Positions 1-64,000 of a DNA stretch of 64,000 bases are shown piece after piece. Below the pieces are notes generated by a model, which was not told the DNA's origin, searched no databases, and saw nothing but the letters and a program-made list of their open reading frames with translations. Made by a program: the position numbers and the translations under genes. The stretch comes from Octopus vulgaris. Lineage: Eukaryota. How positions within the stretch are numbered: position 1 is the first letter of the stretch; each line of letters starts with the position of its first letter. The stretch covers positions 20,708,001-20,772,000 of the forward strand of contig OX597815.1 in assembly GCA_951406725.2 (NCBI GenBank). The letters run 5' to 3'.

Positions 1-253
1 ACGGAAACTGAGAGAAGCCCGTAGTATATATATATACATATGTATGTATGTGTGTATTTGTGTGATTGTGTTTGTTCCCCCACCATTGCTTGGCAATCGA
101 TGCTTGGTGTGTCTGCGTCCCCGGTTCGGCAAAACAGACCGATAGAATAAATATTAGGCTTACAAATAATAAACTACAGGATCGATTTGTTTGACTAAAG
201 GTGGTCCTCCAGCATGGCCGCAGTTAGACTGAAACATATAAAAGAATAAAAGA
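1..253 (+). mobile_element. 3' half of SINE family A (internal microsatellite, CAGCATGGCCGCAG..CTGAAAC tail)
   Basis: Body ggttcggcaaaacagaccgatagaataa..ccagcatggccgcag recurs inverted at 6365-6712, 9580-9920 and 59313-59728. Confidence 0.75.
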
Positions 254-265
254 GTACATACATAC

Positions 266-344
<79 letters not shown>

Positions 345-550
345 CATACATATACATATATTCAAATATATAATATATATATACATGCATACAAGTATAT
401 ATACATACACATATATACATCTTTACATATATATATATTTATACATATATGAATGTATATCTGTATACTTATATGCATATATGTTTACATATATATATGA
501 ATGTATAGATGTGTACATATACATATGTATTCATGTATATATGCATATAT

Positions 551-612
<62 letters not shown>

Positions 613-631
<19 letters not shown>

Positions 632-674
632 CTAGTTTCAGCTCAGAGCTGCGGCCATGCTGATGCACCGCCGT
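613..674 (-). mobile_element. Extremely 5'-truncated LINE/SINE 3' tail with poly(A), inserted in (TA)n
   Basis: Minus strand ggcggtgcatcagcatggccgcagctctgagctgaaactag followed by a long A run; matches the CR1-like 3' end at 61300-61350. Confidence 0.65.
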
Positions 675-736
<62 letters not shown>

Positions 737-877
737 CATTGTAAAAGTATCTTCCTGTGTTGTCTGCACACACACACACAAACAAACATGTATCAATGAC
801 GAACTCTCGCGTCGAAGACGATGTATAAGCATTCAGTTCTTGCCGAACAATCTACGGAAATGATTTGTTTATGGTGA

Positions 878-1049
878 TCAAACGTTCGTGCTGCGCATTA
901 GCTCACTTTCTCCGTCAGATCGACGGTATCCACGCGTCAGGTGTCCAAGTGGCCGCAGAGCAACGCGAGATGAAGTGCTTTGCTCAAAAGCACAACGTAC
1001 CACTCGGTGCAATCGTGAGTGCAACACCCTAACCACTAGGCTATGCGCC

Positions 1050-1053
<4 letters not shown>
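878..1053 (-). mobile_element. tRNA-headed SINE (family B head, partial)
   Basis: Minus strand begins ggcgcatagcctagtggttaggg (A-box); related copies at 20195-20502 and 41270-41548. Confidence 0.65.
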
Positions 1054-1110
<57 letters not shown>

Positions 1111-1321
1111 GCATACATACATACATACATAGATACATACATACATACATACATACATACTATTATTTGTAACACACATGGTAATTTTTAAGGGAAAATA
1201 CAAATTCATTCGTCTATATGGATTTGGTTTGTGCTGACTATCTTCTGCTATCTCCGATGGCGCGGGATTGGGATGCAAGAGGTAGGTAAATAGCATTTGC
1301 AAATCTATAACTTAATGGAAT

Positions 1322-1380
1322 GTTGTACTGAAGTCGAGAATGAGTTCTTGATAATTCTAACCCAGAAACGTGTCCACAAC
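1322..1380 (+). ncRNA. Degenerate minimal hammerhead ribozyme motif (Penelope-like terminal repeat)
   Basis: GTTGT-a-CTGAAG(t)...AGAAT/ATTCT...GAAA-CGTG-TC-c-ACAAC; helix I GTTGT/ACAAC, A9 mutated. Confidence 0.5.
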
Positions 1381-1510
1381 TAACCGAAGACTGTTTGTTT
1401 TTGCATATGTGAGTTACAAGTAAATGTTATATATTTGTAGAAATAGGAATAGGCGGTCTTTGACTGCTATTTCTAAATTCTTGGTATGTGGCTAGGCAAC
1501 TAGATGCTTA

Positions 1511-1570
<60 letters not shown>

Positions 1571-1805
1571 TGCTTATGCATGAATATATACATACCTACA
1601 CACATATACAAATATATGTATATATATATATATATATGTTTATATAAACAGAGAGAAAGAGAGAGAGAGAGAAGAAGTATACGATGAATAAAATTTATTT
1701 TAGCAACGGATATCGATAATCAATTCCATAATTCTTTAAATTCTTTAAACTGTTTCAGCTTTAAAGCTGAGGTCATACTGGGATTTAGTCCCCATTTTGT
1801 CTGAG

Positions 1806-2100
1806 TGTGAAGGCGCGTGGCTTAATGGTTAGGGCATTCGGCTCACGATCGGAAGGTCGTGATTTCAATTCCCGGTGACACGTTGTTCCAGTCCACTCAG
1901 CTGGCAAAAATTAGTAGTGCCTGTATTTCAAAGGGCCGGCCTTGTCACACTTTGTGTCAAGCTGAATCCCCCTGAGAACTATGTTAGGGGTACAAGTGTC
2001 TGTGGATTGCTCAGCCACTAGCACGTTAGTTTCACGAGCAAGCTGTTCCGTTGATCGTATCAGCTGGGACCCTCGTCATCGTAACCGACGAAGTACTCCA
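1806..2100 (+). mobile_element. tRNA-derived SINE family B, first of a tandem pair (internal deletion)
   Basis: A-box ggcttaatggttag, B-box-like gatttcaattccc; highly similar to 2105-2431. Confidence 0.8.
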
Positions 2101-2104
2101 GTCA

Positions 2105-2431
2105 TGTGAAGGCACGTGGCTTAATGGTTAGGGCATTCGTCTCCCGATCGTAAGGTCATGACCTCAATTCCCGGCGACGCGTTGTGTCCTTGAGCAAGAC
2201 ACTTTATTTCACGTTGCTCCAGTCCACTCAGCTGTCAGAAATGAGTAGTACCTGGATTTCAAAGGGCCAGCCTTGTCACACTCTGTTTCACGTTGAATAT
2301 CCCTGAAAGCTACGTTAAGGGAACACGTTGTCTCTGGAGAGCTCAGCCACTTGTACGTCAATTTCACGAGCAAGCTGTTCCATCGGTCGTATCAGCTGGG
2401 AGCCTCGTCGTCGTAACCGACGGAGTGCTCC
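2105..2431 (+). mobile_element. tRNA-derived SINE family B with CORE-like domain
   Basis: tRNA head then tgtgtccttgagcaagacactt (CORE-like); related copies at 37103-37440 (+) and 53450-53686 (-). Confidence 0.8.
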
Positions 2432-2589
2432 TTGTCTGTGTAATTCTGTTAGGTGATTTCATTACTAGTTATAATATGCCTGATTTTTAAAGGGGAAATA
2501 TAAACGATATACTAACGTCTGATCCAGCACAAGATTTGTTTCCCATTCTTTCAATGCTCTAAATAAATAAATATATAAATCTGAGCGAA

Positions 2590-2802
2590 GGATGGAAACC
2601 CTGCATGGTCATTTAACCCACGTGTTATTGCTACCAAATGTCCTTCTATTCTCACCATGCCTTCTTAAAAATGGCAGTACATATTAGATAATGCAACCGT
2701 AGTTACATTATGTTCGAAAAATAAAGGCCGGAGTTCTCAAAGCGGGAAAGCCTTCGAGAATAGGTTTGCTCGATCAGTACTGACCTGGGATTAAACAGCA
2801 AC
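2590..2802 (+). repeat. Old dispersed repeat family ending ctgacctggg..aaacaacaac
   Basis: Diverged copies at ~19715-19908, 35430-35625, 55380-55570 (+) and 40105-40300, 62035-62225 (-). Confidence 0.55.
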
Positions 2803-3530
2803 GCTAGCAAAACTCTATATATCTTCGTGATTAGTGAAATGTTCAACTTTGTCAACGCTTGTTATTTATTTATTTTATCATTTATTATCCTTATTAATGT
2901 TTTTTTTTGTTTTGTTTTTTTTTTTGTAAATTCTATTTCTGAGGGATATGTTTTTTTTTTTGTTTTGTTTCAGATAATAAATAAATTATTGCAGATGAGT
3001 TTATTAAGAATGTCATACGAGGTAGCATGACCATTTTATATCTAACATAAAATTGAATTAATTTGAATGCAATAAATCAAGTATTTACTGATGTTCGAAT
3101 GAAAATTGGTATTATATACGCATCGTTTAATTACAATAAGAAACGAAAAGAAATAACCAATGTCATTCATGTTTTCCGAGATTTTCCCGAGTGGAATTAA
3201 CTATATCACCTATAATTTATATAAGATAAATTACGTACCCACAAGCCAATAACTTTAAATGGCAGTTAATTATTTAAGATCGCAAATTCTATGAACTATC
3301 CATTATTCTATAATATTTTTGTTATCTTTTAGCCCCAGGTCTTCTCTAATAGACCAGGCCTTTGATCACGAGCATTTCAGCTATGGCCATCCCGTTCTTT
3401 ATTCAGGCATGCTGCAATATTTTGTTATTCTACCTTCTGAGTTAAAATTTTCCCTCTTTGCCTTTAATCCCGCCACTAAAGTATACATGTCAATTCAATT
3501 TTTATATGCCTCTTCCTCAATTAGTATACC

Positions 3531-3765
3531 TATTTCTTTACTACCCACAAGGGGCTAAAACATAGAGAGGGCAAACAAGGACAGACAAACGGATTAAGTC
3601 GATTATATCGACCCCAGTGCGTAACTGGTACTTATTTAATCGACCCCGAAAGGATGAAAGGCAAAGTCGACCTCGGCGTAATTTGAACTCAGAACGTAAC
3701 GGCAGACGAAATACCGCTAAGCATTTCGGCCGGCGTGCTAACGATTCTGTCAGCTTACCGCCTTA
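3531..3765 (-). mobile_element. SINE family C, full length, with 22-bp target-site duplication
   Basis: Central gcctttcatcctttcggggtcgat motif; flanks cctcttcctcaattagtatacc at 3509-3530 and 3766-3787. Confidence 0.85.
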
Positions 3766-6103
3766 CCTCTTCCTCAATTAGTATACCATTATGGTAAACT
3801 TAAAGATCGATATCTGAATCGAATTAAAACCATGCTTGTTTCTAATTCTGATCAGCACCGGCACCTTCTTTCGCACATAAAGTTTAACTTGATTTTCGGT
3901 GAACGTGTAAGAAGGTAGAAACTTCATATAAATTAATTTTCATGTGGTTCGAATTCCTACTAGTAGCCATTTCATTTCACACTCGTAAAACTTGTCGCAG
4001 CGGTACTTTTATTTCACCTTCCTTAGAATATATCTAACTTCCTTAAAATTCGGCCAAGCAAATGCCTTGCCGTAAGTGTTCAGCCTCTTTTCCTTCTGAG
4101 CTCAGATTTCACTAAGTTCAATTTTGCCTTTTTATCCCTTCCAGACCAATAAAATATGGGCAACGCAATAAAAACATAACCGTGTCTGTGTATATATACA
4201 TGTGTGTACATGCGTGTATGATCTGATATATGGGAGAGCACTCACAACTTGTTTTCTTCCAAGAAATAAAGAACTGAGCGCCAACTTTTCTCGTCTGATA
4301 TGTAAAGAAACCATAAAAACTGTAATTAAAAATAAAACAGAAAATGGTGGACATATACGGACCGATGTGCTGAACAACACAGTGAGGTTAAAAAAAATTA
4401 ACATTGGTAGAAGAAATATATCTCCTTCTGTTTAAGATTCATCAAAAAATATTTTGATTCTCTTCAGTAGTCTATTGATGGTCAGAGAGGTATGAAGATA
4501 GTGTAGGTTGTGGTTTAACTTAGAGGCGTATGGAGAAGTTTAAATCACAGAAATTACAATATGCATTATCCGTGTGAATATTAAGTTAAATGAAACATTA
4601 AAGATTATAATTAATGTACTCGTAGATTGTGATATTGAATGTAATGAACAATAATCTAGTCAAAATTAACGATGATTTATGTCAGAAGGTATAATTAAGA
4701 TAATTTTTGCTGTGAAAAAAAGTGAAGAAACGAAAGAAGAAATAAAGAAAATATATTTACTGAAACTCGAACCGGTGTCATTAGATTACAAACGCAACTA
4801 TGCAGACGCAAACATATGTACGTATATACCGACACAAACACGGATATAGGCAAATACTGGGACACATACATATAAATATGTAAGCATGCATACGTAAACA
4901 TAAATATAGATGCACACATATACAAGCACATCCACAGACTTACTTATATACATACATAGACATACAGACACATTTACACTCGGATATATACCGAGGCAAA
5001 CACTTCCATACAAACACCTATACATATGGACTCGTGTGCAAATTTGCATACACGCATATATGTATGCATGCATACATACATACACATAAATATTCACATA
5101 CTCACCTGCCTACAAATGCTTCTCGTATCATAAGAGAATGGTAAGTTGTAAATATGTAATAAGTTGGAAGTTAAATAAAGATATGGAGTAACAAGATGGA
5201 AGAAGTGCAGGGAGGGAAGGAAGGGGATGAGGCTGAGAAGAGAGATGAGGAGAGGGAGAGGATTAAAAAGTAGTGAAGGAGGGGTTAAATCATGTGCTAG
5301 GCAAAGTTCCATGAAGTAGAATTTCAAATGAAATAACGTTAGAGGATGCCTAATGGGGGAACGCACAGGTGAGAGAAGTAAAATTAGGTAAATAACAAAA
5401 AATATGACCCAAAAAAAATCAGAGCTAAATAAGAACGACTATTATACAACAATTAATATATAAAGATAAATGTGATACAAAAGATATAGAAAAAAATGGA
5501 TGAATAAAAGAAATATATAACTTAACAATATATGGAAGCAATAAATTTAAGTTTTAAAAATCATTAGGAAATTTTTAGAAATAATTAAATAAAAAATAAG
5601 GAAAATTAAATAAAATCCAAATGTCAAGAATTTTGGAAAATGAGATTGAGAAAAGCAAGTGTTTTGTGTTTTAAAGGGAAATACTTAGAGATGGCCTTGA
5701 GTGAAAGAGTGTGTTGAGATTTTTCTGGACTAGTGAACAGAATAATTTTAAGGTTAAGAGAAGTGGTCAAGTCTTCTTCAAGTAAAAGTCAACCACCTTA
5801 GAAAGGTATTTTATTCATTGATATCGAAAAGTTAAATTGACTTCAACTGGATTTGAACTCAGAATATAGAGAGCTGTGATGATACGAGCAATCAGTCTCA
5901 TACATACGAGTGTATATATATATATATATATATATATTAATAGTTATCGCCATACTAATATGACAGTCTATAAATAAGACTAAAGCTGTCGCTGATTAGC
6001 TCCAAGAGGCCGTCGCCTCTAGCTAGCTATATGGCGATAACTATTAATATCCAGTAACGCTGCTGTAATCTCCTTTAGAGAGACTTAGTAATGTTAATAT
6101 TTC

Positions 6104-6142
<39 letters not shown>

Positions 6143-6364
6143 CACCAGCGCGTATATATTTATATATACTTGTACGCACATATACTCCACGCGTATTAGA
6201 TTTTAAGCAATAAACGTTCATTTTTTTAAAATTAGTAAAGAGAATGGAAAGTAGATAGGAGGAAGAGCTAGTATTATACGGGTAACCAAAACTCGTATAA
6301 GTAAGTAGCTTCTGTATATCATATTAATACATCTTAAATGCTAAGAATATCCTAACGTTATATA

Positions 6365-6712
6365 TTTTTTATTATTTACTTGTTTCAGTCCTTTGACTGC
6401 AGCCATGTTGACGCCACGCCTTGATGAATTTTAGTCGAATTAATCGATCCCATGACTTTTTGGGGCTTAGTATTTATTCTATCGGTCTCTTTTGCCGAAC
6501 CGCTAGGTTACAAGGACGTAAAAAAACAACACCGGTTGTGAAGCGGCAGTGGGGGACAAACACAGACACACGCACACCCGTCTATGAAATGCACTCACAA
6601 GGCTTTGATCGACCTGAGGCTATAGCAGAAGACCAAAGTGCATACAGTGAGACTGAACCCGGAACTATGTGGCTGGGTAACAAACTTCTTACCACACAGC
6701 CACATTCGCGCC
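6365..6712 (-). mobile_element. SINE family A
   Basis: Head ggcgcgaatgtggctgtgtggtaagaag..ggttcagtctc and the same body and tail as 1-253. Confidence 0.75.
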
Positions 6713-6993
6713 TATGTACAGAAAATATTCTGAGGATATTCTTTTGGGACAATCTGTAATACAAATAACATTTATTTATTGAAGTATTTGCAGATGTTCA
6801 TTTTAGGAGACATGTTATCAATTATTTCTTGTCTGTTAAAACCATTACCGTTAACTTTTCTGTATTTTTTAAAATTCAGAAACAAGATCAGAGTATTGCT
6901 AATTTAACTGGTATTTCCAGCAGAATATCAATTTCCATGTATAGCACCAGATCACCTATTTCGACCAAGACTGTATAGTGGAGCTTCGAAGAT

Positions 6994-7427
6994 GGATCTT
7001 TTCGGTTTGAACGGCAGTTTTTTCTAGCGGTGTCATATGAAATTGTCACCCATAATTATGACCCTAGAATCGATCTATTGCATTTCAATCTCTTTTAGGG
7101 TTAGGGTTAGTTAGGCTTAGGGTTAGGGGTGGGGCAAGGGTATCTTTTTTTCTTCACAAATGTAAATAAACCCAATCTGTTTCTTAAACGAGGGACATAT
7201 TCATACGGCACAAAATACTTTTTAACTCAATAGACGTTGCTGATTGGTTGAAATTGCAGAAATTGAAGAAAAAAACAACAACAAATATCTTACAAACTAT
7301 AGAATTTTCTCAATAAAGCCAAGAGAAAAAGATGTTTTATAAACACATTCTACCAGTAAAAGAAGTTTAAAGTTTTTTAGTTACCTAGAAATTATGTTAA
7401 AAACTGCCGTTCAAACCGAGAAGATCC
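6994..7427. mobile_element. MITE with ~28-bp TIRs starting GG and 8-bp TSD (Merlin- or hAT-type)
   Basis: ggatcttttcggtttgaacggcagttttt / aaaactgccgttcaaaccgagaagatcc; TSD tcgaagat at 6986-6993 and 7428-7435. Confidence 0.88.
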
Positions 7428-8722
7428 TCGAAGATTACTCCCTATATTCATTGATTGCAAGGGGTGAAAGAGGAAGTTAACTTTGGTAGGATTTGAACTC
7501 AGAATGTAAAAGAGAATACGACTAAGTAGAACAAAGCATGATGATGACTGGCGCTCGGTCGCTTCTGTCTTTCCAATACCCTACTGTCCAACATTATATT
7601 AGTAAATGAATAAGTGAGTCGATATAAATAATGGATACTGACGCAGTTCACCTAATCTAATCGAAGACCAGTTTACTGGCGGCGGATGCAACTGTCACAA
7701 AAACCGAAATAAACGGAAAGAAGGGTGAAGGATAATAAAATTAGTTCAACCTTTCATTAAATAAAGAGATCCTTTATGAATGAGATTCTGCTGTTGTTAT
7801 TGTTGTTGTTGTTGCTATTGTTGTTAGAAAACACTTTAGTTACAATGTTCATTTAAATACATTTCGGTAATCTAAAGATTTTTACTATTCAAAAAAAAAA
7901 GAGAAGAAAAGAAAAAACAAATTTTCAAATTACAGTGAGATGGAAAATACGATGAAGAAGAGGAAAGGAAAAAGAAATAAAAAAAGACGTTTTATTTTAT
8001 TTTATTTTATTTACTTTTTTGCGAGGCATATTGTAACTAAATAATCATGAAATGATAAACAGCGAGTGGAGGTATGAGTGGTGGGAACAGTTCTGGTACG
8101 GAGTCGTCTAAGTGATAATGCCACAGATGAATGGCATAGAGATGTAGGATATATTAAAATTGTTTCGTTTTATATAGCTTGACGGCATTGTAAGCTTTGA
8201 TTAAGACTGTTATCAGTTGAAGTGAGTTGGAAAAGTCGGCGATAGGAAAGAATGTTGCCAGTGTAAAGGAAAATGAAGAATAAGAGTCCGCCAGTCAAAT
8301 GGCAGGTGTTCACAAAAGTTCTCATCAACGAATTGTAATCGATAAGAAATCTCACTTCATCTCTTGATTAATCACACCCTTTGGTGACATTTTTAGTTTT
8401 TTTTTTCCCCTTCTATGTGCTATCTTGTTTCTTATTTGCTATTGTTCTCTTCTGTTTATTTTGCTAATTTTTACCGTTATGTGTTTTGTTTTCTTATAAC
8501 CGACATTTAAGGTATAGCAAATGCAAATACTTCTCTTATGGTTATTGTCTTGGACTTAAATTCAAGAAGATTGTTACTTTTATATTATCTTAAGTTCAAG
8601 TGAGCAGATTTTTACGTGAATTTTCACACGCCATTCCGTTTTGCATAATAGGTCATTTATAATATTTCTTAAAAGTTACAGAAATGTACTTTGGGTTTAC
8701 CTAAGCAACTGTAAATGTGTTT

Positions 8723-9133
8723 GTATATTTTCGGTTTGAACGGCAGTTTTTAAAAATAATTTCCACGTAACTAAACACTTTTAAACTTCGTATACTGGTA
8801 GAATGTGTTTATAAAACATCTTTTTATCTTGGCTTTATTGAGAAACTTCTATAGTTTGTAAGATATTTGTTGTTTTGTTTTCTTCAATTTCTGCAATTTC
8901 AACGAATCAATGACGTCTATTGAGGTGAAAACATTCTGTGCCGTATGAATATGTCCCACGTTTAAGAAACAGATTGGGTTTATTTATATTTGTGAAGAAA
9001 AAAAAATACTCTTCCCCCACCCCTAACCCTAAAACAGATTGAAATGCAATAGATCGATACTAGGGTCATAATTATGGGTGACAATTTCATATGACACCGC
9101 TAGAAAAAACTGCCGTTCAAACCGAATAGATCT
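8723..9133. mobile_element. Second copy of the same MITE, inverted relative to 6994-7427
   Basis: Same TIRs (slightly decayed) and reverse-complement internal sequence; TSD not preserved. Confidence 0.85.
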
Positions 9134-9579
9134 GGGATATTCTATTTCTTTTGTGGTTTCAATACTTTCAATCCTCCTTCTTGTTCATTATATCAATGTT
9201 TAACCCAATTTTCCATTCTGTCGCATACTCTCATAATCAATGAAATACTGTGTAGCGGTACAATAATATTGTCAGACAGGCAATCAGACTGTAGTGTTGT
9301 GTCACTCTGCAGTTGATAGTCGATCCATTTTACGCCCTATCCAAGCGAGGTGGTGGTTCTCTGTCACCCACTTGAGTGCAAATAAGTGTTTTGCTATATA
9401 TGTCTCTGAAAAGAAATATAGTTCCTGATGTAGGTTCTTTATTTTATCGACTCCGGAGGGATTGGAGGCAAAGTTGACACCAGCAGAAGTAGAACTCGTA
9501 GCGTAATGAGCTGGAACAAATACTGCAAGCATTTTCCGAAGCTTAATTGACCCTGCCAATTCACCACCTTTTAGCTTTT

Positions 9580-9920
9580 GTCTTTTATTTTGTTTCTGTC
9601 ATTAGACTGCGGTCAGGCTAAGGCACCGCCTCCAAGGGTCTAGTTTGATGCATATTCTATCAGTCCCTTTTGCCGACGTACACAGTCCCTTTTGTGGGGA
9701 CGCACACAAACGAATACCGGTTGTTAAATGGTGGTAGTGGGGGAACTAGCACAAAGACACACATACGATGGACTTCCACACGGTTTCTATCAACCAAGTT
9801 CATTTACATAGCATTGGTCATATTGTAAAAGACACTTGCTAAAAGTGACGTGCAGTAGGACTGAACCCAAAACTACGTGGTTGCAATGCAAGCTTCTTAA
9901 CCATACTTGAGTGTATGCGT
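9580..9920 (-). mobile_element. SINE family A, diverged
   Basis: ggactgaaccc B-box region, aagacacttg CORE-like segment, ttttgccga..ccggttg body. Confidence 0.6.
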
Positions 9921-9970
9921 CTATAACTTCTAAACCACACGCGAAAAGAAAGAAAGGGAGAGAAAAAAAT

Positions 9971-10043
9971 CGAGTTTGCCAGGATTGGAACCGGGAATTT
10001 CCTAATCCGTAGTCAGGCGCGTTATCCATTGCGTCACAAGCCC
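9971..10043 (-). tRNA. tRNA-Arg-ACG: tRNA-Arg(ACG), probably a pseudogene
   Basis: 73 nt GGGCTTGTGACGCAATGGATAACGCGCCTGACTACGGATTAGGAAATTCCCGGTTCCAATCCTGGCAAACTCG; ACG anticodon, T-run terminator; single mismatches in acceptor, D and T stems and TTCCA instead of TTCGA. Confidence 0.85.
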
Positions 10044-12144
10044 TCTGTCACTTTTAAAGCAAGCAATAATAAAATTGATTAAACTTCACGCGCTACTACA
10101 GCTATTCGCAGATGTACTTGACAAATGACTTGATCTGAGATCATGTGTTGAACCTTTAACAGTAACATCGAGAATGAATAATTGAAAACGCACATATATC
10201 TAATGTTTTAAGCATTATTAAGCAAAACTTGAGTTCGACGAAATATTTCTCTTGACTTTTTCAAATTGCTTGAAATCATTTAGTCTTATATATCATCATA
10301 TCCAATGACCAATATGTATTAAATAGCGGATAATACTGAACGATGTAAACGTTTATGTTTACACACACAAATACGTATATACGTACACACATATGTGTAC
10401 ACGTATATATATATATACATATACGTATAACGTGCGACTGTTACTGTTTTGTTTAGAGCTCCACTTATATTATCATAAACCAGTCTGCTTCCTGTATAGT
10501 TAAGCAACTTCTATTTTTGGTAGTATTACTAGATATGAGCTTCAGTGCAAATGTAGCAGAAGTAAATAAACACAAGTTTATATTATAGTTCCTACGCACG
10601 TTTCGCCATTATGGTTGTTTGGGGCCTAGCAATAGGTATTCGTGCTCGCTGAAATAATGAAAGTAATACAAGTCATTGAGTAATATTGTTTTTTCCTGAA
10701 TGCTATTTAATCTTAGCTTTTAATTCTTTCTAAATTAAATGCGATAACACTAATCTAGAAATTGCTTTTAACATGGATAGCGTATCTGAGTTATCTTTAC
10801 AATGCTATTTTCATTGGGAACATATTGCTTCTAGACATCATAATGTTAAGATTAGCTACTAAGAGTATAAATATATCATTTATATATTTGTTCCGTTATT
10901 AGAAACCGTTTTAATTTGCTCAATATTATTCTTAAACATTGTTGTTAGAATATTGGACGCAATACCTGGCGTTATCTACTTACATCGTTTTACGATTTGA
11001 GTTTAAAACCTGCAGAGATTAGTTTTGCTTTTATCCTTTCGGGGTCGATAAAGTAAAGTACCAGTCAAGTTTTGAGATCGGTCTAATCACCTACACCCTC
11101 TTCAAACCATATACTCATGTGCCTTGGTAAGAAATCACTGTTATTACTGAACATCGAAGTATGCGGTTGTAGACATAGAATAAATTTCCGCTATTCTTTG
11201 CTGTTCTTGTATTTTCTCAACTTGATTCTGTTGGGAATATTAGGATACAAAAATAAGTAGTGTTATACTATTTTCTCAATCCCAGAAAAAAGAAACAGTA
11301 ATGTTGGCTTCTGCGGGAATTGAGCTCAGAACATATTAAGTAAATTAATTTTGCTGTGTTTCGAAAAGTTTGGCAAGAAAAAAAATATAGAGAAAGAGGC
11401 GAAAAAGATTTTAATTTCAGACAATATTTGACATTTAATTTCTTGAATTTTATGAAAAATATAGACTATTGATTAAATTATTTAATTTCACATAAAATAG
11501 TAATGGGGCACTTATATAATTTCCTAAAGCAGTATAAGAACTGTAATAAAAATTGAATTCTTTCAGAGAATATAGCTTCTAATGGAGACCATAGCGATGA
11601 GTTATTTCGCTTAGTGTGAAACACGCTCTGTCTTTCGCAGTGAGGTCAAAAGGCATTAAGAAACAAGTTTTATTACAGATATTAGATAATGGCACATTAG
11701 TTATATTCAAGATTTCTCAGTGATTTTACATACTTAGCTGGTAAATAATTGATGCAGAGGAGCACAATTCTAAATATAGTTTTAAAATGATATCAAAAGA
11801 TGAAAAACAATTCCTATTAAAATATTTACACAATGGACAAATTGAGCAAAGAAAGTAAATATCCAAATAAATTATATAAGTTATAGGTTTTCTTTCCGAT
11901 TAGGCTTTTATGAGAACTCACTTCTGACCTGGAATATCATAATTTTATCTGCATTTATTTGGCTTTAAAACTCTTTCTATTACTTTATAACTCAAAGCTA
12001 AAAAGAAAAAGAAAAAATATGACTGAAATGAAATGCGTAATTAGAGACAATAATAAAAATTATAAAAATATTTCTTTTCATGTAAGAATTAGGGAAATAA
12101 ATAAAATAGACTGAAGGTTATATATGCTTCTAAAGGACGAAATG

Positions 12145-12452
12145 TGGAGGCGCAATGGTTAGGGTGGTTAGGGCAGCGGACTCGCGGTCAGAGGATCGCG
12201 GCTTCGATTCCCAGACCGGGCGTTATGTGTGTTTATTGAGCGAAAACACTTAAAAGCTCCACGAGGCTCCGGAAGGGAGTGGTGGTGACCCCTGTTGTAC
12301 TCTTTCGCCACAACTTTCTCTCACTCTCTCTTCCTGTTTCTTGAGTAACGCTGCGATGGACTGGCGTCCCGCCAAGCTGGGGAGAACACATACGCCACAG
12401 AAACTGGGAAAACGGGCCCATGAGCCTGGCTAGGCTTGAGAAGGGCGAAAAA
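12145..12452 (+). mobile_element. tRNA-derived SINE family D with ~13-bp TSD
   Basis: Head ggtggttagggcagcggactcgcgg..ttcgattccc; A tail; TSD aaaggacgaa(a/g)tg at 12132-12144 and 12453-12465. Confidence 0.8.
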
Positions 12453-13909
12453 AAAGGACGAAGTGCTGAAAGAATATTGATCCCAAAGCATAAACAGTGG
12501 TTTATAAAAAGTTTTCTTTCAAACGTATTGTTAAGTTTATCTTAATTACTTTTCCTCTGAGTAGCGTGAGAAAATTACGTTTGATTTTAGAAATTCGGTA
12601 TCAAGAACTACATTATCCACTTTAAAACGGAGTGTTGTGATTAGAGGGATATTTAGTCCTTGATTCTAACGGACGGAATGATTTCACTGAGGTTCGTCCG
12701 TAATCTCAGCACAGTAAAGTGGTTTTCCCTAATGGCCCCAACGCCATAACTAGATAATAGTTAAACAGAGATTAGGAGGAAAGACAAAGCAGGAACTAAA
12801 ATTATCTCAGCCATTGATTCGCAGCCCTTTTTTTCATTTGCGGTATACTTGTAGACTTTTCAAAATTCGGCGGCACACCTGAACTAAAATATAACTAAAC
12901 GTATAAGGAAAAAAATTATATTCAGGTTACACTGCAGCATACCTAGCACCAGTGTGCGCGGCATATCGGTTGCGGAGCTGAACTTGGGCTAACAAAGACA
13001 ATGGGCGGTGACAAGGTGCAGTGTACTGTGTACGGAGAAAATGATGTTAAGTGACTGAGGTGTTTTTAAGAAATATTGTAGTGTTTATTGTTAACAGTGT
13101 ATAGACGAGAATTAATTTTCCTTTTGCACCAAAACGCTAAAATGACATACACCACTCTTTACATGGGTGTGGTCTTCTGTAGATCTATGTGCTTACGCTA
13201 TACTGTATCCTTTTATGTCAACGATCAAAGTGCATATTTGCATACTAGCACGCACTCATAAATGCACATATCTACGTAAGAAGGTGTGAATGTGTGTCAT
13301 TCTCTCTCCCTCTCTCTTTAAAAATAATGCACATATAAATGTGCGTGCGTGCACATACATACTCATGCATACGTGTGTTTATACATAGGCACATTTATAT
13401 ATGCGTGCGTGTGCGTGAGTGCGCGTACGTGTGTGTGCGTGTGTGCGCGCTTGGAAGCGCGTGCATGTCTAATTAGCACGTAAATGTGCTTTCCTTGTTC
13501 AGCATTTTATTTGTGTATGATAGCAATACATCATATTTTTGATCGATAATGTCGTGGTGGTTCAAATTCAGTGAGACATAACTTTGGAAGTTCGTGTAAA
13601 ACAATGGTATTTAATATGAGTGGTAGACCCGAGTTTTTAGTCGCCATAGTCACGGACTTATACGCGGAAATAAAGGTTCATTCGTAATTTTCTCGCCCGG
13701 TTGTTTGTTAAGGAACATGAGGATCATACTACTTTTCTTCGTGCCTCCTGTTCCAGAAACTCAATATACAGGCCCAGAGATATAACATAGATTCAATATC
13801 CATTTCTCATTTACATTTATGTGGTTCACTCGGTCTATTGTATCGTGAAATATTTTGACTTATGTAAAAAGCCTACAACCACCACACATACACATACATA
13901 TATCTCCTT

Positions 13910-14403
13910 ATTTCCTCTGTCCCTCTGCCTCTACCTCTCTCTCTTCTCCTCCAACGTGACCGGTGTTCGGCCAAGCCTGACCTTTCTTTCTTGGTTCAGC
14001 CGCTGTCCGTGCAACATCTATATTCTTCTCTGTGTCTGTGATATCTTGTATCCCTGCCGTAAGGCTTTACTTCCACACACGCCAGCTTAATTTAATTCGT
14101 CCTCAGTCGAAAGACACCTGTTGTTATGTCTTGTTATTTGTATTTGTGTAACTTTCTCCGTTTTTTTCGTCCTTGTTTTCGTATACATTCGCTGATTTCT
14201 TCCAAGGAATCTAATGCTCTTAGCTTAGCTTTTCCTTGGTGGCTAGATTGGAACAATCTCGAGTATAACCAGCTGAAATTGCAAAGAATTTCCTCGACTG
14301 AGGAAAGAAAACTCCTAATGACCCGTCCTTGTTTTCTTTGTATCGTCGTCTATTTCTTGTATCACCTAACTGTCTGGATGTTTTGCGTTCTTGTCCCATT
14401 TTG

Positions 14404-14405
<2 letters not shown>
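13910..14405. repeat. Dispersed repeat, probably Penelope-like terminal sequence
   Basis: Its 3' part (ggatgttttgcgttcttgtccca) is the arm of the 27903-28197 palindrome; ends in (TA)n. Confidence 0.5.
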
Positions 14406-14446
<41 letters not shown>

Positions 14447-14454
<8 letters not shown>

Positions 14455-14740
14455 ATCACGTGACCGACCAGACCATCAGATGTTGTTACACATCACTGGT
14501 CATAATGCGTTCGCATTGTTTTAGCCTTCGAATGACGCCACCCCGCTGGCTAAGCGAGCAGGCCAACAGAAGAAAGAGTGGGAGAAAGAGTGGTGAAAAA
14601 GTACAGCAGGGATCACCACCCCCTGCCGGAGCCTCGTGGAGCTTCTAGGTGTTTTCGCTCAATAAACACGCACAACGCCCGGTCTGGGAATCGAAACCGC
14701 GATCCTGCGACCGCGAGTCCGCTGCCCTAACCACAAGGCC
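14447..14740 (-). mobile_element. SINE family D head with alternative 3' tail
   Basis: Same 5' half as 12145; tail gcttagccagcggggtggcgtc..ggtcggtcacg shared with 27020-27298. Confidence 0.8.
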
Positions 14741-15289
14741 ATATATAAATCTTGTACGACTCTATTATTTTATTCTTTCATTCTTTCCTTCTTTCTATCA
14801 GCCCTTTCACGCTTTTGGATATCACCTTGGAATTGACGTTTTTACCATTCGTTACTGTTTCTATTATGTTATTATTTTCTTTTCTTATTTTACCTTACTC
14901 CCTCACATGTTAGATTCCTAACATTATGGTCTCTCTGATGAAGCTTTGGGGCTCAATCATTGTCCAGCCCTTGTCCAATGTTTGCTCAGCCTTTGTACAA
15001 TCCCTGTATATTACTGGTATGATGTGGAAAACTTGGCAATTTGAATAACCCTAGCTGTAAGAGTTTAGTATTTTTTCACTCATTCTTATTCATTTATTTA
15101 TTTTTATTTATATATTTATTTCCTTGCTTATTTGTTTATTTTGTTTCTATTACTAATACATATGGTTGTAATTAATTAATAAATAGATCCAAATGAATGT
15201 TTACAGGCTGATGTTTGTCAATTGATTATCCTCTCCATTTTCTTATTCGCCTTATATATATATTTATATATATATATATATATGATTCG

Positions 15290-15475
15290 CTATGATAAAT
15301 CGCTAGCCACTACACGTTCTTTATTTTCTCTCCTTGTTTCTCTCTGTGTTCTTTTCTGTGGCAGAGCGTATGCTCGAAACGTTAAAGACTTTTTCACTTC
15401 TCGAGCGTTACATCTGTGTGTTGTCTACACCACCTGTCTTCGTCTTTTGTTTTTTTTTTGTGAATTCTCCCCCTA
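15290..15475 (+). repeat. Penelope-like terminal repeat with hammerhead-shaped motif (15350-15388)
   Basis: CTGTGGC-A-GAGC-gtat-GCTC-GAAA-CG-TT-AAAGA; inverted copy at 16440-16610. Confidence 0.55.
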
Positions 15476-15965
15476 CACACACACACACACAAACACACAC
15501 ACATACACACACACCCATGTATATATATATAAATTTAATTTGAAGAATGGATGGTTGCATCCAACGAAATGCTGGTTCAATACGTAGAAGATAGGGAAGT
15601 AAATAATTGTTTATTTTAAACAAATTGGTCATTTTCACTTCTTACAGCCGTTTCAATTAATGTCAATAATTTAATTACAAATTTAATGTTAATATTCATT
15701 TATAAGGTATAAATAAAATTGTAAAAATTCATATATAGGTATGTACATACATATATATACACGTACGCTCACATTCACACAGAGATACGCGCTTATACTT
15801 ATAATATACATGCACATGTTTAAACATATTACGCGTATACTGTCATACACCCATACATACACATACATGTATAAATACGAATGCACACTCATACACACAC
15901 ATATGTATATGCACATTTTGCATTTTACAAAAGCCGTTAAGAAACGCTATGGTCTAAACACACTA

Positions 15966-16201
15966 CAGTAGTCCCTCGCCATATCGCGGTCCACTTATCG
16001 CGCACTCACTACATTGCGGTTCACCTATCACGCACTCAGTACGTCACGGATTTTTCTGGCTAATATATGTAAATTTGTATCGGCGACTCCTCAGTATATC
16101 GCGGGTTTCTGCGGCTGATAACCATTTATATTTTTTTAGATTTTAATTATTTCTGTAGAAGGTTTTGGAACGTAACACCCGCGATAGTCGAGGGATTATT
16201 G
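15966..16201. mobile_element. Tc1/mariner superfamily (pogo/Tigger-type) MITE
   Basis: TIRs cagtagtccctcgccatatcgcgg / ccgcgatagtcgagggattattg with TA on both sides. Confidence 0.85.
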
Positions 16202-16402
16202 TAATTCAAAATTTCACTAACCAATGGGCACTGAATATCTAATACGGATCTATATTAACTTCTTTTTTAGGGGTGATGGGTACGAAGAATGCATATAAAT
16301 GTGCATGTGTACATAAACATGTGTGTGTATGAGTGTGCATTCGTGTCTATGCATGTTTTTTTAAGTATGTATGCGTGTGTACATATATATGTGTAAACAT
16401 GC

Positions 16403-16439
<37 letters not shown>

Positions 16440-16442
<3 letters not shown>

Positions 16443-16610
16443 AGAGTTTACGGAAAAAACGGGTGGTGTACAAAACAAACATGTATTAGTATAACGCTCA
16501 GGAATAGAAAAAGTCTTTTGCGTTTCGAGCCTACGCTCTTCTACAGAAAGGGACACAGAAAACAAGGAGAGTAACAAGGAGAGAAAAAATGTGTACTGGC
16601 TAACGATCAA
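16440..16610 (-). repeat. Inverted copy of the 15290-15475 repeat with hammerhead-shaped motif (16515-16550)
   Basis: Minus strand CTTT-CTGTAGA-A-GAGC-gtag-GCTC-GAAA-CG-CA-AAAG. Confidence 0.55.
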
Positions 16611-16904
16611 TATATATATATATATACACACACATGAATTTTTACAATTTTATTTATACCTTATAAGTGAATGTTTTATTCTTTTACTAACTATAAATTT
16701 TATTTATATTTATCTTTCCTCAATCATCTCTGTTTAATTTATTCTAGTTTTATATATTTACTTTATCCCTAATAACATTCTAATCAACCTGTAAACCCTT
16801 CACCCGAGCATATTCATAATACAAACCATAAACCGTAAGAAACGAAAATGACCAATTTCTTTATAATAAACAATTATTAACTTCCTTATATCCATTTTCT
16901 TTTC

Positions 16905-16936
<32 letters not shown>

Positions 16937-17040
16937 ATATACATATTTACATATATATGTATATATATATATATATATGTATTATGTATGTATGCGTGTA
17001 TGTATATATGTATGTGTATACATATATGTATATATATACA

Positions 17041-17095
<55 letters not shown>

Positions 17096-17911
17096 TAGTT
17101 TGTGTGTGAGTGTTTGTGCGCATTTTAATATATATTTGTACGTATGCATATGTGCATACACGTGCTGTATAAGCATACAAATACATTTATTTATACACAT
17201 TATTTATACACATGTATATGCGTATACAAACACATTCACACACTCACACACATACAAAGAGTGGGAGTGAACTCATATAAGTTTTGGTTACTATTGCTCT
17301 GGACCACGTCTAATTTAGTAGTCTTTTAAATTACACCAACATAGTTGTTGTTTGCCGAGATGTATCGTGGTGTTGGTAGTTTGTCTGGTGTTTCTTTCCG
17401 AGGAATTTGTTACAATGTCCATTTCTTCCTTGATTTACTTTGGAACAATGGTGATGAGGCAGGATCATTTCCCTCGCAATGTATGTTATCTGCTGTGGAT
17501 TTGCCTTTTTGTCGGGAGCATATTATGGCTTTGGGGGCCAAACCTTAAATGACCTGTGGATGTTCAAAGCGGCGCTGGAAAGAATGAAGTTTGAACTTTT
17601 TTCAGACGATACCAATAGTCATGACATTTATCATTATATTTTCTCTTGTGATCGATCTCTGGGGTGCTTCCGTTGTCCTAATGTGCTGTTGTGTATGGAA
17701 GCCATAGTGTGCAGCAATATTCAAGGTGAAACCAAACAAATATAGGGAAGAGAAGAATAACGGTATCATGAACGCTAGACTGCAAATTTCTAAGGATTCA
17801 TGAACAGATTTCAGCGGGCCATATACATATATCAAGTCAATGCATAATCTATTATGTATGTATGTATGTATGTATGTATGTATGTATGTATGTATGTATG
17901 TATGTATGTTT

Positions 17912-18465
17912 ATGTCAGGTCACTTTCGAGTGCTACTGGTAACATGTAACCCAGTAAAACCTGTTGCATGGTCGGGTCGTCGGCGACTAAACCGGCAACC
18001 CCACGAAGATTGCTTGGTGAGAAGGGTGTTTATTGGACACACTGCGGGATGAAAAACAAAACCCGTCAAAGGGCGGAGGAACTCTTGGGAGTCAACGGCC
18101 ATCCGATAAATGTCTTAAGGATATATCATGCGCGGGGACATAGAAATAATCGGACTGAATACCCAATCGCGCGGTTAGACCATTGGGAGTGAAGGACTCC
18201 TAGCCTTTGTTAGGGCATCCTTTTAGGAGAAGGTAACTCAGGTAACTGGGATAACTCCGACATAAAAGCTGCGGCTCAGTGTTTACCGATGATGTTGACT
18301 TGTTCTTCTTTTCGGATTATAGCTGCTGTTGCTTAGTGAGTGGGATTGACTCAGTGCACAGCCTTTCCTCACTTTAAAAATATCTTCTTGCACAGGCATT
18401 GCACGAGAACAGCATTGATTAAGCTTCGTGCAATGGCCATACTCGATAACGAGGGGGCAGCCACC
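17912..18465 (+). mobile_element. Probable non-autonomous RTE-derived element (5' UTR-like + 3' end, no ORF)
   Basis: GC-rich block in (TATG)n; tagggcatcc..taggagaaggtaactc resembles RTE 5' UTR motif; ends ctcgataacgag stem-loop then ggggcagcc and microsatellite tail. Confidence 0.5.
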
Positions 18466-18470
18466 ATGTA

Positions 18471-18507
<37 letters not shown>

Positions 18508-20194
18508 GTATACAGGTAGGTAGGTAGGTTGGTAGGTAGGTAGGTAGGTATCTACTGTACTGCATCTTCTGTACTACTTGCTGATTTGGTTGCAGTTTCC
18601 CTTTTACCGCTCGCTATATAATCTATTCAACTTGATTGACACCAGAAGGTCAAAGTTCATAACGCTGTCATTAGATTCAGTGATGCAGGAAAGCAATAGG
18701 CCTATAGTTTTACTGAAGCAGATAATATGAGAAACGACGGTCAACGACTCTCGTTGTAATTTTTGATCAATAACGTTATTTTCTTAATTATTAATTATAA
18801 ATGTATTAATTGCATTAAATATAAATGAAGACAGGCCGGTGGTGTAACAAAATCTGCAGAACTCTGAACGAAAATCTCTTGCTGTTACCTATATTTGTTT
18901 TACATTCTGTACTTTATTTTACATTTTGAGAACGAATTGCAAGGGATTGACTTCTCCTTATATTATTCCTTGATCGATAAAATATGTTTGTTATATATGA
19001 AGTCAAGTTAATTAATTGCTTCCTCCTTCAAATTGTTATGTTAGAAATTCGAGACACGTTATATTCTTTCTTTGATATTTTTTTCCTATCGTTTACGAGG
19101 AAGTTAGATCTATGACCAGTCCATTGGGGCGAGACTGATGCGGTTGATGGTTTGGCTGAACATTTGAAGGTTAATATCTGCAAGAATATCATGGTTAGAG
19201 AAAAATTCCCGATTAAATACATTTCACCCATGGTTATCTCACCTTATCGTATTTCTAGGACTGTATTGTCTTGTGTGTAGTTCCATTCTAAGGTAGAAGA
19301 ATATATTTTGTCTCTATTTTGTAATTTGCGCCGAAAATGTTTCTTTTACAGTTCTATTAAGAACTTGATGGTTTTCATGATTTCTGGTCACCATTTCTGT
19401 ATTTTTCTTACACTTGAATCTATTTTCAATTTCTGTGTTTTAAGTTATTTTGTTTTTCCTAGGAACAGTTTTTCCATTTTATCGTGATAAGCTCTTTGTT
19501 CTTTGTGTCACGGAGAAAGTAATATTTTTATTGTACAGAATGTTCCCGTACTAGCGTAACACATTTCTGTTCTCGTGCAAGACGTTTCTTTGAACGCAGT
19601 TGTTTCTAATCAGAACATATTTGATGAATAGAACTGATATGATGACATAACGTTGTCTCGGTTCCATTGTTTTAAAGAGTGAGTAGTATAGGTTCTTCGC
19701 TTAAAAGACTTGAGAGCCTCTATCCGGTCGCTCGGTAGGTTAGATACAGTAACAACCAAAACTCTTCATATCTCATCCTAGAAAGAACAGTTCGTCGGAT
19801 AATGCAATTTTAGGTAAACTGTCTAAAAATATAATTGGATAGTCACAGCTGCAATACCTTTGACTATAAGTCTGATTGAGGACTGATCTACCTATAAATA
19901 ACAACAACTGATGCTCAATGAGCGTTCGTAGATATTCAGGTTGCGTATATCAGGGTTGCTTCTAGTAGAGTTGTGTTATTTTGACCTTTGTTTTCTGTTT
20001 CACTCAGTCCTAATATCTGCAACTGGAAAGTTACTGCCCATGGTGCCGGCCATGACTAAATTGTCTTTTTTTTATCGGAGACAAGCAAATCCCCAGTCTA
20101 AAAATTTCCACTCTGTACGACACTGATGTCGTCCAAGGAAAAGCTAAGGTGAAAAGTGTTTTTTCCCCTTAGCTCAGTGTTGTCGTTCGCAAAT

Positions 20195-20502
20195 GTTGTT
20201 GCCATCGGAACGCAAACAGACGGATCTGATACCGCAAGGCATCTAACTGGACGCTCTATCAATTCCGCTAATCTACAACTAAGTACAGTTACTTATTTGT
20301 TGACAGTGAAAGGACAAACGGCAAGGCTGCGCCACCCCATTGGCTAGGCGAACAGGTCAGCATTCCCCACTAATCGAAGGGGTCTGGAGCAACATGAAAG
20401 GAAGTGTTTTGCTCAAGAACACAATGCGCTGCCCAGTCAGAGAATCGAACCCACGATCTAGCGATTATAAGTGCAACAGCCTAACCACTAAGCCACGCGC
20501 CT
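20195..20502 (-). mobile_element. tRNA-headed SINE (family B head)
   Basis: Minus strand ggcgcgtggcttagtggttagg..gggttcgattctc..tgtgttcttgagcaaaacactt. Confidence 0.7.
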
Positions 20503-20516
20503 ATATGTATATAATA

Positions 20517-20568
<52 letters not shown>

Positions 20569-20586
20569 AATACAAATGGGCTGAGG

Positions 20587-20671
20587 TTCACTACAGCTGT
20601 TTCAGACGTGTTTTTGATATTGAAAAACAAATCAATTATAGCAGCTAAAAAAGCCATTTTCTTCAGGTGAA
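20587..20671 (-). ncRNA. Minimal type I hammerhead ribozyme with long helix II
   Basis: Minus strand TTCAC-CTGAAGA-[~56 nt]-GAAA-CAGCTG-TA-GTGAA; helix I 5 bp, palindromic ACAGCTGT helix III, GUA site. Confidence 0.75.
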
Positions 20672-21143
20672 TCAAACGACAAATACGTATAATCTCTTGT
20701 AAGTACATGAGTATCTGCACTCACTGTTGATAGATGGCTATGCTTTTCTTGACTCTACCTTGGTGACCTTATTAAAATACCTCAAGGCAGTATCGTAAGG
20801 ACGCCGAGTGAGATGCTTAGCGATATTTTACATGTCGCTACGCTATGAGGTCAAATTCCGCCGAGGTCGATTATCTTTTCGAGATCGATGAAATAAGTAC
20901 CGGTTGCGAAAAGAGATCGATGTAATTATCTAGCCTCTTCCACCAAAAGATTATTAAAATACCTCGAAATAGTCACACACATATTTATTTATTTATTTTT
21001 TTAAGAGGTCACCATCCTTAAACCCGTTCCAATGCAATGGTAAATGACTAAATAAATAAATGAATGGTAAATAGGAAGGGGATATCCCTTCTCTCTCTCC
21101 CTCTTTCTACCTATCTATCTATCCATCTATCTGACTATATATC

Positions 21144-21270
<127 letters not shown>

Positions 21271-21640
21271 AGCCTATCTACCCACCTATATTTCTACCTA
21301 TCTGCTTCCGTTGTCATGGAAACTCCCCCCCCCACAAAAAAACAAAAACGATGTTCTCTTCTTGTAAACAAACACTTCCCAAAACACCTGTTTTATATAA
21401 ATGAACAAGTTGTTTGTACATTCACAAAGTTTTATTTGACAAGTTCGAGACACGAACGAAAGCGCTAATAATAATGGAGAAATAAAAGTTTTTCTCAAAA
21501 TTCTGATGACTTTTCCCCTCGATATTCAATTTCTGTACACCACACCTAATACTCTATACATACATGCATACATGTATACATACATGCACACGCTAACATA
21601 CATATATATATACATATATATATATATGTAAGTTTTTAAG

Positions 21641-21952
21641 TGTTGTAGTGAAAATGGTACTCCCTTTCCTATGTGAGAAAGTGGCATGAGTTGCCCCTTT
21701 AAATTCAGACGGTCAGTCGTTGTAGGAAGTCAGTAGTAATATAGTCGTTGTACGAGTTCTCAGTTGGAGTCAGTGTCAGTTACGTGTCATATACGAGTTC
21801 GAGTTAAGGTGAAGGTAGAAGTCATTATCTTGCGGAGCCAGCAGCAATAGCACCATAGGCGAGTCAAAGATAAAACGCGAAATAACAGCACAAAATAATA
21901 GTGGTGACAAGAATATTACAGGGCCGACAATAACATACAAGTGGACGAGGAT
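21641..21952 (+). mobile_element. Possible LTR remnant with decayed primer-binding site
   Basis: Starts tgttgt, has ..ataaca near 21935, then gtggacgaggat, close to TGGCGACGAGGAT (tRNA-Ser PBS); no TSD seen. Confidence 0.3.
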
Positions 21953-23230
21953 CTTACATTATAACAGTGTGTATGTATGTATGTATGTATGTATGTATGT
22001 ATGTATGTATGTATGTATGTATGTATAATTGCCGATATAAATATTGGTTGGTTGGTTTCTCCGGTCATGCTTTACGTCGTATAGAGAGGGAAGAGAGGGA
22101 GTAAAAGAGATAGAGTGAGTTAACATAAAAGGTGTAGGATGTGTGCACATACTAGGCATGGTGACAGGTAATGAGGAAAAGGTTACACACACACACACGC
22201 AGGAGGGGGAAAGAACTAGGAAAGCACTGTACGATGTAGAGGAGAGGGAGTAAATGACAATGGTTATGGAAGGAGTTTACTAAAGAGGAATTTTAAAAAA
22301 TTTTATTATGTCTTTAGGTAATAATTATTTTTGTTTTGAAAATTAGTATTCATTTCATTATTTTATGTAAGCACCAAGAAATGTGATAAAAGTTGAATAT
22401 TAATTATTGTATGTGTGCTTTTTTTCCCTAATATTACCCAGGAATGCAAAAGTATGCATTAAAAGTTATGGTGTGTAATACTATATATATTTATATATAT
22501 ATATACATATATATAAGTACATACACCCACATGCACGCACGCACATACACACATACACAGACACACACACACACATATATGTATAAACATATACACACTT
22601 GTAATCACACACACATACACAAACGCATACACCGCACCACACACATACACACGTATATATGATTCGCCGCCTTGATTTGTGAAGCAGTGGTTTAGATAAT
22701 GACACATTGGGAAAGAAAAATGTCGCGGTTTAGATAAATGCATATTTTGGTAAAGAAAAAAATGCATGGATTAAAATCTGCCTAAATATAGTAACGAATG
22801 GAGAGATCGTGTTAGATAAGAATTAATATAATGAAACATATTCATATGAAAACTGATAACGAAGGCATTAAAAGATAATAGGGGTATAAATAGAAGAGAA
22901 ACGATTTATACTATTTGGTTACGGTATAAATCGGGATTAAAGTTTCAACTTTATATCACTAACCGCCACAACTTTACAGAATTAAACATTACAACACTAT
23001 TGCATTAAACATTACAAGTTTACGGCACTAACGGCTACTTTTTTTCCTGCACTTCTGTTCACGACTATAATTATTGATAATTCTGTAGTTTGTTTCGGTT
23101 GTTCCCAAGTTATTGCTGATGGTGTAGTATTCTAGTGGTCGTTAGTGAAGTGTTGTTGTATCGTGGGGGATAGTAGCGTAGAATTACGCTAATGTTAGAA
23201 ATATAATTTACTCAAGTTCAGGAACCTGTT

Positions 23231-23278
<48 letters not shown>

Positions 23279-23283
<5 letters not shown>

Positions 23284-23862
23284 GTGGCACAACAAATCAC
23301 CAATGTTTTCAGGAAATAGTAGTCGATAACCGTACAAGATTATGCAAAGCTTCACTGAATGTATACAGGCAAAGATATGTACTGGCAGAGAATATAAAAA
23401 AATTCATCTTTCCTCTAGGAAGAACGCCGGTTAAATAGACAGCCTAGAATGGATAACCTAGTACTCGGGTTTCCGACTTCCCAGAATATGTTTGTTATCG
23501 TAAATCAGGTTAGTCTTCTTCAGCTAGGTTCGCCGAATACGAAATTTAAAATATCCGCTACATCAATGCCAGTATAATTGGTTGCACGCTTAGCCATAAA
23601 CAGAACCGAGATCAGTGAAAAAGTTTTATATAAAAATTATTAATATTATTGCAATACAATAGTATTATTTTCCAGCTAAATAAAGCACTGTAAAGGTAGA
23701 ATTATGAATAGGAAATAGTGGCACAACAAAGCACCAATGTTTGCTGGAAATAGCAGTCGATAACCATACGAAGCTATGTAAAGCTTCACTATTTCGTATT
23801 TATAATTCTACCTTTACTGTGCTTTATTTAACAGGAAAATAATACTATTGTATTGCAATATT
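23279..23862 (-). mobile_element. Penelope-like terminal-repeat remnant with internal direct and inverted repeats
   Basis: ~80-bp direct repeat 23279/23713, inverted repeat 23643-23718 vs 23788-23860, flanked by (TA)n, contains a hammerhead. Confidence 0.65.
23455..23530 (-). ncRNA. Minimal type I hammerhead ribozyme
   Basis: Minus strand AACCTAG-CTGAAGA-A-GACT-[33 nt]-AGTC-G-GAAA-CCCGAG-TA-CTAGGTT; 7-bp helix I, GUA site. Confidence 0.8.
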
Positions 23863-23888
23863 TCTAATTTATACAATCACACACACAT

Positions 23889-23934
<46 letters not shown>

Positions 23935-25063
23935 ATAAAAATATATATATATATGAAGTCAGTTGATTCTTCTTATACTGCAAACAGCTTTGAGTAAGGT
24001 ATGAACATGAAACGATTTCAGTCTTTCCTTTGTACAAACATGTTCTCGACAGGAATCAATAATTTATCCTGACTTCCAGAAAGAAGATAATTTTTGAATT
24101 CTTACTTCGTGTTATATTTCCCAGAATCACAAACGAGTGACAGAATTTGCTAAGAGAGAGAGAGAGAGAAAGAAAGAAAAAAAAGAAAAATACAATGCAA
24201 TACAACAATAAAATACATAACAATAAAATAAAACACCAGAAAGGACGAAACAAACCCATTTTCTTAAAATAACCCGAAATCTTAGAAATATAATAAAATA
24301 AATTTTCTTTCATTAATTATTCAATCAATTAATTAATTTTGCTCTGCTGTTGTTTTAAATTTATTTTACTTTGTGGTTTGCTTTATGTTTAAAGTGACTT
24401 GTTCTTTGTCTTGTGTTCGTCACTGGAAGAATTATTTTAGAATTTTCACTCCTTCGGTATTTCTGTATTTTTAAGCAGTCGACAATTTTCAGGTGACAGA
24501 AGAGTGAAAATATTGAAGAATCATAAAAGAAATGCAACGAAACAGAATTTTGCAAAAGGCTTTATGTCGAATCTGAAAAATAAAATACGCAAAACAATTT
24601 TAAATAAAATGAAAATGAATCCCAATTTAGAGAGATAATTGCTAACAAATAATACTCATAAATAATCTTTTGTTTTTATTCACTTATTGCATTAATTTTG
24701 GCTTTTTCCAATGGTAAAACAAAGAAAAATATTGTTGTATTAAATGGTGGCCGACAATGTTGATAGCTATGACGACGATCGTGACGGCAATGACGACGTT
24801 GATGATGATGAATGGTAGGAGAAGGAAGAGGAGGATTTTGTTTCTACTGCAGGTTTGTCAGCGTTGATTTAATGACGTTAGAGGCAACACTATAGTGATT
24901 AATAAATTTTGTTGATTAATATTAAATATAAACAATGAAGTAATAATGAACGAAATTAAAGAGCATAAGGAGTATATTGCAAATAAAAGATAATTCTATT
25001 TCCAATAAGAATATTGTAGTAAATCGGAGATTGGGAACAATTACGATGGAAATGGGACTAACC

Positions 25064-25103
<40 letters not shown>

Positions 25104-25104
25104 T

Positions 25105-25272
25105 AATCCTTTCTACCAAAAGCAAAAGGCATGACATTTTGTGGGAGGGGACTAGTCGATTACATCAATCCAAGTGTTTCACTGGTACTTAATTTATCGA
25201 CCCCGAAAGGGTGAAAGGCAAAGTCAACCTTCGTGGAACTTGAACTCAGAGCGTAAGTACGGATGAAATGCC

Positions 25273-25275
<3 letters not shown>
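25105..25275 (-). mobile_element. SINE sharing the family C central domain, different tail, between (TAA)n tracts
   Basis: actggtacttaatttatcgaccccgaaagg..aaaggcaaagtc; similar pieces at 45760-45897 and 54840-55060 (+). Confidence 0.65.
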
Positions 25276-25345
<70 letters not shown>

Positions 25346-25504
25346 TGCGCTGTTTATCTTGATACGAGTTCACTATGTCGCACTCATATGGTTGTGATGC
25401 ATGTGCCCGGTGTACTCTTATCAGACGGGTAATCATGATGGGTATACTGGGCTTCGTATATTTTACCCCAGTGTCACTTTGATGGCATGCACTGCTCTTT
25501 CACT

Positions 25505-25521
25505 CAATAATGATGATGATG

Positions 25522-25617
<96 letters not shown>

Positions 25618-25660
25618 GGAGGAGGAGGAGGAGGAGGAGGAGGAGGATGGTGGTGGTTTC
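25505..25660. repeat. Compound trinucleotide microsatellite (GAT)(TAA)(TGA)(GGA)(GGT)
   Basis: Directly visible stepwise motif changes. Confidence 0.95.
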
Positions 25661-26312
25661 AAATTTTTGCATAAGGCCAGCAGTTTTAGGGGAGAATTTA
25701 GTCGATTACATTGATCCCAGTGCTTAACTGCTACTTATTTTATCTTACCCTAAAGGCGTTAAGGGTATCGCGAAAGGCTTTGCTGGAGGTCCAACCTTCC
25801 GAGTTCTTAGAAAAACTGAAGGACCACTGCAATAAGTGTGTGAATCTGAGAGGGGAATGTTTTGACTAAAATCGTAATTAACTGATGCTCCTGCATTTTC
25901 TTTCACCCAAAGTCAGGAGCTTTTCAGCACCTCTCTTGGTATTCCTCTAATAGAGATAGTGATACTTCAAAAGATCGTGAATACAATAAAATTTAAGAAA
26001 AATGTGGAAGTTCAAAAGAGGTCTTCTATCTGCCATACATATTGTAATAGATGTGCCAACGTTCTCAAGACTTTATAAGACTTGATAATAATTCAAAATT
26101 TCTCAGCGAGTTTTATAACACCTCTGTACCTGACAAATGTAAATAACAGCAACAACAATAATAATAATAATCCTTTCAACAGTGGGCACAAAGTCTGAAA
26201 TTTTAGGGGAGGAGTCTACTCGATTAAATTGACCCGAATACTCAACTGGTACTTTATCAGGTTCATGACTGAAGGGAAAATATGTGTACACAGAATGACA
26301 TATAAATACAGA

Positions 26313-26674
26313 TCTATTATATAAAATCCGTTCTGTCTGTGTGTGTGTGTCTTTTAGGATATCAGGCATCCTCCATCTGATTGCGCTCAAATTTGATATG
26401 TAGACGCCGACGGTATCAGGGCGTGTATAAGTCTTGAAAAAATTACAAAAATCGATTCCAGGTGAGAATGCGATCGATAAAGCCGTGGGAATGTGCATTT
26501 GTACGCTCAAGTACATCAGTCGAAATTTGTCTTTTGCTGGTGTCTCAAATTTAGGTTAAATCAGTGTTTCTCAAAGGGGAGGCCTATGGGACGGTCGGAC
26601 AAGTTGTTTTGAGAAAATTTGGTTTAAATGTTTGACAACTCAGCACCGTCTATTGGACGGGGCGCGTTTTGCTC

Positions 26675-26675
<1 letters not shown>
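26313..26675 (+). mobile_element. Non-autonomous Helitron
   Basis: A|TCTATTATATAAAA 5' end, subterminal hairpin CCGTC-tattg-GACGG, CTCG|T 3' end, no TSD; second copy at 44991-45384. Confidence 0.75.
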
Positions 26676-26739
<64 letters not shown>

Positions 26740-26959
26740 GAAGGGATCCTCTGCTGGGTTCCAGCATGGTTACAAGACCATACGATTTGAAGGAGAAAAT
26801 AATCAATGAACTTAACTTTATATATAACATACATATTTTATGTGGAATATTGAATCATCAGTTTTAGCATTTTCACTACTCTGCTGGCAGAGTCGAGCTT
26901 TTTATGTCTGATGCTTCGATAAAACTATCGGAAACAGGAGTAAGCCAATGAAGTTCATA

Positions 26960-27009
<50 letters not shown>

Positions 27010-27019
27010 GTATATATAC

Positions 27020-27298
27020 ATATCACCGTGACCGACCAGGCTATCAGATGTTGGTACACATCGCTGTTGGTCACAATGCGCTTCTCATTGTTTTAGCCTT
27101 CAAATGACGCCACCCCGCTGGCTAAGCGAGCAGGCCGACAGAAGAAAGAGTGAGAGAAAATTGTGGTGAAAGAGTACAGCAGGGATCGCCACTACCCCCT
27201 GCCGGAGCCTCGAGGAGCTTTATGTGTGTTCGCTCAATAAACACAACGCCCGGTCTGGGAATCGTAACCGCGATCCTATGACCGTGAGTCCGCTGCCC
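27020..27298 (-). mobile_element. SINE family D (same tail as 14447-14740)
   Basis: Near-identical to 14447-14740. Confidence 0.8.
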
Positions 27299-27842
27299 TC
27301 CATACACACACATACACATACACACACACGCATATATATATATATATATAAGGATAAACACAAACCAGATGGTCAAGATTGGAAAACTTATTTGCTCCAT
27401 CAGAGCTGATGCAAGGCTAATACACAACATTTCAATTGAATATTGAAGCAATTTCTCAGTAAGTAAAATATTACAAGGTTTTCATATAATGACAGGTTCA
27501 CAGAATTCGCCAGAGAACTAGGAGCGTTGTTGGGTGGCCGTCATTAATTGATGAAATTCAGGTGCCACTGAAGAGATGTAATATAAGAAAATATATACAT
27601 ACGTACACTCACACACACAACACCCACGTACAACACACACACACACACACGCAAATCATCATCATCATTATTATCATTGTGCATCTCCAAGATCAGACTT
27701 AGTGAATGCATCTTCCAAGTTTCAATCAATTTTAGTCTCGAAGATTCCAAGGTGACCTTACCTTTGACAAGACTGTAATCATCAATGCTAACGATATACT
27801 AACGATGATGATAACAGGCGAAATCATGACTAATTAAAAGAT

Positions 27843-27902
<60 letters not shown>

Positions 27903-27914
<12 letters not shown>

Positions 27915-28197
27915 AAAGTGTATTACGCCGCTATATATATGTATATATAAAATACAAAATGGGACAAGAACGCAAAATATCCGGACAGCTAGGCGATACA
28001 AAAAGGGACAACAAAACAGCCAGTTAGACGATTCGAAGAATGACTCGTCCTTGTTTTCTTTGTATCGTCTATCTGGATGTTTTGTTGTCCCTTTTTGTAT
28101 CACCTAGTTGTCCGGATGTTTTGCGTTCTTGTCCCAATTTGTATTTTATATACATATACATATATAGCGGCGTACATACACTTTGTTCTCTCTCTCT
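27903..28197. repeat. ~295-bp fold-back palindrome
   Basis: Arms 27903-28032 and 28064-28197 are reverse complements with few mismatches. Confidence 0.9.
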
Positions 28198-28390
28198 GTC
28201 TGTATATATATATATAATTTCAATAATTGAGGGTAAAATTAATTAATTATTAATCAATTTCACCAAGTATTCAGTATGTAAAGGGACCATTTAAGGCGAA
28301 TTCAAATTATTACATTATATAAAAGGGCTTAGTAAAATAAATTACTTTGCCACATACTGAACTCATTAGAAATAGTAGCTAAAAACCTTT

Positions 28391-28494
<104 letters not shown>

Positions 28495-28554
28495 TGTGTC
28501 TGGCTGTGTGTGTGTATAATGGTTCATAAAACAGGAAAAATGGATGACAGAGAA

Positions 28555-28792
28555 ACGAATAAACGATTATCTTATAAACTGCATTAGCTTCAAGCTGTTT
28601 CTACTATGAGATGCAGTGGACTCATAGTTGAGTGCATATAACACCTTATACCTTCATCGAATCCTCAAACATATTTGGTAAAGTGAGTGTAACTGTTTTC
28701 TCAAATAAATTGTACTTCGTGTTTGATGCTCCGATAAATCTATCGGAAACAGTTGTAAGTTAATGAAGTTCACAAGATAATCGTTTATTCGT
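28555..28792. repeat. Inverted-repeat-bounded unit carrying hammerhead 3' halves (GAAACAGYT..)
   Basis: Arms 28555-28601 and 28746-28792; related sequence at 26905-26962. Confidence 0.6.
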
Positions 28793-28920
28793 CAGTCATG
28801 GTTTTTTTTCAATTACTGCTCTATACTCGACTAACGCCTCGTTCAGAAGCATACATATATTGAGTTTCTACACCAGGCTATTAGTATCGCAATGCTAAAG
28901 CGAAATATATATATAATACA

Positions 28921-28988
<68 letters not shown>

Positions 28989-29027
28989 ATATATATGTAT
29001 GTATATATATATATAATATACATACAT

Positions 29028-29102
29028 GTATGTATACATATTGACAAGTTGTGGTGCACCTGAGCACTCTATACAATAATTTCATCATCATTATTATTAT
29101 TT

Positions 29103-29158
<56 letters not shown>

Positions 29159-29240
29159 TGTATGTATACATATTGACAAGTCGTGGTGCACCTGAGCACT
29201 GTATACAATAATTTCATCATTATTATTATTATTTTATGTA
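29028..29240. repeat. Tandem duplication of an ~80-bp unit separated by (TA)n
   Basis: tatgtatacatattgacaagt(t/c)gtggtgcacctgagcact..ataatttcatcat occurs twice. Confidence 0.9.
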
Positions 29241-30354
29241 TATATATATATATATATATATAATACAGTATATATTTATACATATATGTATATAATCACA
29301 AACGCATATACATGCATAATTTCCATACGTGTGCGTGTTTGCGCCGGCGTTCGTAAAGGAAGTAGTATTTCGGGGGAGAAATAGACAGGCATGTAATATT
29401 AATCTTCTATCTTATCCATATGTAAATGTGCACAGACACAGTAAGCAGGCAGAAACTCACATATACCTAAATAGAAACCAACGCCTATCTATTTATATGT
29501 ATGTGATTTCGTGTGTCTCTTTGTGCGTGTCTCTTTGTGCGTGCCTCTTTGTATGTACATGTGTACATAAGCGTCGGTGAGCGGACGATTTTGTGTGTCT
29601 TTGTGTATGTGTGTCTATGTGGTTGAATGTGCGTATGCATGCATGCACGTGTATGTCTGTCTACGTGTATCTGTAAGAAATCCTGAGAAACATTTTTTTT
29701 TTTTTGTAATATAATGTCGTCATCATTTTGTGTTCAAAATGTACGGAAATTATTTCTATGAAATTGGTTAAATTAGTGTCAGAGATCTCAAACTCATGTG
29801 ATCTGTAATGATAAATCAAGTTTTTGAAAATAGTAATTTAAAGAAATATATAGTATTTTTCAACTATGTATTAGAGTCTTTGGAAAAAGTTAGTTCCATA
29901 TATTGAGAATATTAATTTCTTAAAGACGGAGATCTATTGTCTGCTCAAAGATCCAAAGTGAATCAAAGATTGAAGAGAGAAAAGAGGGAATTATAAATAG
30001 AAGAAGGAGGAGAAGAATAAGAAAATAAAAAGAAGAGGAGGGAGGAGACAGCTACTTGATCTCTTGAGTTTCTAGCGATTGATATCCTAGCCAAACAATA
30101 TTGCTAGTCGATTTATGGGGAAATACAACAAGCCTAGCTCTGAGTGCTTCATTGATTTGACAATAGCTGTCTTATTTATGGAGAAGCAATATGTGTATAT
30201 TTGTGCATTTATGTGTGTTTTATGCGTTTTTTATGTAGGAAGCTGCTTAGAAGAGAGTAGTCACGACAATGAAAACAGAAAAAGTGCATTGAAGAAGAAA
30301 GCAGTTGATGAATGGACGCAGAGGAAATGTGTATAGATGTTGAGGGAACAGTGA

Positions 30355-30456
30355 GAAAAGAAGAAGAAGAAGAAGAGAAGGAGAAGAAGAAGGAGAAGAA
30401 GAAGAAGGAGAAGGAGAAGAAGGAGAAGAAGGAGAAGGAGAAGAAGGAGAAGAAGA
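30355..30456. repeat. Polypurine (GAA/GGA) compound microsatellite
   Basis: Directly visible. Confidence 0.9.
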
Positions 30457-30904
30457 CGTAGTTACGTGTAACCAATGAACCATAACAACAAATCAAATCA
30501 AAAGATTTTGTGATTAGCATGTAAAAGAGCTGAATCAGAGTTCAGTGACTTTTGGGAATGCTCTTAATGTCTCTTACTCTTTCAGATAGTTGAAATATCG
30601 ATGAAATTGAATTAGAAGGTGGGACTAAATAAGAGCCATCAAATAGAATAGAAGAAATCAAGGGAAGAAAAGACACATCTAGCTTCCAAAAGGATTCCTC
30701 AAGAGAGATTCAAGTTGGAATTGCTCGAAAGCAGACAAAAACTTTTCACTATATTTTATTTTATTTTGTTTTATTTTGCTTTATATATTTCATGCTTGAC
30801 AAAAGAAAAGAATTGATGAATTCATTTACATACATACATACATATCCACACACATATATACATATACATATTTATTTAATACACACACACACACACACAC
30901 ACAC

Positions 30905-30936
<32 letters not shown>

Positions 30937-31789
30937 ATGTATGTATGTGCATGCCTACTTTCCTGAAACTCATTAAATATAGAATTTCTTTGTGTTATTT
31001 GAATACGGGTTAATTTTTTAAATCCCTCCCAGATATTTTATTATATTCTCACCTATAAATCCTACAAATATGAAAAGAGGATTCCAAAAGAGAATATTTT
31101 TTATTTATTTATCTATTTATTTCATCAATATTTGCTTTCTTTTCAGCTTCTTCGATACAGATTAACGAGCGTCATTTTTGTAGTAAGTCAACATCTGTCA
31201 ATACAATTACTGTATATTTCTTATAATATTTCTATATCTTAAATTTCCGCAAAATCTCTACTGTATTTTCGTATATGGTTTAGTCAGAAAATGGAGGACA
31301 GCGTGGCTTGAAAGACTAATGGGAAAAAAAGAAGAGAGGAGGGATGTTACCCTCAGACTGGAGGCCGTGCCTGGATGCTTGCAACGCATTGAATTCTTTT
31401 ATAGACACACAAGTCGGTTGTTAGACATGCCCTCAGAAAAATAAGACTCTGCTATCTCAAACTACTACAGTGCATCTAAAAGACTGTCAACCTAACTTCA
31501 CACATAAATTGTACGTAAACCTCGGGTTAACCTCGGATTATCGTAAAATATTACATGCTCATTTGCTGCATTGTTGGGCCTAACCTGAAACCCATGTAAC
31601 TATGAAGAAATTCTTAAACCTCTGCTTGCCGTTGCTTTTTAACTAATTCTACTACTCTAATAAGTTCTGTTTACCTGAATGAACCAACCTTAAAAATAAA
31701 ATCAGTAACTCTAGGGATTCAAAGTTATTTTATACGGCTAACAAATAATAAGCAAGCAGATTCAATTAAATTTACGCATATTTTACTCT

Positions 31790-32330
31790 CTTTTGTAGAC
31801 TAGTCATAGAAGGAAGTACTATGCAAGATCTCATGGCTTATGCAAGATGTCTGTGACTGGTTACATTTATGTGGTAGATGTTCAAACTCGAAGGCTACCT
31901 ATGGGAAAACATACTGGAGAAAGGAATTTCAGAGGGCTGAAGACCTAGTGTGGATGAACTGGATAAGGGTTAGTGCGCGGTCTTGGAAATTAGATACAGA
32001 ATAAGCATCGAGTGGTGGAGAAACGTGTGAGATAGATAAGCTTGGGTGAAAATAGTATGCTACGAACTAGCTCGGAGGAGCAGAAGCTGTTGTAGAAGTG
32101 GCAGAAGAGTAAAATCGGTAAGACAGCATGGCTGAAATTCAGAGGTAAAAGAGTGACCGTTGATTCTGATACAGGTAATACTCAGTGTGGATATCATCAG
32201 AGAAAATATTTGAGTAGGGATAGAATCAGATTGTTTGTAACTGAGGGATTTCCTTTAAAAACACTCAAGAACTATGTGGCGGAGAGTAAACTAGATGGCA
32301 TGACAGTCCTCCCTTCCATTATACAAAAGT
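31790..32330 (-). mobile_element. Degraded CR1/L2-type LINE 3' fragment
   Basis: Minus translation ..LLFCHFYNSFCSSELVR..TRFST..FPRPRT.. then SAL*NS..YVFP, matching the LINE ORF2 C-terminal pattern; stops and frameshifts. Confidence 0.6.
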
Positions 32331-32674
32331 CAATGTTATATTATCGTTGTACTAGCACTGAGTGGGAGTCAGAATGGTAAATGAAGGGAATTTAACATTT
32401 TATAGTGTCATATCCCACTAATTTTTAAAAAACCAATATTATTGAATTGTACCAAACTTCGGGAAATGACTAAAATTAAGTATAATTTTGATTTGAAAAT
32501 AAAATATTGTTTTAGCATATGAGAAAATTGAAAATAATATCAATAAAACTTTCTAAATAACTTATAAATCCTTTATCCTATTTCGTTGTATACTGTTACA
32601 AACATACTAAATTGATATCTGCGAAAAAAACATGCTTCATGTAATATAATATAATGTTTATATATATATATGTA

Positions 32675-32720
<46 letters not shown>

Positions 32721-35700
32721 TATGTATGTATATATATATATATATATATGCATACATATATACAGTGTGCTATAGATAGACAGCTAATTATATGTCAAGT
32801 AGTGTATCATATATGTGTGTATGTATGCATGTATGTGTGTGTATGCATGCATATGTGAGTATGTATGTATGTATGTGTGTGTGTGTGTGTGTATGTGTAT
32901 GCATGCATATATGTGTATGTATGTTTGTAACAATTATCTGCGTACTATTGTATGATATATATTTTCGACTCGATATATATTGAATTGTAGAATGCACTTT
33001 GAAAATTATATTAGTTATCAAATTGCTATATTAATAGAGGGGATTTTAATCCAAGTTTCCACGGTATTTCGAAAAGCAAAAATATTGAAAATTAAGAGAA
33101 AAGGCAGTATTGATTATTTAATTTACAAAGACCAACTATTTTAGATGATTGCTTTTTTATTCTTCTTACTCAGTCATTGAAGATATAGTGAGTTGAAATA
33201 TATTAAGGCACGTGAAATTCATGGAAATCTTTTGTGAAGAACCAATGTTAAAATCTCAACAGGATCAGTTCTTCTAAAACTTCACCATGTCTATGATTTT
33301 TACCTCTTCATCCTTCTGATAATTCTTGATTCTAATAATTTTACTTAACTGCCTTAAAACCACCAAGTTAGAATTAGAAGACAACGAACATTAGCCGCCC
33401 ACTGATATTAACTAAAAAAAAAAAAAAAATCAGTGAGCATGAATGTCATTTGATATTATTGGAGTGTGTCTATAATTTTCCAAGTTGCTCCATATTTGTA
33501 CAGAGCTTAAAAGTTTGGTGATTTTACACAGTACACAACTTTTCAATATCGTAGCTTTATTCCGTAGATCAAATATCGCAAAGATTAATCCTTTCTTATC
33601 GCCTTGAAATATTCCCATTTAAAGAACCGAATCTTTTATATATAGAAGGAAACATCAACTCTGAAGCTTAATATTTTCATCAAAAATGTTTCCTAAAAAT
33701 ACTCATTATTCTTCAAATATATTGGAATCGGGAATTTTTCTGGTACTGTCAGTCCAAATATATGCCGTGCAGAGAACCTATTTAATTCGTAAATGTTACC
33801 TTACTGAAGCATTTTACACACTTCTCATCGACATATAACCCTTATTCAGTATCTTATCCCACTATTATTAATATAAACATCACACCAAACATTATGCAGT
33901 CTTTTATTCACAGAACTTTCCAAAACTCCATTTGTGGAGTACATTTTTCTGTAATACTAAACAAGTAGCTGGTAAAATCGTATGGGTCTCGGTTAAAATG
34001 CCTTGCAGGATTTCTCCCGGTTCATTAAATTCTAATTTCAATTCCTAACATGGTTGATTTTATTTTTTCATCCCTCCGGGATCGATACAATACAGTACAA
34101 GCAAGTGCAAGAGTATATCATATCGACTACACTCACACCTAAAAATTACTGGACTCTTGCCTAAATTAGAAATAGTTATTTCAAAAAGTATTTACAGAGA
34201 TGTTGAGCTTAATAAAGAAAATCTATAATCAAAGATATTTAAAATGTCCAGATGTTCAATACCATACTTTTTTCGGACTCTTTATAACTGAAACTACATT
34301 ATGCAAAATAATCTTTAAGACGTCGCGTGTGATTTGATTTATCTAATATTCTAGTCTGTCGAGCAACGTGTAGAGGTTTCGTCTTTGGTTTGGATTTATA
34401 ACTAAGAAGGGTCTCACAACACAAAGGTATGCAACAGCAAAGTACTAGGCGTTAAATGTGTACTGTAATTTTTGTTACTTTCTGAAAGAAGTATCTTTAC
34501 AATTTTTTAAAGCTTAGTCACAGGAGAGAGACACTTATGATGTTTCTGAACGGCCTTCCATATTAATAGGAAAAAGAAGGAACTTGGAACGATTACTTGA
34601 AACAGAGTGGACTCAGTTAAAAATATTCAAGAGACAGTTGATGGTTTCAAACTGGAAGATGCATTACGTCAACCACCCAATAACTCAAATGCATCCAGCG
34701 GACATCTGCAAAGCTTCCGTCTTCCCAGTTTACTCACAAGGTTTGGATTAATCTGTTTTGTAGTCAAGAAGCGATCATCATTTAAATCACTCATTTATTT
34801 TGAAATGTTTAAATGGAGATACAGAAACACATACTGTCTTTAAATCACTTTCTGTGGTTTTTAGAGAACAAGGTTATCTATTTCTGATTTACTAGCCACG
34901 AGTAATATTTCATTCTTCAAGTTACTGACACGATAAAACAGCAAACCTATTTCTTTCTAACCTCCGTTCCTTTTTGCCCTGATTTTTTATTGAGGAAGGA
35001 GCATTGTCCAAAACGTTTTTATAATTAGAACGTAAATTATATTACTTTGTATTCCCGTGGTTAGTTTCTTTTCCTCAAATCGACTTAGATATTTTATATA
35101 TTGACGCACATTTCATATGCCGATACACTGTATTGAACTTGTAGTAAATTTTCAACTGCTTCTTCTTCAAAATGTTGCGGACCAATAAGTCGAAATTATA
35201 TTCTCTTTTATAGGAACTGACTAATTACGGTTTACAAATGCTACTTACAGGAAACTGTTAAATATAATTCATAGAAGCACTAGAATTTTGTATTAATCAG
35301 ACTACTTGTTAAAGAGTAAAATGTTACGCAATTCAGTTATCGTTCATAGACATCAGTAGTTTTCTTGCGTCAGTTTAAGACTATTCTGCATTTATGAAGT
35401 ACTTCGATTATTCAAGGAGCCAACGAAAAGGACTCAATGTGAACGAGATAACTGCTAGAAGTAGCACACAAATATCCTAGAATCCTACTCTACTTTCTTA
35501 AAAAGAAAGGACACATCTTAATCATAAGGATCTATTTATGTTGTCTGAATAAAAGACACAATGGTCGAGGTTTGAATATGACTGAAGCCTAAATTCCGAT
35601 TTGGGCTTCAACCAAAAACAACAATGACAATACTTTCAGTACCTGAATAAGAAATATTTCGATAGAAGTATTTCGGATCCAAAAATGTATACATGTTTGA

Positions 35701-36506
35701 AGATTTTATGCTAAATTTAACTGCAAATAAGATAATATATGACGATATAATCTAATTAGCTGTAAGAGGTCGTAAGAAATGTGAGTAAAAAAGTTTCTCC
35801 GAAAGATAAATATGGAAGCATTATACATAGTGAGTGCAATTTTAATTCCCCTTTTCGACAGTGCTAATGATAAATAATATAATTATGACGAAATAAGACT
35901 TTCCTCTTATAATTTCTTACAATGCAGATACAGAAGATTTATTCTATATCTGAAAGCAGTATTCTATATATTCTTTCAAAGCAATTTTTTTCTGTGACTG
36001 CAGATTATTCTTTCAACGCAATATATATTTTTTAACGCTAATTTCTTAACGTATTTTATTCTTTTAAACGAATATTCTTTTTAGTCATTTTCTCCCTACA
36101 ATGTGAATTATTTTTCAACGCAGTTTATTCTCGCAGCGCGAATTATTGTTTTAATACGTGTGTCTTTGTTTGTTTGTTTGTTTCTTTCTTTCTTTCTTTC
36201 TTTCAGCTCCATTTATTCTTTTAATGGGAGTTATTCTTCCAATACTATTTTAAAGTAAAAATAAATATTGTAAAAATTAGAATATATATACAGAAGAAAG
36301 TAAGTGCTGAAAACTATAGCAAAGCATCGCAATAGAAATATTCTAATTTATAAAATGACTTGATTTTCTATAGTTATAGTAAACTCTTTTTCTCGGTTGT
36401 TTTCTGCACAAAGTAGAATATTGCGTTTGATGTGTCATGAATGAATTTAAGGAAAATGTATTTTTGCCAAATCTTTAATAATAGCTTCTAAAATATCCTC
36501 AATATG

Positions 36507-36987
36507 TTCAGGCAGACTCGAACGTGAATATCACATCTCTATTCTTTTCCACCGCCGGAGAACGGCTCTATCCTTCAGGTGATTCTCCGATGTAACGGTC
36601 TTCGAGACACCGCGGCATTCTGACCTCCATGTGTGTTTCCCTAGTCGAAGCTACTCTGCAGTCGCATGAGCTCTTGTTTGTAGAAATCAGCAAATAAATT
36701 ATTAGCTGATGCGTGCAGATGCCTCTGCCCGCAGAACATCAAGAATTTCAAAATTAACGTATCTATTCTTAAGACGATGTGGCAAATTCGAACGGTCTAG
36801 TTGTGGGATTACTTCGACAAAGGAGACACCAGAGTAAGGTCGAAACACCGCGGTCTCTCGAAGTTCCCATATACCAGTAAATCCGCGAATCAACTGTGTT
36901 ATGAACGCACATCATCTAAAGAGAGGAGGCATTCTCCGGTGGCCAAAAGCAACATCGATCAGATATTCACCATCGAATCTGCCAGAA
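36507..36987. other. Long imperfect CpG-rich fold-back; candidate structured RNA or ancient fold-back element
   Basis: Collinear complementarity of 36507-36660 with 36800-36987, plus small internal hairpins. Confidence 0.65.
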
Positions 36988-37102
36988 TGCATTAAGAATG
37001 GATACATTATTGTTTGGGTTCCCACTGCTCTGACTTTAGGAAGTGGTATTATATACACTACCTGATCTTAAGTTACTATATATATAGATATGTGCGTATG
37101 TA

Positions 37103-37440
37103 TGTGAAGGCGCATGCCTCAGTGGTTAGAGCGTCGAGCTTCTGATCGTGAGGTTGTGAGTTCGAATCCCGGACCGGGCTGCGTGTTGTGTTCTTGAGCA
37201 AGACATTTTATTTCATGTTGCTCCAGTTAACTCAGCTGTAGATATGAGTTGCGACGTCACAGGTGCCAAGCTGTATCTGCCTCTTTGCCTTCCCCTTGGA
37301 TAACACTGATGGCGTGGAGAGGTGAGACCGGTATGCATGGGCGACTGCTGGCCTTCCATAAACAACCTTGCCCGGACTTGTGCCTCGGAAGGTAACTTTC
37401 TAGGTGCAATCCCATGGTCAGTCATGAACGAAGGGGGTTT
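37103..37440 (+). mobile_element. tRNA-derived CORE-like SINE (family B head, different tail)
   Basis: ggcgcatgcctcagtggttagagc..gagttcgaatccc..tgtgttcttgagcaagacatttt. Confidence 0.8.
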
Positions 37441-37454
37441 CAGCATATATATAT

Positions 37455-37613
37455 GTGACAGGCTTCTTTCAGCTTCCGTCTACCAAATCCACTCACAAGG
37501 CTTTGGTCGGCCCGATGCTATAGCAGAAGATACTAGACCAAGGTACCACGCAGTGGGACTGAATACGAAACTATGTGGTTGGTAAGCAAGCTACTTACGA
37601 CACAGTCACTTCT

Positions 37614-37620
<7 letters not shown>
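37455..37620 (-). mobile_element. SINE family A 5' half; its first ~47 nt are duplicated inverted at 37661-37708
   Basis: Matches heads at 6600-6712 and 59570-59728. Confidence 0.75.
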
Positions 37621-37662
<42 letters not shown>

Positions 37663-37704
37663 ATGCGCAGGAGTGACTGTGTCGTAAGTAGCTTGCTTAC
37701 CAAC

Positions 37705-37753
<49 letters not shown>

Positions 37754-40676
37754 GTATATATATATATATGTTTATGTTTTCCAGTTTCAGCTCTTGAGCT
37801 GTGGCCATGCTGGGGCACCGATATATATTCTTATTCCTTTACCCTTTTACACTACCCTTATGAATTTCAATAAATCTTATTATAACAATTACGGGAAATA
37901 TATTTCAGGGTCCTTAACAGGCTCATATACTTTGATGTTTCTTCTCTAGCTAAGACAAATGTATGTTTTACTAATTTAGACGTTTCAGTCATGCGGCTAT
38001 GGTCATACTGAAAAACCACCGTAAATTTTTACCCTTTCCTCAACCCGCTTCTATATTGGTTTCTCCTGAGTGGATTTTAAAAACATACTGCTTATAAAAT
38101 CAAGCACAGTGTACAATGGTCAGCGCGGTCGCCTGGCAACTGCTAGATTGTTGTTTTAAGTTTTTATCTGTAGGCATATTTTTATTTTTTATCAAGTCTT
38201 TGTCACATTACGCCTCCACTCCAATTACCGAAATTAGTAAATGGAATAACACTACAATTATGTATTTCAACAAATCTTACGAATATTACGGTAAATATAT
38301 TTAGAGATCATTAACAGGCTCATAGACGTTGATGTTTCTTTTCTACCAAGGACAAATATTAGTTTTACTAATTCTATGAAGTTTTTAAATAATGTTTTAG
38401 GTTCCTATCTCATAATATTTATGACTCGTCTCTTATAATAAATTTCATGAAATAATATCCAAGTAAAAACTGTCGGATTTATTATTATTATCAAAATACA
38501 TTTAATTGATAGATTTTTCTCTAAATTACAATTTGAAATTTAGTAAAATATACATTATGATAGGATCCAGATCAGCCCTGACTGGAGTTAGACATAGATA
38601 TTTCATCCATGATCATCCAATGTTTTGCATATATTTCCCTTTTTTTTTATTAACGTATTTGAACGGAGATTTCGATCGACCTTGTAGAGATTACCTTATT
38701 GTTTGTTTAGTGTCCATTGCAGCCACTTCTGCAATGTTTAACGTACAGAACTTGTCTCAAGAACTGCTTCCCATACTAATTTTACTCTGAAATCAAGCAT
38801 TTTAGAATATATTTAAGACTTTATGCTAAATGTAATGGTATACCGAGGGTTTACATATTTTTAAAATAAATCAAAGCTTATTTTTTTTATTAATGAGATT
38901 TTCTGGCGATATATCTTAGAGAAACCATAACAATTGCTTTTATACTTCTGTATTTTTTTAATAAAATTTTATCTCGTCTCACTTTTCTATAAATGTGACA
39001 TGACTCATCATAGTAGACAGGAAAAAGATTTAAAGTTCCATTGGCCAGGAGCTAATCGGAAGGATAACGCTTAAAGAAGCCTTGGAACGGGAACAGAAAA
39101 TAGAAATTATGGGACTTATTTAACGTTTGTATTAAAAATAGTTTCGGTCTGAATTAGACTTGAAGGTAATTCAGTAAATAATTTCCGCATGTGAAAAAAT
39201 AGACAACTGCTAATCGCTGCTCGATGATTTTTATTGCTAGCAATAACCAGCAGTCATACATAGACCTGCTTCTAGTTTCTTATCGGAACAAAGACTGAAA
39301 TCGTATGAATATCCATTGTACATTTCTCCATTGTCAACAACTCGGACACTTTTCATGTTGAAGTGACGAATTTGTCATCTCAAGGATTCACTGAAACAAA
39401 TAATCGAAATGTAAGCAGAAAAAAAAAAACGTTTCTTTTTTTTCGTTTTTCTTTCTTTCTCTTTTTTTTTGTAAAAATGTATTTAGAAGGAGAATGATGT
39501 TGGTATATTTTGCGGTAGAAGTTTTCATTTACGAGCGAAGTAAATAAATTCAGTTTTAGTTATCATCTCAAATAACCGATTTCAGTTAGAAAGATAGAGT
39601 TCGGGAGTTGTCTGAACAAAATCATATGAAATATTTCTGTTTTTAAGATATGAAGGATGACATTTAAATAGTTGGAACGAATAAAAAAAATTATGAATTA
39701 CTTATTTGTGACAATGCAATGTTTTTACTAGTTCAAATATGCCAGTAGCGAGTTCGAATTCGTATGGAGAAAATTTCGAACTAGTAATAAAATTGCATTT
39801 ATACATACCACTGCTTAGCGCTCCCACCTCGTAATATTTGTGACGGTCTGTTAGCATCATTATTAATGTCCCTGCCTGTGTTATAACACACACAAAAAAA
39901 TACATTGACACTACCGTCTGTGCTTTGGCACAATAAATACAATTAATGTTTGTCTGTAAATTTTTTATCAGTGTACATACGTGGTAATATAGCTTACAAA
40001 GTGATCTAATGTGTATAGTTTTGAAAGTATTATATTCAGGTGGGAAATTATGAAGAAATGATTGGCAAGTGATTAATTACTCTAGTATCAAAGTAGCTGG
40101 GACACAGTTGATGTTGTTGGAATTTAGACAAATTCAGACCTGGTCAAGCAAACTTAGGATCAAAAGATTTGCAGTTGTGCCCATCCCATCAGTCTCTATA
40201 TATGAAACTATATTTTTTCAAAGTTCTTTTATTTAATGCGGTAAAGGGAGAAATTACTGCTATTTCTAGTAACCGATTATATAGCGATTCCTTCATTAGC
40301 TTCTTCCTCGCTAAAGCATAATTAAAAAAAAAAAAGTGTAGCATTTTTGCAAAATATAAGGGAAGAGCAGAAACCACACCAATAGGTCGAACAGCCTCTT
40401 CAAGACCGATCAAGAAAGAAAAAAAAAAACTTTCCACAACCCCAAGACTTTAACTTGTAAATGAGCGCAAGGCCTCAAATTTAGCAAATGAAGCTGTTCA
40501 CCTGGGAGCGTTATATAATTAGAATTGCTTTTATCTCGGTAAAACTTCATAGAATTCATATATTTATAATGAGTCGAACATACGTGTGTATGTGAATACA
40601 TATATATATATATACATATATACATATACACATATACATACACACACATATACATACACACACAAACACACACACA

Positions 40677-40747
<71 letters not shown>

Positions 40748-40825
40748 TGATTGATTGAAATGGTAAGACAACAAAAGTATGAAAGAGACCTCGATATTAT
40801 GTAAATAGAGAAATTTATCTGTAAA

Positions 40826-41047
40826 TATAATATGGGACAGTTATTCGGTAGCCATGATAAAACTCCGAATTTCGGATGTCGGGGTTGAAAACCACGCTGC
40901 CATCTCTTCAGTTATTGGGCCATCGAAAAAAAAAACGTAAATTATTTTTTTCGATGGCCCAATAACTGAAGAGATGGCAACGTGGTTTTCCGCCCCGACA
41001 TCCGAAGCTCGGAGTTTTATCATAGCTACCGAATAATTGCCACATAT

Positions 41048-41051
<4 letters not shown>
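40826..41051. repeat. ~225-bp near-perfect palindrome of a Penelope-like terminal repeat
   Basis: Arms 40826-40931 and 40945-41051; each arm contains a hammerhead motif. Confidence 0.9.
40857..40915 (-). ncRNA. Minimal type I hammerhead ribozyme motif
   Basis: Minus strand ATAA-CTGAAGA-GATG-[22 nt]-CATC-C-GAAA-TTCGGAG-TT-TTAT; plus-strand twin at 40962-41020 has GAAG. Confidence 0.6.
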
Positions 41052-41115
<64 letters not shown>

Positions 41116-44025
41116 GCTGAAAGTGCATTGTGGGTACTGGATTTGCAAACTCCTCATCAATGGTGCTTGGATGTCCTCCTCTTGTATCTTTTTAACCACA
41201 TAGAGTCCAGAGATTTCTCCAACAGATATATGTATGTATGCATATTATAGTGTCTCCTGTCGCTAGACGACGTATGAGGGTTCTGCGATTTCTTACTGAA
41301 CATCTACAAAGACGATTTGTTCATAGTGATGAAATGTTGGTGTTCATATAAGCTCACCCCCACCATCAAATCGACATTACCTGTACAGGTGCACCGTGTG
41401 CCACATGTCAGATGGCGAAATGATCGCAGAACAAAATGAAATGAAGTGTTTTGATCAAGAATACAACACAACACTCAGTCTGGGAATTGAAACCACGATC
41501 TCAAAATTGTGAATGCAGCACCCTAACCACTTAGCCATGCGCCTTTACGCATGCAATTCCATGGTCATTCATGACCATGGAAATGCACCTAGAAAGTTGC
41601 CCTCTGAGGTTAGAAAAATACAAGAGCATATCTATGGGCTACGGTAAGGAGTTTGCAAATCGACTTACCTCCTCTGCCGAAATTGCTGGCCTTATGTCAG
41701 AATTTGAAATCCTACTTATTGTTGTTGATTTTGTTATTCCCCAATTATCGATGATGAAAAGCTGGAAGAATATTTAAAGCAGTTGATAAAAATCCTTGGA
41801 GAATTTCGGCTGGCTCTTTGCATCTTGATTTCAAATCCTTACGCAGCCTTTTAAGGTCGATAAAATAAAGTACCAGCCAATTACTAAGGTGGATTACATC
41901 TGGGAAACTATCATCTCCGCAAAATCGCTGGCCTTGTGCCTAAATCAGAAACAATTATTATAGACCAGTTTATTCCTTTTAAAAATCAATAAATAATTAA
42001 TGTTTCGTTAGTTCTCCGGTCATTTATTTTTTGAAGTTCAATTGTTTTCATAGTTTTTGTTATTATTGATCTTTCTAAATTATGTTCATGAATTTGCTAT
42101 GACACTGAAAGTCTTTGTATAGGCCTTAAACAAAAATATTTTGTGTAATTGTTTTACTCTAAAAATCGTTAATTAGTCTTTTTTCTTCGTATTACAATTG
42201 ATGCTTTCTGTTTTTTAACAGACGTATTTTCTTGATTACTCCACTTTAAACAATAGACTTATTTGCATGCTTGTTTTCCTGGAGACCACAATTACTATAT
42301 TGTATAAAAGATTATTCTATGCGACACCATATGGGTTGCACGACTGCTGTTAACTTTCATAGTATTTATTGCGACTCTCGCTGAATCGTCTTGTTTGACT
42401 TCAATTCAGTAATCTTTTATACTAGTCACGGTAGCAATGGGGGTTGAGGTAGGGAAGGATTCTAATGAAATGGGTAACAGGATAAAGTTCTAGTGTGGGA
42501 GCAGACAGTGATGGAGGAAGGGCAAAGAATGGTCGATTGAGTCAGCAGGAAGGGATAGATGAAAAAGAACCGTATTGAGTTTTGAAAAAATAAAACTGGC
42601 TGCTTACACAGCTCTGTTAACTGTATTCAGAGATATTAGCCGAATACTCACGGCGCCATCTGTTGGATTCAGCAATCATTATCTGAAAGAAAGAGACAAG
42701 GACAAGGAGAGAAAAAGCGAGAGAGAGGGAGAGTATCAGAAAAGTGAAAGTATCAGAAGGAGAGAGAGGAGAAAGGGAGATGGAGAAAGAGAGAGAAGAT
42801 GGGGTGATGCATCTCTATACTTTCTGTATCACACTCAGAAGGCGAGACAGAATAACTGATAGAAGAGACAAATACCGCCCCGCTCCTTTATATCTTTTAT
42901 TCGTAGAATTTTATTTTAGAAGAGAAGCTTTTCATTCTTCCTTTCTTTCTTTCTTTTTAATTTATCTGTTACTTTTTTAAATTTTAGCTTCCCTTCCAAA
43001 TGAGGTGAGTGGAGTGAGGAGGTATTTATAAGAAATTTCTTTTTATTCCATTGTTTTATGTGTCAAACAATCAGAACAATTTGCATATTCAATAATGATT
43101 CCAAGCAGAAAGAGGATTACGTTGGCCTCTGTGTGCGTTAGTGTTCATAAGTAAAAGCAGCTTTTGAATTTCAATTTCGTGATTTTATATTAAAAAAAAA
43201 AAAAAGCAGAAAAAGGTTAAGAGTTTTCTCTCGGCCTCATCAATTTTAGGCACTGAGAAAAAAGACTTCATCATAGGAAAATCTCTTTAATTTCAGATCA
43301 ATAATCTTGTGAAAACATTCCATTTCTGTGGCTGCTCTCTAAGTGATAGCTGTGATACTCCTAATCCTTAAATTCATTCTGCTTAAAAACTGATATAATT
43401 CATTTTTTATTAAAATTGATGAATTATGCTTGAAAATGCGGATTAAAAATGCTGAATAAAAACGAAACAATATAAATAAACAATGATAAAGAAAATCCAT
43501 TTTTTGCTAGGTTTTCTTTCTTCTGTTTTTTTATTCTTATAAAAAAAAAAATCTAGCAGAAATATAGTGTAAAATTAGTCACGATCAAACAGCAATTCTG
43601 ATATTTTCATTCATAAATTCAAAGAGGAAATAACATATTCATTGACTACGGAATTGAAATTCATAAAGTCAAATATCCATTCCGTGGTCACAAGCAGCAA
43701 CTTTCTAGGAATTAGTTTTATGTTGGAACACGGAGAACATGGTAGGATGAGACGAACATATTGCACCTATGAACTTTTGCTGTCAGGTTAGATAGCAGAG
43801 AAATACACAATGATATGGATTATGTACAATACATGCATTACATACGATTCTCGATTCTCTCTCTCTCTCTCTCTTTATCCCTTCCACGTCTCTCCTGTCA
43901 GACAGAGATTTTTAAACACACATACATGCAAACGCGTATACATACACAAACAAATGCGGTAAACAGTCCGCGCGCTCTCTTTCATACACACTTACCAATT
44001 CGTAAGGTCACGTACACAAACATAT

Positions 44026-44085
<60 letters not shown>

Positions 44086-44124
44086 GTGACAGTGAAGGAG
44101 AGGAGAAAGAAAGACCGCAATTAC

Positions 44125-44600
44125 CTAAACACAGAGAGGACAAACAAGGACAGACAAACGGATTAAGTCTATTATATCGACCCCAGTGCGTAACTGGTAC
44201 TTATTTAATCGACCCCGAAAGGATGAAAGGCAAAGTCAACCTCGGCGGAATTTGAACTCGGAACGGAGCGGCAGACGAAATACCTATTTCTTTACTACCC
44301 ACAAGGGGCTAAACACAGAGGAGACAAACAAGGACACAAACAGATTAAGTCGATTATATCGACCCCAGTGCGTAACTGGTACTTAATATATCGACCCCGA
44401 AAGGATGAAAGCCAAAGTCTACGTCGGCGGAATTTGAACTCAGAACGTAACGGTCAATACTCTACTTGTACTTATTTTATCGACTCCGAAAGAACGAAAG
44501 TCAAAGTCGACCTCGGCGGAATTTGAACTGACTAACGCTAGACGAAATATGGCTACGCATTTCGCCCGGCGTGCTAACGGTTCTACCAGTTCGCCGCCCT
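44125..44600 (-). mobile_element. Tandem or nested cluster of three SINE family C pieces
   Basis: atcgaccccgaaaggatgaaag motif three times; junction gaaatacc|tatttctttactaccc. Confidence 0.85.
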
Positions 44601-44990
44601 CATGGAGCTAAATATTAGGGATTATGACTAACCAACACATAGATTTTATGATTATAAACGATCCTTAAATATATTTAGTATCGATTCCTATGGATTTGCA
44701 TTAATAGACGGCCTCAAGTATTCAGGAGTTTATAGTCCATTGACATCGATCCCTGTTCCGGGCCGGTAGTTTAGTTTTGTCAGAGCCAGAAGGATGAGTG
44801 AAAGACTAGTTGGACTTATGAGCGCTTAGAACACAAATATAAATAATTGTAATTAAAGAGTCTGTTACTCAGCGTCACACTGATTCTGTTACTTAACAGT
44901 TAATTAAATGAGCATCAAATACCAATTAATCTTATGAATATTTAATGTACCTTTCTAAGTAATGTTATATTTTCTGTTTATATTTATCAA

Positions 44991-45479
<489 letters not shown>

Positions 45480-46906
45480 ATAGATAGACAGATAGCCAGA
45501 CAGATAAAAGTGTGCATGTGTGTGTAGAGTGGGAGAAAAGAAGAAAGAGGTGCATTTAAGTAACCTTTAAAACTCTTATGTTGCACCTTAGTTGCGTTCC
45601 CTAGCTCTTTTGAGAAGGCAATTATATTAGTTAAGGTTTACAAGTGCTAAAGTATTATATATTATATATTACATTCCTGATAGCCGAGTGTATGTCATTG
45701 TTCATTCTCAATACTTAAATATCTATTTGCACTGTTAGGATTTTTATTCATATCTATCGTCCCGCCGAGGTCGACTTTGCTTTTCATCCTTTCGGAGTCG
45801 ATAAATTAAGTACTGATTGCGTACTGGGGTCGATCTAATCGACTGGCTCCCTCCCACCAAAATTTCGGGCCTTGTGCCTAGGGCAGAAAAGATTACTATG
45901 TATCGTCGTGTATGTAGTTATACTTCCCAAGTTATCTATCCTTTATCATTTATTATTTACTTATATCAGTTTAAGGAATGCGACCATGTTGGAATGTCGC
46001 CTCGAAGCTTTGATATAAAATATTCCTCCCGTGACTATCCCGTATTAGTTTGTCTTGGACTACATTACGCCATGGAATACATTTTTAAAAATATGGTTGG
46101 ATCTTATTTAAGTGAGATTTTGTGCCATTGCTAGAAAGTCGATGTACTCACTTTTCAATGTTCATATGTACAAAGGTATGTCAATATGTACGTGTATGTA
46201 TGTATGTATGTATGTATGTATGTATGTATGTATGTATGTATGTATGTATGTATGTATGTATGTATGTTCCGGTTTTGTTTTCCGAATTTCTCACCAATTG
46301 AGATAGAGCCTGTTTTTAACCCAGAAACAAGGGTGTGTGTATGAATTTATTTATGTGTGCAAGCCTATGTATATGTAAAGATGTATGTATATATATGTAT
46401 GCATATATATACGTATGTATATGTGTACGTATATATGTGTGCATGTATGCATATGAGCATGTATATGTGTGCATAATGTATGTGTGCCTGTTTATGTATG
46501 TATGTATGCGTGCGTTCGTGTGTGTATGTGTGTGTGTGCGTGTGTAGGTGCAGTGCATCTTTAAACGTAACTCATAGAAATGCAGTCCCGGTTCGTTAAC
46601 CCTGATGGAAGAACTTTGTATGGCCAGTAGTCTGGAACGGACTCTACACGAATCATTTCCACTTCATTCAAACTGCCTCTACGGTTTTGCTTGGTGATGT
46701 ATGAGAGAAAACGATAATCTATTGGTATTGTTTGTTATAACTTAAAAAATCTGCTGCCCACGTTCGTGCTTTTGTTATCATTGTTTCGTTTCCGGTGTGA
46801 TGTTAAGAAATCATGTGTGACCACATTGTACAAAATATTTATTCTATGTATAGGTGAGCGTGTGGTGTAGTTGTTAAGATATTCGGTGGTGTAGTGGTTA
46901 GGGTAT

Positions 46907-47857
46907 TGGGCCGTGACTGCTGGGGACATATATAAACTCGCAAAGAATGAAGCCAGTATGCTCTGCTGGATGTGTAACGTCAGTGTGCATACTCGACAGA
47001 GTGTAAGTGTCTTGAGAGAAAAGTTGGACCTACGAAGTATCAGATGTGGTGTGCAAGAAGGACGACTACGCTGGTATGGTCATGTGGTGAGAATGGATGA
47101 GGATAGAGGTGTGAAAAACTGTCACACCCTAGCAGTTGAGGGAATCTGTGAAAGAAGTAAACCCAGGAAGACCTGGGATGAGGTAGTGAAGCACGACCTT
47201 CGATCATTAGGCCTCACCGATGCAATGGCTAGTGACCGAGACCTTTGGAAATATGCTGTGCTTGAGAAGACCCGGAAAGCCAAGTGAGACATAACCTTGT
47301 GGCCTATGCCAGGTGTAACCAGCCCACTTATGCGTACCTTTCCTTCATTGGACACTAAACTCTGCTTGCGAAGACTTGTTGAGGCAAGTGAAGTCGAAAT
47401 CGAAATCAAATTCGATGACAGCACTGCATGACTGGTATCCGTGCCAGTGGAGCGCAAAGAGCACCATCCGAGCGTGATCGTTGCCAGGGCCGTCTTACTG
47501 GCACTTGTGCCGTTGGTACGTGAAAAACAACATTCGAGCCAGGTCTTTGCCAGCGTCGCCTTGCTGGCACGTGAAAAACAACAATCGAGCCAGGTCTTTG
47601 CCAGTGCGTGGTGGCACGTAAAAACACCATTTGAGCGTGGCCGTTGCCAGTACCACCTGACTCGCTCTCGTGCCAGTGGCATCTAAAAGCACCCACTACA
47701 CTGTCGGAGTGGTTGGCGTTAGGAAGGGCATCCAGCTGTAGAAACTCTACCAGATCAGATTGGAGCCTGGTGCAGCCATTTGGCTCGCTAGTCCTCAGTC
47801 AAACCGTCCAACCCATGCCCGCATGGAAAGTGGACGTTAAACAATGATGATGATGAT
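46907..47857 (+). mobile_element. 5'-truncated RTE-clade LINE (ORF C-terminus 46907-47287, 3' UTR, (GAT)n tail)
   Basis: EASMLCWMC..RLRWYGHVVRMDE..KPRKTWDEVVKHDL..ASDRDLWK; tail aacaatgatgatgatg. Confidence 0.9.
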
Positions 47858-47872
47858 ATACATACATACACA

Positions 47873-47907
<35 letters not shown>

Positions 47908-48506
47908 CGTGTGTGTGTGTGTCTAGCATTACTGTCACGGGCTTTGTCGCAGTTGCTTTACAAGGCATTAAAAAGTGACTGCTCTGGAATAAACGAAGAG
48001 AATTTCTTTGTTATTGAATGCATATGAAAATATCAACATAGAAAAAGAATATTGGCGGAACGTTCCCATCAAAACTTCTGTCAAGTGTAACCATAAAACG
48101 CCGGAAATTATTGTTTGGGATAAACAGGAAAAATATATACCGTCATAGAGGCCAGTTGCCCAGCTGACATGAAAATATCTTCGAAAACCAAAGGATAAGA
48201 GAATAACTAGGGACAAATTCGAAACTTCCAGCTCCTATATTAGATTACAAATTCACGTTTATACCAGTGATAATTTGTGCACTTGGTTCTGTAATGAACC
48301 TATTTGTGCACTTGGTTCTGGATGAGCTAGAGTTTTCAGAAAAAGAAAACAAGGATCTAATTTGCACGTTACAGATACAATCTGTTAGTGAACATTAAGA
48401 AGATGCAAGGCTTTTTTCGAGTTTAATAAATACATACAGACAGATATATAAACAGCATACAGACTGACATATAACCATACATACTGCCAGTCAGATATAC
48501 ATACAC

Positions 48507-48738
48507 ATTTCTTTACTACCCACAAGGGGCTAAACACAGAGGATACAAACAAGGACACACAAACGGATTAAGTCGATTATATCGACCCCAGTGCGTAACT
48601 GGTACTTATTTAATTGACCCCGAAAGGATGAAAGGCAAAGTCGATCTCGGCGGAATTTGAACTCAGAACGTAACGGCAGACGAAATACCACTAAGCATTT
48701 TGCCCGGCGTGCAAACGTTTCTGCCAGCTCGCCGCCTT
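48507..48738 (-). mobile_element. SINE family C, full length
   Basis: Highly similar to 3531-3765. Confidence 0.85.
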
Positions 48739-49271
48739 CAAACATACATACAGACATACATACAGGCAAACATACATACAGATATACATACAAACAGAGA
48801 CAGACATAGATAGATATGGATCATATATTGTATTCGTATCATGAGCTGTTTATATACATTTGCAGTAGCTTCTAAACGTAAGGTTTGTTTTCAACTGAAA
48901 GCATTCTTTCTGCAATCTATTCCTAACCATTATGAATTCATATATAAACTGACAGTGCCATCTATTAACTTTCTGTACTATAAGACCTTCATTACTCAAA
49001 CGTTCGCTGCCATTTTTTTCTTCTTCGCACTTAGCTATTTGTCTTTCCCTTTTCAATGACGATAATTTTGTAAACTTTTTCTACTCTATTTTTTTGTTCT
49101 TTAGTATATTGCTCGTCCCCCTTTAATGCATTCTTTGCATAATTTTTTTCTTTACTTCTCGTTTCAATCAGATTGTAGTCGGTATATATCCATCTTAGAA
49201 TGCAGGTTTTCAAAAATAAACGAAATCACTTCATCCTGCACGGGAAACATAATGGTCTGATGGGCCAAACG

Positions 49272-49298
49272 TTAATATCCTAATGGACGTTCGATTAC
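49272..49298 (-). CDS. Candidate terminal coding exon (VIERPLGY*) of an unidentified host gene
   Basis: Long polypyrimidine tract ending tttcaag, phase 0 compatible with candidate exon 61642-61725; no homology recognised. Confidence 0.3.
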   Translation of the reverse strand, partial: VIERPLGY

Positions 49299-49829
49299 CT
49301 TGAAAGAAATCAAAAAATAGGGAGGGGAGAAGAAAAACACAGAGTTAATAAGAAAAAAAAACTAGTAGAAAATATTAGGGATAAAAAAAGATTAAAACAA
49401 TTTGAAACTCTCCTTGGAAAGACAGATAAAAAAAAATAGCATAAATGCATGAAAAACGACGACAATTGAATAAAAACTAATCGAAGAATGAGAAATTGTT
49501 TAGCGAATGTAGTTTGTGTTGTTAGAAAATTGTGGAGGAGAGTATGGTGGCGATAATGAAGCTGGGTGGAGGATTTTATCAAACAAGCGAAGCAGGAAAA
49601 GTATGAAATAAGTGAATTCATTCAAAATGTGTTATATTCCTCGGAAGATGACAAGCAGCGTGTTTATAAGCGTGTATATTTACAAATATGTATATTTACA
49701 CATACAGATGTGTGTGTGTGTGGCCATACATATATATACATGCATGAATAAGTGATTTTCTAAGTATGGATACAACCGCAGTAACAATGTGTGTCTTATA
49801 TATACCAATATAGACAATACACGCACACA

Positions 49830-49909
<80 letters not shown>

Positions 49910-50451
49910 ACACAAACGCACATATGAACTATAAACGCAAAAGCATACGGAAATATGAACTGATTGGTGCGTTGCTTGCATACACATATATAAATACACA
50001 CACACAACACACACACATACAATGTATTCCATATATTATATAATATGAACAAATATATATACTTAAATGCATGCTGTAATTCAACCAATGCATACATATA
50101 TCTCATAGCAGAAGACAATTTAGAAAAATTGACGGAAATCAAAGACAGGAAGGCGACAGATGTACGGTGAATTGATGTTAAATAGTTATGATGTGCATGT
50201 ATACATAGGTTTATACATACATACATACATACATACATACATACATACATACATACACACACACTTACATACATACACACATACATACACAACTATATAG
50301 AAATATATATACACACAAAGATGCATCACAATTGTGACGCGCATATGTACATATAGGTATCTGTATATAAGTAAATATATGTATGTATATATAAATAACC
50401 ATTGTCACAAATATTTCTATAATATATGCATAACAACATAGACGCACTCAC

Positions 50452-50856
50452 TTAATGCATTTTCGTATAATTTTTTTCTTTACTTCTCGTTTCAATCAGA
50501 TCTCGTAGTCGGTATGATATCCATCTTAGAATGGCGGTTTTCAGACGAAATACCACGAAATCACTTCATCCTGCACGGGAAACATAATGGTTTCTGATGG
50601 GCCAAACGCCTTCAATATCCTACATGGACGTTCGATTACCTTGAAAGGCAAATCAAAAAATATAGGGAGGGGAGAAGACAAACAGTCAGAGTTAGATAAG
50701 AAAAAAAAACTAGTAGAAATATATTAGGATAAAAAAGATTAAATACAATTTTGCAATAGCTTCTCCTTGGAAAGACAGATAAACATACAAAATAGTGACA
50801 TAGATAAATGCATGAAAAACGTATTCGTATCAATTGAATGTTTAAAAACTAATCAC
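50452..50856. repeat. Indel-rich direct duplicate of 49123-49485
   Basis: Collinear match, differences mostly 1-3-nt insertions in this copy. Confidence 0.85.
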
Positions 50857-50862
50857 GACACA

Positions 50863-51944
<1,082 letters not shown>

Positions 51945-51959
51945 TATATATATATACAT

Positions 51960-52001
<42 letters not shown>

Positions 52002-52127
52002 TACAACTAGTTTAACCTCAAGCAGATTCTCTGCCAGCTGGTTTATGATGTAACGTTCTGCATCCTTTATATACTATATCGCTAGCTGGGGAAGCGAACC
52101 CTGCTAACCTCCATCAGCAAACAGGAT

Positions 52128-52173
52128 CGCGGGACCGGCCAGTTTCGAGCTAGTTGGCTCTTCGTCAGCCGCA
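52128..52173 (-). ncRNA. Minimal type I hammerhead ribozyme, intact core
   Basis: Minus strand TGCGG-CTGACGA-A-GAGC-caacta-GCTC-GAAA-CTGGCCGG-TC-CCGCG; GUC site at 52135-52133, near-palindromic helix III. Confidence 0.88.
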
Positions 52174-52498
52174 CACACCTGCGCAATGGATTGGAATCTG
52201 AGATTCGCTTCTGCCAACGATATATTGAAAACATCGGTCACTGAATTTTTGCAACAAGCAAAGTAACGTGACATATAGTAAACAGAAGAGCGAGTTGCCG
52301 CATCAAGGTGGCAGGTAAATGTTACTTCTAGTTTAACCCCAGGCAGATGGAGTGATAGCTAAGCTTTTTTTTCTTTTACAATATATCGCTGGCAGAAGCG
52401 GATCTTAGCTGCCACTTTGATGTGACAACTCGCTCTACTGTTTAGTGTACGTAACTACTCTATCACTTCTTGAAATTTTATAACTAGCTACGTTGCTT

Positions 52499-52639
<141 letters not shown>

Positions 52640-52762
52640 TATATATATATATGTACATATATATATATACATATATATATATACATACATATATATAGAT
52701 ATACATATATATATATATATATATATACATATGTATATATACATATATATATATATACATAC

Positions 52763-52793
<31 letters not shown>

Positions 52794-53057
52794 TATATCT
52801 ATATATATATATACATACATATATATACATATATATATATGTATACATATACATATACATATATATGTATATATATATATTTATATATATATATATGATG
52901 TATATATATAATGGGACGTGTATGTATTTGAGGTTACCCAGCCCCACCGCTTGACAACCGAACTACCGATGTTGTATGTAACGCGCGCGCGCGTACGCAC
53001 ACACATATATATAGATATGTGTGTGTGTGCATATGTATTCCTTTCTCTCTCACTCTT

Positions 53058-53091
<34 letters not shown>

Positions 53092-53884
53092 CATATGTAT
53101 GTATGTATATATATATACACACACGTATATAATGTTTCAATTTTTTCGAGGAGAAACTGGAAAAAGTTTGTCGCACATATGGATCACTGATTCACACAAC
53201 CACTCGCGCACACTTAAACTCATAGCAACACTGATTCAAATTTGTTGTGTAATCTTAACAAATATTTACTCTAACACTAACCACGAAGTTGACTGATAAA
53301 CAGAAAAAGAAACTCCTCTATATATGGGGCCAGCATTTGGAAGTCGTCTATAATTATTATTATTACCACTAATATATCAAAGATAGTGTTGTCTTGGAGG
53401 GTGGATATGTTTTTATCTACATATGTGATCAGTATTGGTAAGCATTTTTTTCATCGGTTTCGATGAGTATTCCAATTGCTCCGATCAAAGGAACAATCTT
53501 CTGGTGAAATTAACGTGCAAGTGGCTGAGTGCTCTACAGACACGCATAGCCTATTACCAGCTGAGTTTGACTGTAACCACGTGAAATAGTGTCTTACTCA
53601 AGGACGCAATGCACCACCGGGAAGCGAACTCATGACCTTATGACATGAGCCGATTACTCTAACCATTAAACCACACGTTTCCACATGTATTTTGTACTAC
53701 TAACTATTGCAACCACCAATATCATGAATAATTTTTGTTGATAGGTAATATGGGAATGTATGTATGTATGTATTCATGTATGTATGTATGTATGTATGTA
53801 TGTATGTATGTATGTATGTATGTATGTATGTATGAGTGTGGGTGTGTGGATATCTTTATACGTGTGCGCACATACACACGCACG

Positions 53885-54167
53885 TGGAGGCACATGGCCT
53901 AGTGGTTAGAGCAGCGGACTCACGGTCGAGGGATCGCGGGTTCGAATCTCAGACCGGGCGATGTGTGTGTTTATGAGCGAAACACCTAAGCTGCACGTGG
54001 CTCCAGCAGAAGGTAATGGCGAAACTTCTGCTGACTCTTTCGCCACAACTTTTCTCTCACTCTTTCCTCCTGCATCTTGCAGCTCACCTGCGACGGACCG
54101 GCGTCCTATACGCCAAGGAAACCGGCCCTTATGAGCCAGGCATGGCTCGAGAAGGAACAAACAACAG
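53885..54167 (+). mobile_element. SINE family D variant with 10-bp TSD
   Basis: A/B boxes ggcctagtggttag and gggttcgaatctc; TSD cacacgcacg at 53875-53884 and 54168-54177. Confidence 0.8.
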
Positions 54168-57100
54168 CACACGCACGCACATACACATATATGCATGTAT
54201 GTATGCACGTATTCATATTCATTTATATGTACGTGGTTGTGAATATGCTTATATACGTCAATATTTGAAACTATTTTTGCACTACTGTTATTACCATTAA
54301 TATGGGGAGGAAATTAAGGCGGCGTGCCGGCAAAATCGTGAGCCTGCCCTATTTGGGGGTCGATAAACCATGTACCTGTTGAGTACTGAAACCAATATCT
54401 GGAAGAAATTACGTATGTACACATGTGTGTCAACATAATTCTCTCCAAGTGTTTAGCCTCCATTGACCAAGCGGACTACTGATTAATTGCATTTAAACTA
54501 TTATTTCGTCCCTGCTTTTTAAAAAAAATTTTATCCTTTACATCAAAAGACATTCTCCAACGTGTCCTTTTGTGTAAAGAAAAGGGAGTGATTTGAGAGA
54601 CATTAAGGTTACACTTGAAAGAAGTTCGAACTGACTGGCTTTGTCGTTGTTTGTGCTTGTAAAAGTGCTGATAATGTAGGTATTGTTATTGCCTCAATAT
54701 AGTTAAATGTATCTACTGATGCACGTTACTGGATTACTCGTATTATTGAAAATCAATCCTTGAGTGATTTGAACTCAGAAAGGGAAGGGACGTAATTATA
54801 TGATGAAAATCCACTTTTAATATATCAAATTCATCTAAGGCATAAGGTAGCGATCCAGCGGTATAGGTAGCACGTCGGGCGAAATGCTTAGCGGCATTTC
54901 GTCCATCTTTAAGTTCTGAGTTCAAATTCGACAGAAGTAGATTTTACCTTTCATCTCTTCAGGGTCGATAAAATAAGTACCAATTGAGTACTGGTTCGAT
55001 GTAAATGATTGACGTCCTTCCCCCAAAATTGCTGGCCTTGTGCCAAAATGTAAAACCAATAAGTTAAATTCATCTTTAAGGTGGCTAGCAAGCAGAATCG
55101 TTGGTGTGTTGACATTTTTTCTTTCTCTTTACGTTCTGCGTTCAAATTCCTTCGTGTTTACCTTTCATCCTTTCGGTGACAATAAAGTAAGTACAAGTCA
55201 AATACTGAGGTTGATTGAAGTGACTATCTCCCTCCCCTTAAAATTGCTTTTGCAATTTTAAAATTAGAAAGAATTTTTGATTTCATCCTGATTCATGATT
55301 AAAACAACAAAATATTTATAATCTTCTACTCAAACCGCCATTCAATACCTTTGCCTTGCACTCCTCATACAACAAAAGGCCCGCTAACTGGTCACTTGGA
55401 ATAATAGAAACATCCAGATATCTCACAAATCACACCAGTCGGCTATCCTTCAAATAAAATCATCTTTAAAAAGCAGAACACTTAGATATACTATCTCCAA
55501 AGGAAAGTCATGCTAACCACGATTGGTATATCTTTGGTCATATGTCCGCTTGATCAGAGTTAAATGATAACAAATGGCTTCTTTACTACACGATATTTGC
55601 AATACTGCTCAACAATAACTGCAATATACAAAACACATATAGTCCATAATGGCTTGTGATGTACTACTAGAGTCGATTATATAGAAGTCTGTCATATACT
55701 GGGATCATTGAATTCCCTACTACCACACACACACACGCACATATATTTAACATTGAAGAAATCTGAAAATTAGTGATCAATTTCTCACTCAATGGTATGG
55801 GGCATTTCTGATAGCGAGGAAAGCGAAGGAGTTTCTGAACAAGTATGGAAAGGACTTCGTTTGAAAATCATCTAATTTTCGATTTTCTCGTCGATGTTTA
55901 CATTATTCGCTGACACACACACACACGCACACACACACACACACACACAAACACACACGCACACACACATACACACACACAATGGGCTTCTGCACAGTTT
56001 CTACCAAATTCCGTTTATAAGGGGGTGTTGGTCAATATGAAGCTATGGTAGAAGAGAGTTGACCAGGGCGCCGCGCTGTAATATTGAACCCCGAACCACG
56101 TCAAACCAAAGCAAAACTCTTAACTACGATTTTTACTTTAGGTCTTCAGCTTAAATTTAAAATCATGCCAATAGTATTACTTTCTTTTTCCACCCTCCAA
56201 ATTTTGTTAAAACAAGCCACAGTCGGCTCTCACTGTACAGACTTATGATTAAGTGCATCCTGTGATCATTGCGTGTATTTCAAAATATATCAAGCAATGA
56301 GTTCTTTCCTTTGCTAAGACGACAGGTTGTGATTTAAGGGAATTTAAGTACTATTTCAAGAAGGTCATAGAGTGCTGATACCCAATCAATCGACTATACA
56401 CACTTCTCTAACAATATTTAATCCTCTTTTTGATGAAATTTTATATAGACAGTTATTGAATCTACATGTTTAACAGATGATATTAATTAGAAATCAATTC
56501 CCTACTACTGTGTAAAGGTCTAGTAATTCTCCAGATTTTTCAGTTCGAAGATTCTGAGATGTCCCCCACCCATTTTTTTTTTTATTACTGAAATTTACTT
56601 AATTTCCCCATCCGTTGCCCATAATCAGTTTCTTTTACGGTATCTCGGAATCCAGTCGGTTACATTTTCGTCTGCCTGTTGTCACTCATCTTCCGGACAT
56701 GTCCACCTCAATTCAATTTCAATCATTTTATAAACCTGATAATGCTATTTCATTTCGTTTGTTCTCAGATCCATTTCGTTGCTGTCTAGTCCTTCCACGT
56801 TATTCTAAGTATTATGCATTCGTGAGCATAATGGACACAACTAATTAGAAGATTAGCGAGCAGAATCGATGAATAGGCAACAACGGATCACACAGAAGAT
56901 TAAAAGTATTCATTCATACAATACATGACAACTAATGAACAGATCCATGTAACCAAACAAAGAAAGAGTGGGAGTCCTAGAATAAATGAACTTAAATCTT
57001 TTCAGCTTTTACCTTCAAGGATACGGCTGGTGTTGTCAGACAGGAGTTACATGTCCTTTCTTTAGATAAGAAATAACTACTTTTTCTATAAACCAATGGT

Positions 57101-58009
57101 GTCTGCATCTCCTCATATCTAAAGTAATATCAATAAATATTGTGATAAGGCAGTTATTTTATAGATTATAAATTCTCACTGATTAAAGGCCTCTTTAAAC
57201 TTCATTTACACAGCGTTCTATCACACCTATCTAGATAAATATGATAAAGACGAATCTAGAGTAGAGCCTCTTCTTAGTCGACCAACTTATAAAATATTCC
57301 ATCTCTCAAATCAAACTCTTCTATCTCAAATAATGAAAGAGGCATTGAGCGATGAAGTCCATGATAAACAAAAAGTGGTGATGGTTACGATTGGAACGCC
57401 TCCTCCATAAGGGCTGATCGCATACTAAATTGTAAAAAAATATGATCAAGATTGGTTGTAGACTTTTCTTATCCAAATATATGCATATTAAAAAAAAATC
57501 ACCTATTCATCTCATTAATTGATTGACATTGATTCTGGTACCACTCTGACTTTTCAGATGAGTTAACATTCCTGTTCAGCTTCCATTGTAATCGTTCCAT
57601 TGCTTTATTTCTATCGAAATTTATTCTTCAGATCACTCTTATTTCATTATATTCTCGTTTAAACTGATATGCTGCAACACATGACCTCTCCTCACAATTG
57701 TCTCCAAGCGCTATGAACAAATGTCATTGCCTCTATAATGTTTTTTCTATTTTTTTCCTTTCAGTTTGGAACAACCCGCCCTCTGTGTTTGCATCCCGAT
57801 AATTTCATTGAAAAGAGTTTAAGAGTGATAAATGTCTATTTTCAATTTGCACTCAAAAAAATCCGAAAGAGAATCAGAGCAAACGTTATAGTAACTTTCA
57901 AATGAATTATGCTCCTTCTGTCTGCCTGTCTGTCTTTCTCTCGCCTTCTCTTATTTCTCTCCCTCTCTCATTTCTCTCTCCTCTATGATATATATATATA
58001 TATATATAT

Positions 58010-58241
58010 ATTTCTTTACTACCCACAAGGGGCTAAACACAGAGGGGATAAACAAGGACAGACAAACGGATAAAGTCCATTAGATTGACCCCAGTGCGTA
58101 ACTGGTACTTATTTAATCGACCCCGAAAGGATGTAAGGCAAAGTCGACCTCGGCGGAATTTGAACTCAGAACGTAACGGCAGACGAAATACTGCTACGCA
58201 TTTTGCCCGGCGTGCTAACGTGTCTGCCAGTTCGCCACCTT
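58010..58241 (-). mobile_element. SINE family C, full length
   Basis: Highly similar to 3531-3765. Confidence 0.85.
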
Positions 58242-59253
58242 AATAAGTCAAACAATGATACACAAACAATGAGAGTTGGGCATCCAAATCATTAAATCAT
58301 TACAAACTATAAGAGAGAAGAAACAAATATATATATATACATATAGACTGAATAAGAAACTAAAAACAGGAAATATCTCTCTAGAACTAGTAAAACACAA
58401 TTTCAATACTTTCGAAATTAACCAAATGTCACTGAACTTACAAAATTATTCAATATATCAAAGAAGGTGAGATAAAAAAATATTGAAATATTTGTCTGGC
58501 AATGAACAATGTCAAACACATCTTATAAAACTGAGTGAAAAAAAAGGTGCCATTTTTATGCTTAGCAAAAATTGTTTACGGTCTGCCTCATATTTCAACA
58601 AATCCTTAAATAAAATACCACCATACTAGTATAGACCTCAGAAGGAGTTCTGTCAGAAACGTTTTAAGCAATTAATATCAAATGTTTAAATAGCATACTA
58701 CGATCACACAAATGTAGCAATAATTACGCGAACCAATAATTAACACAAATAAATGTCATGTAAAGAATAAGAAGAAAAAGAAGATCGATAAGATAATAAA
58801 ATAAATTCCCTGAAGCATTAGTCATCTTAAAATAATTCCTATTGTTTAATTTCAAGAAAGAAGCGTGAACAATTTTAATTTCTCTATAAATAATAATGAT
58901 TTATTTTGCCGAGGCACAAGTAATTTTTTCTCTCTCAGGTCGATCTAATCGAAATAATGTTTGCTCATTTGATAGCGCATGTACTGTATAGGCAAAGGCA
59001 ATTGAAACAGGTTATGAATTTAGAAAACTGATTCCGTTAAACAATATAAATAATAAACATCCGATAACATTAAAAATATAAGTGTGTGTGTGTGTATGTA
59101 TGTGTAAAATACACACAGATACACATATATATTTTGAAAGGATTTTCAGCCTGCTCACCTTCGTCGGATTGTACAATTCTTTTTATAAGTCGGCATATAA
59201 ATGTTCTAATATCTACACAGCCTTGGTTTTTTTTTATTTCATTACGCAAAAAT

Positions 59254-59312
<59 letters not shown>

Positions 59313-59315
<3 letters not shown>

Positions 59316-59513
59316 TTTTATTCTTTTACTTGTTACAGTCGTTTGATTGTGGTCATAATGGAGCTAGTACTTATTCTATTGGTTTATTTTGCCGAACCAC
59401 TAAGTTACGTGGACGTATACTCACCAACACCGGTTGTTAAGCGGTGATGGAGGGTGTCAAACATGGAAACAAAGACACACAGATATATACATACACACAC
59501 GTACGCGCGCGCG

Positions 59514-59571
<58 letters not shown>

Positions 59572-59728
59572 CAACGGGCTTCTTTCTGTCTACTAAATCC
59601 ATCCTCAAGGCTTTGGTCGCCCCGAGGCTATAGTAGAATACATTTTCTCAACGTACCACGGAGTGGGACTGAACCCAGAACCATGTGGTTTGGGACACAA
59701 GCTGCTTATCACACAGCCACGCCGGCGT
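59313..59728 (-). mobile_element. SINE family A, near full length, with internal (CA)n(TA)n
   Basis: Head, CORE-like segment, microsatellite and tail all present. Confidence 0.75.
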
Positions 59729-59824
59729 GTATGTATATATGTATATATATATATATATATATAGCTATAGATATAGATATGCATGCATATATAAATATAT
59801 ATATGCACACACAGGTACATGCAT

Positions 59825-59858
<34 letters not shown>

Positions 59859-60063
59859 AAGCTCTAGTTTTGTGTGTGTATGCGTGTACGTATTTGCATG
59901 TGTGTACTAAAATGAGGAAATAGAATTAATTTTTACATAATGGTGTATCCTTTTCAACATTCACAATAAGGATTGAATTAAGCTGAAAAAACTATTGCGC
60001 GTGTAGACAATATTTTCTACTTCGGGTACAAGGCCGAAATTTTGGTGACAAGACAAGTAGACT

Positions 60064-60292
60064 TATTTCTTTACTACCCACAAGGGGTTAAACACAGAGG
60101 GGACAAACAAGGACAGATAGACGGATTAAGTCGATTATGTCGACCCCAGTGCGTAACTGGTACTTAATTTATCGACCCCGAAAGGATGAAAGGCAAAGTC
60201 GACCTCGGCGGAATTTGAACTCAGAACGTAACCGCAGAGGAAATACGGCTACGCATATCGCCCGGCGTGCTAACGTTTCTGCCAGCTCGCCA
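60064..60292 (-). mobile_element. SINE family C inserted into an older related SINE (60010-60455)
   Basis: Young copy flanked by agtagact on both sides; older element continues at 60293-60455. Confidence 0.8.
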
Positions 60293-60699
60293 GTAGACTA
60301 CATCGACCCAGTATTTGACTGGTACATGTTTTACCGGCCCCGTTAGAATGAAAGACAAAGACGACCTCCACTGAATTTGAACTCAGAGCTTGTAGCGGAA
60401 GAAATGCTGCTAAGTGCTTTGTCCAGCACTGGAAAGAGTCTGCCAGTTCGCCACTTCGCTCACTTGCATGTTTAGATAATAACGGTTGTAAATTTCGGTA
60501 CAAGCTAGCAATTTCGCCTGCTTAATCGTGAAGACCTCCGTTGTAGTGACATCAATGTCACTACACTATACACGACGACGATAACGACTTCCTGGTAAGT
60601 TGGCTGCTGATAAGTACAGATTTATCTCAACCATATAAGTCATGGAAGTTGGAACAGAGGAAGTAAATGCCAGCACCGAACTGGGCAGTTTATCTACAC

Positions 60700-61215
60700 G
60701 TGCCTCAGAGATTTGGACTCCAGGATACTTGTACAATTCAACCTGTTCGAGCTTCTTACTGCCCAGTTCGGTGTTAACATTTACTTCCTCTGTTCCTACT
60801 TCCATGAATTTTACGGTTAAGATAAAGACCATGCGTATTTGATACCTTCTCGACTCTGCTTATTATTTCTTGTAGTCTGACTTCAGTCTTGGCAAGTAGA
60901 GCAGTATTGTCTATAGAATTTAGACTAGAAATATGCAAACCATGTATTCCTGCATTGCTTCTTGTATTATCCACTCTGTGCAGATGTTGAACAAGTATGG
61001 AGAAAGTATACATCCCTGACGAACTCTTTTCCCATTTTCGAATTTTTGTGTTCTCATTATATAATCGAATGCAGGGGTTTTGCTGAATGTAAAGCTGGTT
61101 GATGAACCTAATGAGGTGATTCGGAATGCTGAAATTAGACATGATGCACCACATGTGGCTATAGTTTGCACAATCAAAACCCTTTCTGTAGTCAATATAG
61201 CAAAAGAATCTTTTA
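60700..61215 (-). pseudogene. Frameshifted RTE-type reverse transcriptase fragment
   Basis: YIDYRKGFD..LW, RVRQGCILSPYLFNI, DNTALLA, LEQVELYKYPG motifs across frames. Confidence 0.85.
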
Positions 61216-61275
61216 AAATTGTTTCATCCACAGCGACCTTTGGATCACTTTCATAAAATTTCATGGTGTTATCTA

Positions 61276-61636
61276 TTTATTTTATTATTATTTATTATTT
61301 ATTTTATCTAGTTTCAGCTCACGAGCTGTGGCCATGCTGGGGCACTGCCATTCGGTGTTGCTACATAATTTTACTTCACGAATACTTTTTAGCAATTGAC
61401 ATTTGGTGCATGAAAGTGTTTGATGCAGCTGCCCTCATCTGCACCTCCTGCTGTGAAGTTGGTTCATCTGGGACACCTGACAGGAAGAGGTCCAGCTTTA
61501 TTTTAAAGACATCTGCATCCACCCCATGCAGGTCTCTCAGGTCCCTCGGGAGGATATTGAAGAGCTGTGGGCCTCTGAAGCCCAGGCTATCACAGTATCT
61601 TGTCCTACATCTTGATGGCAAATTTGGAGTCCTTGC
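61276..61636 (-). mobile_element. 5'-truncated CR1-type LINE 3' end
   Basis: SLGFRGPQLFNILPRDLR..FKIKLDLFLSGVPDEP, then 3' UTR ccccagcatggccacagctc..gctgaaactag and A-rich tail. Confidence 0.8.
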
Positions 61637-61641
61637 TTTAC

Positions 61642-61725
61642 CTGTGGTGCATCTGTTAGGACTATTCTCTCTTGTGATTTGATAATGCGGGTCTTTGCAG
61701 CGTATTCTCCTTTAAGTTCCTTCAC
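61642..61725 (-). CDS. Candidate internal coding exon (VKELKGEYAAKTRIIKSQERIVLTDAPQ), host gene unidentified
   Basis: Branch-like TACTAAT, acceptor tttcctgcag, 84 nt with only the phase 0 frame open, donor CAG|GTAAAG. Confidence 0.5.
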
Positions 61726-62305
61726 CTGCAGGAAACTAATTAGTAGATAAAAGTGCGCTTTACGTTTTTGTTGTCACTGGAACTAACAAGGATGTAATAT
61801 AGCAGATTCTATCATACTTGGATCGTGGTCATATTTAGTACATCACATTATTTCTGTCTGTCTGTCTCTCTCTCTCCCTCTTTCTGTCTTTTGGTAAAGT
61901 TGTTGCGCTTCGATTGACCTCATTAAAAAAAGACAATAGAAAACTAATTAAAACCGTCGTCCATGATAAATGGTTTTGGCTAACCACAGAATTAGAGGCA
62001 CCAAATAAGACAGGATCTAACAAAAACTACAGTGTTAGGGTTGTTTCGTTTATCTCCAGGTCAGACATATATTCAACGTGACCATCTCTGCTTTTTGTAT
62101 ATTTACAACTATATTATCTAAAGTGATATTACTTTTTTAAGCCATTATGGTCCGATTTGATAACATTTTGCTTCTATTTCTAGCAAGAAGAGCGACAACA
62201 TGGTGTGATTCACACGAGGTCAGTATAGAAATATTTTTTATTAGTACTGCCAGGCATTGCGACAGAGTAAGCATACATTACACACGCATATCACTCATAC
62301 ATATT

Positions 62306-62345
<40 letters not shown>

Positions 62346-62382
62346 GTGTGTATGTATGTATATCTATCTATAACTATATCTA

Positions 62383-62503
<121 letters not shown>

Positions 62504-64000
62504 TTCGCACTTACGTGTCCATGCATATATATATATGTGTTTGTGCGTGTTTATGTGTGTCTACAATAAAGGATTCGATGAGAAATGTCAAGTTGCAACT
62601 CATTTTCATATTGTTATTTTTTCTTTCTCTTTTTCTTTTGTATGAAATACTGGTTCAAACAGCTGACCTTCATCTTCATAAATTGCTATTTAATTCCACT
62701 TGGACGTATTGAAGAGAAACGATCAATGTCTGTAGAATATTTTGTGATATTCACCAGTCAATTTACTTTTGCATAAATTTCTAAATTACGTTACAATGCT
62801 TACGCCAGTTTGTCTGGGTTAGTCTCTAAACGCTAAATCACACATTCTATTGATGGTTATCTCTGGTAATATTTTGATGTATATCATATTGTATCTTTAC
62901 TCCATCTTCTCTAATACTCGCCATCCATTTCAAATGTTCAATTTGCTACATTCCAGCGTCTTTAAACATTTTCAATTAGTAAAATGACTTTATCTCGCAT
63001 GAAATTTTCTCAAATTTCAAGAATGTTAAGTTCCAGATAATCATTATCTTGATTAAATACAAAGGTGTTCCACATTCGAAATTTTTATTCTTGTTTTTAA
63101 TTTACTTTAGTAATTTTAATGCGTTGCTGAACTCGGTTACCTTGTAAACGAAACCGATTCCTCTCCAAGTTATAGAATATTCAGTCTGAGAAACACCCTC
63201 CCCTTAACTTAATCCTATTCAGTTTGTAATAATCTCTCTTCTGTCAATTTGCTTCTAACATATGACCCATAGGATTCGAACTGTTCTACATAGAAATGAG
63301 TTCATCGCTTCATAACTGTTTCCCCATAAAGCATAATTTTTAGATAGATATTATAGCTCTCGACAATTTATAATGATTTTTTTTTCCTTCAAAGTCAATC
63401 CTCTGTCGCTATAACAAAATTAAATTTTATCTCTTACTTCTTTTCCCCCTCTTACTCTAACACAGAGTTGTTTTCAACAGCAGCCGAAATAGCTTTACTG
63501 TGCTCCTCCTTCGCCTGTGCTTATTAACTAACTCTGTAGTTTACATAGTATCAACAAAAATATCTATATTATATAAAATAATTTGTGTATCCTTTGTTTA
63601 CCGATTATATATTTCCATGGAATTGTTTGAGGCGCAGCGGTGCAAACAAACATTCGACACACTTTAAAAGTCATGTATAACATTCTAAACAACAATTGAT
63701 CTTTGAGACCGCATTCACAATCCAGCAGTCAATTTTGAAAACACGGGGTTTATGAAGAGTATTTTATCACAGCGCTATAATAGTTTAACGTAGTGACATG
63801 GCTGACACGAAGACTGACTCAATTGATGCAAAACCCTCATTAAGAGGGCAGACAAGCAATAGAAAAGCAAGCAGCCTTTGTATTAGCGTTATTGTATAGC
63901 TAACGGCAGGCAGCCATTTTAAGCGTAGCTTGAACAGCATGTTAGCCTATTTTTTTTCTTCATTTTCCCAGCCCTCCCCTGTTTGATTTTATTTGCAGAT

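Follow-up and report, generated by a model that had tools for sequence, protein, structure and literature searches.

The DNA analysed here, referred to as the window, is a stretch of 64,000 nucleotides of the Octopus vulgaris genome (NCBI GenBank assembly GCA_951406725.2, contig OX597815.1, positions 20,708,001 to 20,772,000 of the forward strand), and the coordinates below are those of the window. The initial annotation had described a rod-like fold-back at 36507..36987, interpreted mainly as a structured non-coding RNA, a hairpin-siRNA precursor or an ADAR substrate, or else as an ancient fold-back element. The fold-back is indeed present: the alignment of 36495-36656 with the reverse complement of 36807-36999 contains 119 identities, 41 mismatches and 35 gap columns, and 74% of the aligned pairs are identical, as compared to the roughly 70% estimated by eye. 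Folding, a check proposed in the same annotation, gave energies of -173.4 kcal/mol (z -8.6) for the plus strand and -202.9 kcal/mol (z -10.05) for the minus strand of the 501-nt region, with 0 of 100 shuffles equally stable. Each arm is a copy of a 341-nt repeat that is dispersed in the genome, and the parts of the locus are the following:

36495..36754, minus strand: 341-nt unit, nearly complete (model columns ~1-326), forming the left arm and most of the apex
36600..36651, minus strand: degenerate type I hammerhead with four core changes (G5, A6, G12, A13)
36755..36794, minus strand: 5'-truncated preceding unit of the tandem, represented by its 3' end (a pLTR-like partial tandem)
36786..36794, no strand: head-to-head junction where two truncated 5' ends meet, off the hairpin centre
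36791..37011, plus strand: 5'-truncated copy of the unit (columns 130-338), forming the right arm (aligned with L001:1812-2032 at 160 bits)
36811..36864, plus strand: degenerate type I hammerhead with two core positions changed (U4, G5) and a single disrupted pair in helix III
37012..37032, plus strand: remnant of a Penelope-type 'tail', a read-through into the start of the next unit, at this end only

The minus-strand copy was detected by nhmmer from 36724 to 36495 (columns 56-326, E 7e-46) and bears internal deletions of ~26 and ~24 nt, and its chain aligns unbroken, from 36794 to 36489, to a real tandem copy at locus L047. The partial tandem is visible as a direct repeat, 36494-36524 recurring at 36764-36794, and the profile match ends at 36755 (column 336). 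The junction was placed from the start of the minus chain at 36794 and that of the plus chain at 36785-36791, and the tail from alignments to tandem copies, which reach 37032-37036 in four out of five references. A minus-strand partial tandem, a plus-strand truncated unit and a one-sided tail fit the insertion pattern of the family described below. This layout also accounts for two details of the earlier description. The two supposed insertions in the right arm correspond largely to the ~24-nt deletion of the left arm, as seen against the copy of L047, and the apex, rather than a designed branch, consists of that part of the left tandem array which has no partner; its ATCAGC/GCTGAT hairpin does exist, as a family trait found in 57 of 80 copies.

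The search around the outer ends found no TSD, and the family profile matches this locus alone within the window, both as initially stated. An Rfam search of the window, also among the checks proposed, gave nothing at the fold-back at gathering threshold. The sole match at that threshold in the window is a tRNA-like sequence at 9971-10043 on the minus strand (35.6 bits, cut-off 29), which may be the head of a tRNA-derived SINE. Two very high-copy repeats adjoin the element, one at 37091-37456, with a tRNA-like head at its start and SINE-like by eye, and another at 37457-37708, with a near-perfect inverted repeat of 57 nt around (TA)n at its end. A younger fold-back, with 138-nt arms that are 86% complementary and a 6-nt spacer, lies at 40798-41079 and abuts a (TA)n tract; a hammerhead scan of it gave no match. 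Regarding transcripts, the pieces listed as matching the element at 90% and 80% likeness are 28-62 nt long and come from assembled contigs of five presumed-RNA runs; most are parts of longer contigs that run on into unlike sequence, and they are therefore probably other copies of the family. No joint and no piece spanning the hairpin is among them, a result that is neutral on expression.

The single-copy status suggested by the window does not extend to the genome. Searches of the 2.8-Gb genome of the same species gave at least 54 matches with the fold-back as query (40 scored of 238 candidates), 22 out of 22 with the apex alone, and at least 53 with a single monomer (40 scored of 422 candidates), which places the fold-back sequence in a dispersed repeat. 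A family profile built from 50 near-full copies has 342 columns, with a period of 341 nt, and gave 212 matches, spread over all 90 non-duplicate loci (duplicate loci L031, L055, L097, L104, L113 and L115 were removed before the profile-based counts, and L127-L130, repeats of earlier loci, were left out of the analysis). The number of genomic copies is of the order of one thousand, a very rough figure obtained from 14 exact pattern matches and one of 92 sampled copies matching the pattern. Copies diverge from the column majority by a median of 19.7% (range 13.7-31.2%, 125 copies), the best inter-copy matches with the monomer query are 67-79% identical, and no young subfamily was seen among the copies found by the genome searches; the family looks extinct. 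Its GC content is low (0.37-0.45 in 12 loci). As in non-LTR retrozymes, the unit has no coding capacity, and neither a shared flank nor a linked ORF was found across the 90 loci. When folded as circles, 341-nt monomers are weakly stable (z -0.5 to -3.5 for five copies, with a crude shuffle). A delta-virus- or viroid-like rod was accordingly rejected, since the self-complementarity arises from two genomic copies and single monomers hardly fold as stable circles.

On its sense strand the family carries a type I hammerhead motif, formed by a 7-bp helix I, CUGANGA, a 3-bp helix II, GAAA, a palindromic helix III of 3-4 bp and UC, with putative self-cutting activity. At the family level, the core (CUGANGA / GAAA / UH) is found in the type I order. 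A pattern with an intact core has 14 sites in the genome and none for the reversed control, and a stricter one 4 sites and none for the control, whereas outside the pattern-picked set all core positions are kept in 23 of 86 copies. The three helices are 82.9% paired (86.5, 79.9 and 78.6% per helix) versus 24-42% when slid, in an alignment of 53 of the 90 spanning copies that leaves out pattern-picked loci and most long-indel copies. Helix covariation is weak (9 of 500 shuffles), as expected for copies decaying from a common source. On the other hand, Rfam Hammerhead_1 (RF00163) reaches 17.4 and 14 bits in L114, below its cut-off of 34; L059 has a weak match to a different hammerhead family, the window copy has no Rfam hammerhead match, and in E-value mode no ribozyme appeared among the 150 of 211 matches listed for 20 family loci, which are swamped by microsatellite 'miRNA' matches. 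Isolated intact-core copies prefer another fold, the three-way junction not being their minimum-energy structure. Both hammerheads of the window locus, with their two and four core changes, are predicted to be inactive.

Other hammerheads occur elsewhere in this genome. A different, intact-looking type I motif lies on the minus strand of the window at ~52115-52173 (core start 52168), beside a long TA array, with an extra A before helix II and a palindromic helix III; it may be the end of another Penelope-type element. The flanks of some family loci also hold, by chance, further hammerhead families in which helix II bears a long insert and the palindromic helix III is 6 nt long (L017:2431, L061:2839, L070:690, L099:768), which suggests that hammerhead repeats are very common in this genome.

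The arrangement of the copies is informative about how they were inserted. Among 101 junctions between neighbouring profile matches, 63 are tandem (49 of them exact end-to-start), 37 head-to-head and one tail-to-tail. For the 39 loci that were retrieved independently of the fold-back query, the corresponding figures are 28, 17 and one, with 16 loci inverted. The sole tail-to-tail junction comes from L114:1524-2016, a local duplication of an inverted insertion whose copies are 94-95% identical and which retains two intact-core hammerheads. Tandem arrays reach about 2.5 units, and the 341-column model with one hammerhead per head-to-tail unit lies within the 150-450 bp described for non-LTR retrozymes. 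The 3' end is fixed, 85 of 129 free 3' ends falling in columns 330-342, whereas free 5' ends are scattered over the unit and do not cluster around the predicted cleavage site (columns 180-210 hold 10 of 130). Of 79 terminal ends, 28 have a read-through tail of 18-45 nt, and 25 of these tails are 34-45 nt long. Both ends could be measured in 12 head-to-head loci, of which eight are tailed on one side, four on neither side and none on both. Partial tandems, inverted 5'-truncated copies and a tail at one end are the signature of Penelope-like element (PLE) insertions. The hammerhead, the tandem unit and these Penelope-type ends had all escaped the initial annotation.

Head-to-head inversion occurs in 36 of the 90 loci. 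A dispersed family with long inverted arms could in principle be a MITE or a fold-back DNA transposon with long terminal inverted repeats. The remaining 54 loci, however, have no head-to-head junction, inner breakpoints differ from one inverted locus to another, and neither terminal inverted repeats fixed in all copies nor, at the window locus, a TSD was found; together with directional copies that show tandem units, 5' truncation and a ribozyme motif, this makes such a transposon hardly tenable. Classical LINE-1 twin priming predicts variable outer ends for the inverted arm. It is disfavoured here, as both outer ends lie at the fixed 3' terminus in 23 of the 37 inversions, one does in 13 and none in a single case.

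A further question is whether this particular copy has been maintained for a function as a long hairpin RNA, either as a hairpin-siRNA precursor or as an ADAR substrate. Its strong fold on both strands would favour this, but the same geometry is present in all the inverted loci mentioned above, and 11 others, hand-picked for long arms, fold comparably (z -3 to -15, a rough estimate from 8 shuffles each). The identity of the arms in the profile alignment is 67.3% (165 columns), versus 67.5 +/- 4.6% for 9,986 random copy pairs, and outside CpG sites 67.8% versus 70.0% for random pairs. The differences between the arms, initially described as mostly of the G-U or A-C type, consist of 21 transitions and 20 transversions, half of the mismatches thus being transversions, with G-U making up 6 of the 41 on the plus strand and 15 on the minus strand. 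In a ranking by a pairwise aligner, the opposite arm is 5th of 107 for the left arm and 92nd of 107 for the right arm, where the left arm's deletions incur a penalty. The arms have eight derived changes in common (91st percentile), and two of these changes make up a C-G pair of helix I found in 10 of 103 copies. The left-arm rank and the shared changes indicate that the arms are slightly more alike than random pairs; a common template best explains this excess, which is also a point in favour of a functional hairpin, with weak selection as a conceivable alternative source.

The special retention of CpGs had been overstated, since the element has an observed/expected ratio of 1.15 and the window as a whole is barely depleted (0.90). 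The arms keep 7 of 13 and 7 of 15 CpG-type sites of the family, ranking 26 and 53 among 145 copies, and over 87 loci retention tracks the CpG ratio of the flanks (rho 0.38, p 3e-4). CpG retention in the window arms is therefore above the median, as a functional hairpin might show, but unremarkable. Nor does the window contain any convincing protein-coding ORF among its 45 ORFs of at least 110 aa, read by eye. Altogether, a functional hairpin at this locus is very improbable, and the structured-RNA interpretation first given is left without support. The fallback of an ancient fold-back element had named the right class, and the refuting observation set out in the initial annotation is largely borne out, the sequence being a dispersed repeat whose arms have diverged like random pairs of copies. 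The fold-back is very probably an ordinary mobile-element scar, not a conserved structured RNA.

The strongest alternative concerns the nature of the unit itself, which could be the pLTR or 3' end of an autonomous PLE rather than an ORF-less retrozyme, the locus then being a truncated stub. The same end signature would be expected, and the genome is rich in elements with RT and GIY-YIG domains (at least 148 matches, 150 scored of 6,136 candidates). PLE pLTRs bear hammerheads, and opposite-strand pairs 100-700 bp apart have been described (PMC4209133). However, whenever family sequence extends upstream beyond a full unit, it belongs to the 3' end of a further unit, as attested by the exact junctions, and an RT and GIY-YIG ORF between pLTRs was not found. 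No autonomous PLE carrying the 341-nt unit came up, the family profile matching 0 of 30 sampled GIY-YIG loci. In the reverse search, tblastn of 31 ORFs from GIY-YIG loci matched 2 of the 90 family loci, where the PLE protein fragments are neither within nor adjoining the unit, but 600-800 nt away with microsatellites or other repeats in between. A pLTR stub is therefore unlikely, though less so than a functional hairpin or a transposon. For the same reasons, the helper enzyme of the unit is only inferred. Many GIY-YIG loci (L073, L078 and others) hold a young PLE-type family with an open frame of 781 aa, and in L073 the Pfam domains RVT_1 and GIY-YIG are present; this family is a candidate helper for hammerhead repeats, with no link to the 341-nt unit.

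The preferred reading, which is very probably correct, is that the fold-back consists of two decayed copies, set head to head, of the dispersed, non-coding 341-nt hammerhead repeat and likely results from a single insertion carried out in trans by the RT-endonuclease of a PLE. With PLE-type ORFs abundant in the genome, yet the unit absent from the 30 GIY-YIG loci and without an adjoining ORF in 90 loci of its own, the unit would behave like a PLE-mobilised retrozyme and has the sequence features of a non-LTR retrozyme, not those of an autonomous PLE. The process would start from a non-LTR-retrozyme-like RNA, either a circle or an uncleaved concatemer, because copies continue past the cleavage site and past the unit junction, to a length of up to about 2.5 units. 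The PLE enzyme would nick both strands of the target and prime a cDNA from each, beginning at either of two internal sites that lie about 40 nt from each other. These cDNAs would then be joined at their truncated ends, leaving the 3' ends of the element on the outside and producing a palindrome, which would finally decay with no selection for pairing, so that any hairpin RNA from it would be a by-product.

This model agrees with what is described for both types of elements. Non-LTR retrozymes are tandem units of 150-450 bp with type I hammerheads, of 350-390 bp in mussel and 330/350 nt in axolotl, whose TSD is optional and longer than 4 bp when present (Cervera and de la Pena 2020, PMC7229834). 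The octopus family resembles these metazoan retrozymes in its ORF-less tandem unit with one type I hammerhead, its low GC and the presence of PLEs in the same genome. It differs in looking extinct and in its short arrays, and no TSD was found at the old window locus; its RNA circles and self-cleavage are putative. Head-to-head inversion is frequent here, whereas the word 'inverted' is absent from the main text of PMC7229834. PLE insertions, as described, are partial tandems next to an inverted copy that is truncated at its 5' end, and they have a tail of 30-40 bp that is usually found at one end (Craig et al. 2021, 10.1101/2021.04.23.441226, PMC8557442). For a PLE protein in purified form, cleavage and extension of both strands of the target are reported, with reverse transcription starting at two internal positions that delimit the tail (Frangieh et al. 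2024, PMC11167929). Hammerheads in pLTRs are described to undergo dimeric cleavage through a palindromic helix III (Cervera and de la Pena 2014, PMC4209133). Partial tandems, inverted 5'-truncated neighbours, one-end tails and a palindromic helix III are thus shared with endonuclease-bearing PLEs, which differ from the 341-nt unit in having a linked RT/GIY-YIG ORF. The 7-bp helix I, 3-bp helix II and 3-4-bp helix III also depart from the minimal hammerhead described for Schistosoma PLEs, with its long helix II and short helix I.

The same helper relationship has been proposed in a recent preprint, which argues that retrozymes derive from PLEs as non-autonomous derivatives (Li, Clavereau and Pollet 2026, bioRxiv 10.64898/2026.07.22.740005), based on their co-distribution and on a pLTR phylogeny in 31 vertebrates and 4 invertebrates; the terms 'octopus', 'squid' and 'mollus' are absent from its main text. 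Our literature search found no paper on a cephalopod retrozyme family, although this one may already be catalogued, since Repbase, Dfam and supplements were outside its scope.

The window locus itself is of little import, as it is a dead copy of a mobile element. Its family, on the other hand, provides countable support for the proposal that Penelope-like enzymes move animal retrozymes. It also advises caution, because strong rod-like hairpins in this genome arise as by-products of insertion, and folding energy alone is here a poor ground for calling a conserved non-coding RNA or an editing substrate. In a broader reading, for and against which the chances stand about even, the family would record, in fossil form, how a Penelope enzyme copied an ORF-less ribozyme RNA circle foreign to it onto both nicked strands from two fixed internal start sites. 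If so, the 37:1 bias towards head-to-head over tail-to-tail junctions and the tail that is never two-sided (eight one-sided and none two-sided, n=12) would be in vivo footprints linking animal retrozymes mechanistically to PLEs, and this pathway would routinely seed the genome with long fold-backs, as potential sources of dsRNA.
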